Source of the DNA: Eubacteriales bacterium
GTDB taxonomy: Bacteria > Bacillota > Clostridia > Oscillospirales > UBA644
DNA: 64,000 bases
Assembly: GCA_045543655.1 (NCBI GenBank)
Contig: JAZPXN010000027.1
Span: 64,710-128,709, forward strand
Direction: 5' to 3'
Shown: positions 1 through 64,000 of the stretch, in pieces
Numbering within the stretch: position 1 is the stretch's first letter
Layout of the letters: every line of letters starts with the position of its first letter
The notes under the pieces: generated by a model
What the model saw: the letters and a program-made list of their open reading frames with translations, nothing else
What the model was told of the DNA's origin: nothing
Databases searched by the model: none
Translations under genes and position numbers: made by a program

Positions 1-2
1 CC

Positions 3-650
3 CTGAAAACCTTCCTTGACGTTCCTCAGTTCACCTTCATGGAAGCCATCAAGGGCGTGAAGGAATTCGATCTTTCTTATCTGGCTACCGTGGCCGTGGC
101 TTACGTTCCCGTGGCCTTCGTGGTTTTCGCAGAACATATCGCCGACCACAAGAACCTTTCCACCATCATCAACAAGGATCTGCTGGAAGAACCCGGCCTG
201 CATCGCACCCTGCTGGGTGACGGTATCGGTTCCTTTGCCGGCGCCATCTTCGGCGGCTGCCCCAACACCACCTACGGTGAATCCGTCGGTTGCGTTGCCA
301 TTACCCGGAACGCTTCGGTCGTTACCATTACTACCACCGCTATCATGGCCGTTCTGATCTCCTTCATCTCCCCCTTCGTGGCCTTCCTGGATTCTATCCC
401 CGGCTGCGTTATGGGCGGCGTCTGCATCACCCTTTACGGCTTCATCGCCGTCTCCGGTCTTAAGATGTTCCAGAAGGTTGATCTGAACCAGAACAAGAAT
501 CTGTTCGTGGCGGCCGTCATCCTCATCACCGGCATCGGCGGTACGGCTATGGCCATCGGCAAGGTGACCATCACCGCCATCGCCTGCGCTCTGATCCTCG
601 GCATCATCACCAACCTGGTTCTTTCCAAAAAGGAAGACGAAGCCGAATAA
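3..650 (+). CDS. Nucleobase (uracil/xanthine) permease, NCS2 family, C-terminal part; 5' end lies outside the window
   Basis: The frame is open from the window edge, with no stop before the listed Met at 39. It is a TM-rich protein with NCS2-like motifs (GDGIGSFAGAIFGG, PNTTYGES). A hairpin terminator follows. Confidence 0.8.
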   Translation: MKTFLDVPQFTFMEAIKGVKEFDLSYLATVAVAYVPVAFVVFAEHIADHKNLSTIINKDLLEEPGLHRTLLGDGIGSFAGAIFGGCPNTTYGESVGCVAITRNASVVTITTTAIMAVLISFISPFVAFLDSIPGCVMGGVCITLYGFIAVSGLKMFQKVDLNQNKNLFVAAVILITGIGGTAMAIGKVTITAIACALILGIITNLVLSKKEDEAE

Positions 651-674
651 TATCAATCAAAACGGATAAACCGA

Positions 675-705
675 AAGCGGACGCCTGCAGGCGTCCGCTT
701 TTTAT
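675..705 (+). terminator. Rho-independent terminator after the permease gene
   Basis: GCGGACGCC (677-685) and GGCGTCCGC (690-698) form a perfect 9-bp stem with a TGCA loop, followed by a T-run. Confidence 0.8.
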
Positions 706-927
706 GCCTTTTTTACTTTTCAAGAACGAGAAGATCATACGGTTTTAATTCGATTTTCCCCTCGTATTTCCTTCCGGTAAGAAGGTCCGTCATCGTCCGG
801 TGGCGTTATCAGATTCGGGCCAGGCCTCGGGATAATAGGCAGCACCGAACAAGATGGGATCATTCCTACAGGGTTCCTCCAAATACGCATTCGCTTCCGC
901 CCCAACGGGATCGGTCGGGCGTAATTT

Positions 928-2616
928 TTATGATTGCCCCTCGGGATAAAAGTTGACCTTGGTCACGGTCATGGAAACGACTTCCTGGCCGGACAGGGTA
1001 GCAGTGACGGTATCTCCGACGATGAGGAAGGGCAGGTCCGAGGAAACGGCAATCGAAGCGGTAATGACGCTTCCGTCATCCAGCATAATGAAATACTTGC
1101 TGTTTCCGTCCACCACGGCGGTAGCGATGGAAAAGACTACGCCGGTTTTTTCGGTAGTTTCCGCGGCAGAATCGTCCTTATCGGGAACGATCTGTCCGTC
1201 GGCGGCCAGCTTTTGCAGATAATCCTCCCGGGCAGCGTCCACGGAGGTGCCGGTCCCGACGATCTGATACTGCTGAACGTCCACGAAAGCGTACATCTTC
1301 ACGAGTCCGGCAGAGTCCTTCAGAGACATAAAATAGGTGGGACGGTTGCCCACGTTGAGCAGAATGGGGAAGGTAGCGTCGTAGCCCAGATGCTGAACCT
1401 GCCCTTCGGCAGACTCCTCGGCAGAATATTCCTCAGCGCCGGGCACGGCGTAAAACCGGGTTTCCTTCGTCCGCATATTGACCAGAACGAAGCCTACGTT
1501 GGATTCATCGCTGACCACGGAGGTCATACCGGTATACAGCCAGACGTCGTCGTCGAGAGCAATATAATTATATCCCTCCGTGGGGGTGAGAACCCCCTTC
1601 TGACCAAAGATGGAATTCCAGAAGCCGGAGCGGTATTTTCCGTTGTATACCAACTGCTGAAGGATCAGATCCGCATCGTAGACCTGATCGATCCAGGAAG
1701 GAGCGTCGGTCACGTCGAAATACTGACATTCGCCGGTGACGGCGTTGACCAACACCACGCCTCCGATATCCCGGCCGGACCAGAAGCCGATGCGGTAATC
1801 CACGGTAGAGGCGACCCAATAGGGGGCACCGGTATCGTCGATTTCAAAGGAAACGTCAGCGTAGATCTTCGTGGGATATTTAAAGCGCAGATAGCGGTGG
1901 ATATTTCGCATGAAATATTCGCTTTCCGAATAACGGATTCCTCGGTCGAGACGCACCAGAGTCACGTCCTGGGTGGTCATATCCACCCGCAGATAGCCGG
2001 GGATGCCCTGCTTCTGATTATACAGCCATTTGACGGCGTCGCCGTATTTCAGCGGCGTTACCCGGACGGGGGTGTCGTTGTAATTGATCTGGGTATAATC
2101 GTCGGCAATCTCAAACTGGGACACGAGATCGCTCATCTCCCCCAGCTTCCGCTTCCCAAGAGCCTGAGAGGAAGCGCGGTCTACCACGGGAATCTGAGAC
2201 ATATTCAATTCCGCCACGTCTTCGGCGAAATTGCCGTCCTGTACGGTGATCAGATCCCGATAGCGGGGGGCGTTAAACAATTCAAGCCCGATCAGGTTGA
2301 AGATCACGGAAAACACCAGCATCAGAACGAACAAGGCCAGCAACGCCAGCACGGGGAGGCCAAGCCCGCGAAAAGCCTGCAGCAAAGCGGGCCGAAAAGC
2401 TACGTTGCGGCGGTTTTTTACGTTACGGAAGAAATTAACGAAGCTCCCCGTAAAATTCACGACAACGACGATCAGAAGAGACCAGAACAGAAAGGTCCAA
2501 AACTCCCCGCTGTGCAAATTGACGGCCGGCAGAGCAAACCAGAACATGAGAAAAACGATCACGGCAGAAACGATTCCCCGGATCAGGATCGGCAATGCTT
2601 TTTTCAATACGATCAA
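928..2616 (-). CDS. Conserved membrane protein of unknown function (N-terminal TM helices plus a large extracytoplasmic domain)
   Basis: 562-codon ORF with a hydrophobic N-terminus of about 110 aa followed by a soluble domain. The listed start is TTG. An alternative TTG at 2607 has better spacing to GGGAG. The long + strand ORF 934-2661 is its shadow. Confidence 0.7.
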   Translation of the reverse strand: MIVLKKALPILIRGIVSAVIVFLMFWFALPAVNLHSGEFWTFLFWSLLIVVVVNFTGSFVNFFRNVKNRRNVAFRPALLQAFRGLGLPVLALLALFVLMLVFSVIFNLIGLELFNAPRYRDLITVQDGNFAEDVAELNMSQIPVVDRASSQALGKRKLGEMSDLVSQFEIADDYTQINYNDTPVRVTPLKYGDAVKWLYNQKQGIPGYLRVDMTTQDVTLVRLDRGIRYSESEYFMRNIHRYLRFKYPTKIYADVSFEIDDTGAPYWVASTVDYRIGFWSGRDIGGVVLVNAVTGECQYFDVTDAPSWIDQVYDADLILQQLVYNGKYRSGFWNSIFGQKGVLTPTEGYNYIALDDDVWLYTGMTSVVSDESNVGFVLVNMRTKETRFYAVPGAEEYSAEESAEGQVQHLGYDATFPILLNVGNRPTYFMSLKDSAGLVKMYAFVDVQQYQIVGTGTSVDAAREDYLQKLAADGQIVPDKDDSAAETTEKTGVVFSIATAVVDGNSKYFIMLDDGSVITASIAVSSDLPFLIVGDTVTATLSGQEVVSMTVTKVNFYPEGQS

Positions 2617-2824
2617 CTCCCATTATTTGCGTATTTTTATAGGCTTACGGTTTCATTATAATGGAATAAAATGGAAATTTATTGATATAAATCCGAACAA
2701 AAAGAAACACTTTCGCCTTTTCAGAGGATAAAAACAGTATTTCCCGACTGTTCACGGAAATCCGGTGGAGCGCCGCAATTTTCGGCAGAATCACGAAAAA
2801 AATCTTTCAATTTTGCGACAAAGA

Positions 2825-2853
2825 TTGACAGCGGGCGTTAAATACTGTATAAT
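2825..2853 (+). promoter_or_regulatory. Sigma-A type promoter for the Sel1/LtaS-like genes
   Basis: TTGACA (2825-2830), 17-nt spacer, TATAAT (2848-2853), about 30 nt upstream of the ATG at 2885. Confidence 0.6.
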
Positions 2854-2884
2854 GAATAAATAGTATTAGGAAAAGGATCGTGTC

Positions 2885-3460
2885 ATGGAAGACGTACGAA
2901 AGCTGTTTGACGCCGGCGATTCGGAGGGTCTCGTAGAGTTGGGAACCGAATATTTCCGGCAGGGCGAAGAACAGAAGGCCTTTGAATGCTATCGGCTCGC
3001 CTGCAAGCTGGGCAACGTGACGGCCATGGGAAATCTGGGCTTCTGCTATCAGCACGGGCGGGGCGTAAAGGCCGATAACCGGCTTGCGGCCTACTGCTTT
3101 GAGCGGGCAAGCGAACTGGACGACCCGGGAAGCATGCTGAAGCTGGGAGATTTCTATTTTCACGGCAAGGGCGGCCTTACGAAAGACCGTCCGAAGGCGG
3201 TGGGATATTATCTTCGGGCCTACGAAATTGCCGCCTGCCAGCCGGAGCAGGACGAGATGCTGATCGGACAACTGTGTTACCGCATCGGAACCTGCAAAAA
3301 GGATGGCGCGGGCACTGAGCAAAGTTTTGAAGACGCATACGAATATTTTCAGGCAGCCGCGGAGACCCTTTCCGGTCTTGCGGATTACGGCGATTCCCGG
3401 GCAGCGTCCCTTCTGCAGAAGGCGGAGGCAGCCATGGCGGATTGCGAAACTCATTTTTAA
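2885..3460 (+). CDS. Sel1-like (TPR-family) repeat protein
   Basis: Repeated Sel1 signature segments (GNLGFCYQHGRGVKAD, LKLGDFYFHGKGGLTKD, AVGYYLRA). Confidence 0.8.
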   Translation: MEDVRKLFDAGDSEGLVELGTEYFRQGEEQKAFECYRLACKLGNVTAMGNLGFCYQHGRGVKADNRLAAYCFERASELDDPGSMLKLGDFYFHGKGGLTKDRPKAVGYYLRAYEIAACQPEQDEMLIGQLCYRIGTCKKDGAGTEQSFEDAYEYFQAAAETLSGLADYGDSRAASLLQKAEAAMADCETHF

Positions 3461-3481
3461 ACGAGGAAGGAATTACTCATT

Positions 3482-5044
3482 ATGACCAAAGAAAAAAAGA
3501 AGGCGCGCATCGGATGGATCATTTTCTCCGCCGTCTTCGTGACGCTGGCGTTTCTGCTGCTTTTCGCGGCCCTGTGGTTTACCCGAAGCTTCGGCGCCGA
3601 CGTCGGATTTGACGCCGTGCTCTTCACTCTGCTGAACGACCTGAACATGGTCAATACCGGGGTGGCGTGGGAATTTATTCTGCAGGTAGCCCTTCCCACC
3701 CTGCTCTGTGCGGGCGCCACCTTTGCCCTGTTGGTCTATCTGCCCAAAATCCTTCTGCGGGAAAAGGCGGAGGGCAAAATATCGAAGATCCATCGGCTGG
3801 CAGCGATGGCTCTTGCACTGATTCTGTTCCTTTCCCTGACCGCCTATTCCGCCGACCGGGCGGGTCTGGATAACTATATCATGGCCCGGATGGATCAGAC
3901 CACGCTGTTTGAAGATCATTACGTCGATCCCAACGGCGTGGAGATCACCTTCCCCGAAGAAAAGCGGAATCTGATCTATATTTACCTGGAGTCCATGGAG
4001 ACCGCCTATATGTCGGAAGAAGAAGGGGGATCTTCTCCCGTCAATTACATCCCCGAACTGACCCAACTGGCTAAGGATCATCTGAATTTCTCCCATTCCG
4101 ACGGGATCGGCGGAGGACGGACCACCATCGGTTCCACCTGGACCATTGCAGCCATGATCTCTCAAACGTCCGGAGTTCCCCTTTGTCTGCCCAACGGCAT
4201 CTGGAACAACGGGCTGAACAACTATTCCCAGGTCATGCCCGGGATTACCTCTCTGACCAACATTCTTTCCGACAACGGATACGACCAGACCCTGATGGTA
4301 GGCTCTGACGCCAGCTTCGGCGGCCGGAGAGAGTATTTCGACCAACACGGCGTGGATCATATCTACGATCTCTTCACCGCCCGGGAAGAAGGGGTGATTC
4401 CTTCGGATTACTGGAATAATTTCTGGGGCTACGAGGATCTGTATCTCTTCCAGTACGCAAAAATGAAGCTCTCCGAGATCGGGGAGCGGAACGAGCCCTT
4501 TGCCTTCACGATGCTGACGGTGGACACCCATCACCCCGACGGATACGATTGCATTTACTGCAACGCCCATTACGACGAGCATTTTGCCGAGGAAGAGCCG
4601 GGAAACAAGCAGTTTGCCAACGTCATCTCCTGCTCCAGCCGGCAGGTTCAGGATTTCATTGACTGGATCCAGGAACAGCCCTTCTATGAAAACACCACCA
4701 TCATCATCTCCGGTGACCACCTGAGCATGAACAATACCTATCACAACGCCCACACCTCGAAGGATTATATCCGTAGAGTATATAACTGCATTATCAACTG
4801 CCCCGTAGAGCCGGCGCAGGCGAAAAACCGGGATTTCACCACCCTGGACATGTTCCCCACGACCCTTGCGGCCATTGGCTGCACCATCGAAGGGAATCGG
4901 CTGGGACTTGGCACGAATCTGTTTTCGGACAGAGATACGCTGTATGAGGAGCTGGGCTACAGTTACCTTTGCGACGAGATCAACAAGGTCTCCGATTTTT
5001 ACCAGAACACCTTCCTTTACGGAAAGAAAACAGAAGAAAAATAA
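3482..5044 (+). CDS. LTA synthase / phosphoglycerol-transferase family protein (sulfatase-like alkaline-phosphatase superfamily, membrane anchored)
   Basis: N-terminal TM helices followed by a sulfatase-fold domain (YIYLESMET, TVDTHHPDGY, IIISGDH). Confidence 0.8.
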   Translation: MTKEKKKARIGWIIFSAVFVTLAFLLLFAALWFTRSFGADVGFDAVLFTLLNDLNMVNTGVAWEFILQVALPTLLCAGATFALLVYLPKILLREKAEGKISKIHRLAAMALALILFLSLTAYSADRAGLDNYIMARMDQTTLFEDHYVDPNGVEITFPEEKRNLIYIYLESMETAYMSEEEGGSSPVNYIPELTQLAKDHLNFSHSDGIGGGRTTIGSTWTIAAMISQTSGVPLCLPNGIWNNGLNNYSQVMPGITSLTNILSDNGYDQTLMVGSDASFGGRREYFDQHGVDHIYDLFTAREEGVIPSDYWNNFWGYEDLYLFQYAKMKLSEIGERNEPFAFTMLTVDTHHPDGYDCIYCNAHYDEHFAEEEPGNKQFANVISCSSRQVQDFIDWIQEQPFYENTTIIISGDHLSMNNTYHNAHTSKDYIRRVYNCIINCPVEPAQAKNRDFTTLDMFPTTLAAIGCTIEGNRLGLGTNLFSDRDTLYEELGYSYLCDEINKVSDFYQNTFLYGKKTEEK

Positions 5045-5051
5045 AAACGGA

Positions 5052-5088
5052 ACGGGCAGCCTGAATCATCGGGCTACCCGTTTTTTTT
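5052..5088. terminator. Bidirectional hairpin terminator between convergent genes
   Basis: ACGGGCAGCC / GGGCTACCCGT stem with one mismatch, followed by T8 on the + strand. A T-rich run also follows the stem on the - strand. Confidence 0.7.
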
Positions 5089-5092
5089 GATT

Positions 5093-6889
5093 CTATTGCA
5101 AGGCCGATCCCTGAAGAACGTCGGCTTCGTCGAGCCGGCGGTGGATCTCAGCCAAAACCCGACGCTTGTTCTGCGTCCACGCAGGGGCAATCAGCAATTC
5201 CGCAGGGGGATCCCCGGTCAGACGATCCACGGTAACGTGAGGAGGAAGAAGAGAAATTGCGTCACAGACCAGATCCGCGTATTCCCCTTCGGTCAGCAAT
5301 GGGAAGGGTGATTCGCCGTAGCGATCGGCAAGAACGGAGCCCTTCAGGATCTGAAGCATCTGCAATTTGATCCCGTCGGTATATTGCCCCACGTAGCGCA
5401 CCGATTCCAGCATCTGCTCCAGGCTCTCCCCCGGAAGGCCGAAGATCAGATGCGTGATCACCCGAATCCCCCGGGCGTGAAGGGCGGCAACGGCGTCCTC
5501 GTAACAGACCCGCCCGTACCCCCGGTTCAGAGATTCGGCGACGGCGTCGGAGGCGGTCTGCAATCCAAGCTCCACCCAGACCGGTTTGATCCGGCAGATC
5601 TCTTCCAACAGATTCAGAACGTCGTTGGAGAAGCAATCGGGACGGGTGGCGATCGAAAGAACGGCCACGGAAGGATCGGAGATCGCCTCGTAATACAACG
5701 AGCGAAGATGTTCCACGGGGGCGTAGGTATTGGTATAAGCCTGAAAATAGGCAATATAGCGGGATCCCGGCCATTTCCGGGAAAGAACCTCCTTGCCCCA
5801 CGCCAATTGCTCTTTGACGGTTTTTTCCGGAGATCCGGCCCGTTCGCCGCTTCCTCCTGCGGAGCAAAAGGCGCAGCCGCGGCCGCCGTTTTTCCGGTTA
5901 GGGCAGGAAAGCCCGGCGTTCAGGGAAAGCTTGACCAGCTTTTCTCCGTATTCCCTCCGCAAAAACTCCCCGACGGAATAATAACGCTCACAAGGGACAA
6001 GGGATTGTGATGCGGCAGCCATATCGGCGGCAAGGGGAGCGGAAACGCAGACCTCCTTTTCCGTAACGGGATGCCGGAAGGTCAGCCGGGAGCAATGGAG
6101 ACCGTGACGGTGAAGAATCCCGTCGTTCTCGTCGCCGTACAGAAAATCAGACACGATAGGATACCCGATGTGAGACAGGTGGAGACGGATCTGGTGGGTT
6201 CGCCCGGTGCAGGGAAGGACCCGGAGCAAAGACAGACTCCCGTCGCTTTTTTCGGTAAAATATTCCGTTTGAGCCTCTTTTCCCCGGGGATCCACGACGC
6301 GGCGGACGGTGGCCGCTTCCGGCGTATAGATCGGGGCGTCGATCAAGCCGTGGAAAGGAGGACGGCCGTGAACCAGAGCGTAATATTCTTTTTTTACCGT
6401 CCCGTCTGCCAGTTGACGGCGAATCCCGTCGTGGGCATAGGCGTTTTTTGCAAAAAGAACGGCGCCGGAGGTATTGGCGTCAAGGCGGAGCACGCAGCGA
6501 GAGACGAAGGTCTCCCCTTTTTTGTGATAATAATCGGATAGGCCGTTGGCTAAGGTATCGGACTCATGCCCCTTGGACGGATGCACCGGAAGAAAGGCGG
6601 GCTTGTTCAAAACGATGAGATCCGCATCCTCGTACAAGATCTCCAGAGGGATCTCCAGATCGGGAAAACCGGAATCGGCACCGTCGTCCCCAATGGAAAG
6701 AGCCACGCAATCCCCTTCCCGCAGACGGTGAGCCACGGTCACCCGCTGTCCGTTGACGGTAATGCCGTCTTCCCGCTTTTTCAATTCAATGAGAAGAGCC
6801 GCAGAAAGACTCCACCGCACCCGCAAGAAATCCCTGACCGTCCGTCCGTCAAAGGTTACGGGCACTTTCGCATATAAAACCCGATCCAT
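5093..6889 (-). CDS. Fusion protein: RluA-family pseudouridine synthase (S4-like N-terminus) + TIGR01212/YhcC-type radical SAM domain
   Basis: The N-terminal half has the LRLDANTSG catalytic-Asp motif. The C-terminal half has CPNRKNGGRGCAFC and the TIGR01212-like body. There is no stop between the halves. ATG at 6889 follows GGAGG at 6-nt spacing; the ORF-track Met at 6940 is probably an over-extension. Confidence 0.8.
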   Translation of the reverse strand: MDRVLYAKVPVTFDGRTVRDFLRVRWSLSAALLIELKKREDGITVNGQRVTVAHRLREGDCVALSIGDDGADSGFPDLEIPLEILYEDADLIVLNKPAFLPVHPSKGHESDTLANGLSDYYHKKGETFVSRCVLRLDANTSGAVLFAKNAYAHDGIRRQLADGTVKKEYYALVHGRPPFHGLIDAPIYTPEAATVRRVVDPRGKEAQTEYFTEKSDGSLSLLRVLPCTGRTHQIRLHLSHIGYPIVSDFLYGDENDGILHRHGLHCSRLTFRHPVTEKEVCVSAPLAADMAAASQSLVPCERYYSVGEFLRREYGEKLVKLSLNAGLSCPNRKNGGRGCAFCSAGGSGERAGSPEKTVKEQLAWGKEVLSRKWPGSRYIAYFQAYTNTYAPVEHLRSLYYEAISDPSVAVLSIATRPDCFSNDVLNLLEEICRIKPVWVELGLQTASDAVAESLNRGYGRVCYEDAVAALHARGIRVITHLIFGLPGESLEQMLESVRYVGQYTDGIKLQMLQILKGSVLADRYGESPFPLLTEGEYADLVCDAISLLPPHVTVDRLTGDPPAELLIAPAWTQNKRRVLAEIHRRLDEADVLQGSALQ

Positions 6890-7008
6890 GGCGTACCTCC
6901 TCTCCCGTAATATCTCTATTATACGACACGGGCGTTTCATTTTGCCGACGAATCTGTAATATTTTTATAACAATAAAGACCCGCATCGAAAGACGCGGAT
7001 CTTTTTGC

Positions 7009-7806
7009 TTATTTCTCGGACATTGCGCTGAGGAAGCTGCGAAGACGTTCGGTCTTGGGATTCCCGAAAAGCTCGTCGGGCGGGCCGTATTCACAGACTA
7101 CGCCGTCGGCCATGAACAGAACGTGATCGGAAACGCTGCGGGCAAATTCCATTTCATGGGTGACGATTACCATGGTGAGATTGGATTGACGCAGTTCTTT
7201 AATGACCTTCAAAACCTCTCCGGTCAGTTCTGGGTCAAGGGCAGAGGTGGGCTCGTCAAAGCACAGGATATCCGGAGCCATGGCAAGGGCGCGGGAAATC
7301 GCCGCGCGCTGCTGCTGTCCGCCGGACAGCTGATAGGGGTAGGCATCCTTTTTATCTCCCAGCCCCACGTGATCGAGAATGCCGAGACACTTGTCGGAAA
7401 GGCCGTTCATGAAGAAATTGTACTCCTCCTTCGTGATCTGCTTTTTCCGCAATTTTTCCTTTTCCGCAAGGGCAGGGGCCAAAGTCATATTTTGCAAAAC
7501 GGTATATTGAGGAAACAGATTGAAGGATTGAAAAACCAGACCGAAGGAAAGGCGGCGGCGTCGAACCTCCTCGTCGGAAAGGGTTTCGTGCTTTTCCCCG
7601 TTAAAGATCTCGTTTCCGTTGACGGAAATGATCCCTTTGTCCGCCGTTTCCAAAAAATTCAAGCACCGCAGGAGGGTGGTTTTTCCGCTCCCCGAGGAGC
7701 CGATAATGGACAACACTTCGCCGCTTTCCAGGGAAAAATCGATGCCCTTCAGCACCTCCACGTTCCCAAAGGATTTGTATAGACCGCTTACTTCCAGCAT
7801 TGCCAT
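7009..7806 (-). CDS. Amino-acid ABC transporter ATP-binding protein
   Basis: Walker A GSSGSGKTT, signature LSGGQQQR, Walker B ILCFDEPTSALD. ATG at 7806 is preceded by GGGGGTG. Confidence 0.9.
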   Translation of the reverse strand: MAMLEVSGLYKSFGNVEVLKGIDFSLESGEVLSIIGSSGSGKTTLLRCLNFLETADKGIISVNGNEIFNGEKHETLSDEEVRRRRLSFGLVFQSFNLFPQYTVLQNMTLAPALAEKEKLRKKQITKEEYNFFMNGLSDKCLGILDHVGLGDKKDAYPYQLSGGQQQRAAISRALAMAPDILCFDEPTSALDPELTGEVLKVIKELRQSNLTMVIVTHEMEFARSVSDHVLFMADGVVCEYGPPDELFGNPKTERLRSFLSAMSEK

Positions 7807-7810
7807 TTCA

Positions 7811-8482
7811 TCACCCCCTGAAATAATCCAGCTTTTTCTCAAAGCGGCTGAGAAGAACGGTCAGAATTCCGTTGACGATCAAATAGAAGACCGCCGTATA
7901 AAACAGAGGCCAGATATGCCCCATTTTGATATAAGATTCGCCCATCCAGATAATCTCGTAGACCGAAATAATGCGGACGAGGGCAGTATCCTTGACCAGG
8001 GTGATCATTTCGTTGCCCATGGGAGGCACGATACGCTTGATCAGCTGAAGCAAAATGACCTTGAAGAAGATCTGTCCCTTGGTCATGCCAAGCACCTGCC
8101 CGGCTTCGTACTGCCCCTTGGGGATAGACTGGATCCCACCCCGATAGATCTCGGCGAAATAGCAGGCGTAGTTGATGGAAAAGGTTACGAGAGCCGCAGT
8201 AAACCGAGGAAGCAGGGGCAGGTGAAACAGAAGACCCGGACCGTAAAAAACGATCAGAATCTGTAGCATCAAGGGAGAACCCCGGATGATCCAAATAAAA
8301 ATCTTGGCAAGCCACCGCAGAGGGGGAATCTTGCTGACGCTGGCAAAATAAATGATCAGCCCCAGAGGCAGGGCGAACAGCAGGGTGAGAAAAAACAATT
8401 CTCCCGTAACCAGAAGCCCTTCCAGCAGCGACAGCGTGACGTTCCAGAGGGATGCGTCGGAAGAAGACAATGCTAACAACAT
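7811..8482 (-). CDS. Amino-acid ABC transporter permease (His/Glu/Gln/Arg/opine family)
   Basis: Polytopic membrane protein with the family motifs IRGSPLMLQI and EAGQVLGMT. It lies 4 nt upstream of the ATPase gene. Confidence 0.9.
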   Translation of the reverse strand: MLLALSSSDASLWNVTLSLLEGLLVTGELFFLTLLFALPLGLIIYFASVSKIPPLRWLAKIFIWIIRGSPLMLQILIVFYGPGLLFHLPLLPRFTAALVTFSINYACYFAEIYRGGIQSIPKGQYEAGQVLGMTKGQIFFKVILLQLIKRIVPPMGNEMITLVKDTALVRIISVYEIIWMGESYIKMGHIWPLFYTAVFYLIVNGILTVLLSRFEKKLDYFRG

Positions 8483-8547
8483 AGTAACTCCAAAAAGTGC
8501 AAGGCAGAAAGGTGAACTTCCTGCCCTGCAACGATCAGTGGTTCAAT

Positions 8548-9324
8548 TTATTTTTCGATGATATTCTGGGCGATACCGTACTGGGTGGCTTTATCCATGA
8601 CCGTACCGGCATCGTAGGCTTCCTTCCAGAATTTGTTGAATTCGGCGATCAGCTCGCTGTTCTTCCGGAAGCCGACACCGTATTCCTCGCTGGTCAGGCT
8701 GACGGAGATGGCAAGGGTGGGATAGTCGGTTCCTTCCCCGATCATGGCACCGGCCATCAGCAGGTCGATGACGCAGGCGTCGGCGGCACCGGAAACCACT
8801 TCAAGAAGGGCGGTAGCCTGAGTGTCGGCCGCAGTATAGGAAATTTTTTCCGCATCGAGGGCCTTGGCACCGGCAGAGCCGTTTTCAACGGTGAACTTCA
8901 AGGTTTTGATGTCATCTACGGTCTTGATGGTATCGGCAAGATCCTTCTTGACGACCACGACCTGAGCGTTCTTGCAGTAAGCCTCGGAAACTCCCATAAG
9001 GCCCTTGACCTCGTCGGTGATGGTCATACCGTTCCAAACCACGTCGATGGCTTTGGTTTCCAGTTCCATGGCCTTGTTGTTCCAGTTGATCTCGATAAAT
9101 TCGGCGTCAACGCCCAGATAGTCGGCAAAGGCCTTGGCCATATCGGCGTCAAAGCCCATCCATTCATCGTTCTCTTCCCAGTCCATGGGCTTGAATTCAG
9201 TAATCCCGACCACGAGCTTTCCTTTTTCCTTAACGTATTCCACGTCGTTTTTAGGTTCTCCGCAGGCGCAGAGCAGAGTGGCGGTCATAAGCAGGGCAAG
9301 AAGCAGGGCAAAAAACTTTTTCAT
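8548..9324 (-). CDS. Amino-acid ABC transporter substrate-binding lipoprotein
   Basis: Signal peptide with a lipobox-like LLCAC, followed by a type-3 SBP-like body. It is the first gene of the SBP-permease-ATPase operon. Confidence 0.85.
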   Translation of the reverse strand: MKKFFALLLALLMTATLLCACGEPKNDVEYVKEKGKLVVGITEFKPMDWEENDEWMGFDADMAKAFADYLGVDAEFIEINWNNKAMELETKAIDVVWNGMTITDEVKGLMGVSEAYCKNAQVVVVKKDLADTIKTVDDIKTLKFTVENGSAGAKALDAEKISYTAADTQATALLEVVSGAADACVIDLLMAGAMIGEGTDYPTLAISVSLTSEEYGVGFRKNSELIAEFNKFWKEAYDAGTVMDKATQYGIAQNIIEK

Positions 9325-9379
9325 AATTCGATCTCCTTAAAATACAACGGTTTTTCCGCTTTCACTTTAGCGTGCTAAC

Positions 9380-9408
9380 ATGATAGCACAAACGACGGCG
9401 TTTGTCAA
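9380..9408 (-). promoter_or_regulatory. Sigma-A promoter of the amino-acid ABC operon
   Basis: Read on the - strand: TTGACA (9408-9403), 17-nt spacer, TGCTATCAT (-10 at 9385-9380). Confidence 0.55.
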
Positions 9409-9571
9409 GGGGATTTGGAGCGATTTCACATTTTTTTAACAACTTTTCCCCACGAAACGAAGGAAGAGACGAAAAAGAACACAAAGACACAAAAAATACG
9501 CATCAAAAAAACAAGAAATCGCCATATTTTTATGCTATAATAAGGGAAAGAATCTGCAAAGGAGAATTGCG

Positions 9572-11746
9572 ATGCCTATACTTTATTCGGACGAATTCCA
9601 ATCCTTTTATCTTGCCACCCCCAAAACCGCCTACGTGTTTCACGTCGGTGAGGGCGGATTTCTGATTCACGATTACTACGGAGGAAGAATCCCCGCGGAA
9701 GACATGAAGGATTATTCCCTGCGGACGGGGAATTCCGGTTTCTCCCCCAAGAGCGGAGGCCTTTCCCTCTCCCCCGACATCACTCCCATGGAATATTCCT
9801 GCAACGGCACCGGAGATTACCGTATCTCCGCCCTGCAGATCCGGGAGGTGCGGGGCAACGCTTCCACCGACGTACGGTACGTATCCCATAAAATCTACGC
9901 CGGAAAGCCCATGCCGGAGGGACAGCCCGCAACCTACGGAACCGACGAAGAAGTCACCACCCTGGAGATTCTGACCCGGGACGCCGTGACGGGCGCGGAA
10001 GTCATCCTTTATTATTCCGTATTCGAGACCATGGACGCCATCGCCCGCCGGGTAAAGGTGACCAACGCTTCCTCCCAGAGCATGGATCTGGAGCGGGTCT
10101 ATTCCTCCTGTACCGAGATCCCCTTTGGCCAATGGGACGCCTGCAACCTGTACGGTGCCTGGGCAAAGGAACGGTTCTTTGACCGTCAGCCCCTCGCCCA
10201 CGGGATTTATTCCGTAGAGAGCAAGCGTGGTGCCTCCGGCCATCATAACAATCCCTTCCTGGCCATTGCCGACCGGCATACCACGGAAGATACGGGAGAA
10301 ATTTACGGATTCAGCTTCATTTACTGCGGCAACTTCTCCATCCAGACCGAAATGAACGTAGACGGAGACCTGCGGGTATTGCAGGGCATCAACCCCACCG
10401 ATTTCGGCTGGCGGCTGGAGCCGGGAGAATCCTTCGAAACGCCCGAAGCGATTACCGTATATTCCGCAGAGGGTCTGGGAGGCATGAGCCGGACCTTCCA
10501 CAAGCTTTACCGGAACAATCTCTGCCGCGGCCCCTGGAAGACGGCGAAACGCCCCCTTCTCATCAATAACTGGGAGGGTACGTATTTCAATTTCGACGAG
10601 GAAAAGATCTATAATATCGCCAAGCAGGCCGGAGAGCTGGGCGTGGAAATGCTGGTTCTCGACGACGGCTGGTTCGGCGCCCGGGAGCACGACCGCGCCG
10701 GATTGGGCGACTGGTTCGTCAACGAAAAGAAGCTGAAGGGCGGCCTCAGCCTTCTCTCCGACCGGATCCACGCCCTTGGCATGAAGTTCGGACTTTGGTT
10801 CGAGCCGGAAATGATCAATCCGGACAGCGACCTTTACCGGGCCCATCCCGACTGGTGTCTGAAGGTGGAGGGACGTCCCATGGGCATCGGACGGAATCAG
10901 TACGTTCTGGATATGTCCCGCAAAGACGTGCAGGACTATCTCTTCGACTGCATGGACAAGATCCTGAAGGATGCGAAGATCGAATATATCAAGTGGGACT
11001 TCAACAGAAACCTGACCGAAGCGGCAAGCGCTCTTCTGCCCGCACACCGGCAGAAGGAAATCTTCCATCGGTACGTTCTGGGACTGTACGCTCTGCTGGA
11101 GCGTCTGCTGCAGGCTCACCCCGACCTTCTTCTGGAGGGTTGCTCCGGTGGCGGCGGGCGGTTTGACCCGGCCATGCTCTACTATTCGCCCCAGATCTGG
11201 ACCAGCGACGACACCGACGCCATCGAGCGACTGGAAATTCAGTACGGCACGTCCATCTGCTATCCCACGACCTCTATTTCTTCTCACGTTTCCGCCTGTC
11301 CCAACCACCAGACCCGCCGCAACGTCTCCATGCAGACCCGTGCCGACGTGGCGCTGGCCGGCTCCTTCGGCTACGAATTGGACGTGACCAAAATGTCCGA
11401 CGAAGACAAGGAAGCGGTGAAGAGCGAGGTTCTGGAATATCATAAATATTACGATCTGATCCACTTCGGCGATCTCTACCGCCTCATTCCGCCCACCGGC
11501 GAAGCGTGCGCCTGGTGCTACGTCTCGGAGGACAAGAGCGAAGCCCTGCTGACCTACGTCTGCGTCCGCACCCATCCCAAGACCCGCCGCACCGTGAAAT
11601 TCCGGGGGCTGGATCCCGAAAAACGGTATGCCGATGAAAACGGAACCGTCCGTTCCGGCGCAACCTGGATGCAGGCCGGAATCAACTGTACGGCGAATAT
11701 GCAGGACTACACCACGTTCAAGGTTTATCTGACCGAAGTAAAATAA
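9572..11746 (+). CDS. Alpha-galactosidase, GH36 (paralog 1)
   Basis: GH36 hallmarks YIKWDFNR, GCSGGGGRFD and WTSDDTDA. Length 724 aa. SD AAAGGAG is upstream. Confidence 0.9.
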   Translation: MPILYSDEFQSFYLATPKTAYVFHVGEGGFLIHDYYGGRIPAEDMKDYSLRTGNSGFSPKSGGLSLSPDITPMEYSCNGTGDYRISALQIREVRGNASTDVRYVSHKIYAGKPMPEGQPATYGTDEEVTTLEILTRDAVTGAEVILYYSVFETMDAIARRVKVTNASSQSMDLERVYSSCTEIPFGQWDACNLYGAWAKERFFDRQPLAHGIYSVESKRGASGHHNNPFLAIADRHTTEDTGEIYGFSFIYCGNFSIQTEMNVDGDLRVLQGINPTDFGWRLEPGESFETPEAITVYSAEGLGGMSRTFHKLYRNNLCRGPWKTAKRPLLINNWEGTYFNFDEEKIYNIAKQAGELGVEMLVLDDGWFGAREHDRAGLGDWFVNEKKLKGGLSLLSDRIHALGMKFGLWFEPEMINPDSDLYRAHPDWCLKVEGRPMGIGRNQYVLDMSRKDVQDYLFDCMDKILKDAKIEYIKWDFNRNLTEAASALLPAHRQKEIFHRYVLGLYALLERLLQAHPDLLLEGCSGGGGRFDPAMLYYSPQIWTSDDTDAIERLEIQYGTSICYPTTSISSHVSACPNHQTRRNVSMQTRADVALAGSFGYELDVTKMSDEDKEAVKSEVLEYHKYYDLIHFGDLYRLIPPTGEACAWCYVSEDKSEALLTYVCVRTHPKTRRTVKFRGLDPEKRYADENGTVRSGATWMQAGINCTANMQDYTTFKVYLTEVK

Positions 11747-11759
11747 AGGAGATCCCCAT

Positions 11760-13928
11760 ATGGCTGTCATTTATTCGGAGGAATTCAGATCCTTCCACCT
11801 CAATACCCCAAACACCTCTTACGTATTTCACGTTAACGAGGGTGGTTTTTTGATCCACGATTATTACGGAAAGAAATTGCCGGTCTGCGATCTACGGGAA
11901 TATTCCGCCCGTCTGGTAAGAGGTCCCAAGAGCGCCGACGGCACCACCTCCCCTACGGCGGCACCCTTTGAATACGCCTGCAACGGCACCGGGGATTTCC
12001 GGGTATCCGCTCTGCAGATCCGCAACGCCGCCGGAAACGCCTCTACCGATATCCGGTACGTTTCCCACAAGATCTACGCCGGCAAGCCCCCCATTCCCGC
12101 GCAGCCCGCGACCTACGGCTCCGACGAAGAAGTGACCACCCTGGAAATTTTGACCGAAGACGCGACGACGGGTGCAAGGGTAACGCTCTTCTATTCCGTT
12201 TTTGAGATCTACGACGCCATTGCCCGCCGGGCGGTGGTGGAGAATGCGTCGGATTACGAAATGGATCTGGAACGAGTCTACTCCCTTTGCTGCGAAATTC
12301 CCTTCGGCAATTGGCAGATCTGCCATCTTTACGGCGAATGGGGCCGGGAGCGCACCTTTGAGCGTTCCGATCTGATCCACGCCACTACCACCGTGGAAAG
12401 CTCCCGGGGGTGCTCCAGCCATCAGCACAATCCCTTCGTGGCACTGGTAGACAAATACACCACCGAAGATACCGGGGCCGCTTACGGCTTCAACCTGGTC
12501 TACAGCGGCAATTTCTCCGCCCAGACCGAGTTGAGCGTAGACGGCGATCTGCGGCTGATCATGGGCATCAACCCCAACGATTTCGGCTGGAAGCTGGAGC
12601 CGGGCGATAAATTCGAGACCCCCGAAGCCATCTCGGTCTTCTCCGCAGAAGGGCTGGGCGGGATGAGCCGCACCTTCCATAAGCTTTACCGGAACAATCT
12701 GTGCCGCGGCCCCTGGAAGCTGAAAAAGCGCCCCCTTCTCATCAACAACTGGGAAGGTACCTATTTTGATTTTGATGAAGAAAAGATCTATAACATCGCA
12801 AAACAGGCCGGAGAGCTTGGCGTGGAAATGCTGGTTCTGGACGACGGTTGGTTCGGAGCCCGGAACAGCGACAAGGCGGGACTGGGAGACTGGTTCGTCA
12901 ACGAAGAAAAGCTGAAGGGCGGCCTGGGGCTCCTTTCCGACCGCATTCACGCGCTGGGAATGAAGTTCGGTCTTTGGTTCGAGCCGGAAATGGTCAACCC
13001 CGATAGCAATCTTTATCGCGCCCATCCCGATTGGTGTCTGCAGGTGGACGGCCGCGCTCTTTGCACCAGCCGCAATCAGTACGTGCTGGATATGTCCCGT
13101 AAAGACGTGCGGGAGTATCTCTTCGATTGCATGGACAAAATTCTGAAAAGCGCGAAGATCGAATACGTCAAATGGGACTTCAACCGTTATCTGACCGAAG
13201 CGGGCAGCTGTCTTCTTACTCCCGAACGGCAGAAGGAGATTTTCCATCGGTACGTGCTGGGTCTTTATGCCCTTCTGGACCGGCTGGTCACCGCATATCC
13301 CGATATTTTGCTGGAGGGATGTGCTTCCGGCGGCGGACGGTTTGACCCCGCGATGCTTTATTATTCCCCTCAGTACTGGACCAGCGATAACACCGACGCC
13401 ATGGATCGGTTGGACATCCAATACGGAACCTCCATGTGCTATCCCACCTCTGCCGTTTCCTCCCACGTTTCCGCCGTCCCCAACCATCAGACGAAAAGAA
13501 CCACGCCCCTGCAGACCCGCTGTGACGTGGCGCTGGCCGGCTCCTTCGGCTACGAGCTTGACGTGACGAAGATGTCCGACGAGGACAAGGAAGAGGTGAA
13601 GGAACAGATTGCGGAATATCATAAATATTACGACTTGATCCACTTCGGAGAGCTGTTCCGTCTCCTGCCGCCGAACCGGGAGGAATGTGCGTGGTGCTAC
13701 GTTGCCGAGGACAAGAGTGAAGCGCTTCTGACCTTCGTCTGTATCCACAACCGTCCCCGGGTACGCCGCCGCACGGTCTGCTTCCGAGGACTGGACGAAA
13801 ATCGACTCTACGCAGATCAGGACGGAAAGGTTCTGCCCGGAAGCGTCTGGATGAACGCAGGTGTCAACCGATCTTCCGTCATGAAGGATTTCGAAACCTT
13901 CAAAATACATCTCACCGAAGTAAAATAA
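11760..13928 (+). CDS. Alpha-galactosidase, GH36 (paralog 2)
   Basis: Same GH36 motifs (YVKWDFNR, CASGGGRFD, WTSDNTDA). Shares long identical peptide runs with paralog 1. Lies 13 nt downstream of it. Confidence 0.9.
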   Translation: MAVIYSEEFRSFHLNTPNTSYVFHVNEGGFLIHDYYGKKLPVCDLREYSARLVRGPKSADGTTSPTAAPFEYACNGTGDFRVSALQIRNAAGNASTDIRYVSHKIYAGKPPIPAQPATYGSDEEVTTLEILTEDATTGARVTLFYSVFEIYDAIARRAVVENASDYEMDLERVYSLCCEIPFGNWQICHLYGEWGRERTFERSDLIHATTTVESSRGCSSHQHNPFVALVDKYTTEDTGAAYGFNLVYSGNFSAQTELSVDGDLRLIMGINPNDFGWKLEPGDKFETPEAISVFSAEGLGGMSRTFHKLYRNNLCRGPWKLKKRPLLINNWEGTYFDFDEEKIYNIAKQAGELGVEMLVLDDGWFGARNSDKAGLGDWFVNEEKLKGGLGLLSDRIHALGMKFGLWFEPEMVNPDSNLYRAHPDWCLQVDGRALCTSRNQYVLDMSRKDVREYLFDCMDKILKSAKIEYVKWDFNRYLTEAGSCLLTPERQKEIFHRYVLGLYALLDRLVTAYPDILLEGCASGGGRFDPAMLYYSPQYWTSDNTDAMDRLDIQYGTSMCYPTSAVSSHVSAVPNHQTKRTTPLQTRCDVALAGSFGYELDVTKMSDEDKEEVKEQIAEYHKYYDLIHFGELFRLLPPNREECAWCYVAEDKSEALLTFVCIHNRPRVRRRTVCFRGLDENRLYADQDGKVLPGSVWMNAGVNRSSVMKDFETFKIHLTEVK

Positions 13929-13949
13929 ACCACTGAACAGGAGAGCTCC

Positions 13950-16130
13950 ATGATCCGATTTGACCAAAGTACACGATCCTTCCGCCTCGACACGCCGAGT
14001 TCCACCTACGCTTTTCACGTCCGGGAATCGGGATATCTCGTTCACGATCACTACGGAGCCTCCGTAGGCGACGACGACCTGCGGGGGCTGACGAAAATCG
14101 GAACCCGCAACGGAACTTATCCCAAATGCCCCGAAGATATGGACTTCTCCCCCGCGCTGTGGCCCACGGAATACGCCGGCAACGGGACGGGTGATTTTCG
14201 GATCAGCGCCCTGCAGATCCGGGATGCGGCAGGGCATAATTCCACCGACGTACGCTATAAATCCCACAAAATCTACGGGGGAAAGCCCGGAATTCCCGGT
14301 CAGCCCGCCGTCTACGCGACGGAGGACGAGGCCGACACCCTGGAGATTTCGTGCGTCGATCCGGCCACGGGCATGGAGATTACGCTGTATTATACCGTAT
14401 TCCGCAATGCAGACGTGATCATCCGCAGAACGGCGCTGAAGAATCCGACGGAAAAGGCCGTAGAGATCGAAAAGATCGCCTCGGTCTGTCTGGAATTCAA
14501 AGACAACGATAAAGAGCTCCTTCATCTGGACGGCTCCTGGTCGAGAGAGCGGTATATTACCCGGGAAAAGCTGACCCGGGGCATTAAGAATATCGCCGTC
14601 AAGCGGGGATGCTCCAGTCATCAGCACAATCCCTTCTTAGCCTTCGTATCTCCGGAAGCAACGGAGGACGTGGGAGAGGCCTACGGCATCAACCTGGTCT
14701 ACAGCGGCAATTTTGCGGCGGAGACTCAGGTGGACGCCTTCTACACCGTCCGCACCGTCATGGGAATCAATCCCGACGGCTTCGGCTGGCATCTGGCACC
14801 GGGAGAGGAATTCCACACTCCGGAAGCGGTGATGGTCTATTCCGACAAGGGCATCGGCGAAATGAGCCGCACCTATCATAAGCTGTACCGTCACAACCTC
14901 TGCAGAGGGGAATGGAAGACCAAAAAGCGCCCCATTCTCATCAATAACTGGGAAGCAACCCGGTTCACCTTCGACGGGAATAAGATCTATTCCATTGCGG
15001 AGGAAGCGTCGAAGCTGGGCATCGAAATGATGGTCATGGACGACGGTTGGTTCGGGATCCGGGACGACGACAAGCACGGTCTGGGAGACTGGTTCGTCAA
15101 CGAAGAAAAGCTGAACGGGCCGCTGTCCGATCTGGTCAACCGCATTCACGGCCTTGGAATGAAATTCGGCATCTGGTTTGAGCCGGAAATGGTGAATCCC
15201 CTAAGTGAATTATACGAAGCCCATCCCGACTGGTGCCTGAAAATCGACGGAAGAACGATGTCTCTTTCCCGGAATCAGTACGTATTGGACATGTCCCGTA
15301 ACGACGTACGGGATTATCTGATGGACTGCATGGCAACGATCATGGACTCCTGCAAGATCGATTATATCAAATGGGATTTCAACCGTCCCCTGACCGAAGT
15401 GGGATCCGCACTTCTTCCTCCGGAACGGCAAAAGGAAGTATTCCACCGATACGTATTGGGGTTATACGACCTCCTCGATCGGCTGACGAGCCGCTATCCG
15501 GATCTGTTGCTGGAAGGCTGTGCCTCCGGCGGCGGACGCTTCGACCCGGCCATGCTCTACTATTCCCCCCAATATTGGGCAAGCGACGAAACCGACGCCA
15601 TGGAACGGCTTCCCATTCAATTCGGAACCTCGATCTGCTATCCCGCCTCGGCTATGGGCGCCCACGTATCCCGCTGCCCGAGCCACCACATGAAGCGCAC
15701 CACCCCCTTCGAGACCCGGGGCAACGTGGCGCTGTGGGGCACCTTCGGATACGAGCTGGATATTACGAAGCTGACCGACGAAGAAAAGGATCTGGTCAAG
15801 GTTCAATGCGCGGAATATCATAAATATTTCGACGTGATCCACAACGGGGATCTTTACCGCCTCATCGCCCCCGACAGCCGGGAGGAGGCGGCCTGGGTCT
15901 TCGTCTCCCCCGATAAGAGCGAAGCCCTTTTGACGGTGGTGGTCATGATGACCTGGCTCCACCGGAACCGCTACGTGAAGCTGAAGGGGCTGGATCCGGA
16001 TAAAAAATACAAAAACGATCTGACGGGAGAGATCTACACCGGCCGCACCCTGATGAACGTGGGGCTGTCTTATCCGGAATACCGGGAGGATTTCACCTCC
16101 TTCAAGATCCACTTTACCGAAGTGAAATGA
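13950..16130 (+). CDS. Alpha-galactosidase, GH36 (paralog 3, more diverged)
   Basis: GH36 motifs YIKWDFNR, CASGGGRFD and WASDETDA. 21-nt gap from paralog 2. Confidence 0.9.
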   Translation: MIRFDQSTRSFRLDTPSSTYAFHVRESGYLVHDHYGASVGDDDLRGLTKIGTRNGTYPKCPEDMDFSPALWPTEYAGNGTGDFRISALQIRDAAGHNSTDVRYKSHKIYGGKPGIPGQPAVYATEDEADTLEISCVDPATGMEITLYYTVFRNADVIIRRTALKNPTEKAVEIEKIASVCLEFKDNDKELLHLDGSWSRERYITREKLTRGIKNIAVKRGCSSHQHNPFLAFVSPEATEDVGEAYGINLVYSGNFAAETQVDAFYTVRTVMGINPDGFGWHLAPGEEFHTPEAVMVYSDKGIGEMSRTYHKLYRHNLCRGEWKTKKRPILINNWEATRFTFDGNKIYSIAEEASKLGIEMMVMDDGWFGIRDDDKHGLGDWFVNEEKLNGPLSDLVNRIHGLGMKFGIWFEPEMVNPLSELYEAHPDWCLKIDGRTMSLSRNQYVLDMSRNDVRDYLMDCMATIMDSCKIDYIKWDFNRPLTEVGSALLPPERQKEVFHRYVLGLYDLLDRLTSRYPDLLLEGCASGGGRFDPAMLYYSPQYWASDETDAMERLPIQFGTSICYPASAMGAHVSRCPSHHMKRTTPFETRGNVALWGTFGYELDITKLTDEEKDLVKVQCAEYHKYFDVIHNGDLYRLIAPDSREEAAWVFVSPDKSEALLTVVVMMTWLHRNRYVKLKGLDPDKKYKNDLTGEIYTGRTLMNVGLSYPEYREDFTSFKIHFTEVK

Positions 16131-16163
16131 TCTTATTAAAAAAAGAGAGAGAAGGATAAAACA

Positions 16164-17312
16164 ATGAACGTAAAAAAACCGCCCATGGGCTGGAACACCT
16201 GGAACACCTTCGGGCTGGACTGCAACGAAGAACTGATCAAGGAATCTGCCGACGCCATGGTAGATCTGGGCTTTAAAGACGCCGGATACGAATATATCGT
16301 TATCGACGACGGCTGGTCGATGAAGACCCGGGATCCCAAGACCGACGAGCTGCGCCCCGATCCCGTCAAATTCCCCAACGGCATGAAGCCCGTAGGGGAT
16401 TATATCCACGAAAAGGGGCTGAAATTCGGGATGTATTCCTGCTGCGGCATCCGTACCTGCGGGAACTATCCCGGCTCCTTTGACCACGAATTTCAGGATG
16501 CAAGAACCTTTGCGGAATACGGCGTCGATCTGCTGAAATACGACAACTGCTTCCATCCCTCCAACGCAAACGGACCTCAGCTTTATCACCGCATGGGGAC
16601 GGCGCTGGCCCTTTCGGGGAGAGACATCCTCTTCTCCGCCTGCAACTGGGGCAAGGACGACGTGTGGTCCTGGATCCGCTCCGCCGGCGCTCATATGTAT
16701 CGCTCCACCTACGATCTGAAGGATAATTTCAAGAACTTCACCACCTTCGGGATGAGTCAGTACGACGGAAAGCTCCAGTATTCCGCTCCGAACTGCTTTA
16801 ACGACCTGGACATGATGACCATCGGAATGTACGGGGAAGGGTTCGTAGGAACGGAAGGGTGCAACGACGCCAATTACGAGCTGCAGTTTGCCATGTGGTG
16901 CATGGCCTCCTCTCCCCTGTTTATCGGCTGTGATATCCGCAAGCTGAGCGAGAAATCCAAGAGCATTCTGACCAACAAAGAGCTGATCGCCATCGATCAG
17001 GACGAGGACGCCAGACCGCCCTTCCTGATTTCCGCTACCGGGGATTCCACCTACGTGACCCAATGCCCCACCTACGCAAAGCGCCTTTCCAACGGCGATT
17101 TTGCCATTGCCTGCTTCAATTTCGGAACCCGGGACACCAGCGCGTTTTTCCTCTTTGACGACCTTGGGCTTTCCGCCTCCAGCGGCTACGGCCTGCAGCT
17201 GACCGATCTTTACAGCGGAGAAGAAATGGATCCCGTCCGGGAATTCGGCTACGTGAAGGTCCCCGTGGGCGGATGCAGCATCTTCCGTGCAAAGCCGGTG
17301 AAGATGCTGTGA
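16164..17312 (+). CDS. Alpha-galactosidase / alpha-N-acetylgalactosaminidase-type enzyme, GH27
   Basis: PPMGWNTWNTF, YEYIVIDDGW and LLKYDNC are classic GH27 motifs. No signal peptide. Confidence 0.9.
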   Translation: MNVKKPPMGWNTWNTFGLDCNEELIKESADAMVDLGFKDAGYEYIVIDDGWSMKTRDPKTDELRPDPVKFPNGMKPVGDYIHEKGLKFGMYSCCGIRTCGNYPGSFDHEFQDARTFAEYGVDLLKYDNCFHPSNANGPQLYHRMGTALALSGRDILFSACNWGKDDVWSWIRSAGAHMYRSTYDLKDNFKNFTTFGMSQYDGKLQYSAPNCFNDLDMMTIGMYGEGFVGTEGCNDANYELQFAMWCMASSPLFIGCDIRKLSEKSKSILTNKELIAIDQDEDARPPFLISATGDSTYVTQCPTYAKRLSNGDFAIACFNFGTRDTSAFFLFDDLGLSASSGYGLQLTDLYSGEEMDPVREFGYVKVPVGGCSIFRAKPVKML

Positions 17313-17506
17313 CCTTCGTTTTTCATTGCGTAAATTGCGGAAAAGAGTTGACCACCGACGAATTCGGCCTTTACCGCAAAATCGTCCGCAGAGACGGAGA
17401 AAACTGCCTGTGCTATCATTGCCTTGCGAAGAAATTCGATCTGGACGAAGCAAAACTTCCCGCGATGGTGGAAGAATTCAAAAAACAGGGCTGTATGCTC
17501 TTTTAA
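17309..17506 (+). CDS. Small Cys-rich (CxxC...CxxC zinc-ribbon-like) protein of unknown function
   Basis: GTG at 17309 overlaps the GH27 stop codon (GTGA). Sequence includes HCVNCGKE...CLCYHCLAKKF...EEFKKQGCMLF. An alternative ATG at 17273 lies inside GH27. A strong terminator follows. Confidence 0.5.
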   Translation: MTFVFHCVNCGKELTTDEFGLYRKIVRRDGENCLCYHCLAKKFDLDEAKLPAMVEEFKKQGCMLF

Positions 17507-17510
17507 AGAC

Positions 17511-17546
17511 AAAAAGATCCCCGATACGGTTCGGGGATCTTTTTTC
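17511..17546. terminator. Bidirectional terminator
   Basis: GATCCCCGA (17516-17524) / TCGGGGATC (17531-17539), flanked by an A-run and a T-run. Confidence 0.85.
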
Positions 17547-17563
17547 TATTTACGGTTCGAGGC

Positions 17564-18370
17564 TTATTTTACGTCGGTAAGAGAGAGCAAATATTCGAAG
17601 TTGGGACGGACTTCCTCCCAGGTGCGGCCCAGATTGAAGGCCCGGCCGGTCTCGTAAAGAAAGGGACCGTCGTAGTCGATCTCCTCGTAGACCTTCATCA
17701 GATTCCGCCAGTTGATCTGCCCCTGCATGGGAAGCCAATGCTGTTCGGTCTTCAGATCGTAATCGGAAATATGGGTGGTGATCAGCCGGTCGGCCACGGC
17801 ACGCAGGAAGGATTCGTGATCCTGCAAATAAAGATGATTGGTATCGAAGCAGAATTTCAGATCGGGCACGGCGTCCAGCATCCTTCGGGCCTCGTCGGAG
17901 GTACGGCACAGGGTGCGGGGCATATTCTCCACCGCGAGAATGAGGCCGAAGGATTTGGCAAGGTCGGTCATATAGCCGATTTTTTCGATGCCGAGCTCCA
18001 GCACGGAGGGGCGCTCTTCCTCGGAGAACAAAGAACAGGAGGGGTGGGTGACCAGAATCGGAACCTCGCCGTCGGCGGCACCCTCCATATAGCGCTTATA
18101 GGTCTCCACCGTGGATTGCCAATGGGCGGGATCGGGGTCAATCAGATTGGCTACGGGATCCTTCGCCCGGAAGGGCAGGTGCAGAGAGCGGACGACGACG
18201 CCGGAATCGGACGACCACTTTGGAATTTTTTTCCAGTTTTCAAAGAATTCCTCTCCCCCAACGCCGCCGATCTCTACCACGTCGATGCCGCAGGCGGCGG
18301 CACGGTTCAGAGATTCTTCCGTACATCGGCCGATGGAAAGCCCCAGTTGCCAATTCTTTCGATTCGTCAT
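17564..18370 (-). CDS. Sugar phosphate isomerase/epimerase (xylose-isomerase-like TIM barrel), paralog 1
   Basis: Family-typical segments (VEIGG, LHLPF, THPS, AVENMP, FCFDTNH, THISDY). ATG at 18370 follows GGAGGAGG. Confidence 0.85.
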   Translation of the reverse strand: MTNRKNWQLGLSIGRCTEESLNRAAACGIDVVEIGGVGGEEFFENWKKIPKWSSDSGVVVRSLHLPFRAKDPVANLIDPDPAHWQSTVETYKRYMEGAADGEVPILVTHPSCSLFSEEERPSVLELGIEKIGYMTDLAKSFGLILAVENMPRTLCRTSDEARRMLDAVPDLKFCFDTNHLYLQDHESFLRAVADRLITTHISDYDLKTEQHWLPMQGQINWRNLMKVYEEIDYDGPFLYETGRAFNLGRTWEEVRPNFEYLLSLTDVK

Positions 18371-18411
18371 AACGCCACGTCTCCTCCTCCGCAAAAGCGG
18401 AGTTTTTTTTC

Positions 18412-18440
18412 ATTATACCCTATTACCGGGAAAAAGTCAA
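18412..18440 (-). promoter_or_regulatory. Sigma-A promoter of TIM-barrel paralog 1
   Basis: Read on the - strand: TTGACT (18440-18435), 17 nt, TATAAT (18417-18412). A conserved box ATGACTTTTGCCCCGG lies 5 nt upstream of the -35 (18461-18446). Confidence 0.6.
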
Positions 18441-18460
18441 TTCCTCCGGGGCAAAAGTCA

Positions 18461-18501
18461 TAAAAAAGAAAAGATCGCCGGCAAGGACCCTTACCGGCGA
18501 T
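18461..18501 (-). terminator. Terminator after TIM-barrel paralog 2
   Basis: ATCGCCGG / CCGGCGAT stem, followed on the - strand by CTTTTCTTTTTT. Confidence 0.7.
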
Positions 18502-18517
18502 GAGAAAAGAGATAAAA

Positions 18518-19300
18518 TTACAGATTCTTCAGATATTCGTGGTTCTTGCGGACGTCGGCCCAGGTGTGACCCATAGGCATAGTCTCGTAGAGGAAGGGGC
18601 CGGCATAATCGGCCTGCTCCAGAGCGGCCTGCAGCTCTCTCCAGTTGATCTGACCTTCCATCGGGAACTGATGACGCTCGTTGATGAAATCGTAGTCGGA
18701 GATGTGGGTGGTAACGGCGTATTTGCCAACCTTTTTGATGAAATCCACGTGACTTTCCTTCAAGAGGTGGTTCACGTCAAAGCAAAGACGGATATCGGGG
18801 TTATAGCTGATGATACGCTCGATCTCTTCCGCGCAGTTTCCGATGCAGAAACGGGGCAGAACTTCAACGCAGAGGGTGCTTCCGTTGGCTTTACAGAAGT
18901 CGGAAAGAGCGCTCAGATGGCGAAGGACGCGCTGCATACGGGCTTCCCGGGTAGGAGCAAATTGCAGCTCCCGATCCTCACCGCTGGCATGGATGACCAT
19001 ATACTTAATGCCGGCCTTTCCGCCGCCCTCGATGAGAGCCTTATGAATCGGCAGATAAGATTCCCACATTCCGTCCGGATCGTCGGGACGAACGGCGCCG
19101 GTGCCGGAGAAGGGCAGGTGAATGGACCAGACCTTCACGTCGGAGGCCTTTTCCCATTCGGGGATCTTTTCCCAGTTTGCAGGATCGTCGATGCCGGAGA
19201 TCTCCACGAGATCCAGACCGTCGGCGGCCGCTTTCATCAGTTTCGCTTCGGTGACCATGCCGAAAGAAAGGCCGGTCTTCCACATTTTGCGATCAGTCAT
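18518..19300 (-). CDS. Sugar phosphate isomerase/epimerase (xylose-isomerase-like TIM barrel), paralog 2
   Basis: Same family (IHLPF, VIHAS, CVEVLP, CFDVNH, THISDY). ATG at 19300 follows GGAGGT. Confidence 0.85.
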   Translation of the reverse strand: MTDRKMWKTGLSFGMVTEAKLMKAAADGLDLVEISGIDDPANWEKIPEWEKASDVKVWSIHLPFSGTGAVRPDDPDGMWESYLPIHKALIEGGGKAGIKYMVIHASGEDRELQFAPTREARMQRVLRHLSALSDFCKANGSTLCVEVLPRFCIGNCAEEIERIISYNPDIRLCFDVNHLLKESHVDFIKKVGKYAVTTHISDYDFINERHQFPMEGQINWRELQAALEQADYAGPFLYETMPMGHTWADVRKNHEYLKNL

Positions 19301-19344
19301 AACGTATACCTCCAATACCGATTTTAATCGGATGATTTGCCTTC

Positions 19345-19373
19345 ATTATAGATAAAAAATCAGCATTTGTCAA
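19345..19373 (-). promoter_or_regulatory. Sigma-A promoter of TIM-barrel paralog 2
   Basis: Read on the - strand: TTGACA (19373-19368), 17 nt, TATAAT (19350-19345). The upstream box ATGACTTTTCCCCGG is at 19394-19380. Confidence 0.65.
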
Positions 19374-19426
19374 TGCTTTCCGGGGAAAAGTCATAAAAAA
19401 GACAAAGCCGCCGGAAGATTCCATTT

Positions 19427-19951
19427 TCAGCGTAATTTTTTGGATAAATAGAGAACGAAATCATCATCGTTGCAGCAAGCAGAATAGGGCGGGCAGGGCT
19501 GTTTCCCGTACCATGCGCCGCTCCCGTCGGGAAGATATCCCCGCTTGACGTAAAGACGATGGGCATTCCCATAACCGCTGTGAAGCCCCACGCTGAGAGA
19601 AACGGTATCGGAGGAACGGGCAGCAAAAGCCTCCGCTACGTCAAGAAGTGCGGTTCCAATCCCATGATTACGAAACTTTTCCAAAACACCGAGATCCACG
19701 ATCTCAGGATATCCGAATTCCTTAAACGGGCCATCCTTCGGGAAGGGATAAAGATTGACGTACCCCGCAACGTTGCCTTGATATTCAGCAACAAAGGAAA
19801 CACAGCGCCCTTCTGCCTGGTGCTGAAGCCTCATCAAGTATTTTTCGACAGACTGATGCCAGCCCTGAGCGATTTCCTCGTCGGTAATGATCTGCGCGTC
19901 GCTTTCTTGCAGATCACGGATCAAGATCCCGTTCTTTTCATAGTAGATCAT
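19427..19951 (-). CDS. GNAT family N-acetyltransferase
   Basis: Acetyl-CoA binding motif LEKFRNHGIGTALL. ATG at 19951 follows GGAGGA; the listed upstream start is a TTG extension. Confidence 0.8.
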   Translation of the reverse strand: MIYYEKNGILIRDLQESDAQIITDEEIAQGWHQSVEKYLMRLQHQAEGRCVSFVAEYQGNVAGYVNLYPFPKDGPFKEFGYPEIVDLGVLEKFRNHGIGTALLDVAEAFAARSSDTVSLSVGLHSGYGNAHRLYVKRGYLPDGSGAWYGKQPCPPYSACCNDDDFVLYLSKKLR

Positions 19952-19964
19952 CGTGGATTCCTCC

Positions 19965-20001
19965 AAAAAAAGGCGGCGTTATCGTAAAGGATAGCGCCGC
20001 C
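19965..20001 (-). terminator. Terminator after TIM-barrel paralog 3
   Basis: GGCGGCGCTAT...ATAACGCCGCC hairpin, followed by T7 on the - strand. Confidence 0.75.
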
Positions 20002-20007
20002 CGTCAA

Positions 20008-20793
20008 TTACAGATTCTTCAGGTATTCGTGATTCTTCTTCACGTCGGCCCAGGTGTGACCCATGGGCATGGTTTCATAGAGGAAGGGACCGGTATAATC
20101 AGCCAGCTCCAGCGCAGACTGCAGGGCTCTCCAGTTGATCTGCCCCTGCATGGGGAACAGATGACGCTCGTCGATGAAGTCGTAGTCAGAAATATGGGTG
20201 GTGACGATCCACTTGCCCACCTTCTTAACGAATTCCACGTGATCCTCACGAAGCAGGTGGTTCACGTCAAAGCAGATACGGGCGTCGGGAATGGCTTCCA
20301 TAAAGCGGAGCATTTCATCGGAATCCCGGCCAAGGCAGGTGCGGGGCAGGTCTTCGATACAGAGAACGCAACCGTTCTTCTTACAAATATCGGAAAGGAC
20401 GGTCAGATGCTCGATAGCAACCTGCATATATTTTTCCCGTTCTTCATCCTTGAAGGGCTCCCGGCTGGGATGGATGACCATGTGCTTGACACCGCCCTTG
20501 CCGCAGCCTTCGATGAAGGGAACGCAGCAATCCAGCGTTTCCTGCCATCTGGCGGGATCGGTGGCGGTGGGATCGGACCAGGGAGAGGGGCCCCACCAAC
20601 GGAAGGGCAGGTGGAAGGACCAGACCTTCACGCCGGACTTCTTTTCCCATTCGGGGATCTTTTCCCAGTTGGCGGGATCGTCAATGCCGGAGATCTCAAC
20701 GAGATCCAGGCCGTCGGCGGCCGCTTTCATCAGTTTCTCTTCGGTGACCATGCCGAAAGAAAGGCCGGTCTTCCACATTTTACGATCAGTCAT
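20008..20793 (-). CDS. Sugar phosphate isomerase/epimerase (xylose-isomerase-like TIM barrel), paralog 3
   Basis: Same family. ATG at 20793 follows GGAGGT. The first 51 aa and last 22 aa are nearly identical to paralog 2, while the centre is divergent. Confidence 0.85.
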   Translation of the reverse strand: MTDRKMWKTGLSFGMVTEEKLMKAAADGLDLVEISGIDDPANWEKIPEWEKKSGVKVWSFHLPFRWWGPSPWSDPTATDPARWQETLDCCVPFIEGCGKGGVKHMVIHPSREPFKDEEREKYMQVAIEHLTVLSDICKKNGCVLCIEDLPRTCLGRDSDEMLRFMEAIPDARICFDVNHLLREDHVEFVKKVGKWIVTTHISDYDFIDERHLFPMQGQINWRALQSALELADYTGPFLYETMPMGHTWADVKKNHEYLKNL

Positions 20794-20838
20794 AATATAT
20801 ACCTCCGTAAGCCGATTGCTTCGGCTTTCTATAATACA

Positions 20839-20867
20839 ATTATAGAAAAAAAATACAGCGTTGTCAA
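20839..20867 (-). promoter_or_regulatory. Sigma-A promoter of TIM-barrel paralog 3
   Basis: Read on the - strand: TTGACA (20867-20862), 17 nt, TATAAT (20844-20839). The upstream box GTGACTTTTTCCGG is at 20888-20875. Confidence 0.65.
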
Positions 20868-20967
20868 TGCTATTCCGGAAAAAGTCACAAAAAAGCAAGA
20901 AAAAAAGGAAACTCCCCTTCTTGCGGAGCAGAAAGGGAGTTTCCGCACAGATTCAACGATAAGAAAA

Positions 20968-22656
20968 TCAGCCGTCAATGCCGGCGAAGGCGTAGAAATC
21001 CTTCCGGAGCGCCTCGGCCTTTTCTACCGCTTCGGCCTGGGTCCGGTCTTTTACCATAACGTAGACCTTCACCTTCGGCTCGGTACCGGAGGGGCGAACC
21101 ACGAGAACGGATCCGTCGGCCAGCCGATAATAGACTACGTTGGACTTGGGAAGTCCCATGGCGCCCTTATTCAAATCGTAGACCTCGTCGACGGCGATGC
21201 CGGCAAAGCCTTCGGGGCGAACGGTGCAGAGACGTTCCATCAAGGCCTTGGTCTTTGCGGGGCCGTCAATGCCCTTCATGGTGATGGAGAGGGTTTTTTC
21301 GAAATACGCGCCGAATTCGTCGTAAATCTCGCAGAGGACGTCGATCAGACCTTTGCCCCGGGCGCTGTAATACGCGGCCATTTCCGCCACGAGAAGAGAG
21401 GCGGCGACGGCGTCTTTGTCCCGGGCGTAGGTCCCGGTGAGATAACCGTAGGATTCTTCAAAGCCAAAGACGTAGGTATGATCCCCCGTAGCTTCAAATT
21501 CCTTAATTTTTTCACCGATAAATTTAAACCCGGTCAGCACGTTGATCATCTTGACCCCATAGGAGTCGCAGATGGCGGTGGTAAGCTCCGTGGAGACGAT
21601 GGACTTGACGGCGGCGGCGTTGGCAGGAAGCTTGCCGTTTTCCTTCATGGAACGAAGAATATAATTCAACAGCAACGCTCCGGTCTGATTTCCGGTCAGA
21701 GCCATATATTCCCCGTTTTTATCCCGGATCACAACGCCCACCCGGTCTGCGTCGGGGTCGGTACCGATAATAAAATCGGCCCCCCTTTCATCGGCCAGCT
21801 TCATGGCGATGGCAAATCCCTCTTTATTCTCCGGATTGGGGGATTCCACCGTGGGAAATTCCCCGGACAGAACCATCTGCTCGGGAACGCAGGTCACGTT
21901 CGTAAAGCCGGCCCGCTTCAGAACCTCGGGAACGAGGCGGTATCCGGTGCCGTGGAAGGGAGTGTAGACGATCGGCATATCGGCCCGGGCCAGAATGGCG
22001 GAGGGATCGATCGAACAAGCCATAACCCGGGCAAGATAGCGCTCGTCAAAATCCTTGCCCAAAATCTCGGTCTTTTCCAGCGTCTCCTCCATCGAAGCAA
22101 CCTTGACGCCGTCAAAGATATCGTTGGAGCAAATGGAGGCGTAGACCACGTCGGCCTGCTCCAGTCCCAATTGAGCGCCGTCTTCCCAATAGGCCTTATA
22201 GCCGTTATATTCCTTGGGGTTGTGGGAAGCGGTGATATTGATTCCGGCAATGCAGTTCAGTTCCCGGATCGCAAAAGAAACCTCGGGAGTGGGACGCAGC
22301 TCGTCAAATAGATAGGTCTTGATCCCGTTGGCCGTCAGCACCCGGCAGGCCTCGACGGCAAATTCCCGGGACAGGATGCGGCAATCGTGTCCGATTACGA
22401 CGCCGCGGACGCAGGCATCGGCACCGGTTTTTCGAATCAACTCCGCAAGGCCCTGGGTGGCGTGGCGAACCACGTAAATATTCATCCGGTTGGTGCCGGC
22501 GCCCAGGATTCCGCGAAGACCGCCGGTTCCGAAGGTCAGGGAAGAACCGAAGCGGCTGATGATCTCAGCTTCGTTTTCAGCAATAGCGGCCAGTTCTTCC
22601 TTGGTTTTTTCGTCAACCACGGGGGAAGAAAGCCAACGCTGTAACATTTCTTTCAT
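20968..22656 (-). CDS. Phosphoglucomutase / phosphomannomutase (alpha-D-phosphohexomutase superfamily)
   Basis: Active-site TASHNPKEYNGYK and Mg loop GTDPDADR. 562 aa, PgcA-like length. Confidence 0.9.
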   Translation of the reverse strand: MKEMLQRWLSSPVVDEKTKEELAAIAENEAEIISRFGSSLTFGTGGLRGILGAGTNRMNIYVVRHATQGLAELIRKTGADACVRGVVIGHDCRILSREFAVEACRVLTANGIKTYLFDELRPTPEVSFAIRELNCIAGINITASHNPKEYNGYKAYWEDGAQLGLEQADVVYASICSNDIFDGVKVASMEETLEKTEILGKDFDERYLARVMACSIDPSAILARADMPIVYTPFHGTGYRLVPEVLKRAGFTNVTCVPEQMVLSGEFPTVESPNPENKEGFAIAMKLADERGADFIIGTDPDADRVGVVIRDKNGEYMALTGNQTGALLLNYILRSMKENGKLPANAAAVKSIVSTELTTAICDSYGVKMINVLTGFKFIGEKIKEFEATGDHTYVFGFEESYGYLTGTYARDKDAVAASLLVAEMAAYYSARGKGLIDVLCEIYDEFGAYFEKTLSITMKGIDGPAKTKALMERLCTVRPEGFAGIAVDEVYDLNKGAMGLPKSNVVYYRLADGSVLVVRPSGTEPKVKVYVMVKDRTQAEAVEKAEALRKDFYAFAGIDG

Positions 22657-22710
22657 AATATACTCCTTTAGTGCGTGGGATTACAGGGGGGAACGGGGGA
22701 TTTGAGGGGA

Positions 22711-22968
22711 TTACAGGGAATTTTTCATGGCCTCCAGAGCGCAGGCAAGCTGATCGGGGCAGGAAGTCCCCTTCATGCCGCAACGGATGCCCTTCAGGGT
22801 TTCGATGACGTCGTCCACCTTCCGGCCTTCGGCCAGACGGGCAACGCCCTGGGTATTCCCGCTGCAGCCACCGGTAAATTTCACGGAAGTCACAATTCCG
22901 TTATCATCCACCTCCAGATGGATGCCCCGGGAGCAAACGCCCTTGGGGGTGTAGTCAAAGGTTTTCAT
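22711..22968 (-). CDS. TSCPD domain protein (TIGR03905-like small protein)
   Basis: GGCSGNTQG and GTSCPDQL motifs. ATG at 22968 lies downstream of AAGGAG. Confidence 0.75.
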   Translation of the reverse strand: MKTFDYTPKGVCSRGIHLEVDDNGIVTSVKFTGGCSGNTQGVARLAEGRKVDDVIETLKGIRCGMKGTSCPDQLACALEAMKNSL

Positions 22969-23025
22969 ATTCAAAATACTCCTTACAGAGAAATAATATA
23001 CGCATTTTCCGGATTTACATTCCGA

Positions 23026-23460
23026 TTATTTGTGATAGGTCATATTCCGCTGGATGGTAAATCCGCGATAGATCTGCTCCAGCAGGATGACCCGCATCAT
23101 CTGATGGGGAAAGGTAAAGGAGGAAAAGGAAAGCCGAAGATCGGCGCGCTGCTTTACGGCGGGATCCAACCCGCAGGAGGAGCCGATCACGAAGGTCATC
23201 TTCGAGGAAATTTGGGTTACGTCGGCGATTTTCTTTGCAAAATCCTCCGACGTCATAGGCTTTCCCTCCACGCATAAGGCCACGGTATAGCCCTCGCACT
23301 CCTTGAGAATGGCGTCCTTTTCGACGGACAACGTGGATTCGGGCAATTCCACAAGCTTCAGCTTGCAGAAGGCGGAAAGACGTTTTTCGTATTCGGCGCA
23401 GGCGTTGCGCCAGTAGGCTTCCTTCAGATTGCCCACGCAAACGATCTTGACGGTCATCAT
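23026..23460 (-). CDS. rlmH: 23S rRNA (pseudouridine1915-N3)-methyltransferase
   Basis: SPOUT-fold RlmH-like sequence over its full 144-aa length (KIVCVGNLKE..., FVIGSSCGL, LSFSSFTFPHQMMRVILLEQIYR). Confidence 0.9.
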   Translation of the reverse strand: MMTVKIVCVGNLKEAYWRNACAEYEKRLSAFCKLKLVELPESTLSVEKDAILKECEGYTVALCVEGKPMTSEDFAKKIADVTQISSKMTFVIGSSCGLDPAVKQRADLRLSFSSFTFPHQMMRVILLEQIYRGFTIQRNMTYHK

Positions 23461-24254
23461 AATTCGAAGACCTCCGACCGTTCGCTGCGGGGAGCGACCT
23501 GCAAAAGAACGTCCTTGCCTGCTTCAATGCCCGACCGGCGGAGAATATTCTCCACGGTGCAAAGGCACAGCGATTCGGTATTGTTTTCCTTGCTCAGATG
23601 GGCAAGATAGACCCGTTCCGCCCCTTGGGAGACGAATTCCACCAGCTCTTCCCCGCTCTGCTGATTGGACAGATGACCGCAGGGGCCGGAAATGCGCTGC
23701 TTGAGGGAATAGGGATAGGGCCCATTGCGGAGCATATCCGCATCGTGATTGGCCTCGAAGATCAAGGCCTTACAACCGGAAAGAGCCTTGCGGACCTCCG
23801 GGGTGACCTGCCCTAAATCGGTAGAGACCCCCACCTTGCAAAGTCCGGTATCGATAACGTATCCGGCGCACTCCGCAGAATCGTGCATACAAGGGAAGGA
23901 GGATACGGCAAAGGCGCCGCTTTTCGCGCTTCCTCCCGTAGGAAGCACGCAGAAAAGATCGGGGTTGATTTCGGGAGAAAGGCGGGCGATCTCGTTTAAG
24001 GTATTCTCGTTGGCGAGGATTGGGATTCGGTACTTTTTGGTGATAGTCTTCAGACCGGAAATATGGTCGGTATGCTCGTGGGTAATAAATATTCCCCGAA
24101 CCCTGGAAAGAGAGGAGCCCACCGAATTGAGCAAGGCTTCGGTTCGGCGGATGCCGGCGCCGGCGTCAACGAGAAGGCCGCAGCCGTCGATCTCCACGTA
24201 AGAGCTGTTGGCACTGCTTCCGCTGACGAGAGTACAGACTTTCAGACGGCTCAC
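23457..24254 (-). CDS. MBL-fold metallo-hydrolase (YycJ-like)
   Basis: ITHEHTDHISG metal motif. The GTG start overlaps the murA stop (GTGA). Confidence 0.85.
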   Translation of the reverse strand: MSRLKVCTLVSGSSANSSYVEIDGCGLLVDAGAGIRRTEALLNSVGSSLSRVRGIFITHEHTDHISGLKTITKKYRIPILANENTLNEIARLSPEINPDLFCVLPTGGSAKSGAFAVSSFPCMHDSAECAGYVIDTGLCKVGVSTDLGQVTPEVRKALSGCKALIFEANHDADMLRNGPYPYSLKQRISGPCGHLSNQQSGEELVEFVSQGAERVYLAHLSKENNTESLCLCTVENILRRSGIEAGKDVLLQVAPRSERSEVFEL

Positions 24255-25555
24255 GACAGATTCTCCGCCTCCAGAGGCGCGGCGGGAACGCCGTCGTCGA
24301 TCTTTTCGATTTCAGCGCCCAGAGAGCGGAGCTTTTCCACCAGTCCCTCATAGCCCCGTTCGATATGGCAGATCTCGGAAACCTCGGTAACGCCTTCCGC
24401 GGCAAGACCGGCAAGGACCATAGAGACCCCCGCCCGCAGATCGCAGGCACGGACCGATGCGCCGTGGAGTTTTTCCACCCCGTCGATAACGCAGACGTTG
24501 CCGTCCACTTCGATTTTGGCGCCCATTTTCCGCAGCTCTGCCGCATAGCGGAAGCGCTGATCGTAAACCCCTTCGGTGATCACGGAAGCGCCGACGGCGG
24601 TGGTAAGCATGGTGGCAAACTGGGGCTGCATATCGGTGGGGAACCCGGGATAGGGCTGGGTTTTGATGTTGATCCGCTCGGGACGGTCAAGGCGGGTGAC
24701 GATAATGGAATCGTCCAGCTCTTCAATGCCGACCCCGGCCTCCTCCAGCTTGGCGGAAATAGATTCCATATGTTTGGGAATGACGTTGCGGACCTCCACC
24801 CGTCCCCCGGCGATGGCGGCGGCCACCATGTAGGTACCGGCCTCGATCTGATCGGGGACGATCTCGTAGCGACCGCCCTTCAGCTCCCGTCCGCCGTTGA
24901 TACGGATCACGTTGGTTCCGGCGCCCTTGATATCTGCGCCCATGGCGTTGAGGAAGTTTGCGATATCGACCACGTGAGGCTCCTTGGCGGCGTTTTCAAT
25001 CGTGACCTTGCCGGGAACGCCGACGGCAGCCAGCATAACGTTGACGGTGGCACCGACGGAAACGATATCAAAATAAATGGAAGCGGGGTTCAGCCCGTCA
25101 GATTCGGCAATGACGTTTCGGGAATCCACGTCCACGGTAACTCTGGCACCGAGAGATTCAAAGCCCTTGATATGCTGGTCAATGGGACGGGAACCGAAAT
25201 CGCATCCACCGGGAAGCCCGACCTTGGCCTGACCGAACCGACCCAGAAGAGCGCCGATAAGATAGTACGAGGCACGCATCTTCCGAACGGCGTCCTGATC
25301 GGCAACCACAGGCTCCCGAATCGAAGAGCAGTCGATGCGATAGGTGGATTTCTCCAACCGGGTCACCTCCGCGCCGAAGGAACGGAGAATTTCAAACAAA
25401 AGGAAAACGTCACTGATCTCGGGAACGTTGTCCAGCGTGCAAACCCCTTTGACGAGAACGGTGGCAGGGATAATCCCCACGGCGGAGTTTTTGCTCCCGC
25501 TGACCGTCACGACACCCTCCAGGGGGTTGCCGCCGTGAATAACAAATTTTTCCAA
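24251..25555 (-). CDS. murA: UDP-N-acetylglucosamine 1-carboxyvinyltransferase
   Basis: EKFVIHGGNPLEGVVTVSGSKNSA N-terminus and full-length EPT-family similarity. TTG at 25555 follows GAGGTG; the listed GTG at 25564 is an alternative start. Confidence 0.9.
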   Translation of the reverse strand: MEKFVIHGGNPLEGVVTVSGSKNSAVGIIPATVLVKGVCTLDNVPEISDVFLLFEILRSFGAEVTRLEKSTYRIDCSSIREPVVADQDAVRKMRASYYLIGALLGRFGQAKVGLPGGCDFGSRPIDQHIKGFESLGARVTVDVDSRNVIAESDGLNPASIYFDIVSVGATVNVMLAAVGVPGKVTIENAAKEPHVVDIANFLNAMGADIKGAGTNVIRINGGRELKGGRYEIVPDQIEAGTYMVAAAIAGGRVEVRNVIPKHMESISAKLEEAGVGIEELDDSIIVTRLDRPERINIKTQPYPGFPTDMQPQFATMLTTAVGASVITEGVYDQRFRYAAELRKMGAKIEVDGNVCVIDGVEKLHGASVRACDLRAGVSMVLAGLAAEGVTEVSEICHIERGYEGLVEKLRSLGAEIEKIDDGVPAAPLEAENLS

Positions 25556-25583
25556 AACGAACACCTCAAAAATTTATGATAGG

Positions 25584-27173
25584 TTACAGATATTTCTGCG
25601 GATCCAGATATGTGCCGGAGGATTGCTTATACAGCGCGAAGTGCAGGTGGTTTCCGGTACTGTTTCCGGTGCTGCCCACGTATGCAATAACCTCGCCCTG
25701 ATAGACCTTCTTTCCGGCGTATACGGTTTTTGCCAGAGAGGAACCGTGGCCGTAGATGGAAATGATCCCATTGCCGTGGTCAATCTTGACGCACCAGCCC
25801 AGAGACCGATCCCAACCGGCAAAGAGAACCGTTCCGGCGTCCGCCGCGTAGATGGGAGTCCCGTAAGCGGCGGCAATATCCAGCCCCTGGTGGTAGTTAC
25901 GGGAGCCCCGCAACCAGCGCCAACCGAAGGGAGAGGAGATATACTGATAGGATTTCAGGGGGAAGATGAACCGCCCGGAGGGGGCGATGGTCTTCGTCCC
26001 GATGAGAACCTTCTGGGGAGAAGGATCTTTGATCTTCGTCCGGGAAACGACGGTGACCGAAGAGGCTCTTCCGTTGACGTAAACGTAATTGGAAATCACT
26101 TCGTAGACCCCTTCGGAGCCCTTGGTCAAAATCTTCTTGGTTCCTTCGTAATAATCGGAGGAATAGGTATATTCGGTCTCAAAGGGAACCGTTTCGGCGG
26201 AGGTGACGGTCATGGTATTTTTCACCGTCAGCTGAAGATAGGGCTTCCCGTAATACAGCGTTTGTCCCACCCGGACGTCCTGCCCCACCGGGATCTCGTT
26301 CAGAAGGCGGAGCACCGGAACGCTGACGCCGGAGCGCTGGGCAAGGGACGAAAGGGTATCCCCCTTGACCACCGTATAGGTCTTCAGAGCGGGGCCGGTT
26401 TTGAAGAGATCCAGAATCCGCGCGTAGCCCAGATCGTAGGAGGTGGCGTACTCGCCCTTGATGACCTCCACGTAATTGATGATCTCCAGATTGTCCTCCG
26501 AAGGGTCCATCACGTAATACTGCAAAACGTTTTCGATGACGGCGTCGAGGACCGAACGGTCCTTGCTGGTGGCCACAAGCTCCCCGTCAATAAAAAGACC
26601 GAAGGAACGGCGGGTATATTCCGACGCCATGGTATAAAGAGACGCGAAAAGCTCGTGATCTTCGGTAAAGCGATCCCGTTCCACGATGGCGTAGCTCAAG
26701 GTCGGGAAGGCTTCGACGAGATATAATTCTTCTCCGGTGGCGATCAGACTTTCCTGCTTGACCCGGCTTTCAACCTTGTCACTGACGCGGCTGTATTGCT
26801 CCGAATTCCGCACGTAGCCGATCACGTCGTCCCCGATGACCACCGAAAGTCCCACGGAATAATGGGAAAAAAACCAGATGCAGCCACCGATCAGCAGTAA
26901 CCCCATCAGGGGAAAAATCACGGGAGAAAGAAAGGAAAACACGGCGGAAGCCGACATCCGAAAACGGTGAAAACCTTTTTGGAACAGCAAAAGAACGCGG
27001 TACCAGGGAGAGGTACTGCGGACGGTCATATGCCGGAATTTTTCGTGATGCGTACGCATATTCCGTCGCCGCAGAGAATAATAACGTCTACGCAGACGCC
27101 GGAAAAGGCGGAAGAGAGAGAATTTTCGCCGGGGGTGGCGGGTTCCGGAATCAGTCCGGTCTTGCTTCGGCAT
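25584..27173 (-). CDS. Peptidoglycan DD-metalloendopeptidase family protein (TM anchor + LysM + G5 + M23 domains)
   Basis: LysM segment (YTVVKGDTLSSLAQRSGV...), G5-like segment, and M23 motifs HQGLD and GNSTGNHLHF. ATG at 27173 follows GGAGGA. Confidence 0.85.
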   Translation of the reverse strand: MPKQDRTDSGTRHPRRKFSLFRLFRRLRRRYYSLRRRNMRTHHEKFRHMTVRSTSPWYRVLLLFQKGFHRFRMSASAVFSFLSPVIFPLMGLLLIGGCIWFFSHYSVGLSVVIGDDVIGYVRNSEQYSRVSDKVESRVKQESLIATGEELYLVEAFPTLSYAIVERDRFTEDHELFASLYTMASEYTRRSFGLFIDGELVATSKDRSVLDAVIENVLQYYVMDPSEDNLEIINYVEVIKGEYATSYDLGYARILDLFKTGPALKTYTVVKGDTLSSLAQRSGVSVPVLRLLNEIPVGQDVRVGQTLYYGKPYLQLTVKNTMTVTSAETVPFETEYTYSSDYYEGTKKILTKGSEGVYEVISNYVYVNGRASSVTVVSRTKIKDPSPQKVLIGTKTIAPSGRFIFPLKSYQYISSPFGWRWLRGSRNYHQGLDIAAAYGTPIYAADAGTVLFAGWDRSLGWCVKIDHGNGIISIYGHGSSLAKTVYAGKKVYQGEVIAYVGSTGNSTGNHLHFALYKQSSGTYLDPQKYL

Positions 27174-27280
27174 AGATCCTCCTTCAAAAAAATAAAAAAC
27201 ACGACGGAAGCACCGGCATTTCTGCCCGTGCTCACGGCTTACTCCAATTTAACTATAGATATTATATATTAAAACCGGAG

Positions 27281-27338
27281 AAAAAGCAAGAGGAATTTTC
27301 ATCATTCCCGGGAATGCGATGAAAATTCCTCTTTTTTT
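27281..27338. terminator. Strong hairpin terminator downstream of luxS
   Basis: 15-bp perfect stem AGAGGAATTTTCATC (27289-27303) / GATGAAAATTCCTCT (27318-27332), with T-runs on both strands. Confidence 0.85.
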
Positions 27339-27359
27339 ACGATTTATTTTACATATTTG

Positions 27360-27809
27360 TCAATAAAAAATTTTTTCCGCAGCCCACTCCCGGATCACGG
27401 CACCGTAACGGGCGGCCATTGCTTTGGCGGCGGCCAGATCGTGTTCCCGGTAATTTCCACATTCCTTTTCCTCGGTACCGGGGATCTCTCCTTCGTAGGA
27501 CGCGATGAAATCGAAGGTCTCCTTGATCAGTTCTACCGCTTCTTCATCGGTATTATGGATCATGAGAAGATAAAATCCGGTGCGGCATCCCATAGGGCCG
27601 AAATAAATGATCTTGTCCCCCAATTTCCCGTTGCGGGCGTGGACGGCGAAAAGATGCTCCACCGTATGCATGGCCGGATTGGGAATGAATTCCTTGTTGG
27701 GGGCGGTCACCCGAATATCGTAGGTGCGTACGCCGTGATCGACCCGGGACAGATAAATTCCCGGCACGAGAACGGTATGGTCAACTTCAAAGCTGGCGAT
27801 GGTTTCCAT
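27360..27809 (-). CDS. luxS: S-ribosylhomocysteine lyase (AI-2 synthase)
   Basis: HTVEHL and GPMGCRTGFY metal-site motifs. 149 aa. Confidence 0.95.
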   Translation of the reverse strand: METIASFEVDHTVLVPGIYLSRVDHGVRTYDIRVTAPNKEFIPNPAMHTVEHLFAVHARNGKLGDKIIYFGPMGCRTGFYLLMIHNTDEEAVELIKETFDFIASYEGEIPGTEEKECGNYREHDLAAAKAMAARYGAVIREWAAEKIFY

Positions 27810-27813
27810 AATA

Positions 27814-28647
27814 TCACAACTCCTTAATCAGATCGTAAACTTCCTGTTTCGAAAGAGAATATTCCTTAGCGATGGCCTTGGCGGCGGCAGATTTTCCCAT
27901 GCCGGCGGCAGCCTTTTCCTGCCACGATCGCAAAATCATCTCTTCGTCGGGCGGAGGCAGTTCCTCGGCGGAGTACCCCTCCACCACCACGACGAATTCC
28001 CCTCGGGGATCGGTGGCTTCGAAATGAGCAACGGCCTCTCCCAGCGTAAAACGGAGACATTCTTCGTAGATCTTCGTAATTTCCCGCACGCAGGCGCATC
28101 GGCGGTCGGGGCCGAAAAGGTCGGAAAATTCCTTCAGAGTCTCCCGGAGACGATGGGGGGCTTCGTAGAAGATCATTGTGCGGGGCTCGGTCTTCAGCGA
28201 AGCAAAAAGCGCGGTCTTTTCCTTCTTGACCGTAGGCAAAAATCCTTCGAAGGAAAAGCGGCGGGAGGGAAGGCCGGACATGGCCAGGGCCGTAACGAAG
28301 GCGCAGGGGCCGGGGACGGCGCTGACCCGAAGGCCGGCGTCGAGGCAATCGGACACGAGGTCTTCTCCGGGGTCGGAAACGGCGGGCATTCCGGCGTCGG
28401 TGATCAGAGCACAGGTCTCCCCTTCCTTCAGCCGGGCAAGAATCTTTTCGCCGTGAGCCTTGCGGTTATGGTCAAAATAACTGATCATCGGCTTACGCAC
28501 GCCGAAGGCAAAAAGAAGGGTGCCGGAATTGCGGGTGTCTTCCGCGGCGATAAAATCCACGGAATTCAGCACTTCCAGCGCCCGGGGGGCAAGATCGCCC
28601 CGGTTGCCGATGGGGGTGGCCACCAGCCAGAGGGACACGTCATTCAT
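27814..28647 (-). CDS. rsmI: 16S rRNA (cytidine1402-2'-O)-methyltransferase
   Basis: LWLVATPIGNRGDLAPRALEVL...AAEDTRNSG, typical of the tetrapyrrole-methylase-fold RsmI. Confidence 0.9.
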   Translation of the reverse strand: MNDVSLWLVATPIGNRGDLAPRALEVLNSVDFIAAEDTRNSGTLLFAFGVRKPMISYFDHNRKAHGEKILARLKEGETCALITDAGMPAVSDPGEDLVSDCLDAGLRVSAVPGPCAFVTALAMSGLPSRRFSFEGFLPTVKKEKTALFASLKTEPRTMIFYEAPHRLRETLKEFSDLFGPDRRCACVREITKIYEECLRFTLGEAVAHFEATDPRGEFVVVVEGYSAEELPPPDEEMILRSWQEKAAAGMGKSAAAKAIAKEYSLSKQEVYDLIKEL

Positions 28648-28662
28648 GATAAAGTCTCTCTT

Positions 28663-29370
28663 TCAAAAGCGGTGAACGGCTTGAAATTGAGAAGTTTCAA
28701 CGCCGTTTTGATCGTATAAAACAAAGGGGGGATCGCATTTCAGCCCGGGGGCCGCGCCCTTCTTACATTCCATTAAAAACAACTCGGGCACTTTATCCGC
28801 CTTGGGATAAACCAAGCGAAGGACCTTCGGCTCCAGCCTCTGTGCAGAACAGACGGACATGGCCTCGCATAACCGTTCGGGCTTGAATACGAAGCAGAAG
28901 CGCCCTCCAAACCGGAGAAGCCGCGCCGCCGCCGTAACCACCTGCTCAAAGGTGCAGGACGCTTCCCGGCGGGAGGCTTCCACCGCATCCCGGGCGGTTT
29001 TCCCGGTGCCGGGCAAAAAATACGGGGGATTGGCGGTGACGAGATCGAATTTTCCGGCGGGCAGGGAGGTCTCGTTGAGATCCTCACACAAAAATTCCAG
29101 CCGGTCCTCCAGGCGGTTATAGGCCACGGATTTCCGGGCAAGGTCGATGCAGGCGGAGGAAATATCCACCCCGAAAACCCGCTCGGCACATCCCTCGGCG
29201 CCCAATAAAAAAGGGAGGATTCCCGTGCCGCAGCAAAGATCCACGGCGGTACGGAATTGCTTTTCCGCCGCAAAGGAGGCCAGCAAAACGGCGTCGGTGC
29301 CGAAGCAGAATCCGTCCGTATCCTGATAGATTTTCCAGCCGTGCACGAAAAGGTCGTCCAGACGGATCAT
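28663..29370 (-). CDS. Class I SAM-dependent N6-adenine methyltransferase, YabB/TrmN6-like (tRNA1(Val) m6A37-type)
   Basis: DLCCGTG SAM motif and NPPY motif (VTANPPYF). It sits upstream of rsmI, as yabB-yabC does in Bacillus. Confidence 0.75.
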   Translation of the reverse strand: MIRLDDLFVHGWKIYQDTDGFCFGTDAVLLASFAAEKQFRTAVDLCCGTGILPFLLGAEGCAERVFGVDISSACIDLARKSVAYNRLEDRLEFLCEDLNETSLPAGKFDLVTANPPYFLPGTGKTARDAVEASRREASCTFEQVVTAAARLLRFGGRFCFVFKPERLCEAMSVCSAQRLEPKVLRLVYPKADKVPELFLMECKKGAAPGLKCDPPFVLYDQNGVETSQFQAVHRF

Positions 29371-29396
29371 AAACAGCCTCCTTGGATGAAATCCGA

Positions 29397-29444
29397 AAAA
29401 AGATAAAAAAATGCATAATGAGACCCTGAGATCCCATTATGCAT
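29397..29444 (-). terminator. Terminator after the ferredoxin gene
   Basis: ATGCATAATGGG...CTCATTATGCAT stem (one mismatch), followed by T7 on the - strand. Confidence 0.75.
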
Positions 29445-29455
29445 TCGTGCGTTGA

Positions 29456-29629
29456 TTATTCCGCAGGATTGGGAGCGCCGACGGGGCAAGCTTCCGCACA
29501 GGAGCCGCAGTCGATGCAATCATCGGAAGAGATGACGTATTTGCCGTCCTTTTCAGCGATGGCGGAAACGGGGCAAGCTTCGACACAAGCACCGCAAGCG
29601 ATGCATTCGTCAGAAATCTGATAAGCCAT
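29456..29629 (-). CDS. 2x[4Fe-4S] clostridial-type ferredoxin (57 aa)
   Basis: My translation is MAYQISDECIACGACVEACPVSAIAEKDGKYVISSDDCIDCGSCAEACPVGAPNPAE, with two CxxCxxCxxxCP motifs. AAGGAGG lies upstream of the ATG. It falls below the ORF-track length cutoff; the listed 29437-29673 ORF is in the wrong frame. Confidence 0.9.
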   Translation of the reverse strand: MAYQISDECIACGACVEACPVSAIAEKDGKYVISSDDCIDCGSCAEACPVGAPNPAE

Positions 29630-29682
29630 GATAAGTACCTCCTTAAATGTTCGGGTATCACAACGATACTCATGATAAACCT

Positions 29683-29711
29683 ATTATAGCACGATTTTTC
29701 CTATTCGTCAA
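29683..29711 (-). promoter_or_regulatory. Sigma-A promoter of the ferredoxin gene
   Basis: Read on the - strand: TTGACG (29711-29706), 17 nt, TGCTATAAT (-10 at 29688-29683). Confidence 0.65.
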
Positions 29712-29866
29712 GAGGGAAAATCGAACTTTTTCGTCAAATATGGCGGTTTTTTCACCGGATGGGGATCCAATCCTTTCAAAACAGGGCGGTCGCAAAAAAA
29801 CGACGCCGTATTAAAATCACGACCAAGACGCCATGGAAAACGCTTAGAAAACCGACAAAACCGCGC

Positions 29867-30073
29867 TTATGCAAGGGATTTCGAAGTCTTCTTTCTCAGA
29901 AACACCCACGATACGCAAACGCCGCCGGCAAGGAGAAGAACGCCTCCGACGGTTCCGGCAATCGCCCAGCCGTTAAGACCGGGCTTTTCTTCCGCGATCA
30001 CCGGCGGAACGTAGTTTTTCAGCATTTCTTCGTATTCTGCAAGGGTCAAAGGCGTTCCGTTATTATAGCACAT
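29867..30073 (-). CDS. Possible small tail-anchored membrane protein (68 aa)
   Basis: The internal Met of ORF 29867-30322 lies just downstream of the dehydrogenase stop. It has a C-terminal TM helix (WAIAGTVGGVLLLAGGVCVSWVFL) followed by RKK. No clear SD. Confidence 0.3.
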   Translation of the reverse strand: MCYNNGTPLTLAEYEEMLKNYVPPVIAEEKPGLNGWAIAGTVGGVLLLAGGVCVSWVFLRKKTSKSLA

Positions 30074-30095
30074 TTCAGAAGATTTGTCAATAAGA

Positions 30096-31040
30096 TCAGA
30101 CGATACGGTTTTGGGTGCCGCCGGCGTAGAAATCCCGCATGTTTTCCGCCATGATGCGGACGCAACGGTTCCGGGCCTCGGCGCTGCCCCAGGCCATGTG
30201 AGGGGTGAGGCACACGTTCTCCCGGCCGAGGATCCGGGTAAAGGGATGATCTGCAGAGAAGGGCTCCAAGGAATACACGTCCACCCCAAGGCCGCCCAGA
30301 CGGCCCTTTTCCACGGCTTCAACCACGGCTTCCTCGTCGGTGACGGCGCCCCGTGCCACGTTGATGAGAAGGGCGCCGGGCTTCATCAGCGCAATGCGCT
30401 CCCGGCTGATCATGCCCCGGGTAGAATCGGAGAGGGGAACGTGGAGCGAGATAATATCCGACCGGCGGCACAGCTCGTCAATATCTACCTGCTCGAAACG
30501 GTCGTCGGCCTTCCGACGGCACATCAGCACCTTGCACCCCATAGCCTCGGCCACACGGGCAACCTTTCCGCCGATGCCGCCGCCTCCCACCACGCCCCAG
30601 GTCATGGAGGAAATCTCGTGATAGACGGGGGTCAGCTTATTGGCAACGCCGGAAGCGGAATAAGAGCCGTCGTTCACGTACTGATTATAGGCGGGCAGAT
30701 GGGTGGCAAGGGACAAGGCCATAGCGAGGGTCAGCTGAGCCACGCTGTCGGTGGAGTAGCCGGGGACGTTGCAGAGAGCGATGCCGTTGGCCTTACAGTA
30801 TTCCGTGTCGATATTATCGTATCCGGTGGCGGCGACGCAGATGAGCTTCACCGGCGTTCCGGCCAGGTTGGATTGGTTGAGTTTGATTTTATTGATAACC
30901 ACCACGTCGGCGTCGGCAAGGCGGGGAGAAACTTCCTCGGGGGCGGTGGTGGAATATTCCACCGTCTCCCCCACGGCGCGGATGGGGCTGAGATCCACGT
31001 CGGAGCCCAGGGTGGCGGCGTCAAGAATTGCAATTTTCAT
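30096..31040 (-). CDS. D-isomer-specific 2-hydroxyacid dehydrogenase (glycerate/hydroxypyruvate reductase-like)
   Basis: NAD-binding motif GVVGGGGIGGKVA and a catalytic R/E/H-containing C-terminal half (NVARG, LTPHMA). Confidence 0.85.
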   Translation of the reverse strand: MKIAILDAATLGSDVDLSPIRAVGETVEYSTTAPEEVSPRLADADVVVINKIKLNQSNLAGTPVKLICVAATGYDNIDTEYCKANGIALCNVPGYSTDSVAQLTLAMALSLATHLPAYNQYVNDGSYSASGVANKLTPVYHEISSMTWGVVGGGGIGGKVARVAEAMGCKVLMCRRKADDRFEQVDIDELCRRSDIISLHVPLSDSTRGMISRERIALMKPGALLINVARGAVTDEEAVVEAVEKGRLGGLGVDVYSLEPFSADHPFTRILGRENVCLTPHMAWGSAEARNRCVRIMAENMRDFYAGGTQNRIV

Positions 31041-31177
31041 AGCATACGATCCTTCCGTGATTTCTTTTCTTCATTATAGCACAGTTTTTGGAAAAATACA
31101 AGCCCCGAAACGAAAAAAGATCCGCAAGCGTAAAGGCCCGCGGATCTTTCTTTATGGAGAAAAAAACAGAAAACGGT

Positions 31178-32215
31178 TTAATTCCGGAAACGGTAAGCCT
31201 GAACGGGACACCCGGACACGGCATCCTTATCCACCGCCACCGCCGCGACCCAGCCGGCCATAGCGCAATCTCCGGACTCCGGCGCGATGGTCTCCACGGA
31301 AATCGTACAGACGCCGTTCGCGATGGAGCAATGATGGATGCGGTGGGTATTGGAGCTGCTGTTTTCGGAGAGATAGATCAGAATCAGAGCCTTTTCCTTG
31401 AAAAATTCGTCGTCGTAATCTCCGGGGAAGCGGGTAAAAAGCTCCGATTGATTCCAGATCCCGCCGTTCACGCAGGTATCGGAGGCGAGAAGCTCGGAAA
31501 GAAAGGACTGAAGGTCCTTTTTATCGGTAAAAACGCGGAGAGGCAGCGACCCCCAGTAATTCGCTTCTCCCGGGGAGAAGAAAGAAGCATTGTCGCCGTT
31601 GCCGTCGATACGGACGAATTCAGCACGGTAGGATTGCTCCCCCTCCGGAGGAAGGACGCGACAGACGGTGACCGACCGGACGTTGGCAATGCGGGCGGGG
31701 TAGCACTCCTGGATCTCCCCGGTATAAGCCACGAGCACCGGATCCCCCACACGGATCTGATCGGGCGTGATCTCATTTTCTCCCAAAATCAGCGCCGTAT
31801 GCTCACCGAGAACGAGGGAGAACTCGTAGCGGTAATTCAGCTCGTTGGTATCGAACCCGTCCACGAGAAGAGAATCCTCCCGCGCCTCGGTGACGGTGGC
31901 GTAAAAGGTATGGGGCGCAGGAAACATCTCCTGCAGAGCGGGATTCCGATCCACCTCCGCTTCCCACAGCTGGTCAAGAGAAAGGCCGGCCTTATCCATG
32001 GGATAGAATCGCCACGCGGAATAGACCTCAAGGCCGTCGGCGGCGTTTTCTGCAGGAAGCAGTCGGTTCCAGCGGACGAGACGGTAGGTCAGAGCGCGGA
32101 AATCCCGGGTTCCCCCGTCGTCGTAATGACCGGCGGGAAGAGGGAAAAAGAGAACGGCACAAAGCAGAAGGACGGCGACGGAAAGGGTAATAATCAATTT
32201 CTTTTTCACGGTCAT
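31178..32215 (-). CDS. Exported / membrane-anchored protein of unknown function, third gene of the ECF sigma module
   Basis: N-terminal signal/anchor MTVKKKLIITLSVAVLLLCAVLFF. ATG at 32215 overlaps the upstream stop (ATGA). Confidence 0.65.
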   Translation of the reverse strand: MTVKKKLIITLSVAVLLLCAVLFFPLPAGHYDDGGTRDFRALTYRLVRWNRLLPAENAADGLEVYSAWRFYPMDKAGLSLDQLWEAEVDRNPALQEMFPAPHTFYATVTEAREDSLLVDGFDTNELNYRYEFSLVLGEHTALILGENEITPDQIRVGDPVLVAYTGEIQECYPARIANVRSVTVCRVLPPEGEQSYRAEFVRIDGNGDNASFFSPGEANYWGSLPLRVFTDKKDLQSFLSELLASDTCVNGGIWNQSELFTRFPGDYDDEFFKEKALILIYLSENSSSNTHRIHHCSIANGVCTISVETIAPESGDCAMAGWVAAVAVDKDAVSGCPVQAYRFRN

Positions 32216-32826
32216 TCCTCCTCTCCGAACAGAGCCCACAGTTCTTCAAACTGAGCCTCGGTCAGGGGATATTCGGTCTTATCGACGGTGACGGCGTATT
32301 CTTTGAGACGGTAGGTCTTCGAAACGTTCCCCACGACGACGGTAAAGATGCATTCGCGACCGTCGGGGGCTACGGGATTCGGAAAGCCGGTAGACACGAA
32401 ATACTGGTCGGAGCCCTTGGACGCATCGTCGGTAGCGGGAAAGGTCTCCGGGGCGACGTCGTGGGAGGCATCGGCAGAGGTTCCGGAAGAGACGATTTTA
32501 TCGTTCTCATAATTATCGAAAACCGCATCGCGGTCGTCTTCAGGCAACGGGGCGTATTTTCCGAGAGCCTCCATGCGGATCGCAACGGCGTCTCCGTCAG
32601 CGACGGTTCGGTCTCCAACGTAAATATAAACGATCACGTCCCCCGCTTCCGGGGCTTTTTCCCCGTTGAAACGGTCGGCGGTAGGGGGCAGAAGCCAGAA
32701 CGCCCCCAGAAGAAGCACGCAGGCCGCCGTTGCGGACAGGGCGGATACCGTCCTGCGGCGTCTGCGAAGAAGAGCGGTCTTCCGGCGAAGAATCTCCTCC
32801 CGGAATTGCGTATCGGATCTCATCAT
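32212..32826 (-). CDS. Single-pass membrane protein, putative anti-sigma factor partner
   Basis: Short cytoplasmic N-terminus, an R-rich stop-transfer segment plus TM (VSALSATAACVLLLGAFWLL), then an extracytoplasmic domain. ATGA overlap with the sigma gene. Confidence 0.5.
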   Translation of the reverse strand: MMRSDTQFREEILRRKTALLRRRRRTVSALSATAACVLLLGAFWLLPPTADRFNGEKAPEAGDVIVYIYVGDRTVADGDAVAIRMEALGKYAPLPEDDRDAVFDNYENDKIVSSGTSADASHDVAPETFPATDDASKGSDQYFVSTGFPNPVAPDGRECIFTVVVGNVSKTYRLKEYAVTVDKTEYPLTEAQFEELWALFGEEE

Positions 32827-33368
32827 AGCGTATAACCTTCCTTTCCCAATTGCTCCCGCAGAATGCCTTTGGCGCGGTAGAGAAGATTATCGATACGTTT
32901 CTTGTCCTTTTTCAGAACTTTTGCCGCCTCTTCGTAGGAAAGGCCTTCGAAATACACCAGATGCACCGCCGCCCGCATTTCCTCCGGAAGGCGAGCCAAA
33001 GCGGCGTTCAAAAGGCGCTTCTCCTCGTCGGCCAGCACCGTCTCCTCCAGCGTTTCCCGGTCTTCCCCACCCTCAGCCTCGGAAAGGTCGGTTTCGGGGA
33101 AACGGTTCCGGTGCCGAAGCCAATCCAACGCCCGGGAGCGTCCCAACATAAAAAGATAGGTTTTCAGGGAGACCCGAAAATGATAGCGGCGGGGATGGGT
33201 AAGAACGAAGACGAAAACGTCGATGGCCAGATCCTCCGCCACGGTAATATTCCCCACGTAGCGGTGAATGAAAAAGGTCAGGGCGTACCGATACTCTTTC
33301 CAGATCTCGTCAAAGGCGTCGGGGGCACCGGCGAGAAAACGGCGGTAGCTACTTTCACCGTATTCCAT
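32823..33368 (-). CDS. RNA polymerase sigma-70 family, ECF-type sigma factor
   Basis: Region 2 (FIHRYVGNITVAEDLAIDVF) and region 4 (VYFEGLSYEEAAKVL). ATG at 33368 follows AGGAGGTG. Confidence 0.85.
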   Translation of the reverse strand: MEYGESSYRRFLAGAPDAFDEIWKEYRYALTFFIHRYVGNITVAEDLAIDVFVFVLTHPRRYHFRVSLKTYLFMLGRSRALDWLRHRNRFPETDLSEAEGGEDRETLEETVLADEEKRLLNAALARLPEEMRAAVHLVYFEGLSYEEAAKVLKKDKKRIDNLLYRAKGILREQLGKEGYTL

Positions 33369-33460
33369 GGGGCACCTCCTGATCAGAAAGAATTTCCTTT
33401 TCACCTCTTATACGAACGGGAAGGCGAAAATCCTTACGAAAAATTTCAATCCATGCAAAT

Positions 33461-33489
33461 ATTATATCATATTGAGGAAAAATCGTCAA
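33461..33489 (-). promoter_or_regulatory. Sigma-A promoter of the ECF sigma operon
   Basis: Read on the - strand: TTGACG (33489-33484), 17 nt, TATAAT (33466-33461). Confidence 0.6.
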
Positions 33490-33496
33490 GACGGTC

Positions 33497-33525
33497 TTGA
33501 CACGGCGGAGAAAATGTGCTATGAT
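33497..33525 (+). promoter_or_regulatory. Sigma-A promoter of ogt-araC
   Basis: TTGACA (33497-33502), 17 nt, TGCTATGAT (-10 at 33520-33525). Its -35 and the divergent -35 form the palindrome GTCAAGACGGTCTTGAC. Confidence 0.6.
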
Positions 33526-33549
33526 AAAAGAAAAATTGAGGATTTTTGC

Positions 33550-34005
33550 ATGATATCGGCGGTTTTTGAGACGAAAATAGGCAATTTTGCAATCGAAGAG
33601 GAAAACGGCGAGATCCGAAGACTTGCCGCCACCGAAGCGTCGGTACGGGGAGAATTATCCCCCCTGGGCGAAAGGGCGAAGAATCAGCTGGAGGAATATT
33701 TCGAAGGCCGACGGAGGATCTTCGACCTGCCCTGCGCGCCGGAAGGCACCCCCTTTCGGACCGCCGTATGGAGAATTCTGCAAACCGTTCCTTACGGAGA
33801 AACCCGGTCTTACCGTTGGGTTGCCGAGCAGACGGGCAATCCCAAGGCCTGCAGAGCCGTGGGAGGGGCAATCCACGACAATCCCATCCTGATCGTGATC
33901 CCCTGTCACCGCATCGTCGGGGCTGACGGGAGTCTGACGGGATTCGGCGCCGGAATCGACCTGAAGAAGCGCTTGCTGAATCTGGAACGAGGAGAGAACC
34001 TATGA
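33550..34005 (+). CDS. ogt: Methylated-DNA--protein-cysteine methyltransferase
   Basis: Active-site PCHRIV and a DNA-binding helix region (YRWVAEQTGNPKACRAVG). ATG at 33550 follows GAGGA. Confidence 0.9.
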   Translation: MISAVFETKIGNFAIEEENGEIRRLAATEASVRGELSPLGERAKNQLEEYFEGRRRIFDLPCAPEGTPFRTAVWRILQTVPYGETRSYRWVAEQTGNPKACRAVGGAIHDNPILIVIPCHRIVGADGSLTGFGAGIDLKKRLLNLERGENL

Positions 34006-34832
34006 GCAACCAACGCAAAATACGCATCCCGGATACGGCAGGATTTGAAATGACTTATTATTACAACCGGGAAAATGAGGAAATAGAGGCGCGGCGCTTT
34101 CCCACCCACGTTCACGACATTCCCGAGCTGTATATTCTGGCGGAAGGGGCTTGCAGCTTTGCCGTGGAAAACCGGGTCTACCGACTGGAGCCCGGGGACG
34201 TCGTCATATCCCGTCCCAACGAAATGCACAACTGCATTCTGACCGAGCCCTCCCGGCATCAGCACCTTTGCTTCTGGTTTGATCCGGATTTCGTCCTGTT
34301 GGACCGGATTCTGGATTCCTGCTCCTCCCTGGGGAATCTCATCTCCCCTCCGCCGGAAAAAAAGAAGCGGATTCTTGAGCTGTGCGACGCACTGGACAAA
34401 GCGGGAAAGCAGGAACGGCACCGAAGAGAATACGCCCTCGTCTGTCTTCTTCTCTGCGAGATCGAAGAGAGCATCGGTACGGGAGAATCGGCCACGGCGG
34501 CGGTCCCGGAGCAGCTTTCGGGAATCCTGCGGGATATCAGCGACAATTTTCAAAGCATCGAATCGCTGGACTACTTCACCGATAAATATTTTCTGAGCGC
34601 TTCCACCCTGGGGCGGATGTTCCGCACCCATCTGCATACCACCCCGCGGGCCTATCTGGAGACGAAAAAGCTGGCCTATTCCCGGATTCTTCTGCGGGAA
34701 GGAAGCCCGGTCTCGGAGGCCTGCCGAAAGGCGGGATTTTCCGACGTATCCGGATACATCCGGCTTTTCCGCAAGCGGTTCGGCGTGACGCCGGGAGAAT
34801 ACAAACGGGGCGCCGCAATCAAAGATTATTAA
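34002..34832 (+). CDS. AraC family transcriptional regulator (cupin N-domain + HTH)
   Basis: C-terminal AraC HTH (STLGRMFRTHLHTTPRAYL...AGFSDVSGYIRLFRKRFGVTPGEY). ATGA overlap with ogt. Confidence 0.85.
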   Translation: MSNQRKIRIPDTAGFEMTYYYNRENEEIEARRFPTHVHDIPELYILAEGACSFAVENRVYRLEPGDVVISRPNEMHNCILTEPSRHQHLCFWFDPDFVLLDRILDSCSSLGNLISPPPEKKKRILELCDALDKAGKQERHRREYALVCLLLCEIEESIGTGESATAAVPEQLSGILRDISDNFQSIESLDYFTDKYFLSASTLGRMFRTHLHTTPRAYLETKKLAYSRILLREGSPVSEACRKAGFSDVSGYIRLFRKRFGVTPGEYKRGAAIKDY

Positions 34833-34840
34833 AAAAACGA

Positions 34841-34876
34841 GAGAGAACAAGACGGCAGATCTTGTTCTCTCTTTTT
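34841..34876. terminator. Bidirectional terminator
   Basis: GAGAGAACAAG (34841-34851) / CTTGTTCTCTC (34861-34871), an 11-bp perfect stem, followed by T5. Confidence 0.85.
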
Positions 34877-34893
34877 ATATACCAATCAATAAT

Positions 34894-36162
34894 TTATTCT
34901 CCCCGCTTGGGCAGTTTACGCACCACGAGATTGACGTAAAGGAAGCATCCGATGACCAGAAGGAAGCTCAGGAAGGACACCACCTGCTGGGCGTAGATGC
35001 CAAGCCCCAGAAAGCCGTTCTCCAAAGATTGGATCCAGTCCACCAGAAATCCCGCAAGGAAGGTGGAAAGAAAGCCGAGAACGCCGCAGATGCCGGAGCT
35101 GAAGGCAAGGGCGAGGGTGCGATGCTCCGGGTTCACGTAATCGTAAATCAGGTTGATCATGGCACTGTTCAGTCCAGCCATGGAGATGGCGTACAGAACG
35201 TAATAGACGATGAAGAAGATGCGGCCGAACCCGGGAGCGGCAAAGGAATTGATCAGAAACGCAGCGCCGACGAGGATATAGCAGACGTTGAGCATGGAGG
35301 CAAAGGATTTTTTATCGGCATAGCGACCGAGCACCCGGGAAAAAACCGATCGGACGACGGCGTAAACAATTCCAAGCACCGAAACGAAGGTCATGGAAAA
35401 ACCAAGCTCCTTGATCTGATAAGTGCCGTAAAAGGGAGTGGAAATATAATGGGAGACGCTCCAGAGGGCGTTCATGCCGATCACCAGGAAAAACGTCCCG
35501 GTATACTTGCGGTCGGCAAACATGGCGCGGATGGAAACGTGATGCTTACTCTCCACCGGCTTTTCATCGGATAAAAGCAGGGTCAGGGTATGAAGAATCA
35601 TCAGTCCCGCAATGGTGGCCCCGCCTACGAGAAAGGCGGCGGTCACGTTGCCGGAGGCTTCGAAATAATCGTAAAGCGCCCCCATAACATAGGAAAAGAT
35701 CATACCGGAAATGAGGGACACGATCTCCTTATTTGCGGTGAAAACGCCCCGCTTGTGATCGTCCACGAGCGACATGAACCAGTTGGTCTTCGAGGGCATC
35801 AGAACGTTGCCGAGGATATGCCCCGAAAGGAGAAAAACGATAAAAAGAGCACCCTTCACCGCCGTGGAAAAGGGAAAGAGGGGCGTGAACCACACCAGCG
35901 AAAAAAGGCATTGATTCAGCACGTGAAGGCCGGTGACCCATTTTTTGACGGGGGTTTTATCCCGGAGCAGCAGCGCCAGCAGCTGAAAGGCCTGCCCCAG
36001 GGATAAAAAGGAAGTGATGATACCGACGGTACCGTCGGAAAACCCGATCGCGGTGGCGACCTTGGCGATATAGGCGCCGCCGATGAGAATGGAAATAAAA
36101 TATTCCAGCGCGGCCTCGATAATATACATCAGCCGACTCCGGGCGTAATTCGGTTTTTTCAT
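34894..36162 (-). CDS. MFS transporter
   Basis: Hydrophobic profile consistent with about 12 TM helices. ATG at 36162 follows GAGGT. Confidence 0.8.
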   Translation of the reverse strand: MKKPNYARSRLMYIIEAALEYFISILIGGAYIAKVATAIGFSDGTVGIITSFLSLGQAFQLLALLLRDKTPVKKWVTGLHVLNQCLFSLVWFTPLFPFSTAVKGALFIVFLLSGHILGNVLMPSKTNWFMSLVDDHKRGVFTANKEIVSLISGMIFSYVMGALYDYFEASGNVTAAFLVGGATIAGLMILHTLTLLLSDEKPVESKHHVSIRAMFADRKYTGTFFLVIGMNALWSVSHYISTPFYGTYQIKELGFSMTFVSVLGIVYAVVRSVFSRVLGRYADKKSFASMLNVCYILVGAAFLINSFAAPGFGRIFFIVYYVLYAISMAGLNSAMINLIYDYVNPEHRTLALAFSSGICGVLGFLSTFLAGFLVDWIQSLENGFLGLGIYAQQVVSFLSFLLVIGCFLYVNLVVRKLPKRGE

Positions 36163-36341
36163 AAGCAACCTCGCAGTTTCGCTTGAAATCAATTCATTAT
36201 ACCACAATCAAAACCCCAAAAGATATGGATTTTTCATCAAAAAATAGGCAAATTCGGTCAACTTTTCCCAAAATTCCGTTTTCACGATAAAAAGAGCCGC
36301 TCCCGGGGGAACGGCTCGATGGATTTTGCTCCGACGTTCAG

Positions 36342-36887
36342 TTACAGATATCCGCCTTCGGCGGGAGGCATGGCCTGATATTCGGGGGTATTCCGGACAA
36401 AGTCCCGCATGAAATCCACGAAGGCGACGAAATCCGCGCCCCATTTCACCTGAGGGTATTTCCTTGCGGTATCGTCCCCCTTGATATGGTGCATTTTTCC
36501 GTTTTCCGTAACGACGATATTGTAGGTCACGAGAGGGATCATAAAGATTTCATTGCCGTCCGTCGCCAGATTCTTTGCCGTGGCGTCGGTGGGCATGGAG
36601 AACATATTCAGCTCCACCAATTTCGTGTAGATTTTGGCCTTATCGTTCTTCGTGACGGTCAGCACCCGGGTCTCGGTGCCGGCGGCAACCAGATCCTTGG
36701 TGATCTCGTTGTGATAGGTATCGTAGGAATTCTTCTCCCCCACGCCCCAGCAGAAGCTGATATTGAAATCCTCGGGCGGCTCCAAAAGCCCCTCGTCGAT
36801 CTTCTCTTCTCCGCAGGCGGCAAAAAGTCCCGCCGAAAGCGCAAGCAGAAGACATAGACACAGCGATTTGAGCAGCAATTTTTTCAT
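36342..36887 (-). CDS. Lipoprotein of unknown function (short paralog)
   Basis: Lipobox LFAAC after MKKLLLKSLCLCLLLALSAG. It is homologous to the C-terminal domain of the upstream lipoprotein and ends in TPEYQAMPPAEGGYL. The longer listed ORF (to 37115) runs into the neighbouring gene. Confidence 0.75.
   Translation of the reverse strand: MKKLLLKSLCLCLLLALSAGLFAACGEEKIDEGLLEPPEDFNISFCWGVGEKNSYDTYHNEITKDLVAAGTETRVLTVTKNDKAKIYTKLVELNMFSMPTDATAKNLATDGNEIFMIPLVTYNIVVTENGKMHHIKGDDTARKYPQVKWGADFVAFVDFMRDFVRNTPEYQAMPPAEGGYL
36358..36390. repeat. 33-nt exact direct repeat, copy A (3' end of the short lipoprotein gene)
   Basis: TCGGCGGGAGGCATGGCCTGATATTCGGGGGTA is identical to 36924-36956. Confidence 0.95.
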
Positions 36888-36907
36888 AAGATCCGTCCTT
36901 TCCATTT

Positions 36908-38191
36908 TCACATATATCCACCCTCGGCGGGAGGCATGGCCTGATATTCGGGGGTAGATTCCACGTAGGAGATGACGTAATCCAAAAACGAAGTGACATT
37001 TCGGGCCTGGGGATGATTCGGATAAAAGGCCATCAGCTGACTTCCCTGAATCCGATAGGAGGTGCCGTTCAGCGTAAAACGGATATCGTAGAGCGTGCAG
37101 GGCTTCATACTCCACTTCGGTTCTCCCTCCGCGGCAAGATTCGGCGGGTACATCCCCTCGGTCACCGACGTGAGATCACACGCCATCAGCTTCGTGTAGA
37201 TCCGGTTTTTCATATCCTCGGACAGGACGAAATCCACCGTCTTCGTTCCGGCGACGACCAGATCCTTGGTCAGCGTGCCATTGTAGGTATTGACGGAATT
37301 CCAATGGGATCGCAGACCAACCCCGTATTCCACGGAAAAATCAAAATCCGCAGGGGTCGTCAGCACCTCGGGGACCTCGTATTGCGGATGGGAGGAAAAA
37401 TCGATATCGGGGTTCTGAACGAAGGCCTTCAGATCCTCGTAGCGGAAGACGTAGTTAAACGAATATTCCAGTTCCTTCCATATGGGGTCGGACTCCAGGA
37501 AATTCTCTTCCAGCTCCTTCAGCAGTTCGGGATCGTCGTACCGGGGCACGAAATCCGCAACGGATTCCCCGAAACGATCGTAAAGAACGACCAGATAAGT
37601 CTCCCCCGCATCGCTGCGGACAACGTAAAACACAACGCCGTTCGACGAGGCGCTGTAGGAATTTTCATATTCCGCAAGTTCCAAATCCATCGGATACAAA
37701 AACAAAACCACTTCGTTGCCGTAGGTAAACGCCGGAATTCCGATTCCCACAGAGGGAGCGTACCGGGCGGCGTACCCCTGGGAAAGAAAAATCTTCTCCG
37801 GAAGATCTCCCTCCCACGCATCCATGACGGCGGCGCTATAGCGACAATAACCATCCCCCGTAGCAAGGCAATGCTCCACCCGGACGTGGACCAAGAAATT
37901 ATAGTCGTTCCGCACCACACTGGCAAAGGATAGCCCCGGCGAAAATCCACGCAGAGGAAAATCGTCATCCCACAGGCGTTGCTCCGGCAATACGGGATTT
38001 TCGTCATCCGCCTTCGGGAGCGGCAATTTTTCTCCGACGGCATCCACGGAATCCGAAACAGACCCCGTCGCACCGTCCGTCCCGGAAGAATCGGTATTCT
38101 GCGGCCGGCCTTCCGTGCAGGCGGCCAGCCCAAAGATAAACGTGAGGATCAAAAGCAGACACAGGAGCTTTGACAGCGTTCGTTTTTTCAC
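36908..38191 (-). CDS. Lipoprotein of unknown function (long paralog)
   Basis: GTG start, then signal peptide plus lipobox (FGLAAC). The C-terminal ~150 aa are homologous to the downstream gene and end in TPEYQAMPPAEGGYM. Confidence 0.75.
   Translation of the reverse strand: MKKRTLSKLLCLLLILTFIFGLAACTEGRPQNTDSSGTDGATGSVSDSVDAVGEKLPLPKADDENPVLPEQRLWDDDFPLRGFSPGLSFASVVRNDYNFLVHVRVEHCLATGDGYCRYSAAVMDAWEGDLPEKIFLSQGYAARYAPSVGIGIPAFTYGNEVVLFLYPMDLELAEYENSYSASSNGVVFYVVRSDAGETYLVVLYDRFGESVADFVPRYDDPELLKELEENFLESDPIWKELEYSFNYVFRYEDLKAFVQNPDIDFSSHPQYEVPEVLTTPADFDFSVEYGVGLRSHWNSVNTYNGTLTKDLVVAGTKTVDFVLSEDMKNRIYTKLMACDLTSVTEGMYPPNLAAEGEPKWSMKPCTLYDIRFTLNGTSYRIQGSQLMAFYPNHPQARNVTSFLDYVISYVESTPEYQAMPPAEGGYM
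36924..36956. repeat. 33-nt exact direct repeat, copy B (3' end of the long lipoprotein gene)
   Basis: Identical to 36358-36390. Confidence 0.95.
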
Positions 38192-38225
38192 GGAAGATCA
38201 GTCCTTTCCACTATTTTACACTTCT

Positions 38226-38254
38226 ATTATAGCAGATATGGGAATCGCTGTCAA
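38226..38254 (-). promoter_or_regulatory. Sigma-A promoter of the lipoprotein pair
   Basis: Read on the - strand: TTGACA (38254-38249), 17 nt, TGCTATAAT (-10 at 38231-38226). Confidence 0.65.
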
Positions 38255-38258
38255 GGTC

Positions 38259-38287
38259 TTGCATAATCCGCGGAAATATGTTATAAT
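38259..38287 (+). promoter_or_regulatory. Sigma-A promoter of the MFS-GH2 operon
   Basis: TTGCAT (38259-38264), 17 nt, TGTTATAAT (-10 at 38282-38287). Divergent from the lipoprotein promoter. Confidence 0.65.
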
Positions 38288-38317
38288 AGAAAGTAGTCTT
38301 TACAAGAGGAGGATTCT

Positions 38318-39610
38318 ATGAAAAAGAACAGCCGTGCTAAGTTTTTTGCGGCGCTGACGGTCTTCAGCCTGACGGGGCAGATCGCCTGGGTCGTGGAAAA
38401 TATGTATTTTAACGTATTTATTTACAAGATGTTCCACGCCTCGGCGGAAGAGATCTCCTGGATGGTCTCGGCCTCGGCGGTGGCGGCAACGGTGACCACC
38501 CTTTTGATCGGGGCACTGTCGGATAAGCTGGGCAAGCGGAAGATCTTCATCTGCGGCGGATATATCCTTTGGGGCATCTCGATTCTGGCCTTTTGCCTGG
38601 TGCGGGAGGATATCATCGGGGTACTGTTCCCCATGGCGGCCACGGCTTCGGCGGTGGGGGTCACGCTGACGGTAATCCTCGACTGCGTGATGACCTTCTT
38701 CGGTTCCTCGGCCAACGACGCCTGCTTCAACGCCTGGCTGACCGACGTGACCGACGACAGCAACCGGGGTGCGGCGGAAGGGATCAACGCCATGATGCCG
38801 CTGGTGGCGATTTTGGCGGTCTTCGGCGGATTTATGGGCTTCGACCTGAACAAGGCCGAAAGCTGGACGTCCATTTTCCTGATCATCGGCATTGCGGTGA
38901 TCGTCATCGGCGTTGCGGGCTTTTTCCTGATCAAGGATCCGGTGATCCAGACCGACGGAAACCGGAATTATTTCAAAAATATCTTTTACGGCTTCCGGCC
39001 GAAGGTGATTGCGGAAAACAGAATTCTGTATCTCTGTCTGATCGCCTTTGCCATCTTCGGCATTTCCATTCAGATCTTCATGCCCTATCTGATTCTGTAT
39101 TATACGGTGTCCCTGCAGATGGAAAACTACGTGTTTATCATGGCACCGGCCATCGTACTGGCGGCGGTGTTCACAGCGCTTTGGGGGCGGGTGTACGATA
39201 AGATCGGCTTCCGGCGTGCGGTGGTGCCGTCGATTGCTTTGCTGGGGGCGGGATACGTGATTCTGTTCTTCTTCCGGCATACGGCGCTAGTCTTCGTGGG
39301 ATCGCTTTTGATGATGTGCGGCTATCTTTCGGGCATGGCGGTCTTCGGTGCGGTCATCCGGGACAGAACGCCGGAAAACCGGTCGGGGATGTTCCAGGGG
39401 CTTCGGATCGTGGGGCAGGTGCTGATTCCCGGCATCGTGGGCCCGGCCATCGGATCGACTGTGCTGAAAAATGCGGAAACGGTGCTGAACGACGACGGAA
39501 CCACCTCCTTTATTCCCAACGAAAATATTTTCCTTGCGGCCCTGGCGGCGGCAACGGTGCTGGCGATTTATCTGGTCTTTTTGGTCAGAATGATGAGAAA
39601 GAAGAAATAA
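38318..39610 (+). CDS. MFS transporter (probable glycoside/oligosaccharide importer)
   Basis: Polytopic membrane protein. AGGAGG lies before the ATG. The GH2 gene starts 2 nt after its stop. Confidence 0.8.
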   Translation: MKKNSRAKFFAALTVFSLTGQIAWVVENMYFNVFIYKMFHASAEEISWMVSASAVAATVTTLLIGALSDKLGKRKIFICGGYILWGISILAFCLVREDIIGVLFPMAATASAVGVTLTVILDCVMTFFGSSANDACFNAWLTDVTDDSNRGAAEGINAMMPLVAILAVFGGFMGFDLNKAESWTSIFLIIGIAVIVIGVAGFFLIKDPVIQTDGNRNYFKNIFYGFRPKVIAENRILYLCLIAFAIFGISIQIFMPYLILYYTVSLQMENYVFIMAPAIVLAAVFTALWGRVYDKIGFRRAVVPSIALLGAGYVILFFFRHTALVFVGSLLMMCGYLSGMAVFGAVIRDRTPENRSGMFQGLRIVGQVLIPGIVGPAIGSTVLKNAETVLNDDGTTSFIPNENIFLAALAAATVLAIYLVFLVRMMRKKK

Positions 39611-39611
39611 G

Positions 39612-41303
39612 ATGAAGGATCAATTCGTAACGTTATATACCGACGAGGGAGAATCCCTGACGGGACAGCCCTGGAATATTTACCCCCGACCCCAGATGAA
39701 GCGGGATTCCTTTTATTGCCTGAACGGGGAATGGGATTTTCAGACAAAGGGCGGCAAATGGGAGAAGATCACCGTGCCCTTTCCACCGGAATCGATCCTT
39801 TCCGGCATCGGACGGAGTATGGGAAAGCGTCCCCGGGTGCAATATAAGAAGCGCTTTTCTCTGCCGGAGGGGTTCTTGAAGGACCGGGTGCTTCTGCATT
39901 TCGGCGCAGTGGACCAATACGCGGAAATTGAACTCAACGGAACCCCCGTCGGAATCCACGAGGGAGGCTATCACGCCTTTTCCTTTGACGTGACCGACGC
40001 TCTGCGGGACGAAAACGAGCTGACCGTTTGGGTGGAAGACGATACGCAAAGCCGCCGCCTCCCCTACGGCAAGCAGCGGTACGACCGGGGCGGAATGTGG
40101 TATACCCCCGTGACCGGCATCTGGCAGACGGTGTGGATGGAAAGCGTGCCGGAAAACCATATTGAAGCGTTGACCATCGAGGTAGGGGCGGATTTTGCGG
40201 AAATTACCGCAGTAGGCGTCTCTGACGGTACCGTGACGGTACAAACGCCGGAAGGAGAAATCTCGGCGAAACTGGACGGCGGCGTTGCCTCGGTAGACCT
40301 GGGGAATCCCCGGCTTTGGTCACCGGAGGACCCCTATTTATACGAATTTAAAATCAATGCGGGCAAGGATGAAGTCTTCTCCTACTTTGCATTGCGGACG
40401 CTGGAGATCAAAAAAGTAGAAGGTCTGCCCCGGCTTTGTCTCAACGGAAAGCCTTATTTCTTCCACGGACTTCTGGATCAGGGATATTACAGCGACGGCA
40501 TCTACACCCCCGCGTCACCGGCGAATTATACCCGGGATATCGCGGAGATGAAGGCGCTGGGCTTCAATACGCTGCGCAAGCACATTAAAATCGAGCCGGA
40601 GCATTTTTATTACGAATGCGATCGGCTGGGAATGATCGTTTCCCAGGATATGGTCAATAACGGCGACTATTCTTTTCTGCGGGATACGGCCCTGCCGACG
40701 ATCGGGGTCAAAAATCTGCCGGACCGTCTGCTGCACCGGGATCCGGCCACGCGGAAGGCCTTTGAATCGTCCGTGGCTGCCACGGTGGAGCAATTGTACA
40801 ATCATCCCTGCATCTGCTATTGGACCGTCTTTAACGAGGGCTGGGGGCAGTTTGAGGCCGACCGGGCCTACGAACGGCTGAAGGCGCTGGACGAAACCCG
40901 ATTCATTGACGCCACCTCCGGATGGTTTCGACAACAAGAGAGTGACGTGGAAAGTCTGCACGTATATTTCAAGCCGGTAAAGATCCGGGCAGGCGACCGA
41001 CCGGTGGTCTTATCGGAATTCGGCGGATATTCCTATCAGCCCGAAGGCCATATCTTCCATCCGGGAAAGCCTTACGGTTATCGCTTTTTCGAGGATCGGC
41101 AGAAATTCGAGGACGCCCTTGTGGAGCTTTACGAAAAAGAGATCGTCCCCGCCGTGTCGAAGGGGCTTTGCGGCGCGGTATACACCCAGGTTTCCGACGT
41201 AGAAGACGAGACCAACGGCCTTTTATCCTACGACCGGAAGGTGCTGAAGGTCTCCCCCGACCGGATGCTTGCGATTGCGGAAAAGTTGAAAATAACGGAA
41301 TAA
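39612..41303 (+). CDS. Glycoside hydrolase family 2 (beta-galactosidase/beta-glucuronidase-like)
   Basis: GH2 sugar-binding segment (ELNGTPVGIHEGGYHAFSFDVTD), TIM-barrel region (NTLRKHIK) and acid/base motif WTVFNEGWG. Confidence 0.85.
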   Translation: MKDQFVTLYTDEGESLTGQPWNIYPRPQMKRDSFYCLNGEWDFQTKGGKWEKITVPFPPESILSGIGRSMGKRPRVQYKKRFSLPEGFLKDRVLLHFGAVDQYAEIELNGTPVGIHEGGYHAFSFDVTDALRDENELTVWVEDDTQSRRLPYGKQRYDRGGMWYTPVTGIWQTVWMESVPENHIEALTIEVGADFAEITAVGVSDGTVTVQTPEGEISAKLDGGVASVDLGNPRLWSPEDPYLYEFKINAGKDEVFSYFALRTLEIKKVEGLPRLCLNGKPYFFHGLLDQGYYSDGIYTPASPANYTRDIAEMKALGFNTLRKHIKIEPEHFYYECDRLGMIVSQDMVNNGDYSFLRDTALPTIGVKNLPDRLLHRDPATRKAFESSVAATVEQLYNHPCICYWTVFNEGWGQFEADRAYERLKALDETRFIDATSGWFRQQESDVESLHVYFKPVKIRAGDRPVVLSEFGGYSYQPEGHIFHPGKPYGYRFFEDRQKFEDALVELYEKEIVPAVSKGLCGAVYTQVSDVEDETNGLLSYDRKVLKVSPDRMLAIAEKLKITE

Positions 41304-41305
41304 CG

Positions 41306-41339
41306 AAAAACGTCCCCCTTCCGATTTGGAAGGGGGACG
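41306..41339. terminator. Hairpin terminator between convergent genes
   Basis: CGTCCCCCTTCC (41311-41322) / GGAAGGGGGACG (41328-41339), a 12-bp perfect stem. The T-run is on the - strand side. Confidence 0.75.
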
Positions 41340-41397
41340 AAGCTTACGACGCAAAAAGCGTGTTCATACCGCGCTTTGAGCTCTTATTCAAAAGACG

Positions 41398-42129
41398 TCA
41401 ATAAACGTCAACGCCGTCAATCACAACGTTGATCTGGGTGTTGGGAAGCTGACACTTGTTGCCCCAAACGTTGGTCCCGAGCGCAGAACCGGCAACGCTG
41501 CCGTATGCGGCATTGAAATCACCAGCGCCGGGAACGGTCTGAGCAAAACCGTTTACGGTGGTGTTCTTAATAATTACGTCATAGGTGCGGATGGGGGTGT
41601 AAGTGTTGGTAATTTCGATGGCAGCCTTCCCGGTAACGGTATCGTTGCCGTTGTCGTTGAATACGCAATCGGTAATATTTACAGTCTGATGGGTCGTTCC
41701 GTTATCCAGAACATTGGCGTAAACGAGCAGGGCCTTACCGTCACAGTTGAAGGTACAACCGGTAAAGGATGCGGTGCCGGCGCCCCAGGTCCAAAGGTTG
41801 TAGTTATTCCCGGAAACGTTGAAGGTGCAGTTATTGAACTCACAGGAATAATCAAGTCCGAGAGTTCCTTCGATGACGCAGTTGTTAAATACGGTATTCT
41901 TAGCATCTGCAAAACCGTAGTTATAGCCGGTACCGGCGGTGCTCTTAATGGTAACGCCTTCGAAGGTAATTTCAGAACCGTTGATATAGGTCAGTCCGTT
42001 AGACACGTCGATGACGGTACCGGGGGTGCCGACAATGGTAACCTTCTTGTTCTTCGCAGCATCGGGAACCTTGAAGGTACCCGCACCGAGGGCGATGGTG
42101 CTGTTTCCGGCCGCAAGAGCATCGGCAAA
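41398..42129 (-). CDS. Beta-helix repeat segment; in-frame continuation of ORF 42130-43461 across a single TAA (interrupted gene or split product)
   Basis: Same reading frame as the upstream ORF. All 41 codons between the TAA (42132-42130) and the listed GTG at 42006 are open. There is no SD, ATG or signal peptide of its own. Contains parallel beta-helix-like repeats (NNCVIEG, NNCTFNVSG, TGCTFNCDG, ITDCVFNDNG). Confidence 0.5.
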   Translation of the reverse strand, partial: FADALAAGNSTIALGAGTFKVPDAAKNKKVTIVGTPGTVIDVSNGLTYINGSEITFEGVTIKSTAGTGYNYGFADAKNTVFNNCVIEGTLGLDYSCEFNNCTFNVSGNNYNLWTWGAGTASFTGCTFNCDGKALLVYANVLDNGTTHQTVNITDCVFNDNGNDTVTGKAAIEITNTYTPIRTYDVIIKNTTVNGFAQTVPGAGDFNAAYGSVAGSALGTNVWGNKCQLPNTQINVVIDGVDVY

Positions 42130-43461
42130 TTAAGTGTTGTTGGAGGTAGCGGGAACGACGTTCCAGACTTCTCCGTTCTTTTCAGCCTTGTACCCCTCGG
42201 CAACCCACGTGGTGGGATTAAAGCCGAAGGTTCCGCCCTTGATCAAAACCGTCCCGGTGCCGAGAATACCGGAAGTATAACCGGATCTGGTGGAAGCCTT
42301 GCCGAAGGTCCCGCCGTTGACGGTCACGGTAGTGCCTGCCCCGGCGTAGATGTAGGCGCGCTTCTGATTCTGAGTCTTATTGAAATCGAAGTTGCCGCCG
42401 TTGATGACGAGGTTGGAGCCTTCCCCTTCAAGATAGAAAAGGTAACGGCCGGAGGTGCTCGTAGAATCGACCTCAACGCTACCGCTGTTGAATACGACGG
42501 ATGCGCCGTCGGTAACACCGATTCCGCCGCCGCCGGAGGACACGGTTACGTCATTATAAACCGTCACGGCCTCCTTGCCGTTGGTGACGTTGGAATAGGT
42601 TCCAGCGGTCCCGGCATTGACCGTAACGTCGTTCAATTCGGCCTTGCCATTGTTCGTGAGGCCGCGGTCGTCAACGTCAATCGTCCCGTCGTTGATCACG
42701 AGATTCCCGTTGTTGGTCACGCTGTTCTTGATGGATTCATCGCCGGCGTTGATCGTAACGTTCGCATTTTCGGAAATATCAACGCTGCCGTTCCGATCGG
42801 CGTCCATTTCATAAACGCCGCCGAAGGCGAAAATAGCGTCGGCAATGGAAGCGTCCTTATCGTACTGATCGTCAATGGAGTCGGATTCCTTGGTATACTG
42901 GGTGGCGTAAACGACGATGGAGACGTTTTCCACCTTCAGGTCCTGGTATTCGTTTCCGGCAGCGGGGTCCATAACGCCGAGAATCGAAATAACACCGGAA
43001 TCTTCACCGGGATTGAGGGGCTTTTCCTTGGTATAGGCGGCCCAAGCATCCAGGTCGCCAATCTCCGTTGTATTACCGTCCTTGGTGACGGAAACGGTGA
43101 AATCAATGGCCTCCAGAAGCTTCACGTCGCCGGAAAGACCGTTGATGAAGACCTGATACTTCAACGCCAGAGTTCCGTTGTTGACAATCTTAAAGTCTTC
43201 CAGCTTGTAACGGCAGCCGGGCTCCCAAAGAATCTTATCGTTTTCGCGACCGTCGATCGCCTCAAACTTCAAAGACTTGCCCTGCAGCGAGTTGTCCCGG
43301 GCATCAACGAGATCTACGTCCAGAGTACCGGACTGGATGGTATTGACGCCGGTGGTTACGGAGTCGGTAAACCACGCAAAGGTGGTGCCGACCAGCATCG
43401 AAACGCAAAGCAACAAAGAAAGAACGCTTGCGAACAACGCTTTTTTCGTGTGTTTGTTCAT
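42130..43461 (-). CDS. Secreted TasA/camelysin-like (peptidase M73-type N-domain) protein with SipW-type signal peptide and beta-helix repeats
   Basis: N-terminus MNKHTKKALFASVLSLLLCVSMLVGTTFAWFTDS followed by NTIQSGTLDVDLV (TasA/CalY-type). AGGAGG lies before the ATG at 43461. It ends at an in-frame TAA. Confidence 0.8.
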   Translation of the reverse strand: MNKHTKKALFASVLSLLLCVSMLVGTTFAWFTDSVTTGVNTIQSGTLDVDLVDARDNSLQGKSLKFEAIDGRENDKILWEPGCRYKLEDFKIVNNGTLALKYQVFINGLSGDVKLLEAIDFTVSVTKDGNTTEIGDLDAWAAYTKEKPLNPGEDSGVISILGVMDPAAGNEYQDLKVENVSIVVYATQYTKESDSIDDQYDKDASIADAIFAFGGVYEMDADRNGSVDISENANVTINAGDESIKNSVTNNGNLVINDGTIDVDDRGLTNNGKAELNDVTVNAGTAGTYSNVTNGKEAVTVYNDVTVSSGGGGIGVTDGASVVFNSGSVEVDSTSTSGRYLFYLEGEGSNLVINGGNFDFNKTQNQKRAYIYAGAGTTVTVNGGTFGKASTRSGYTSGILGTGTVLIKGGTFGFNPTTWVAEGYKAEKNGEVWNVVPATSNNT

Positions 43462-43491
43462 GATTCATCCTCCTAACGGATATATTATTCT

Positions 43492-43794
43492 TTCGCAGAG
43501 GTATGAACTCTGCGGGAGCATATTGTATCACATTTTCAGGAAAAATGCAACAAAAAAAGAGTGGAAAAAGAGAAAAATCACAAAAATGTTGCATTTTCAC
43601 ACATTTACCCTTTGATATGATGAAATAATATTCAAAACTTTCCGTAATACGCCGCCCGCTTGCCGCCAAAATACCCCGAGAAAACTCAGCATTTTAATGG
43701 AAAAGGTAAGGTTAATCGCCGTCAAAATTCTTCGTCAATGTACAAATGAAGCATTGACGTTAACGTGCTTTTCGTAAATTCATACCTCTGCGAA
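43492..43794. repeat. Intergenic segment bracketed by a perfect 16-bp inverted repeat (candidate invertible promoter element)
   Basis: TTCGCAGAGGTATGAA (43492-43507) and its reverse complement TTCATACCTCTGCGAA (43779-43794), separated by 271 bp. Confidence 0.6.
43522..43550 (-). promoter_or_regulatory. Sigma-A promoter of the TasA-like gene, located inside the IR-flanked segment
   Basis: Read on the - strand: TTGCAT (43550-43545), 17 nt, TGATACAAT (-10 at 43527-43522). It points at the ATG at 43461. Confidence 0.6.
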
Positions 43795-43822
43795 TTTTTT
43801 TTATACGGAAAGCAATTGAGAT

Positions 43823-43860
43823 GAAAAAAAACGAGGCACGCTCTGTGAAGAGCGTGCCTT
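43823..43860 (-). terminator. Terminator after the NhaC-family gene
   Basis: AGGCACGCTCT / AGAGCGTGCCT stem, followed by T8 on the - strand. Confidence 0.85.
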
Positions 43861-43885
43861 TTGCAGGATTCGTTTTTTCGTCGGA

Positions 43886-45589
43886 TCAGTCCTTCTTGCG
43901 GTTGGCGAGGAAGGTGAGAAGCCACAGAACGGCAAACATCAGAACCAGGCTGACGCCGAGGACGACCCAGACGTTCTGGACGAAGCCGGCCAGCAGATAG
44001 CCGACCAGGGAAACACCGGCCACGGTCATGGCGTAGGGCAGCTGGGTGGAGACGTGGGTGACGTGGTCGCACTGGCCGCCGGTGGACGACATGATGGTGG
44101 TATCGGAAATGGGGGAGCAATGGTCACCGCAGACGGCGCCGGCAAGGCAGGCAGAGATGCAGATGATGACCAGAGAAGGAATGGAACCGGCATCGGCAAC
44201 GGAGGCCAATTCGGTCTCAAACACGCCGGTAACGATGGGGATGAGGATCCCGAAGGTCCCCCAAGAGGTACCGGTAGCAAAGGCAAGCAGGACGGCCACG
44301 AGGAAGAGGATGGCAGGCAGCAGGATACGGATAGCGGTGAACTGTTCCACCACACCGGCAACGTAGGTGCTGGCACCGAGAAGACCGGTCATGCTCTTCA
44401 GCCCCCAGGCGAAGGTGAGAATCAGAATGGCGGGAACCATCTGCTTAAAGCCTTCGGGGATGGCAGACATACAATCCTTGAAGGAAAGAACGCCGCGGCA
44501 GAGGAAATAAATCACGTTGAGAATCAGAGCGGCGATAGATCCGAGGGCAAGGCCGTAAGAGGCGTCGCAATTAGCAAAGGCATCGATCAGGGTGGTGCCG
44601 TCGCCGGCAAAAAGTCCGCCGGAATAAACCATACCGAGAACGCAGAAAACGATCAGGATCACGACGGGGAGGATCAGATCGATAACCTTCCCCTTTTCGT
44701 TGATCTTTTCATTGGGATTGACGCTGACTTCGGGCTTACGGCCGGAGATCAGGTCGCCTTCGTTCATAGCCTTCAGCTCGTGCTTGCGCATGGGGCCGTA
44801 GTCCTTGCCGGAAAGAGCGATAAACAGAACCATGGCCAGGGTCAGCAGAGCGTAGAGGTTATAGGGGATGGTGCGCATAAACAGGGCGATTCCGTTGATA
44901 TCGGCGCCGTTGGCGTCCTGCACGGTGCCGCTGACGGCAGCAGCCCAGGAAGAAATGGGAGCAATGATACAAATGGGAGCGGCGGTGGCGTCGATGAGAT
45001 ACGACAGCTTCGCACGGGAAATGCGGTGCTTGTCGGTCAAGGGACGCATAACGCTACCGACGGTAAGGCAGTTGAAATAGTCGTCAACGAAGATCAGAAC
45101 GCCGAGAGCAAAGGTGGAAAGCGCGGCGCCCTTGCGGGATTTGATCCGCTTTGCAGCCCATTCGCCGTAAGCGCGGCTTCCGCCGGCCCGGTTCATCATC
45201 ACGACGATAATGCCGAGGACCACGAGGAAGATGAGAATTCCCACGTTGTAGGGATCGGACAGATTGGCGATCAGGCCGTCGTTGAGGATGGCGTTGAAGG
45301 CCTTTTCACCGTCGAATCCGGAGCCGGAGATCCCGTACAGAATCCCGCCGGAGACGATGCCGATAAAGAGCGAGGAATAAGCTTCTTTGGTGATAAGGGC
45401 CAATGCGATGGCGATAACGGGGGGCAGAAGGGCGAGGGCGGTTTCGTTGAACATACTCGCATACTCTGCGGTTTCTTCGGCGACGGCAGCTCCCTCGGCC
45501 ACTTCATCGGCGGAGAAGGTCAGGGTAAAGGCTCCGACGATGGCGAGACACAGCAGCAGGATCCCGAAGATACGGGTCAGTTTTTTCAT
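43886..45589 (-). CDS. NhaC-family transporter (Na+/H+ antiporter family; probable lysine-related transporter given its L-box leader)
   Basis: Polytopic NhaC-like protein. ATG at 45589 follows GGAGGG. A lysine-riboswitch-like leader precedes it. Confidence 0.8.
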   Translation of the reverse strand: MKKLTRIFGILLLCLAIVGAFTLTFSADEVAEGAAVAEETAEYASMFNETALALLPPVIAIALALITKEAYSSLFIGIVSGGILYGISGSGFDGEKAFNAILNDGLIANLSDPYNVGILIFLVVLGIIVVMMNRAGGSRAYGEWAAKRIKSRKGAALSTFALGVLIFVDDYFNCLTVGSVMRPLTDKHRISRAKLSYLIDATAAPICIIAPISSWAAAVSGTVQDANGADINGIALFMRTIPYNLYALLTLAMVLFIALSGKDYGPMRKHELKAMNEGDLISGRKPEVSVNPNEKINEKGKVIDLILPVVILIVFCVLGMVYSGGLFAGDGTTLIDAFANCDASYGLALGSIAALILNVIYFLCRGVLSFKDCMSAIPEGFKQMVPAILILTFAWGLKSMTGLLGASTYVAGVVEQFTAIRILLPAILFLVAVLLAFATGTSWGTFGILIPIVTGVFETELASVADAGSIPSLVIICISACLAGAVCGDHCSPISDTTIMSSTGGQCDHVTHVSTQLPYAMTVAGVSLVGYLLAGFVQNVWVVLGVSLVLMFAVLWLLTFLANRKKD

Positions 45590-45607
45590 GGTGTTCCCTC
45601 CAAAAAT

Positions 45608-45649
45608 AATTTCAAAACAAAACGTGCCATGAAGTTGCTTCATGACACG
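45608..45649 (-). terminator. Leader terminator (expression platform of the lysine riboswitch)
   Basis: Read on the - strand: GTGTCATGAAG-CAA-CTTCATGGCAC followed by GTTTTGTTTT. It lies between the aptamer and the start codon. Confidence 0.7.
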
Positions 45650-45668
45650 GAAATTTTGCAAAAATCAT

Positions 45669-45820
45669 GATAGCGCTCCACGGATTCGTGACAGTACGGG
45701 GCATATTCTGCACCGTCCCGGCCGCGGCTGAAAGGCTCTCACCGCAACCTCGGCGATCGATCTCAATTCCGCACCCGCCTCGGGCTTTTGACCGGAATCG
45801 GTAAGGACCGCACCTCTATC
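45669..45820 (-). promoter_or_regulatory. Lysine riboswitch (L-box) aptamer
   Basis: The - strand reads GATAGAGGTGCG...GCCGAGG...CTGTCAC...TGGAGCGCTATC. The P1 arms are GATAG/CTATC and conserved L-box core elements are present. Length about 150 nt. Confidence 0.7.
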
Positions 45821-45852
45821 TTCGGCATATTCTGTTTTCTACAGTATACATG

Positions 45853-45881
45853 AAACGGAAGCCGATGTCAAGAAGATTCGG
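45853..45881 (-). promoter_or_regulatory. Sigma-A promoter of the L-box/NhaC transcript
   Basis: Read on the - strand: TTGACA (45881-45876), 17 nt, TATACT (45858-45853). Confidence 0.6.
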
Positions 45882-45922
45882 GGGATTATAACACTTTTTT
45901 CACATTTTCAAGGCCGCAACCG

Positions 45923-45951
45923 TTGCTTTTTCCGAAAAAATGTGTTATAAT
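45923..45951 (+). promoter_or_regulatory. Sigma-A promoter of ybaK
   Basis: TTGCTT (45923-45928), 17 nt, TGTTATAAT (-10 at 45946-45951). Confidence 0.55.
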
Positions 45952-45971
45952 GGGGCAAAGGACGTGATACG

Positions 45972-46454
45972 ATGACCAAAACCAACGCCATGCGGATGCT
46001 GGACAAGGCGAAAATTTCATACGAGCCCAAGGAATATATTCCCGACGAAAACGATTTGAGCGGGGTGCATATCGCCCAACAGATCGGCCTTCCGGCGGGG
46101 CAATGCTCCAAGACCATCGTGACGAGGGGCGACAAGACCGGGCCCGTGGTATTCTGCATTCCCGCAGACCGCTCCATCGACCTGAAAAAAGCCGCAAAGG
46201 TCACGGGAAACAAGAAGGTAGAGCCCCTGCACGTGAAGGATCTTCCGGGGCTGACCGGCTACGTCCGGGGGGCCTGCTCTCCCCTGGGGATGAAGAAAAA
46301 ATTCCCCACCTATATCGACGAAGCCTGCCGGAATTACGAGAAGATCACCGTCAGTGCCGGGATCAAGGGCTGTCAGCTGTTGATCAAAAGTGACGAGATC
46401 GTCGCCTGCGTGGGCGCCACCGTCTGCGATCTTACGGCGGAAAAAGAGGATTAA
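45972..46454 (+). CDS. ybaK: Cys-tRNA(Pro)/Cys-tRNA(Cys) deacylase
   Basis: KTNAMRMLDKAKISYE N-terminus and YbaK/EbsC-like length (160 aa). Confidence 0.85.
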   Translation: MTKTNAMRMLDKAKISYEPKEYIPDENDLSGVHIAQQIGLPAGQCSKTIVTRGDKTGPVVFCIPADRSIDLKKAAKVTGNKKVEPLHVKDLPGLTGYVRGACSPLGMKKKFPTYIDEACRNYEKITVSAGIKGCQLLIKSDEIVACVGATVCDLTAEKED

Positions 46455-46458
46455 CCCC

Positions 46459-46487
46459 TTGACAAATATATAAAAGCGTGCTATAAT
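46459..46487 (+). promoter_or_regulatory. Sigma-A promoter of the ileS T-box leader
   Basis: TTGACA (46459-46464), 17 nt, TGCTATAAT (-10 at 46482-46487). Confidence 0.7.
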
Positions 46488-46499
46488 ATAGAATATATA

Positions 46500-46770
46500 A
46501 TTTAATTTTCAAAAACTGAACCGAAAAGCTGTGACGAAGACAGTAGTCGGGCAGGGAAACGCAAAGCGAGCCGGGGACGGTGTGAGCCCGGTGCGGAGTA
46601 TTGCCCGATGAAGATCCCTTCCGAGCTGCGTGCCGAACGGGCGTACGCCCCAGTAGGTTCCGCCGGGACCCCTACGTCAACGGGGAGCATATGTACGTAT
46701 GTGAATGGGTGGTTAAGCGAAGTTTGCCTTCGTCCCGTTTCTGCGGGGCGGAGGATTTTTGTTTTTCGGG
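46500..46770 (+). promoter_or_regulatory. T-box leader (tRNA-Ile-sensing transcription attenuator) upstream of ileS
   Basis: Stem I elements (CAGTAG S-turn; TCGGGCA/TGCCCGA helix; distal GGTGTGAG). Candidate specifier ATC at 46614-46616. T-box sequence AATGGGTGGTTAAGCG at 46704-46719. Terminator CCTTCGTCCCG...CGGGGCGGAGG plus a T-run at 46727-46770. Confidence 0.75.
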
Positions 46771-46797
46771 AAAGTTGAAGGACACGGAGGAAAAGCT

Positions 46798-49700
46798 ATG
46801 TACGAAAAAGTCTCGGGCGATCTGAATTTCGTCGAACGGGAAAAGAAGATCGAAGAATTCTGGGCAAAGAACGGCATCTTCGAAAAGAGCGTGGATCAGC
46901 GGAAGGACGGAGAATACTTCACCTTCTACGACGGCCCGCCCACCGCCAACGGCAAGCCCCACATCGGTCACGTGCTGACCCGCGTGATCAAGGATACCAT
47001 CCCCCGCTACAAGGCCATGAAGGGGAATTTCACCGTCCGCAAGGCCGGCTGGGATACCCACCGTCTTCCCGTGGAGCTGGAAGTGGAAAAGAAGCAGGGC
47101 CTCGACGGAAAGGAGCAGATCGAAGAATACGGTCTGGAGCCCTTCATCAAGGAATGCAAGGAGAGCGTCTGGAGATATAAGGGAATGTGGGAGGATTTCT
47201 CCGATACCGTCGGTTATTGGGCGGATATGAAGGATCCCTACGTCACCTACGACAATAACTTCATTGAATCCGAGTGGTGGGCGCTGAAGCAGATCTGGGA
47301 AAAGGGGCTCTTGTACAAGGGCTTTAAGATCGTTCCCTACTGCCCCCGCTGCGGAACGCCTCTGTCCAGCCACGAGGTTGCCCAAGGATATAAGACCGTA
47401 AAGGAACGCTCCGCCGTGGTTCGCTTCAAGGCCGTGGGCGAGGACGCTTATTTCCTGGCCTGGACCACCACGCCCTGGACGTTGCCCTCCAACGTGGCCC
47501 TGTGCGTAAACCCCGACGACACCTACTGCAAGGTCAAGGCCGCCGACGGATACGTCTATTATATGGCTCAGGCGCTGCTGGATACGGTACTGGGAAAGCT
47601 TTCGGAGGACGGAAAAGACGCCTACGAGGTTCTTGAAACCTACGCCGGCAAGGATCTGGAGGGGAAAGAATACGAGCCTCTCTTCGCCTGCGCTGCCGCC
47701 GTTGCGGAAAAACAGCATAAAAAAGGCTTCTTTATCACCTGCGACGGTTACGTCACCATGGCCGACGGTACGGGCATCGTTCATATTGCTCCCGCCTTCG
47801 GTGAAGACGACGCCAAGGTTGGCCGGAAATACGATCTGCCCTTCGTTCAGTTCGTAGACGGCGCCGGCAACATGACCGAGGATACCCCCTACGCAGGCAA
47901 ATTCGTCAAGGATGCAGATCCTCTGGTGCTTGCGGATCTGGACAAAGAGGGCAAGCTCTTCGACGCCCCCAAATTCGAACACGAATACCCCTTCTGCTGG
48001 CGCTGCGATACGCCGCTGATCTACTATGCGAGAGAATCCTGGTTCATTAAGATGACCGACGTGAAGGACGATCTTTTGAAGAACAACGCCACCATCAACT
48101 GGATGCCCGAAAACATCGGCACCGGCCGCTTCGGGGACTGGCTGAAGAACGTTCAGGACTGGGGTATCAGCCGCAACCGCTATTGGGGCACGCCCTTGAA
48201 CGTGTGGCAGTGCGAATGCGGTCATCAGCACGCCGTTGGATCCATTGAAGAGCTGAAATCCATGTCCGACAACTGTCCCGACGACGTGGAGCTGCACCGG
48301 CCCTATATCGACGCAGTCACCCTCAAATGTCCTCATTGCGGAAAGGAAATGCACCGGGTGCCGGAGGTCATCGACTGCTGGTTCGACTCCGGGGCGATGC
48401 CCTTCGCTCAATGGCACTATCCCTTTGAAAATCAAGATATTTTTGAAAAGACCTTCCCTGCCGACTTTATCAGCGAAGGGGTCGATCAAACCCGCGGATG
48501 GTTCTATTCTCTGCTGGCCATCTCCACCCTGCTGTTCAACAAGGCTCCTTACAAGAACGTTATCGTCCTCGGTCACGTTCAGGATGCGGACGGTCAGAAG
48601 ATGTCCAAATCCAAGGGCAACGCGGTGGATCCCTTTGACGCTTTGAATCAACACGGCGCCGACGCCATCCGCTGGTATTTCTATTCCAACTCCGCGCCCT
48701 GGCTTCCCAACCGCTTCCATCACGGGGCGGTGACCGAAGGCCAGCGGAAATTCATGGGCACGCTCTGGAATACCTACGCCTTTTTCGTTCTGTACGCCAA
48801 CATCGACGGCTTTGACGCCACGAAATATACGCTGGATTACGATAAACTGAGCGTTATGGACAAATGGATGATCTCCAAGCTCAATACGCTGATCAAGACC
48901 TGCGACGAGTATATGAGCAATTATAAGATCACCGAGGTCTCCCGCGTGATGCAGTCCTTCGTGGACGATATGAGCAACTGGTACGTCCGTCGGAGCCGGG
49001 AACGGTTCTGGGCAAAGGGTATGGAGCAGGATAAGATCAACGCGTATATGACCCTGTATACCGTCCTGGTCACCTTCTGCAAGCTGGCCGCTCCCCTGGT
49101 TCCCTTCGTCACCGAGGATATCTATCAGAATCTGGTGAGAAGTATCGACAAGAGCGCTCCCGAAAGCATCCATCTCTGCGATTACCCCGTGGCCAACGAG
49201 GCGTGGATCCATCCCGATATGGAAGCGGAAATGGACGAGGTTCTGCAGGTGGTCACCCTGGGCCGTAACTGCCGGAACGCCGCCAACATCAAGAACCGTC
49301 AGCCCATCGCCGCCATGTACGTGAAGGCCGACCGGGAGCTGGGCGAGGAATACAAGGCCATCGTTGCCGACGAGCTGAACGTCCGGGAGGTTCGCATCGC
49401 AGAAAGCGTGAAGCAGTTCCTGTCCTATTCCTTCAAGCCCCAACTGAAGACGGTGGGGCCGAAATACGGCAAATACCTTAACGCCATCCGCACCGCTCTG
49501 ACCGAGCTGAACGGAGCGGAGGCCATGGACGAGCTGGAAGCCAACGGCTGCCTGAAGCTGAATCTGGACGGCGTCGAGATTCTCCTCGGGAAGGAAGATC
49601 TGCTCGTTGAATCTGCGCAGACCGCCGGCTACGAATCCTGCACCGACAACGGAATCACGGTGGTTCTCGACACGACCCTGACCCCCGAGCTGATCGAGGA

Positions 49701-49956
49701 AGGATTCGTTCGCGAGATCATCAGCAAAATCCAGACCATGCGGAAGGATTCCGGCTTTGAAGTGACCGATCATATTGCCGTTTATACCTTCGGAAACGAT
49801 AAGATCGCGGAGTTGTTCCGAAACAACGAAGCAACCATCAAGGCGGAGGTTCTTGCCGATGCCGTGGAATACGCAGAGCCCGGCGAGAACGAGCACGCAA
49901 AAGCCTGGAGCATCAACGGGGAAAAGGTCACCCTCGGCGTGAAAGTAATCGGATAA
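46798..49956 (+). CDS. ileS: Isoleucine--tRNA ligase
   Basis: HIGH motif (PHIGHV) and KMSKS motif (QKMSKSKGN). 1052 aa. ATG at 46798 follows GGAGGA. Confidence 0.95.
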   Translation: MYEKVSGDLNFVEREKKIEEFWAKNGIFEKSVDQRKDGEYFTFYDGPPTANGKPHIGHVLTRVIKDTIPRYKAMKGNFTVRKAGWDTHRLPVELEVEKKQGLDGKEQIEEYGLEPFIKECKESVWRYKGMWEDFSDTVGYWADMKDPYVTYDNNFIESEWWALKQIWEKGLLYKGFKIVPYCPRCGTPLSSHEVAQGYKTVKERSAVVRFKAVGEDAYFLAWTTTPWTLPSNVALCVNPDDTYCKVKAADGYVYYMAQALLDTVLGKLSEDGKDAYEVLETYAGKDLEGKEYEPLFACAAAVAEKQHKKGFFITCDGYVTMADGTGIVHIAPAFGEDDAKVGRKYDLPFVQFVDGAGNMTEDTPYAGKFVKDADPLVLADLDKEGKLFDAPKFEHEYPFCWRCDTPLIYYARESWFIKMTDVKDDLLKNNATINWMPENIGTGRFGDWLKNVQDWGISRNRYWGTPLNVWQCECGHQHAVGSIEELKSMSDNCPDDVELHRPYIDAVTLKCPHCGKEMHRVPEVIDCWFDSGAMPFAQWHYPFENQDIFEKTFPADFISEGVDQTRGWFYSLLAISTLLFNKAPYKNVIVLGHVQDADGQKMSKSKGNAVDPFDALNQHGADAIRWYFYSNSAPWLPNRFHHGAVTEGQRKFMGTLWNTYAFFVLYANIDGFDATKYTLDYDKLSVMDKWMISKLNTLIKTCDEYMSNYKITEVSRVMQSFVDDMSNWYVRRSRERFWAKGMEQDKINAYMTLYTVLVTFCKLAAPLVPFVTEDIYQNLVRSIDKSAPESIHLCDYPVANEAWIHPDMEAEMDEVLQVVTLGRNCRNAANIKNRQPIAAMYVKADRELGEEYKAIVADELNVREVRIAESVKQFLSYSFKPQLKTVGPKYGKYLNAIRTALTELNGAEAMDELEANGCLKLNLDGVEILLGKEDLLVESAQTAGYESCTDNGITVVLDTTLTPELIEEGFVREIISKIQTMRKDSGFEVTDHIAVYTFGNDKIAELFRNNEATIKAEVLADAVEYAEPGENEHAKAWSINGEKVTLGVKVIG

Positions 49957-50014
49957 AACACCTCTCCCCCGATCAATACGGTCGGGGGAGGTTTGCAAAA
50001 AAAGGAGAACGCCC

Positions 50015-50995
50015 ATGCCAAAATCCAGAAATCAGAAACTGAAGCTGCCCTGCCTGATCCGCATCCTGAAGGAAAAGACCGACGTCGATCACGGTCTTTC
50101 TACCGAAGAGCTGATCCGGGAGCTGGGGCGATACGATATTTCGGCAGAGCGAAAAAGCATCTACGACGATATTGATCTTCTGCAGAACAATTTCGGGATG
50201 GCTATCGAGCACGATAAGGCCCGGGGATACCGATTGGTGGAGCAGGAATTCGATCTGCCGGAGTTGAAGCTGCTGGTGGATGCGGTACAATCCTGCAAAT
50301 TTATTTCCACGGCAAAAAGCGAGGATCTGATCCGGAAGCTGAAGGGGCTGACCAGCGAGCATCGGGCAAGGGAGCTGCAACGGCAGGTGACGGTCAAGGA
50401 TCGCATCAAATCCATGCACAATTCCACGATCTATTCCATCGACACCATCCAGAACGCGCTACAGAATAACCGGCAGATTTCCTTCCAGTATTGGGGCTGG
50501 ACGCCCTCAAAAGAGCAGAAACCCCGCCACGACGGGAAGCGATATCTGGTGTCCCCCTGGTCGCTGTTGTGGGATCACGAATACTATTATCTCATTGCCT
50601 TTGACAGTGAAAAGCAGGCCATTCGCCATTACCGCGTAGACCGGATGCGGAGCGTCAGCGAAGAAAACGCCGGACGGGAGGGCCGGGAGGCCTTCGAAAA
50701 GCTGGACGTGGCGGAATACTCCTCCGGCGTATTCGGGATGTTCGGTGGAAACACCACCCACGTGACCTTCCGTTGCAAGAAAAAAATGGCGGACGTGATC
50801 ATTGACCGGTTCGGGAAAGACGTGATGATGACGCCGGAGCCGGACGGGTTTAAGTTCCACGCGGATATCGACGTTTCTCCCCAGTTTTTTGGCTGGGTTG
50901 CCTCGTTGGGAGACGAGATCCGCATCGAAGCCCCGGCGAAAACGGTGGCAGAATTCAAGCAATACATGATCAAAGCGCTGGAGCAATACGAATAA
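50015..50995 (+). CDS. WYL-domain transcriptional regulator (N-terminal HTH + WYL + C-terminal WCX-like domain)
   Basis: DeoR/HTH-like N-terminus and a WYL core (YLVSPWSLLWDHEYYYLIAFD...IRHYRVDRM). Confidence 0.8.
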   Translation: MPKSRNQKLKLPCLIRILKEKTDVDHGLSTEELIRELGRYDISAERKSIYDDIDLLQNNFGMAIEHDKARGYRLVEQEFDLPELKLLVDAVQSCKFISTAKSEDLIRKLKGLTSEHRARELQRQVTVKDRIKSMHNSTIYSIDTIQNALQNNRQISFQYWGWTPSKEQKPRHDGKRYLVSPWSLLWDHEYYYLIAFDSEKQAIRHYRVDRMRSVSEENAGREGREAFEKLDVAEYSSGVFGMFGGNTTHVTFRCKKKMADVIIDRFGKDVMMTPEPDGFKFHADIDVSPQFFGWVASLGDEIRIEAPAKTVAEFKQYMIKALEQYE

Positions 50996-51001
50996 AGAAA
51001 A

Positions 51002-51045
51002 CGGAGACGCTTCCTTCGGAAGACGCCTCCGTTTTTTTGTGATAC
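51002..51045. terminator. Hairpin terminator between convergent genes
   Basis: ACGGAGACGCTTCC...GGAAGACGCCTCCGT imperfect stem, followed by T7. Confidence 0.65.
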
Positions 51046-51047
51046 CG

Positions 51048-51647
51048 TTATTTTTTGTTCAGCCTTTCGCCGACGGCTCCGCCGGGATGAATGAGAGCAA
51101 ACTGCTCTTTTTGATAATCGGTCTGTTCGATCAGCGCCGTCTGTAAGGCGTGAAAAATCATGCAGAGAGCGGTGGTACTGGTCGTACCCTGCATATTGTA
51201 TTTATCGGTCTCCCGGTTCACGTGCTGCTTGAGAACGACGTCCGCGCCGAGGGCAAGGGGGGACTGGGTATTTTCGGTAACGGTAATGACTGAAATCCCC
51301 TTCGCTTTGCAGATATCCAGGATCGGAAACAGTTCTTTCGTTCCGCCTCCTCTGGAGGCAAAGACCATGACGTCTCCCTTCTGCAGAAAACCGGTCGCAC
51401 CGTGGACCGCCTCCGCCGGAGAGATAAACCGGGCGGGCCGCTCAATGCAGCACATCAAATGGGCAAAATGCTGGCAGATAATGCCGGAATGTCCGCATCC
51501 CGCAGCGCCGATCCGGGGAGCCTCGCTCAAAAGCTCTACGGCACGGCGGAAGGCTTCCTCGTCAAAATATTCCTTCATTTCCCGCAGACAGTCGGCCTCG
51601 ATATCGTAGGCGTCTTTTGCGGCTTGCAACGCTTTTTCGCTGATCAT
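51048..51647 (-). CDS. KpsF/GutQ-type SIS-domain sugar-phosphate isomerase lacking CBS domains (arabinose-5-phosphate-isomerase-like)
   Basis: GCGHSG, PAEAVHGATG and TTSTTALCMIFHAL...ALIHPGGAVG align with KpsF core motifs. At only 199 aa it has no CBS pair. Confidence 0.75.
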   Translation of the reverse strand: MISEKALQAAKDAYDIEADCLREMKEYFDEEAFRRAVELLSEAPRIGAAGCGHSGIICQHFAHLMCCIERPARFISPAEAVHGATGFLQKGDVMVFASRGGGTKELFPILDICKAKGISVITVTENTQSPLALGADVVLKQHVNRETDKYNMQGTTSTTALCMIFHALQTALIEQTDYQKEQFALIHPGGAVGERLNKK

Positions 51648-51662
51648 ATCGTTTCTCCTGTT

Positions 51663-53075
51663 TTATCCGAAAATTTTATCGTCAACGTTAAGATACCGGG
51701 CGTAGCATTCAGAATAATCGTCCCCACCCGGACGGTATACCCGGTTGGGCTTCACGGCCATTGCGCAGGCCGCCGGAACGCTTTCGAACACGCCCGTGGC
51801 AACGCCGGCAAGAATCGCAGAGCCAAGGCAGGCAGTTTCATCGCTCTTCAGCGTAACGAAGGTCTTTCCCGTCATATCGGCCTTGATTCGGCACCATAAA
51901 GGGCTTTGCGCGCCGCCGCCCATCGTGCGGACCTCGGAATAATCAACGTTGATATAATCCAAATTCCGCTTCAGCATGCAGGCCACCGACTCCAGAATAC
52001 TCCGGACGGCGTGCCCTCTGGTATGCTCCAGCGTGAGGCCGTAAAACACGCCCCTGGCCTCGGGATCGTATTTGGGCATGGTGGACCCGCAGAGGTAGGG
52101 CAAAAAGGTCAAGCCTGCGGAACCGGGAGGAACCTGCTCCGCTAAGGCATCCAATTCCTTGAAATCGAAGGATTCGCAGAACTGATTGCGGAACCATTTC
52201 AGCGCAATGCCGGCGGTGGACGACCACAAAAGCAGGGCGTAGGAACCGTCGTAATTCAAATGACAGGGGATCTTACTGTCCGCACGGTAGGCGGGGACGG
52301 TATCGGTTGGCACGAAGGCCGCCATGGTGGTTCCCGTCATTTCGCTGACGATCCCCTTTTCCACGACGCCGGCACCGATCGCCCCGGCCACCTGGTCCAT
52401 CGCCCCGGTTACCACCTTAATTCCCCGGTATTCCCCCACGACCTCGCCGCTTTTCAGCACCGAGGGCAGGCAGGATTCGGTTAGTCCGAGGAAATCCAGC
52501 ATTTCCTGCCACCAAATCCGCCGATGAATATCGAAATACACGGACGAAGACTGCAGCGTCTGCTCGGTGATAAACCTCCCGGTCAGTTTCCAAAGCAAAT
52601 AATCTTCCAGCAAAAATACCTTTTTCATCTTCCGGAAGATCTCCGGACGCTCCCGACGGAACCAAAGCAACTTACAGGCAGGCCACGTTGCGGTGATCTC
52701 CGGCTGCCCCGTCACCTCGTAGACCTTTTTCTCTCCGAAAACGGAGCGAAGCTCGTCCGCCTGCTTTGCCGCCCGGTTATCCAGCCACACCACGGCGTCG
52801 GCAAGAGGATTTCCCTCTTCGTCGGCGAGAATCAGTGTTTCACACTGAGTATCAATGCTCATCGCATAGAGATCGAACCGGGGGGACACCTCCTCCAGAA
52901 CCTCTTGAAGCATCTGCCAATAGCCGTCGGCCGGAAATTCTACGAAATCCCCGGAAACGTTGAGAGTATAGTCCTTGGTCAGGGTCATAATCCGGTTGGC
53001 GTTTTCATCAAAGACCGCCGCCTTCAAAGACGTGGTACCGACGTCGACGCCCAATAAATATTTCATACGCGTCAC
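51663..53075 (-). CDS. FGGY-family carbohydrate kinase (xylulokinase-like)
   Basis: LGVDVGTTSLKAAVFD N-terminal motif and MGGGAQSPLWCRIKADMTG C-terminal motif. Confidence 0.85.
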   Translation of the reverse strand: MTRMKYLLGVDVGTTSLKAAVFDENANRIMTLTKDYTLNVSGDFVEFPADGYWQMLQEVLEEVSPRFDLYAMSIDTQCETLILADEEGNPLADAVVWLDNRAAKQADELRSVFGEKKVYEVTGQPEITATWPACKLLWFRRERPEIFRKMKKVFLLEDYLLWKLTGRFITEQTLQSSSVYFDIHRRIWWQEMLDFLGLTESCLPSVLKSGEVVGEYRGIKVVTGAMDQVAGAIGAGVVEKGIVSEMTGTTMAAFVPTDTVPAYRADSKIPCHLNYDGSYALLLWSSTAGIALKWFRNQFCESFDFKELDALAEQVPPGSAGLTFLPYLCGSTMPKYDPEARGVFYGLTLEHTRGHAVRSILESVACMLKRNLDYINVDYSEVRTMGGGAQSPLWCRIKADMTGKTFVTLKSDETACLGSAILAGVATGVFESVPAACAMAVKPNRVYRPGGDDYSECYARYLNVDDKIFG

Positions 53076-53099
53076 CTGCCGAAATCAAAGCGTTTTTCT

Positions 53100-53142
53100 A
53101 AAAAAACCGTTTTGGGCTGTTGTATCACGCAACAGCCCAAAA
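53100..53142 (-). terminator. Intra-cluster hairpin (terminator/attenuator) between yjbQ-like and kinase genes
   Basis: TTTTGGGCTGTTG (53110-53122) / CAACAGCCCAAAA (53130-53142), a 13-bp perfect stem. The - strand continues ACGGTTTTTT. Confidence 0.6.
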
Positions 53143-53149
53143 TCCTTGT

Positions 53150-53770
53150 TCAGCGTTTCTGCTGGAGATTGTAATGAACGTCGAAGGCCTTTTCTTCGTC
53201 GGTGTATTTCCGGAGAGTGTTGATGGTCTCACCGTTGTTCCACTTACGGTCTTCCACGTCCTCGGTGGTACCCATAACGGTAACGTTCAACTGTCTGTGA
53301 CGGGCACGGACGTGGTCCCAGTCGATGAAATAAACGTGCGCGAATTCACCGCCGTCCAGAACGCCGTCCTTAATGGTCATGGTTTCGCTTCTGCCGAAGA
53401 AAACGCTGCGCAGATGACCGTCGGTGTTCATGCTGGTGTAGTCGCCGGGCTCGTTAACGTATCTTCCGAACTGAGAATGAATGGGACCGGGATGACGGTA
53501 TTGATGCTCTTCCGCAAAGTCGGGGATCATCTTTCTCATAATATCCAGAAGATCGTGCTGGAGATATTCCAGATCGAAGGAGTCGATATCGTGAGAACAC
53601 TCCTGAATCATAACGGAGCAGGTGGTATGATGGGAGGCAATGGTGACGGTACCGTTCTTAACCCCGGAGGCCTGAACGATTTCCATTACTTCTTTGGATA
53701 CGTCGTGAAAGGTGGGGATCCAACCTCTCGACTGCAATTCCAATTCTTTCTGAAAAACCTTGAATTCCAT
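53150..53770 (-). CDS. YjbQ/UPF0047 family protein (secondary thiamine-phosphate synthase-like fold) with a C-terminal extension
   Basis: NGTVTIASHHTTCSVMIQE...DGHLRSVFFGRSETMTIKDG matches the YjbQ pattern. At 206 aa it is longer than the ~140-aa norm as I recall it. Confidence 0.65.
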   Translation of the reverse strand: MEFKVFQKELELQSRGWIPTFHDVSKEVMEIVQASGVKNGTVTIASHHTTCSVMIQECSHDIDSFDLEYLQHDLLDIMRKMIPDFAEEHQYRHPGPIHSQFGRYVNEPGDYTSMNTDGHLRSVFFGRSETMTIKDGVLDGGEFAHVYFIDWDHVRARHRQLNVTVMGTTEDVEDRKWNNGETINTLRKYTDEEKAFDVHYNLQQKR

Positions 53771-53789
53771 ATTTTTTTTCTCCTATCGT

Positions 53790-54491
53790 TTAGTTATGAA
53801 GCTCATCCCAGGCCTTGCGAAGCGAATAGAGCATCTCTTCTACCATGGCGTAGGGATCGGCGGCCTTAATAATTCCGCTGGTGCTCCCCGTTGCCTGGGC
53901 ACCGAGTTTAATCGTGTCGTATACGTCCCGGCCGTTGGAAATGCCGGCACCCTGAAGAACCATGATGTCGGGATTGATAGCCCGGACCTGCTCAATGGTC
54001 TGGATCACGTAATTGGAATCACTGATCTTCCCCGTTCCAATCAGCTCGGTGGGTTCCGCAACCAACAGATTGGGGGACAGCTTTGCAATGGAAACCAACT
54101 CTTCCACCATATCGGCACAAACGATGGTGGCAAGTCCCACCTCGTCGGCACGGCGGATGGTCTTCTCCACGGCGTCCAGGGTAAGCTTCTTTTCCGCGTG
54201 GTTCAGCATGACCCCTACGGCTCCGGCCGCCTTCACCGCTTCGGGAAGAACCGAACCGAGACCGCGCCCCACGGGCAAATAGTCCATATGCTGCGCAAAG
54301 ACCAGGATCCGTTCGGTATTCTGAGCCAGAAGACTGATATCGGTATACTGGGGGGTTACGATTACGTCCACGTCGTATTTCATGGCGACCTTATCGATGA
54401 CCTTTGCCAGCTTCAGCATCTCTTCGCCGTACAGATAAGCCTTCGGGCCTACCTCGAAGAAGGGGGGCTTAATATTAAAATCCTTTAACAT
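53790..54491 (-). CDS. Triose-phosphate-isomerase family protein (non-glycolytic paralog)
   Basis: TIM-like catalytic context (NHAEKK, AEPTELIGTG, GAGISNG). Confidence 0.65.
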   Translation of the reverse strand: MLKDFNIKPPFFEVGPKAYLYGEEMLKLAKVIDKVAMKYDVDVIVTPQYTDISLLAQNTERILVFAQHMDYLPVGRGLGSVLPEAVKAAGAVGVMLNHAEKKLTLDAVEKTIRRADEVGLATIVCADMVEELVSIAKLSPNLLVAEPTELIGTGKISDSNYVIQTIEQVRAINPDIMVLQGAGISNGRDVYDTIKLGAQATGSTSGIIKAADPYAMVEEMLYSLRKAWDELHN

Positions 54492-54508
54492 CCCGACGTC
54501 CTGCTTTC

Positions 54509-55183
54509 TTAAAAGTCCAGAATGGTCTGATCGCCGTACATATCCTTCCAGTCCTTATCGAAGCCGGTAACTGCGGCGTCGGTCATGGGGTGGGTGATCA
54601 GGCTCTTGAACAGGTCGGCGGAAATGGTAGCGGTATGACAACCGGCAAGAGCGCAGGCGTGGATCTGCTGGCAATTCTTGAAGCTTGCCGCAAGAACCTG
54701 ACAATCCAAACCGTGAACGGCGAAGGTCTCGACGATATCCTCCACCACCCGGACGCCGTCGCCGAGGATATTATCCAAACGGTTGACGTAGGGGGCAACG
54801 AAGGATGCGCCGGCTTTCGCGGCCATCAGAGCCTGCGCGGGGGTGAAGATCGCGGTCATGGTAACGCCGATGCCCAATTCACGGAGCATCATCGTAGCCT
54901 TTAAGCCTTCTTCTCCGATGGGAATCTTCACGTAAAATTCACCGCCGACGGTCTCCTTGATCAGTTTTGCCTCCTCCACGATCTTTTCCGCCGTGGTCTG
55001 CACGGTCTGAACGTGGAGCATTTTATCGGGGCCGATAATATTACGGATCTCTTTGACCAGGGCCCAGAAATCGGATTTTTCCTTTGCTACGAGAGTAGGA
55101 TTGGTGGTAACCCCGGCCACGGGATAGAACTCGTTACAATGCCGGATTGCATCCAAATTGCCGGTGTCGACTAAAAATTCCAT
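54509..55183 (-). CDS. Fructose-6-phosphate aldolase / TalC-type transaldolase family protein
   Basis: MEFLVDTGNLDAI...GVTTNPTL N-terminus and Schiff-base Lys context YVKIP. 224 aa. Confidence 0.85.
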   Translation of the reverse strand: MEFLVDTGNLDAIRHCNEFYPVAGVTTNPTLVAKEKSDFWALVKEIRNIIGPDKMLHVQTVQTTAEKIVEEAKLIKETVGGEFYVKIPIGEEGLKATMMLRELGIGVTMTAIFTPAQALMAAKAGASFVAPYVNRLDNILGDGVRVVEDIVETFAVHGLDCQVLAASFKNCQQIHACALAGCHTATISADLFKSLITHPMTDAAVTGFDKDWKDMYGDQTILDF

Positions 55184-55281
55184 TGTTTTTCTCCTTCATT
55201 ATAAGATATTCGCATCAAGAACCGAAGGGGGCCTCGTAAAAGAGAGGCACCCTCCGGAGACGGATTTACGGATAAAACCGA

Positions 55282-56253
55282 TCAATACCCAACCTTTTCC
55301 CAGCATTCAAAGGGAGCGGCCAGTTCTTCGGAAATATAGACCTGGGTCTTCTTGGTCTGCAGCATAGAGCTGGGAACGTAGGGCGTGACGGGACCGTGGG
55401 TAACGAGGCGGGAGGTCATTCTCTGCCAGGAAGAGAAGGTACCGTTGGTGGCAAGAGCGTGGACCTCAATGCGTTCCTTGGCTCTCATAACGTCGAGGGG
55501 CCCGATGGTTGCGGCCTTGGGAGGAACGTTTGCAATATCGCCGGACTGGCCGAAGGTTCCGTTCAGAGAATTCTGAAGAATGGTCATGGGATGGAGCGTA
55601 ACCAGCTTTGCAGGCTGATTCAGCCATTCTTCAATATCTCCGCTGCCGATGAATTCGGGAATGGGATCCACGAAAGCAACGTGACCGGTCCAACCGGGAG
55701 AGGTGGAGATAATATCCGCACCGCCGCCGGAAATATCGTTGATGATCTTGGAATAATCGTTAATATTCTTATTGGTGGGGTAATGGACGTTCTTCATGGG
55801 CATACGGAGTTTCGGATCGATCTGCATGACCAGATACTTGATCATGGAATGAACGAAGCCGGCCTCGTAGGTCTCAGGGGCGATATTACCGTCCTGATCC
55901 GCCCATTCGTCTTCTGCGAAAATATGAACCCTGGAGCAGTCTACCTGGAAATAATTGATCAGCTGAGCAAGAGGGATATAGGTATCGGGTTCGGGGTTGC
56001 CCAGAATCATGGTGAAGGTCTTCCCTGCCTCGGAGGCGGCCTTCAGGCGGGAAAACAGGGTAGCAATCAAAACGGGGTGGGGGTTCATCATTACCTTGAC
56101 GTCAAATTCAGGATGCCACCAGGGTTCCCGGATTTCAAGCTCCTTGCCGCTCATTTTGCGGACGCGCTCACAGACCTCTTTATCCTTGAACGGTACGAAA
56201 TCGGCAGGATCAAAATGAAACTTTGCAGGGGGATCGAAAATGATTTGGCTCAT
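55282..56253 (-). CDS. NagB/6-phosphogluconolactonase-fold protein (distant glucosamine-6-phosphate deaminase-like)
   Basis: The SPGWTGHVAFVDP segment resembles NagB GxxGHIAFNEP. It has an N-terminal extension (323 aa). Confidence 0.55.
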   Translation of the reverse strand: MSQIIFDPPAKFHFDPADFVPFKDKEVCERVRKMSGKELEIREPWWHPEFDVKVMMNPHPVLIATLFSRLKAASEAGKTFTMILGNPEPDTYIPLAQLINYFQVDCSRVHIFAEDEWADQDGNIAPETYEAGFVHSMIKYLVMQIDPKLRMPMKNVHYPTNKNINDYSKIINDISGGGADIISTSPGWTGHVAFVDPIPEFIGSGDIEEWLNQPAKLVTLHPMTILQNSLNGTFGQSGDIANVPPKAATIGPLDVMRAKERIEVHALATNGTFSSWQRMTSRLVTHGPVTPYVPSSMLQTKKTQVYISEELAAPFECWEKVGY

Positions 56254-56281
56254 AACTCTTCTCCTTTAAATCTATTTAATG

Positions 56282-57439
56282 TTATTTTTGACTCGCTACG
56301 GTCCGATCCACGCCTTCCGCAAGCACGCGCAGAACCTTCATATTGTGGTCCACGAAGACCAGGTCCGCCCGTTTCCCCACCGCAATTTCGCCCCGGTCAA
56401 AGAGACCTACGGCAACGGCGGGATTATAGGAAGCGAATTGGAACGCATTGACAACCGACGCCCCGGTATGCTTGATCATATTGCGGCAGGCAATATCCAG
56501 GGTCAGCTTGGAGCCGGCAATCTCTCCGGTGTGATCGAAATTGATATCGTCCACGCCCTCGTATCCCGGGGGAACGGGGCCGTCGCAGGCGTAGGCGTCG
56601 GAAATCAGTATGATACGGTCGTCACCCTTGATCCGACGAACCAGGCGCAGCATATACGGATCCACGTGGATACCGCGGCTGTCGCAAATCAGCTCCGCGT
56701 AGATTTCCCGATTGTAATTTACCGTTTCATCCACGCAGACACCCCGGCACTCCGGATATTTGACCCGGTCTCCCGTGGCGTTGGTATGGTGCGTCCCGAT
56801 CTTCAGCCCGTAAGGGATCAAACGTTCGATCTGCTGAGGAGAAGCCTCGCTGTGCGCCACCGTAAAGACGGCAGAAGGATTTTTTGCCTTGACGTCCAGA
56901 ACGAAATCAAGAATCCCCTCCCGCTCCGGAGCCAAAGCCCAGACCCTTGCCAAATCCCAGGCGGCCTCCACGATCGGGCCGTGCTTTTCCCGATTCACGG
57001 GATCCTTCCAGGGATTGGATTCCCGCTCGCAGCCAAATTTCGGATTCAGATAAGGGCCTTCCATATACAGACCGGCAATATTAGAGCACTCGGGACGCTT
57101 CATCGCATCCCGAAGAATACGGATACTCCGAAGATACCCCTCGACGTCCATATTAAAATACAGGGCGGGGAGAAGGCTGGTCGTCCCGTGCCTCAGGTGA
57201 TGCAGGCAGGCCGCCGTCGGATCCTCGTCGAAGAACACCTTTCCGTCGGAATGGGTGTGGATATCCACGAAGCCGGGGCCGACGTACGCCCCTCCGGCGT
57301 CGATCACGTCGCAACCGGAAGGAACGGAAAGACTCCGCATTTCACCAAAATCCACGATCCGCCCGTCTTCAACCAACAGTATTCCGTCGGGGATATAATG
57401 ATCCCGCATGACCAGCACCGCGTTGATGATCGCAAGCAT
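56282..57439 (-). CDS. Amidohydrolase, N-acetylglucosamine-6-phosphate deacetylase (NagA)-like
   Basis: GFVDIHTHS metal motif and NagA-like length. ATG at 57439 follows AAGGAG. Confidence 0.75.
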   Translation of the reverse strand: MLAIINAVLVMRDHYIPDGILLVEDGRIVDFGEMRSLSVPSGCDVIDAGGAYVGPGFVDIHTHSDGKVFFDEDPTAACLHHLRHGTTSLLPALYFNMDVEGYLRSIRILRDAMKRPECSNIAGLYMEGPYLNPKFGCERESNPWKDPVNREKHGPIVEAAWDLARVWALAPEREGILDFVLDVKAKNPSAVFTVAHSEASPQQIERLIPYGLKIGTHHTNATGDRVKYPECRGVCVDETVNYNREIYAELICDSRGIHVDPYMLRLVRRIKGDDRIILISDAYACDGPVPPGYEGVDDINFDHTGEIAGSKLTLDIACRNMIKHTGASVVNAFQFASYNPAVAVGLFDRGEIAVGKRADLVFVDHNMKVLRVLAEGVDRTVASQK

Positions 57440-57522
57440 CGTTTCACCGCTCCTTTTCACGTAGAATGAAGAAACCCAAAAGAATTATGATCGTTTTTCA
57501 TAATTACACGGATTTCTGTTCC

Positions 57523-57551
57523 GTTATAGCACGTTTTCCCCGAATTTTCAA
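57523..57551 (-). promoter_or_regulatory. Sigma-A promoter of the NagA-like operon
   Basis: Read on the - strand: TTGAAA (57551-57546), 17 nt, TGCTATAAC (-10 at 57528-57523). Confidence 0.5.
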
Positions 57552-57685
57552 GGCGATAGAATCAAATGAGTACAAAAGTTCCGTTGAAAGGACAATACAA
57601 TTATATCACAACGCGGAACGCTTTGCAATATCGTTTTATTTGTTATTTTCCTCAATTTGTTGGGTGTGCAGGCTGTAAAGCAGGA

Positions 57686-58399
57686 TCAGATCTCGAAGGT
57701 ATATTTTTTGCCGCAGGCGTTACAATGCGTAACGATCTTGCCGTTCTCCGCAAGATCCGCCTGCTCGGCAGGAGAAAGGGCGGTGACGAAACGCATCAAG
57801 GCCGCCCGGGAGCAGGTGCATCCGAACCGGAGGGGGGTGGCTTCCAGGAATTCAAACTCCCCGGGGACTTTCCCCGCCGCAAGATCTGCCGCCGCCATCC
57901 CGCACAGCGCGGCAAGGTCGCAGGCTTCGCCGGGCAACTGCTCGGCCACGACGCAATAAAAGCCGTCGGAGGCCTCAAAAACCTTACAGCAAGCGGCAAT
58001 CTGAAGGGATTGGGCGAAATAGGCGGACACCAGCCCTTCCAGCCCCTTCCCGGTGACCATGCCGGTGTAATTTCCCCGCAGGTGAAGCTGAAGAGTCACC
58101 TCCAGCGTATCCTCCACACCGTCGCAGAACGCTTCCTTCCGCCCACGGACGATGCCGTCCTTATCGGCGGTAGCGGAAAAGGTTCCGGTCCCGGGAAGAG
58201 ACAGACGGGCGGTAACGGAAGCCTTTTCATCCTTCTGCAAGGCGGCGATACAGCAGGCAAAGACCTCCAATTTTCCCAAAAGGGAGCGATCCTCCCCGGT
58301 CAAATGATTCAACTCGGCGGAACGGTTGACGGCATCGGCCAGCGAAACGCAGAAAATACGGGCGTTGCGGGCCATATATTTGGCTACTTGTTCAGTCAT
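57686..58399 (-). CDS. hslO: Hsp33-family redox-regulated chaperone (short form)
   Basis: C-terminal zinc centre CTCS...HCNACGKKY (CxC...CxxC). 237 aa. Confidence 0.7.
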   Translation of the reverse strand: MTEQVAKYMARNARIFCVSLADAVNRSAELNHLTGEDRSLLGKLEVFACCIAALQKDEKASVTARLSLPGTGTFSATADKDGIVRGRKEAFCDGVEDTLEVTLQLHLRGNYTGMVTGKGLEGLVSAYFAQSLQIAACCKVFEASDGFYCVVAEQLPGEACDLAALCGMAAADLAAGKVPGEFEFLEATPLRFGCTCSRAALMRFVTALSPAEQADLAENGKIVTHCNACGKKYTFEI

Positions 58400-59091
58400 A
58401 ACGGTCTCCTTACGATTACGATTTTGCGCCCGTGATAGGGCAGAGTCTTTACGGGAAGGAATCCGACGGTCTTCAGATATTCCCGCAGTTCTTTTGCATC
58501 GTACCAGCGTTCCCAGATCTCCTCGTCGGCCCGGAGGAAGGAGTCCCCTTCCCGGCGGAACAGGGTCAGCTTCTGACAGGCGTAGACGCCGTCGAAGGAG
58601 CGCTGCAGGATCAGGACGGATCCGTCTGCTTCATCGATCTGAGGGACGGTATCGGCAAATAATTCTTTTTCTTTCAGGTCAAAAATAAAATAGCCGCCCG
58701 GCTCGGTAAAATTGTAAAGACGGCGAAAAAACCGCTTGACTTCCCGCTTATCCAACAGGTGGTTTACCGTATCCATGGAGGAAAAGACGGCGTGGTAGGC
58801 ACCGTACAGATCGATCTCCGGCAGAGACTGGCACATCAGGTGGGGGGAATAACCGGCGTCGGACAATTTTTCAAAGGCGGTGTCCAGCATTTCCTCGGAG
58901 GCGTCCACGCCGCTGCAATCAAAGCCCCTGCGGGACAGCTCCAGCATCAGCGCCCCCGTACCGCAACCGCAATCCAGCGCCAACGGATTCTCCGGAAGCG
59001 ACAGACGGGACAGAATGCGGTCGAGGTAATCGCCGTAATCGAAGCCGGAATTGAATCGGTCGTAATCCCGGGCAATTGCGTCGTAATCCAT
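58396..59091 (-). CDS. Class I SAM-dependent methyltransferase
   Basis: Motif I ALDCGCGTG. Its stop overlaps the hslO start (ATGA). Confidence 0.8.
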   Translation of the reverse strand: MDYDAIARDYDRFNSGFDYGDYLDRILSRLSLPENPLALDCGCGTGALMLELSRRGFDCSGVDASEEMLDTAFEKLSDAGYSPHLMCQSLPEIDLYGAYHAVFSSMDTVNHLLDKREVKRFFRRLYNFTEPGGYFIFDLKEKELFADTVPQIDEADGSVLILQRSFDGVYACQKLTLFRREGDSFLRADEEIWERWYDAKELREYLKTVGFLPVKTLPYHGRKIVIVRRPL

Positions 59092-59202
59092 AAAAAAGCC
59101 TCCTGATCTTCAAAATGTTACAGTTTTTTCAAAATTCGGTCTTTTCATTCCCGGCCGGATATGTTATAATAGAGATATACACTCAACAAACGGAGCGATA
59201 CT

Positions 59203-60552
59203 ATGAAAAAATCCTTGAAGCTGCGCCTGGGGGCGCTGTTATTCGCCCTGATCCTCGGAGCAGTGCCGCTCTTCTCCCTTGCGGAAGAAAAGACGGAAGC
59301 GCCGGAACCGGAAAAAGAGCCGGAGATCAGCGGAAAATACGCCGTGATCTTCAACGCCGACGACGGAGGAGAGATCCTGTACGGCAAAAACGAAAACGAA
59401 AAGGTATATTGCGGCTTTCTGCCCCGGGTGATGACCTGCCTTCTCATTGCGGAAAGCGGAAAGCTGGACGAAACGGCAAAGGTAACCAAAGGAATGCTGG
59501 TCAACACGCCTCAGATCTCCACGGCTCAGCTGAAGGCCGGGGACGAGCTGACCTACCGGGATCTGCTGCTTTGCATTGCAGTGGTCAATTCCCAGGAGGC
59601 GGCGGTGGCGGCGGCCACGAATCTGGCGGGGGATCTGAAATCCTTCGTCAAAATGATGAACGACAAGGCGGCGGAATTGGGCGCAGAGAATACGTTATTC
59701 ACCAACGTGACGGGGAATTTCGTTTCGAATACCAAGCAGTATTCCACCCTGACCGACTGTGCGAAAATCATCAGCGCGGCCCTGCAGCAAGAGGTAATTG
59801 CAGAAGCGGCGACCCTGCGGACGGCAAAGATCACCGTCAACGGAAAGCAAAAAAATCTTTATACCCGGAATATGCTCATCGAGCCCACGGGAAGCAATTA
59901 TAACGCGGCGGCGAAGGGACTTTTCATCTATTCCCAGAGTGCAAGCAATTCCTCCATCGCTACCTGCCGGAAGGATTCCAGCCGGAGCATTATTTCCATG
60001 ACCGTCACAGACGGTGGACTGGAAGCCGTATACAAGGACGCCGGGGTGCTTCTGGAATATTCCAAAGACCGCTACGTTTCCCGCACCCTGCTCTCCAAGG
60101 GAGACGCATTAGCGGAGGTAAAGGTCAAAAACGGGAAGGACGTGGATTTCTCGGTGCTGACGGCATCGGATTCCGTCACGGCTCTGATCCCGAAAATCTA
60201 CGGAGAAGAGAAGCCGACGCTGACCTTTGACATCCCCGCAGAGGTCGATGCCCCGGTGGAAAAAGGCGTGGTTTTGGGGACGGTGACCGTATCCTGCGGA
60301 GGGAAGGAATACGGCACGGTAGAGCTGAAGACCCAGACTGCAGTCGAGTTGGATCATTTCGAGCTGTATTCCGCAAGACTGATGGCGTTTTTCTCCAACC
60401 CGGTTCTTTGGATCATCCTGGGCGGGCTTCTGCTTCTGGTGGTCGGATATATTTATCTGGCCTACCGGCTCAACCATCCCAGAAAAAAGAAGACGCCGGC
60501 AAAGGAGACCGGGGGACGGATCCGGATGACCGGTTCAGAAGACGACGATTAA
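59203..60552 (+). CDS. PBP5/DacB-like (peptidase S11 fold) protein with degenerate catalytic motifs; signal peptide and C-terminal TM anchor
   Basis: S11-like layout, but the SxxK position reads FLPR, the SxN position reads NSQ, and no clear KTG is present. C-terminal TM helix VLWIILGGLLLLVVGYIYLAY. Confidence 0.65.
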   Translation: MKKSLKLRLGALLFALILGAVPLFSLAEEKTEAPEPEKEPEISGKYAVIFNADDGGEILYGKNENEKVYCGFLPRVMTCLLIAESGKLDETAKVTKGMLVNTPQISTAQLKAGDELTYRDLLLCIAVVNSQEAAVAAATNLAGDLKSFVKMMNDKAAELGAENTLFTNVTGNFVSNTKQYSTLTDCAKIISAALQQEVIAEAATLRTAKITVNGKQKNLYTRNMLIEPTGSNYNAAAKGLFIYSQSASNSSIATCRKDSSRSIISMTVTDGGLEAVYKDAGVLLEYSKDRYVSRTLLSKGDALAEVKVKNGKDVDFSVLTASDSVTALIPKIYGEEKPTLTFDIPAEVDAPVEKGVVLGTVTVSCGGKEYGTVELKTQTAVELDHFELYSARLMAFFSNPVLWIILGGLLLLVVGYIYLAYRLNHPRKKKTPAKETGGRIRMTGSEDDD

Positions 60553-60573
60553 AAAAAAGCAAAATATCAAAAT

Positions 60574-60599
60574 AATTCCGCACCGCAAGGTGCGGAATT
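60574..60599. terminator. Bidirectional terminator
   Basis: AATTCCGCACC (60574-60584) / GGTGCGGAATT (60589-60599), an 11-bp perfect stem with a GCAA loop. Confidence 0.8.
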
Positions 60600-60613
60600 A
60601 TCGTTGTCGAGGA

Positions 60614-61963
60614 TTATTTCTTGTCGCAACCGATAATATCCTTGACGCTGTCGAGGATCACGTCGGGGTGAACGTCAAACTTCTCAATATCCTCCACGGT
60701 GCCCTCGCCGGAGAGCACGAAAACCGAGGTGATGCCGGCGTTCAGCCCGCATTTGATATCGGTATAGAGCCGATCGCCCACGAGAGCGGTCTTTTCGGGG
60801 TCTCCCCCCTTGAACTTAATGGCGGCGAGCGCCATTTCCTTCCGGGGCTTGCCGATATAGAAGGGAGCCTTTCCGGTAGCCCGTTCCAGCATATCGCACA
60901 TCGTATGGCAGTCGGGCAGATATTTGCCCTTCTGGGCCGGGCAGACCCAGTCGGGATTGGTGGCGTAGAAGGGGACGTCCCGGGTGAGAAGCTCGCAGGC
61001 AACCACCAGCTTCTGGTAGGTCAGCTCCGTATCGTAGCCCACCAGCAGGAAATCGATCCCGTCCTCCAGGCCTTCGGCCACGGTAAAGCCGTTGGCGCGC
61101 AGTTCAGCCTTCAGGGATTCGGTGCCCACCACGTACAGCTTGGCGCCGGGCTTCAGGTCGTTGAGGAAAATACAGGCGGCCTGACCGGAGGTAAACATAT
61201 TGGAACGGTCGGCGGGAATCTTGAGACGGGCCAGCTTTTCCAGATAAGCGTCAGCGGATTTGGAGGAGTTATTGGTCAGAAAGACGTAATCTCTCCCCGT
61301 ATCCCGGAGCCAATTGATAAAATCGGCGGCGCCGTCGATGAGGTCGTTTTCCAGATAAATGGTCCCGTCCATATCCAGAAGATACAGATTTTTTTCAGCC
61401 AGAGGATGGTTCATTTTTTCTTCTCTCTTTTCGGTTGTATTTTGGGCGCTCCGGTCGGGGCCGGGAAACCCCTCGTTTTCCAGTTGATTCAGCACGCGGC
61501 CGATGCAGGAATGAAGGGACCGATTGTTGGTGACCCGGGCGTCGGCAATGGATTCGTAGATGGGGATACGGCGGCGGGCAATGGGGTAAATGCGATTGGG
61601 ATCGTCGTGAAAGACGGGGCGCTTATCGGTATTGAGGGTGGTGAGGATCGACCGGGGATGGCGAACCACGTACAGAACCTTTTCCTTCCGGAGAAGGTCG
61701 ACGTTTTCCGGCCGTTCTACGATACCTCCGCCGGTGGCGACAACACAGCGATCCAGATTTTCATTGACCCATTTCAAGGCGTCGGTTTCCCGATCCCGGT
61801 AATGCTCTTCGCCGATCTGATATAATTCGTGGATCGAAGCGTGCTCCCGCTGGGTGATAAGGCGATCCAGATCCACGAAGCGCAATTTCAACCGGCGGGC
61901 AACGATCCGACCAACGGTGGTCTTCCCCGCACCGGGCAATCCTACGAGATATAAATTCGCCAT
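60614..61963 (-). CDS. aroK: Fusion protein: shikimate kinase + HAD-IIA (NagD-like) phosphatase
   Basis: The N-terminus has the P-loop GLPGAGKTTVGR plus an AroK body. The C-terminus has DMDGTIY (HAD motif I), TNNSS and GDRLYTDI. There is no stop between them. ATG at 61963 follows AAGGAG. Confidence 0.8.
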   Translation of the reverse strand: MANLYLVGLPGAGKTTVGRIVARRLKLRFVDLDRLITQREHASIHELYQIGEEHYRDRETDALKWVNENLDRCVVATGGGIVERPENVDLLRKEKVLYVVRHPRSILTTLNTDKRPVFHDDPNRIYPIARRRIPIYESIADARVTNNRSLHSCIGRVLNQLENEGFPGPDRSAQNTTEKREEKMNHPLAEKNLYLLDMDGTIYLENDLIDGAADFINWLRDTGRDYVFLTNNSSKSADAYLEKLARLKIPADRSNMFTSGQAACIFLNDLKPGAKLYVVGTESLKAELRANGFTVAEGLEDGIDFLLVGYDTELTYQKLVVACELLTRDVPFYATNPDWVCPAQKGKYLPDCHTMCDMLERATGKAPFYIGKPRKEMALAAIKFKGGDPEKTALVGDRLYTDIKCGLNAGITSVFVLSGEGTVEDIEKFDVHPDVILDSVKDIIGCDKK

Positions 61964-62039
61964 AGCCGCTCCTTTCCTTTGATGATATATATAGTATAGT
62001 ATACAATAAAAACCCGGAATTGTCAAGGGCGGAAAGGGA

Positions 62040-62075
62040 AAATAAAAATGAACTCCCCGCTTTTACGGCGGGGAG
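62040..62075 (-). terminator. Terminator after the surface protein gene
   Basis: CTCCCCGC / GCGGGGAG stem, followed by a T-rich run on the - strand. Confidence 0.65.
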
Positions 62076-62098
62076 CTCGAAATCAATTCCGGATGGAA

Positions 62099-63439
62099 TT
62101 ATTCAGCGTCTTTGTTTTCTTCGGCAGGAGCGGCCTCGGCTTCCGCGGCAGGAGCAGCGTCAGCGGGCGTCTTCTTTTTGCTGAGAACGACCACGAGGAC
62201 AACACCGACGGCAACTACAACAACGGCAGCGACCACGAAGAGGATCCAGATGGGGAACCCGGCCTTGGGAGCGGGATCCTTATCAACGGGAGCGTTGGTG
62301 GAGGGAACGTTGGTACCTGCATCGGAGGTAACCTTATCGCTGGTCTTGTCGGAGGCAACGCCACCCTTCGGCGTCTTGGTCTTGAAGGTCTGAGGTTCAG
62401 ACTGTTCGGACTCGACACCGGAAGCGCTGACGGAAGAAACGGTCAGCTCATACAGCGTGCCGCCTTCCAGACCGGTGATGGTATAGGTGGTTTCGGTGAC
62501 GGGAGCGTCGTTGACCTTTTTACCGCCGACGTAAATGTTATAACCAGCGGCGTTCTTGGCGGCATCCCAGGTGACGATGGTATCGGTGGAGGTGTCGTCA
62601 TCGGAGCGTTCGGTCATGATGTTGGTGGGAGGAAGACCCTTGGGGTTGCCGACGGGAACGGCAGCATCGTGATAGGTAATGGTGGGCATCTGAACAAGGC
62701 AAGTACCCTTACTTCCGTTTTCACCGCCGTTAGCGATAACGCAAAGACGGATCTTGTCCCCTTCCTTGACCTTGAAGGAGGGATGAGAAACCTTCAGGGG
62801 TTCGGCGGCAGAGGTGTTGTCATAGGCGATACGGCTGATTTCCGGATCATCGGAAGCGGCGGGATACACCTTAGTGTCGTTGACCCACAGAGTAACGTAG
62901 TTGCCCCAGGTCTCGGGCTTGTTCTCTTGGGTGTTGCCGGTGCCGTAAGAGTAGATGCTGGCATCGTAGGAGATGGTGCCCTCAACGGGAACAACGTAGG
63001 TAAGAACGGCACCGGCAGTTTTCCCGGGATGGAGATACTTACCGTTGTTCATGATGGAGCAGTAGGAATAGGCGGACTCAGCCCAGGCAGATTCTGCGAA
63101 GGTGGTGTAGATGTTGTCCCAGGAGCCGTGTATCCAGCCTTCCTGATTATCTTTGTAGTAAGCAGTCATGGGTTTAAAGGTCTCATCTGCGGGATCCCAG
63201 TATTCGTAGGTCCAAAGACCGTCGCAGAAGAAGAAGCCGTCGGAGGAGTTGAAAGCACCGGTAATCGCTTCAATTTCGATGGAGCCATTGCCGTGGGTGC
63301 CGACCTCTTCGAGAGCATCCTGATAGGTATAGGTTTCTTCAACCCATTCCAGTTCCGCTGCGGAGGAATTCATAGCGAATCCAACAACGCAGGAAAGGAT
63401 CATGGCCAGAGTCATGATCAGGGAAAGCGTCTTTTTCAT
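62099..63439 (-). CDS. Cell-surface protein: signal peptide, unknown beta-rich domain, Fn3 domain, Ser/Thr/Pro/Asp linker, C-terminal TM anchor and Ala/Glu-rich tail
   Basis: Signal peptide MKKTLSLIMTLAMILSCVVGFAMNSSA. Fn3-like segment (IVTWDAAKNAAGYNIYVGG...YELTVSSV). TM helix FPIWILFVVAAVVVVAVGVVLVVVL followed by KKK. Confidence 0.75.
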   Translation of the reverse strand: MKKTLSLIMTLAMILSCVVGFAMNSSAAELEWVEETYTYQDALEEVGTHGNGSIEIEAITGAFNSSDGFFFCDGLWTYEYWDPADETFKPMTAYYKDNQEGWIHGSWDNIYTTFAESAWAESAYSYCSIMNNGKYLHPGKTAGAVLTYVVPVEGTISYDASIYSYGTGNTQENKPETWGNYVTLWVNDTKVYPAASDDPEISRIAYDNTSAAEPLKVSHPSFKVKEGDKIRLCVIANGGENGSKGTCLVQMPTITYHDAAVPVGNPKGLPPTNIMTERSDDDTSTDTIVTWDAAKNAAGYNIYVGGKKVNDAPVTETTYTITGLEGGTLYELTVSSVSASGVESEQSEPQTFKTKTPKGGVASDKTSDKVTSDAGTNVPSTNAPVDKDPAPKAGFPIWILFVVAAVVVVAVGVVLVVVLSKKKTPADAAPAAEAEAAPAEENKDAE

Positions 63440-63477
63440 AGATATTCTCCTTTTCTTGGGGAAGTTTTGTTAAACTA

Positions 63478-63506
63478 ATTATAAACTATTTTGTTGTAGA
63501 AGTCAA
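63478..63506 (-). promoter_or_regulatory. Sigma-A promoter of the surface protein gene
   Basis: Read on the - strand: TTGACT (63506-63501), 17 nt, TATAAT (63483-63478), within an unusually AT-rich spacer. Confidence 0.6.
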
Positions 63507-63696
63507 TAGCGTTTTTTGTAACGATATTTACTTAAAAATGAGATTTTCATTGATTTTACCGCGTTTTTTGGACTTTTTAATAACTCATGTGCACATGAAA
63601 CAAAAATAACGGTTGACTTTTGTGTATTTTCAACAAAAACAAGAAAGACCCCCCGCTTTTTGAGCGGGGAGTCCGAAAAATCCGGGGAATTTTCAA

Positions 63697-64000
63697 TTAT
63701 TCAGCGTCTTTGTTTTCTTCGGCAGGAGCGGCTTCAGCTTCCGCGGCGGGAGCGGCTTCAGCGGGCTTCTTCTTTTTGCCGAGAACGATCACGAGGACCA
63801 CAACGATCGCAACGACGGCAACGCCGGCCACGATAACGATCCAGATGGGGAATCCGGCCTTGGGAGCGGGATCCTTCGCGGGAGCGTCGGTGGAGGGAAC
63901 GTCGGTACCTGCGTTGGTGGAAGCGTCGTCGGAGGTCTTATCGGAAGCGGGAGCGTCCTTCACCTTCTTGGTCTTGAAGGTCTGGACGTCGGACTGCGCG
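63697..64000 (-). CDS. Paralogous cell-surface protein, C-terminal part (5' end beyond the window)
   Basis: The frame is open to the window edge. The C-terminal linker/TM/tail is near-identical to that of 62099-63439 (…KAGFPIWI…AAPAAEAEAAPAEENKDAE). Confidence 0.75.
   Translation of the reverse strand, partial: AQSDVQTFKTKKVKDAPASDKTSDDASTNAGTDVPSTDAPAKDPAPKAGFPIWIVIVAGVAVVAIVVVLVIVLGKKKKPAEAAPAAEAEAAPAEENKDAE

Follow-up and report, generated by a model that had tools for sequence, protein, structure and literature searches.

In the 64-kb window analysed here (64,000 nucleotides of one strand from an Eubacteriales bacterium), a 271-bp intergenic segment lying upstream of a surface-protein gene whose product has a SipW-dependent signal peptide is very probably an invertible promoter that works as a phase-variation switch. 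The preliminary description of this DNA had proposed such an element, and the proposal is strengthened by two further results: the family of sites to which the segment ends belong mediates inversion in related bacteria, and the junction between promoter and site is homologous to theirs. The two ends of the segment would serve as recombination sites of a Phage_integrase-type tyrosine recombinase whose gene would lie elsewhere in the genome; in relatives this enzyme has ~370 aa and its gene usually lies inside its own invertible segment, beside a sipW/tasA-type operon. The enzyme would pair the inverted sites, exchange strands within the identical 16 bp and flip the segment. In the ON state a promoter (P1) placed 5 nt from the gene-proximal site (site L) would transcribe through that site into the surface-protein gene. 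In the OFF state, or a state of reduced expression if a second promoter-like sequence (P2) is active, P1 would point towards the terminator of the neighbouring nhaC-like gene and leave the surface-protein gene without it. At the site L junction of the flipped allele the left flank and arm, ...TTCGCAGAGGTATGAA, would run directly into TTTACGAAAAGCAC..., the reverse complement of the segment's right end. We infer the flipping of the window copy, its transcription start and the outcome for expression; the evidence for each is set out below, and the coordinates are collected in Table 1.

Table 1. Features of the putative switch and its surroundings (positions counted from the first nucleotide of the window).
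Feature	Position	Strand	Remarks
C-terminal remainder of regulated gene	41398-42006	-	202-aa ORF
Regulated gene, N-terminal part	42130-43461	-	443 aa, SipW-dependent signal peptide; premature TAA 42132-42130
Strain-variable cassette (switch and surface-protein gene)	41341-43833		2493 bp; absent from L003
Ribosome-binding site and start codon	43459-43474	-	AGGAGG 43474-43469, ATG 43461-43459
Left arm of perfect 16-bp inverted repeat	43492-43507	+	outer half-site and core
Site L, gene-proximal	43492-43516		outer half TTCGCAGAG 43492-43500, core GTATGAA 43501-43507, degenerate inner half CTCTGCGGG 43508-43516
Predicted leader hairpin	43494-43514	-	CGCAGAG-N7-CUCUGCG, from palindromic site L, at the 5' end of the predicted P1 transcript
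Predicted invertible segment	43508-43778		271 bp; composition, and ends of L001 and L002 at 43507/43508
Promoter P1	43522-43550	-	TTGCAT-17-TGaTACAAT; would read through site L into the gene, predicted start ~43515
Promoter-like site P2, divergent	43594-43621	+	TTTTCA-16-TGaTATGAT; consensus match only
Site R, distal	43770-43794		poor inner half TTTCGTAAA 43770-43778, core TTCATAC 43779-43785, outer half CTCTGCGAA 43786-43794
Right arm of perfect 16-bp inverted repeat	43779-43794	+	exact reverse complement of left arm
Terminator hairpin of nhaC-like gene	43834-43859	-	bounds the cassette; would take P1 transcription after inversion
nhaC-like antiporter gene	43886-45589	-	PF03553

The intergenic region comprises 424 nt (43462-43885) between two genes that are both on the - strand. 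Within it the perfect repeat was reproduced where it had been described: TTCGCAGAGGTATGAA and its exact reverse complement bracket 271 nt, and the match cannot be extended in either direction. The nhaC-like gene and its terminator hairpin were likewise both found. The segment is AT-rich (36.5% GC vs 54% for the whole window), and apart from the two arms the 64 kb contain neither the 16-mer, with up to 3 mismatches allowed, nor the 9-mer TTCGYAGAG. The claim that such a repeat is very unlikely by chance holds for the single intergenic region, where none of 3000 Markov simulations reached 15 bp (the maximum of 14 occurred twice), but not for the window as a whole, where simulations with spacers of 40-1500 nt reached 16 bp in 1 of 60 windows. 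The repeat is thus moderately significant across the window and very unlikely within its own intergenic region, and is not decisive alone. A scan of JGI metagenomes for both window arms with a gap of 256-286 nt gave 0 matches, a protein database search with the concatenated stop-free frames of the 303-bp element gave none, and the clusters of the GH2 and MFS proteins encoded nearby contained the source contig only.

Each 16-bp arm is made up of a 9-bp recombinase half-site, TTCGCAGAG, and a 7-bp crossover core. Site L has two inverted half-sites around its core, the arrangement of a tyrosine-recombinase core site (6-8 bp core); they match the family half-site at 9/9 and 7/9 positions, and the site aligns with those of elements seen to invert. 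Site R repeats the outer half and core of site L exactly, in inverted orientation; its inner half matches the family half-site at 3/9 positions by hand comparison, or at 7/9 if shifted by 1 nt. The two cores are exact reverse complements of each other, that is, identical partner cores in inverted orientation. Judged by their sequence, the arms have the build of tyrosine-recombinase core sites and belong to a conserved site family.

Relatives of this site were sought around homologues of the surface-protein gene. A scan of species-representative genomes with the family alignment gave 77 loci with at best 47% identity (in Acutalibacteraceae MAGs), so these genomes do not include the source species. 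In a survey that tolerated mismatches, L032 proved to have a perfect 27-bp repeat, TTTTCGTAGAG TATAACA CTCTGCGAA, and L077 (Faecalibacterium prausnitzii) a related one; their half-site is common to the window arm and its adjoining inner bases (TTCGCAGAG GTATGAA CTCTGCG). When the architecture TTCGyAGAG, 7 nt, inverted half-site was scored in all loci, 18 sites were obtained against 0.6 in shuffles. Inverted pairs with reverse-complementary cores are present in L008, L032, L045, L055, L067, L073, L077 and L081, and L063 has a single site where the contig end cuts the pair. All family sites adjoin homologues of the window's surface-gene family. The pairs come in a short form that holds no recombinase gene (the window, L032 and L077) and a long form with sites ~1.2-1.45 kb apart (L008, L045, L055, L067, L073 and L081); downstream of the long pairs lie tetR, genes for an LPXTG protein and a camelysin-like protein, a SipW signal peptidase gene (NF046067/TIGR02228) and SipW-type surface-protein genes. 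In eight of the nine pairs identity between the partners covers exactly the outer half and the core (16 bp) and the inner halves are degenerate; the partner cores of L067 no longer match. A JGI metagenome scan for a 20-mer common to the L077 arms gave 0 matches.

The window element shares with this family the half-site, the inverted pair, the adjoining SipW-type gene and an abutting, predicted outward promoter, and deviates in the polarity of its core. Read with the promoter pointing outward, the family cores are TGATGAA, GGATGAA, TGATAAA, TGACTAA, TGGCTAA and TGTTATA, whereas the window has TTCATAC, GTATGAA in reverse complement; compared with all other members, its core thus runs the opposite way with respect to the promoter and to the order of perfect and degenerate half-sites. 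Since the partner sites are still identical and inverted, neither this reversal nor the poor inner half of site R would in principle prevent inversion.

Do sites of this family recombine? Comparison of L081 with L067 reveals collinear flanks (91% and 89% identity) around a 1.5-kb interior that is inverted at 86% identity. A closer comparison is offered by an identical LPXTG protein (P0150) found on at least 10 contigs, for which nine of the ten places listed span the segment. In four of these nine independent assemblies (L082, L083, L086 and L087) the recombinase gene is found on the - strand; the other five (L084, L085, L088, L089 and L090) have it on the + strand, and its neighbours are unchanged throughout. 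When L082 is aligned with L084, the collinear flanks agree at 100% (left) and 99.7% (right), and the 1491 bp of interior match at 99.9% in the opposite orientation. Outer half and core (TTCGCAGAG TTAGTCA) keep their place in both, and it is the inner half-sites, CTCTGTTAA and CTCTGTGAG, that have changed ends. Such a pattern in the aligned assemblies is what conservative site-specific inversion leaves behind when the crossover falls in the core. Assemblies that carry another protein, P0130, all have one orientation. Two further contigs (L091 and L092) end at positions that are uninformative for orientation.

These inversions bear on the view that the window repeat is no recombination element at all and is instead a chance repeat, a pair of operators joined by DNA looping, a MITE-like transposon or a long-range RNA helix. 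A dimeric transcription factor could recognise palindromic 9-N7-9 sites, and in relatives the sites are followed by a TetR gene; yet the inversions observed have their breakpoints at these very sites, which outweighs the operator reading. The 303 nt do fold better than shuffles (z = -6.0), but the score is due to the 16-bp closing stem, and no promoter is placed to transcribe both arms. Rfam searches gave sub-threshold matches only (the best at 30 bits, against a gathering score of 72, and overlapping the terminator), and a structured RNA was rejected on the origin of the z-score and this negative result. Taken together, readings without recombination appear very improbable, more so than any other alternative considered here.

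The likely enzyme is suggested by the relatives, in seven of which a tyrosine recombinase of ~370 aa (PF00589 and PF14659) is bracketed by the sites or adjoins them. The preliminary description had noted no recombinase gene in the window, and the searches bear this out. With Hin, gamma-delta resolvase, XerD and FimB as queries, phmmer of the window gave a best E of 0.17; an HMM of the seven recombinases gave a best E of 0.36, with positive controls at 1e-166 to 1e-219. No recombinase-gene remnants were found within the window segment. A weak tblastn match at 48316-48642, in a 1114-aa ORF (46672-50016, - strand), is spurious: the ORF is a shadow of ileS (46759-49956, + strand), and the match misses the catalytic domain. 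A serine invertase of the Hin/Gin type was also considered and dropped, as the window has no resolvase or invertase homologue and both the sites and the relatives' enzymes are of the tyrosine type. With no recombinase in the 64 kb, the enzyme must act in trans, as had been anticipated. Nor do the short relatives L032 and L077 carry a recombinase gene within their segments, and next to that of L032 there is none either; action in trans would thus be normal for the short form.

The promoter assigned to the segment, P1, is present where it was first described, although "near-consensus" was too strong a term: it matches the consensus at 3/6 positions in the -35 element and 5/6 in the -10 element, plus the extended TG. 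A consensus promoter scan did not list P1 and listed the divergent P2 instead. The argument for P1 comes from homology. An alignment of promoter-site junctions with the window (43575-43478, - strand) has invariant columns through the -35 element, the TG-extended -10 element, CnCAGAG and CTCTnCGAAA; the -35 element, 17-nt spacer, TG-extended -10 element, CnCAGAG, core and CTCTGCGAA are common to the window and related elements. In position and sequence P1 is homologous to the outward promoters of L055, L008, L081/L082, L073 and L032, and from the aligned junctions P1 is therefore taken as the homologue of the family's switch promoter. An outward extended -10 promoter lies 4-26 nt from the site in five of six recombinase-containing segments scanned (L082 and L084 among the six are one locus in opposite orientations), and in these relatives it reads through the site at the recombinase 5' end. 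The sequences are TTGATT-17-TGnTATAAT (L081, L082 and L084), TTGCAT-17-TGnTATAAT (L008) and TTGCAT-17-TGnTAAAAT (L055); L032 has TTGCTT-17-TGcTATAAT ~28 nt from its gene-proximal site. Beyond the promoter-site junction the window segment has no significant similarity to the non-coding part of the recombinase-containing segments.

As assembled the switch is predicted to be ON, in agreement with the earlier proposal, since P1 faces the gene, whose AGGAGG and ATG are found as claimed. An allele flipped in silico reproduces the other half of that proposal, with P1 facing the nhaC terminator; P2 then faces the gene across a structured leader of ~200 nt. As P2 is present, the flipped state would not necessarily be fully OFF. 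The palindromic site L would also place a hairpin at the 5' end of the P1 transcript; this hairpin forms when the 64-nt leader is folded to minimum free energy (-15.2 kcal/mol, z = -2.0) and may stabilise the mRNA.

Independent assemblies of the locus supply a further line of evidence. The species has seldom been sampled: at 90% identity the surface protein clusters only with its source contig (128,864 bp, NCBI) and one 687-aa protein from Logan assemblies, which is encoded on two contigs, L001 (SRR10963010) and L002 (SRR14289618). Each shows 98% identity to the window, and 4 of 2711 positions distinguish the two. The gene-proximal arm is unchanged in both, and both begin with TTCATACCTCTGCGAA..., at window position 43507, the first base of the inverted-repeat arm; at the far end they stop at different positions (40639 and 40797). 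The window itself is the only full assembly to span both arms of the switch. Logan assemblies are built with k=31 and report contigs joined to others (PMC12424806). A 16-bp repeat cannot collapse a 31-mer graph, so the graph must branch exactly at the inner edge of the repeat. Such ends are what a mixture of orientations would produce, and this evidence, though indirect, is specific; it points to a branch at this base rather than to inversion in particular.

The breaks might instead reflect co-existing strains that differ upstream of site L, through another cassette or a longer recombinase-containing segment, with no flipping of the 271 bp. The locus is indeed strain-variable: in L003, an ENA contig from a strain of 98% identity, the whole cassette is absent and the nhaC terminator is joined directly to the terminator downstream of the surface gene, and it follows from this junction that the cassette 41341-43833 as a whole varies between strains. 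Shared contig ends also occur elsewhere (L003 and L004 both start at 46215). However, the branch matches the inner repeat edge to the base in two samples, cassette presence or absence would place branches at 43833 and 41341 and not at 43507, and L001 and L002 continue straight through 41341. We regard a strain mixture as quite unlikely, and even that would imply recombination at the site. The contig ends also speak to a MITE or insertion sequence, which was rejected: the flanks ...TATTATTCT and TTTTTTTTAT... have no target-site duplication, the element is single-copy in the 64 kb, and the contigs end 16 nt in, while a flank contig at a repeated element would run k-1 = 30 nt in.

The regulated gene is interrupted in the window, where GAA of related strains is changed to TAA at 42132, and is intact (687 aa) in L001 and L002. 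The SipW-type signal of the preliminary description is confirmed (TIGR04088, E=6.5e-6); PF12389 matches residues 6-51 only. The accompanying label of a TasA/camelysin-like beta-helix protein is plausible and, beyond the signal peptide, weakly supported. In an AlphaFold model of the intact 687-aa homologue (pLDDT 79, pTM 0.71) the N-terminal ~180 aa appear to resemble the TasA-like archaeal bundling pilin 7ueg (probability 1.0, TMt 0.45), and the remainder may resemble right-handed beta-helix proteins (E 2e-3 to 1e-2). A Foldseek search with the model gave no match at E <= 0.001, and a profile search of PDB sequences gave nothing meaningful.

Given the nonsense codon, the locus could be decaying, and the element may be a relic of an inverton with its promoter locked in the ON position. 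The degenerate inner half of site R, the atypical core polarity and the lack of a recombinase in the window would fit such a relic, as would the premature stop in the source genome and the precedent of L067 with its non-matching partner cores. Against this, the 16 bp of outer half and core that strand exchange requires are still identical between the arms, the arm is unchanged in two other strains, and two independent k=31 assemblies branch exactly at its inner edge. A locked relic is therefore considered unlikely, if less so than a strain mixture; these two are the alternatives that still carry weight. The window copy probably is, or until recently was, a functional switch.

How does the element compare with known switches? 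In E. coli fimS the recombinase genes are adjacent, the repeats are 9 bp and FimB and FimE have ~200 aa. The window element resembles it in its segment of ~300 bp, a predicted outward promoter upstream of a gene for a surface structure, short inverted repeats and a likely reliance on tyrosine recombinases. It differs in having no recombinase within the 64 kb and 16 identical bp (half-site plus 7-bp core), and the relatives' recombinase, at ~370 aa with a SAM_3 N-terminal domain, belongs to a different subfamily from FimB/E; NCBIfam invertase models scored far below cutoff on these enzymes. Salmonella Hin is a serine recombinase acting at 26-bp hix sites with a 2-bp core and a Fis-bound enhancer. 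The long relatives L008, L045, L055 and L081-L090 are like the Hin/H segment in carrying both a recombinase gene and an outward promoter, which drives the adjacent surface-protein operon in one orientation, but they use tyrosine recombinases and 7-bp cores, and the window element has no recombinase gene.

A closer parallel is RecV of Clostridioides difficile, a single tyrosine recombinase reported to act in trans on several short segments (flgB, cwpV, cmrRST and pdcB) (PMC7446863; PMC9286219; PMC5903667). These switches share with the window element a host in the Clostridia and short segments upstream of surface or motility genes. Their repeats are unrelated in sequence, the window-family recombinase typically lies inside its own invertible segment, and some C. 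difficile switches act after transcription initiation and not by promoter orientation. Invertible promoters are a well-established means of surface variation in gut bacteria and the mechanism itself is not new. Catalogues of gut invertons describe intergenic promoters flanked by inverted repeats beside surface-associated genes of host-associated bacteria, with groups that have common repeat motifs and new motifs in Clostridia-like Firmicutes_A (PMC11892184; PMC11602134); the window switch has the layout and inferred role of these catalogued elements. The half-site is absent from the text supplementary files of one catalogue (PMC11892184), and no paper in the literature searched connects invertons with SipW/TasA-type loci or gives this half-site. 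The half-site may already stand in the catalogues' repeat tables.

The same gene family also appears under a second kind of inverton. In four further species (L009, L065, L010 and L052) these genes are preceded by 213-286 bp of AT-rich DNA between ACATAA-N6-TTATGT repeats, which are unrelated in sequence to the window repeat, and the gene of a 280-aa tyrosine recombinase ends 40-60 nt before this segment. Perfect repeats of 18-22 bp were found in 3 of 122 upstream regions of homologous genes, L009 and L065 being two of the three loci, and a length of 13 bp was not attained in any of 610 shuffles. In L010 the strongest promoter-like site of the segment is directed at the operon, and in L065, L052 and L009 it points away from it; the four segments are too diverged for orientation to be read by homology. 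The window itself gave nothing at E <= 0.01 when searched with the L009-type enzyme. These upstream sequences show what looks like repeated placement of the window's gene family under invertible control.

What is added here is a defined site family (TTCGyAGAG, a 7-bp core and a degenerate inverted half-site) with its likely enzyme, both conserved across several abundant gut Clostridia, and a link from phase variation to TasA-like/beta-helix proteins with SipW signals, a class hugely expanded in these bacteria for which the literature search found no such connection. If confirmed, the sites would provide a sequence signature by which such switches could be found without read data, and the compact pairing of recombinase and site would be a candidate tool. 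A wider reading, put forward tentatively and at somewhat less than even chances, is that the window element is one orphan within a phase-variation regulon that works in trans and occurs widely among dominant gut Clostridia (Faecalibacterium, Agathobacter, Oscillospiraceae and Acutalibacteraceae). A master segment with its own tyrosine recombinase and outward promoter would sit beside a tetR-LPXTG-tasA-sipW operon, and its enzyme would also flip short, recombinase-less site pairs in front of other SipW-signal surface genes, some of which, that of the window included, would travel on small strain-variable cassettes. If this is true, a repertoire of secreted fibres and adhesins would be shuffled between strains and switched stochastically within a strain. 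Confirmation of the switch would suggest that matrix and adhesin proteins are expressed heterogeneously in commensals such as Faecalibacterium and Agathobacter.

The candidate invertible promoter and the surface-protein gene it precedes belong to a strain-variable cassette. An ENA contig from a 98% identical strain (L003) is without all 2493 bp of it (41341-43833), and carries 8 nt (tagactgt) in its place. The cassette is flanked by two terminator hairpins, one on each side, and neither repeats nor att-like sites were seen at its boundaries (41341 and 43833). The nhaC terminator hairpin (43834-43859) has the loop TCAC (- strand) in the window vs. GTGA in L003 and in L004, a second ENA assembly of the same region whose contig end falls within this hairpin. 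Judged from these sequences, the loop, or the complete palindrome, is flipped between strains. L003 and L004 also share an exact start at position 46215, within a ybaK-like tRNA-editing gene (45972-46454), which suggests a further strain-level branch point.

Within the cassette, the 687-aa surface-protein gene is divided into ORFs of 443 aa and 202 aa (the latter 41398-42006) because of a premature TAA at codon 42130-42132, where two Logan contigs from 98% identical strains (L001 and L002) both have GAA. This stop may represent real pseudogenisation or an error in the MAG assembly. The 7-nt core of the recombination sites (43501-43507 and 43779-43785) reads TTCATAC in the window vs. TGATGAA-like sequences in the rest of the site family, and its polarity relative to the promoter and half-sites is opposite to that of all other members.

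Beyond the ybaK-like gene, a perfect-consensus promoter (46459-46487) precedes the isoleucyl-tRNA synthetase gene ileS (46759-49956, + strand; PF00133, E = 1.5e-127). A 1114-aa ORF on the - strand (46672-50016), for which no family match was found, is the shadow of ileS; shadows of this kind account for many of the long antisense ORFs in the window, which has 54% GC. Directly after ileS lies a WYL/WCX-domain regulator gene (50015-50995) matching the WYL models of PADLOC's CRISPR-associated signalling set, and none of the neighboring ORFs scanned matched a defence-system model.

Other inverted elements occur in relatives. In two assemblies of one locus, a 166-bp segment (L083 1530-1695; L090 1529-1694) has opposite orientations. 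This segment, which separates a serine recombinase (Resolvase) gene from a 149-aa gene, is located directly upstream of the large invertible segment and is probably a separate small inverton.

Inverted-repeat elements near homologous surface-protein genes
Element	Locus	Coordinates	Location
Second inverton family	L009	5710-5966	upstream of operon
Second inverton family	L065	5642-5920	upstream of operon
Second inverton family	L010	2186-2506	upstream of operon
Second inverton family	L052	2401-2758	upstream of operon
Third inverted repeat	L005	8039-8220	
Third inverted repeat	L017	4282-4467	
Third inverted repeat	L019	8573-8695	
Third inverted repeat	L026	2264-2405; 7731-7906	
Third inverted repeat	L065	7482-7656	

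A second inverton family, unrelated to that of the window, has ACATAA-N6-TTATGT repeats around 213-286 bp and an adjacent 280-aa tyrosine recombinase. Its repeat arms have diverged among species yet are still complementary. At one locus the best promoter points toward the operon, and at three it points away. The third recurring inverted repeat (CGGCAATCAAArGrCACAAA) encloses 75-146 nt, is conserved in sequence across species, and is found immediately up- or downstream of the same surface-protein gene family.

Follow-up and report, generated by a model that had tools for sequence, protein, structure and literature searches.

Which pathway do seven adjacent sugar-phosphate genes serve in an uncultured Clostridia bacterium of the herbivore gut? 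The genes lie in the window, i.e. the whole stretch of 64,000 nucleotides that was analysed. The initial annotation had described them as a non-canonical catabolic cluster encoding a NagA-like amidohydrolase, a NagB-like protein, an FSA/TalC aldolase, a TIM-family protein, a YjbQ protein, an FGGY kinase and a SIS isomerase. All seven ORFs were recovered on the minus strand where it had placed them (51048-57460), and profile searches bore out every family assignment (Table 1). Elsewhere, the genome contained a second NagB-family/NagA-type gene pair (C15), a canonical tpiA and a transketolase; the second pair and tpiA bear out the description of the cluster as non-canonical. No characterised operon with a defined substrate and no characterised pathway with this gene set was found in the literature, and NCBIfam equivalog cut-offs were not reached. 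We propose that the cluster is one copy of a widespread, modular and so far unstudied sugar-breakdown pathway of anaerobic gut bacteria, cytoplasmic and complete, with the order of steps given below. We put the probability of this reading at about 0.5.

Table 1. Positions of the cluster genes and of candidate regulatory features in the window.
Feature	Position	Strand	Basis or remark
Strong hairpin at cluster end	50998..51035	-	-24.6 kcal/mol; common to convergent WYL gene
Single-domain SIS phosphosugar isomerase, KpsF/PHI size, KpsF/GutQ N-terminal type	51048..51647	-	Profile search
FGGY sugar kinase	51663..53075	-	Best model XylB (TIGR01312)
Terminator- or attenuator-like hairpin between YjbQ and FGGY genes	53100..53142	-	13-bp, then CGG, then seven T
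Long YjbQ/UPF0047 protein, 206 aa	53150..53770	-	PF01894, 86.3 bits (cut-off 27)
Archaeal-type TIM paralog	53790..54491	-	NF003302, 203 bits
FSA-type class I aldolase (FSA/TalC)	54509..55183	-	TIGR00875
Long divergent NagB-family protein, 323 aa, predicted deaminase/aldose-ketose isomerase	55282..56253	-	NF001684, E 1e-8
NagA-like binuclear amidohydrolase, predicted N-deacetylase	56282..57460	-	TIGR00221
Earlier promoter candidate	57523..57551	-	TTGAAA-17-TATAAC; -10 box without invariant last T; unreported by promoter scan
Best sigma-70-like promoter candidate	57600..57628	-	TTGCAA-17-TATAAT with upstream TG extension; consensus match only

The combination of genes recurred in other genomes. 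The NagA-like and NagB-like genes were adjacent in most of 87 loci, where the pair was repeatedly joined to genes for YjbQ, the TIM paralog, the SIS isomerase, the FGGY kinase, DeoR, ROK and FSA. The NagB-like protein was present in at least 584 species genomes and was named "hypothetical" every time. A sample of 251 genomes drawn evenly from the same order contained matches to the TIM paralog, to YjbQ and to the SIS isomerase (together, the trio) in one identical set of 23 genomes, where the three were nearly always adjacent; the long YjbQ protein had the TIM paralog as its partner every time. The trio was also present in nine of the ten genomes of this sample with a NagB-like ortholog (Fisher p = 8e-10). 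Recurrence of the gene set in dozens of genomes, with highly significant co-occurrence, shows that the cluster is more than a product of chance. The window cluster consists of the seven genes only and holds no transporter or regulator, and the WYL/WCX gene beside it (50015-50995) is convergent, both as originally described. The absence is not a general trait of the cluster but specific to this genome, as orthologous clusters carried DeoR or ROK/NagC-like regulators and CUT2 ABC, MFS or AEC transporters.

It is very improbable that an amino-sugar gene pair stands here beside pentose-phosphate housekeeping genes with which it shares no pathway. Such a juxtaposition would fit the FSA-type gene, which is the only TAL_FSA member of the genome and could be housekeeping, the gene order, which differs in nearly every genome, and the terminator-like hairpin inside the cluster. 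The trio, however, co-occurs perfectly, the NagB-like orthologs depend on it, and the genes stay physically linked although their order is constantly reshuffled. Protein identities of up to 80-94% across families further indicate that the gene set was transferred as a functional unit.

The hairpin between the YjbQ and FGGY genes, already noted in the initial annotation, is real: its arms (53110-53122 and 53130-53142) were 100% complementary, with a folding energy of -19.8 kcal/mol and z = -4.5. The CGG and seven T directly after it make it terminator-like, so that a single transcript for all seven genes is unproven. The promoter had been placed at 57551-57523, and this assignment gave way to a stronger candidate at 57628-57600, for which a leader of about 140 nt is expected. 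The amidohydrolase more likely starts at ATG 57439 and the kinase at ATG 53066, each start having a Shine-Dalgarno-like sequence upstream. The upstream neighbour of the cluster is an Hsp33 gene on the minus strand (57686-58399); a plus-strand ORF was rejected for this position.

The NagA-like protein scored 154 bits against the GlcNAc-6-P deacetylase model, below the equivalog cut-off of 225.65. Its metal ligands (HxH, Glu, His, His) and catalytic Asp aligned with the Mycobacterium smegmatis NagA structure 6FV3, and it was 64-79% identical to its partners in other loci. The NagB-like protein had no Pfam match and reached 27.8 bits with TIGR00502 (GlcN-6-P deaminase; equivalog cut-off 236.9). 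A profile comparison placed it in the GlcN-6-P deaminase family (E 4e-33), and the best fold matches of its AlphaFold model (pLDDT 94) were GlcN-6-P deaminases (TM-scores 0.75-0.83). Its N-terminus had about 45-50 extra residues. In the residue numbering that we assume for E. coli NagB, Asp72 and His143 were kept (D115, H191) and Glu148 was conservatively replaced by Asp (D196). The phosphate site of NagB (TGGT loop, Arg172, Lys208) was not matched: the loop was two residues shorter and contained two acidic residues (GNPEPDT), the position of Arg172 was occupied by an invariant Leu (Leu230) and the lid had no basic residue. Only the position of Lys208 was perhaps covered, by the conserved Arg278, which aligned at or beside it. 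The acidic loop, the exchange of Arg172 and the lid indicate that the enzyme probably acts on an unphosphorylated substrate, and an anionic group could still bind via Arg278. The NagB-family protein of C15, whose gene adjoins a NagA-type gene, was also without the TGGT loop, so loop deletion alone is no proof of lost phosphate binding.

The FGGY kinase scored 294.5 bits with the XylB model, below the equivalog cut-off of 380.25, and was equally distant from XylB, GlpK and GntK structures. Kinases of the window type (53-66% identity) occurred with the NagB-like gene in 10 loci and with a FucI-like isomerase in 5. Two alternative front ends preceded the trio and the FGGY kinase in sister clusters. 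One was an isomerase of about 450 aa of the FucI/AraA/SftI superfamily, accompanied by an MFS transporter and DeoR and in some cases by FSA; the other combined an AraA-like isomerase, DUF4432, a ChvE-type ABC binding protein and GalM. A FucI/AraA-superfamily aldose-ketose isomerase thus stands where the NagA-like/NagB-like pair stands in the window cluster, and one locus (L032) holds both the NagB-like and the FucI-like front end.

These front ends bear on the classical order of steps, in which phosphorylation, either by the FGGY kinase or upon uptake, would come first, the substrate of the NagA-like and NagB-like enzymes would be an N-acetyl-amino-sugar phosphate as in GlcNAc/GalNAc catabolism, and the resulting ketose phosphate would pass to the trio and FSA. 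We consider this order unlikely, even though the pair is most similar in sequence and fold to GlcNAc-6-P deacetylases and GlcN-6-P deaminases, the Lys208 position has Arg278 in it or beside it, and NagC-like ROK regulators adjoin the pair in 13 loci. Besides the lost Arg172 and the acidic phosphate loop, the sister clusters speak against it, since they replace the pair by FucI/AraA-type isomerases acting on free aldoses ahead of the same FGGY type. Moreover, the characterised FGGY kinases known to us take ketoses, polyols or sugar acids, not N-acetyl-hexosamines.

The TIM paralog matched Pyrococcus woesei TIM (1HG3) in the catalytic Lys, His and Glu as well as in the phosphate-gripper loops, and these features were invariant in 31 paralogs. 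The Asn of the N-x-K motif, which polarises the triose carbonyl, was replaced by a Gly that is invariant across the paralog family. This exchange suggests that the substrate exceeds a triose phosphate in size. The SIS isomerase scored 117-122 bits with the KpsF/GutQ/KdsD models (cut-offs 204-505) and had one SIS domain without CBS. At the Lys position of arabinose-5-P isomerases (GKSG; GKAG in 3ETN) it had His (GHSG), and without this Lys its reaction probably differs from the standard Ru5P/A5P isomerisation. The YjbQ protein fell just under the TIGR00149 cut-off (64.6 versus 67.75 bits), and its Pfam match stopped at residue 165, leaving a C-terminal extension. We tentatively suggest that the trio may form a 'carbonyl relay', in which the keto group would be walked along a ketose phosphate, or stereocentres reset equivalently, so that several unusual sugars and amino sugars are funnelled to central metabolism.

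The aldolase scored 233.1 bits, just under the TIGR00875 cut-off of 245.95. FSA enzymes are told apart from transaldolases by Gln59 and Tyr131, for which transaldolases have Glu and Phe. When aligned to 1L6W, the window protein shared Gln59, the Schiff-base Lys85 and Tyr131 with E. coli FsaA; judged by these residues, it is an FSA-type enzyme rather than a transaldolase. Its identity was 66-70% with the copies of other trio genomes, which mostly adjoined the trio, and 55-61% with general copies from the same family. In 10 of the 23 trio genomes there was no FSA/Tal gene, which excludes the aldolase as an obligatory step.

This absence weighs against a phosphofructokinase bypass, in which the NagA-like/NagB-like pair would yield fructose-6-P, FSA would split it into dihydroxyacetone and G3P, the FGGY enzyme would be a dihydroxyacetone kinase and the TIM paralog would convert DHAP to G3P. 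The FSA type of the aldolase, a kinase equally near to glycerol kinases and xylulokinase, and the FSA-TIM gene order would suit such a bypass. The TIM paralog, however, has the invariant Gly in place of Asn in a genome with a canonical tpiA, and the trio also stands behind FucI-like and AraA-like front ends. The bypass leaves no role for the SIS and YjbQ proteins, yet these co-occur perfectly with the TIM paralog. We regard it as improbable.

The initial annotation had likened the cluster to tetrose or tetritol routes. Here the FGGY kinase would form a tetrulose phosphate, three isomerases would convert it to erythrose-4-P in the manner of Brucella EryC, EryH/TpiA2 and EryI, and an aldolase or transaldolase would assimilate the product. 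The part of the analogy that held was the presence of three co-occurring isomerase-type proteins, including a TIM paralog, together with an FGGY kinase and often DeoR. The cluster contains no polyol or polyol-phosphate dehydrogenase, though, and its front end falls into the GlcN-6-P deaminase family. Related clusters have FucI/AraA-type isomerases, ChvE-type binding proteins for multiple monosaccharides and galactose mutarotase, and in locus L004 an rpe gene scoring above its equivalog cut-off follows TIM-YjbQ, which points to pentulose phosphates. We also know of no natural 2-amino tetrose. A tetrose route therefore has little probability in our view, and the front-end families, sugar binding proteins and galactose mutarotase of related clusters indicate a pentose or hexose as the probable substrate.

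For the preferred pathway, we infer the order of steps from gene content and sequence features, and this applies equally to the sites of phosphorylation, the YjbQ chemistry and the substrate; we give the order an even chance of being correct. The NagA-like amidohydrolase would first deacetylate an N-acetylated 2-amino-2-deoxy sugar other than GlcNAc-6-P. The NagB-like enzyme would then convert the amino sugar, free and unphosphorylated, to a ketose and ammonia by deamination and isomerisation, at the position held by a FucI/AraA-type aldose-ketose isomerase in other versions of the pathway. In the third step the FGGY kinase would phosphorylate the ketose. Xylulokinase-type enzymes phosphorylate the end far from the carbonyl, and as the kinase scores closest to this type, the carbonyl shifts would need to run towards the phosphate, a point against this scheme. 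Fourth, the trio would make successive enediol-type carbonyl shifts, with the TIM paralog working on the two carbons adjoining the one that bears the phosphate, the SIS enzyme at a distance of three to four carbons, and YjbQ in between or as a step of opposite stereochemistry. With the carbonyl moved or stereocentres reset, the unusual ketose phosphate would become a pentose-phosphate or glycolytic intermediate. The FSA-type aldolase may provide an optional or accessory exit to glyceraldehyde-3-P and a small unphosphorylated carbonyl compound.

YjbQ/UPF0047 proteins, conserved across every domain of life, have to our knowledge only a weak side activity and no main function assigned to them. 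The perfect coupling of YjbQ, at the genome level, to two sugar-phosphate isomerases offers a concrete, testable function. If the carbonyl relay is true, it would be the first physiological function for this family, as a sugar-phosphate isomerase or epimerase, and the pathway would also provide a natural role for FSA-type aldolases; we know of no physiological role for the E. coli FSA. About 9% of genomes in this order of gut Clostridia carry the pathway (23 of 251 with the trio). Given this share and the several hundred species with the NagB-like front end, the pathway probably handles a common herbivore-gut nutrient and has probably been missed by current metabolic reconstructions.

In comparison with known systems, the window YjbQ protein shares the UPF0047 core and the conserved HHTTC, HPGP and NTDGH motifs with the 'secondary thiamine-phosphate synthase' family, but has 206 aa rather than about 130-150, owing to an insert and a C-terminal tail. 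Its type is strictly tied to the TIM paralog and SIS isomerase in sugar clusters, and no link of this type to thiamine genes was found. The SIS isomerase resembles the Listeria SIS protein 3FXA (E 2e-45) and single-domain arabinose-5-phosphate isomerases in having a lone SIS domain of about 200 aa with no CBS domains and in the conserved His of the C-terminal HPGG motif, but differs from the latter in the GKSG Lys, which is His in the window protein and Thr in 3FXA. The aldolase is about 45-50% alike to E. coli FsaA in the alignment and shares its catalytic residues, but belongs to a cluster-associated group of copies.

The erythritol-threitol routes of Brucella and Mycobacterium (EryA, EryC, EryH/TpiA2, EryI; LerK, LerI, DerI) likewise combine an FGGY-type kinase with consecutive isomerases, a TIM paralog among them, that move the carbonyl on a short sugar phosphate, and are under DeoR-type regulation. 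Pfam and NCBIfam profiles found no polyol-phosphate dehydrogenase, EryC-type racemase or RpiB-type isomerase among the seven genes, so that only the TIM paralog, here of archaeal type, and the FGGY kinase are common to both. SIS and YjbQ take the places of RpiB and the EryC racemase, and window-type clusters have an amino-sugar pair or FucI/AraA-type front ends. With GlcNAc/GalNAc catabolism (NagA-NagB; AgaA-AgaS/AgaI), the cluster shares a NagA-family deacetylase adjoining a NagB-family deaminase/isomerase, conserved catalytic residues and, in sister loci, NagC-like or DeoR-type regulators. It differs in that both proteins score far below the equivalog cut-offs, in the N-terminal extension (about 50 residues) and altered phosphate site of the NagB-like protein, and in a kinase that is FGGY rather than ROK or PTS. 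Whereas GlcNAc/GalNAc catabolism ends at fructose-6-P or tagatose-6-P, the window cluster goes on via the TIM paralog, YjbQ, SIS and FSA.

The cluster consisted of seven ORFs on the minus strand (51048-57460), separated by intergenic gaps of 15-98 nt. The description in the initial annotation was confirmed, and all seven of its family names held in searches against Pfam and NCBIfam (table). None of the seven proteins reached an equivalog cut-off, and the only NCBIfam cut-off reached was that of a subfamily model for archaeal-type TIM. The cluster had been called non-canonical and without an assigned pathway, rightly so, as no searched paper or curated family has this combination. The literature searched, which included YjbQ/UPF0047, TIM paralogs, 6-deoxy amino sugars and tagatose/galactosamine, yielded no description of the cluster. 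Upstream lay a minus-strand Hsp33 gene followed by a methyltransferase gene, and downstream lay a convergent WYL/WCX gene, after ileS. The Hsp33 start and the stop of the methyltransferase gene upstream of it shared 4 nt. A plus-strand ORF of 289 aa (57566-58435) that overlaps the Hsp33 gene was rejected, as it had no family match and the codon-usage score preferred the Hsp33 gene.

Features of the cluster and the adjacent Hsp33 gene
Feature	Position	Strand	Evidence
NagA-like amidohydrolase		-	154 bits (cut-off 226)
NagB-like protein, 323 aa		-	no Pfam hit
FSA/TalC aldolase		-	233 bits (cut-off 246)
Archaeal-type TIM		-	NF003302, 203 bits
YjbQ, 206 aa		-	
FGGY kinase		-	XylB model, 294 bits (cut-off 380)
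KpsF-type protein		-	single SIS domain
Hsp33 gene	57686-58399	-	Pfam E 2.5e-23; preferred by codon-usage score

The single promoter proposed in the initial annotation is present but ends in TATAAC; a better consensus match, and the top candidate, was TTGCAA-17-TATAAT at 57628-57600. The YjbQ and FGGY kinase genes were separated by a hairpin with a perfect 13-bp stem (-19.8 kcal/mol, z = -4.5), after which came CGG and seven T, and a stronger hairpin was located at the end of the cluster. The status of the cluster as a single operon is not established. No Rfam family matched the cluster or its leader, indicating that no known riboswitch is present there, and the promoter region contained no CcpA cre site.

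The gene combination recurs beyond the window. The NagB-like protein had 3051 close homologs, with 73-92% identity among the best 120, all of them unnamed or annotated as 'hypothetical'; when one genome per species was scanned, at least 584 carried it. The loci closest to the cluster came from MAGs of Faecousia and further Oscillospiraceae and Lachnospiraceae from the guts of ruminants and other animals. In 87 loci, genes were called by codon-usage score and their products clustered. The NagA-like and NagB-like genes were adjacent in most of these loci, and their recurrent partners were a 449-aa protein (33/87 loci), a cytoplasmic CBM9_2-like protein (30/87), the long YjbQ (27/87), the FGGY kinase (25/87), the TIM paralog (23/87), the SIS isomerase (20/87), DeoR (15/87) and ROK/NagC-like (13/87) regulators and FSA (7/87). 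Less common were a lipoate-dependent 2-oxoacid/acetoin dehydrogenase set, glycerate 2-kinase and rpe. Gene order changed in almost every genome while linkage was kept. An apparent YjbQ fusion, the 462-aa 'members' P0420 and P0428 of the P0122 protein cluster, was discarded as an artefact of the cluster table, both proteins being ordinary FGGY kinases.

Profile searches assigned the 449-aa protein, as a distant member, to the neutral-ceramidase zinc-amidase superfamily (4WGK, E 1e-13; THTHTGP motif), so that many versions of the pathway may include a second N-deacylation step. The protein was cytoplasmic, and in its 33 loci (L007-L086, e.g. L014:3393-4739) its gene immediately preceded that of the NagA-like protein; its nearest relative in the window genome was a paralog of 36% identity encoded elsewhere. 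The lipoate-dependent E1/E2 set, together with LplA, adjoined the cluster in loci L004, L005, L031, L034 and L059, and an enzyme of this dehydrogenase type could cleave a methyl-ketone sugar phosphate. Rhamnose genes (GH78 alpha-L-rhamnosidase, RhaA, RhaB, RhaD) adjoined the cluster in 3-4 loci (L031, L058, L071, L052), hinting at deoxy-sugar-rich glycans as the source.

The seven genes form one conserved functional set, at whose core the TIM paralog, YjbQ and the SIS isomerase are an obligate trio. In a sample of 251 genomes evenly drawn from the order, each of the three occurred in 23 genomes, the lists were identical, and the genes nearly always adjoined one another. NagB-like orthologs were found in ten genomes, nine of which carried the trio (p = 8e-10); the tenth is a fragmented assembly. 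Chance juxtaposition of the genes is excluded by these co-occurrence statistics. FSA is accessory: FSA/Tal genes occurred in 13/23 trio genomes versus 62/228 others (p = 0.005), in many cases no more than 8 kb from the trio, and their absence from the other 10 trio genomes rules out FSA as an obligatory step. The idea that the trio replaces an AraD-type 4-epimerase was also dropped, since class II aldolase-family genes were present in 9/12 trio genomes, without clean complementarity. Identity of the long YjbQ reached 94% in other families, compared with 83% both within the genus and in a Treponema; being out of step with taxonomy, it indicates lateral spread. Together, the reshuffled gene order and the YjbQ identities suggest that the genes are often transferred laterally while their linkage is strongly selected for.

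The front ends, meaning the enzymes proposed to act before the FGGY kinase, are interchangeable. In trio genomes without a NagB-like gene, the kinase gene adjoined that of an isomerase of about 450 aa from the FucI/AraA/SftI superfamily, and these loci also held MFS transporters, DeoR and often FSA. A 3.67-Mb genome and a Treponema carried the trio with a second, shorter YjbQ, preceded by an AraA-like isomerase, an FGGY kinase, DUF4432, a ChvE-type multiple-monosaccharide ABC system and galactose mutarotase. Since the FGGY kinase of the window type (53-66% identity) was linked to either front end, with the NagB-like gene in 10 loci and with the FucI-like isomerase in five, the NagB-like enzyme holds the position of a pre-kinase aldose-ketose isomerase. 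Both genes were present in locus L032. The ketoses supplied by the two front ends are probably identical or closely related.

Outside the cluster, the 2.6-Mb window genome carries a canonical tpiA, a transketolase and a second NagB-family/NagA-type pair (C15:61329-63331), and it has no TAL_FSA member other than the cluster aldolase. The cluster enzymes are thus extra copies, except for the aldolase. The NagB-family protein on contig C15 belongs to a group of about 280 aa, intermediate between classical NagB and the long NagB-like family, and reads VPYGPLGPY in place of the classical TGGT phosphate loop. Another contig of this genome bears an apparent second atypical amino-sugar-like cluster (C77:40987-46343) that encodes, judging from N-termini, a PIG-L/LmbE-like deacetylase, a possible kinase, a class II aldolase-like protein, a sugar-phosphate isomerase/epimerase-like TIM barrel and a Gfo/Idh/MocA-like oxidoreductase. 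The long NagB-like paralog on C77 (323 aa) was 29% identical to that of the window.

The structure model of the NagB-like protein reached a pLDDT of 94 with a 35-sequence alignment (59 with a shallow one). GlcN-6-P deaminases were its best fold match (TM 0.75-0.83), above 6-phosphogluconolactonases, and the profile agreed (E 4e-33 versus 2e-5). The catalytic residues Asp72 (D115) and His143 (H191) were kept, and Glu148 was conservatively replaced by Asp (D196). The phosphate loop read GNPEPDT, two residues shorter than the TGGT loop, an invariant Leu occupied the Arg172 position, and a conserved Arg278 lay at or next to Lys208. These features are suggestive, not proof, of a non-phosphorylated substrate, because the C15 protein, which keeps the basic lid residues, shares the missing TGGT loop. 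The classical order with phosphorylated intermediates is a possible alternative.

The NagA-like protein kept every metal and catalytic residue, the aldolase had the FSA signature (Gln59, Lys85, Tyr131), and the YjbQ motifs HHTTC, HPGP and NTDGH were invariant. The TIM paralog kept Lys, His, Glu and the phosphate loops, with Asn replaced by an invariant Gly. The nearest structure to the SIS protein was Listeria 3FXA (E 2e-45); the cluster protein differs from arabinose-5-P isomerases in having His in place of the GKSG Lys. An FSA-centred split of fructose-6-P fails on this altered TIM active site and on the trio genomes without FSA, and would leave the SIS protein and YjbQ without a role.

We hypothesize that deacetylation and then deamination would release a free ketose, which would be phosphorylated and then rearranged by successive enediol isomerisations. 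The TIM paralog would act on the two carbons adjoining the phosphate-bearing carbon, KpsF/PHI-type SIS chemistry would take place three to four carbons from it, and YjbQ might catalyse a step between the two or one of opposite stereochemistry. In one locus type (L004), rpe, scoring above its equivalog cut-off, followed TIM-YjbQ; this and the xylulokinase-like kinases hint that the products are pentulose phosphates. The tetrose route, which the initial annotation had suggested by analogy to tetritol pathways, is not established, as a dehydrogenase is missing and the front ends and transporters fit it poorly. The nearest precedent for the proposed sequence is the erythritol route of Brucella, with its three consecutive isomerases, one of which is a TIM paralog.
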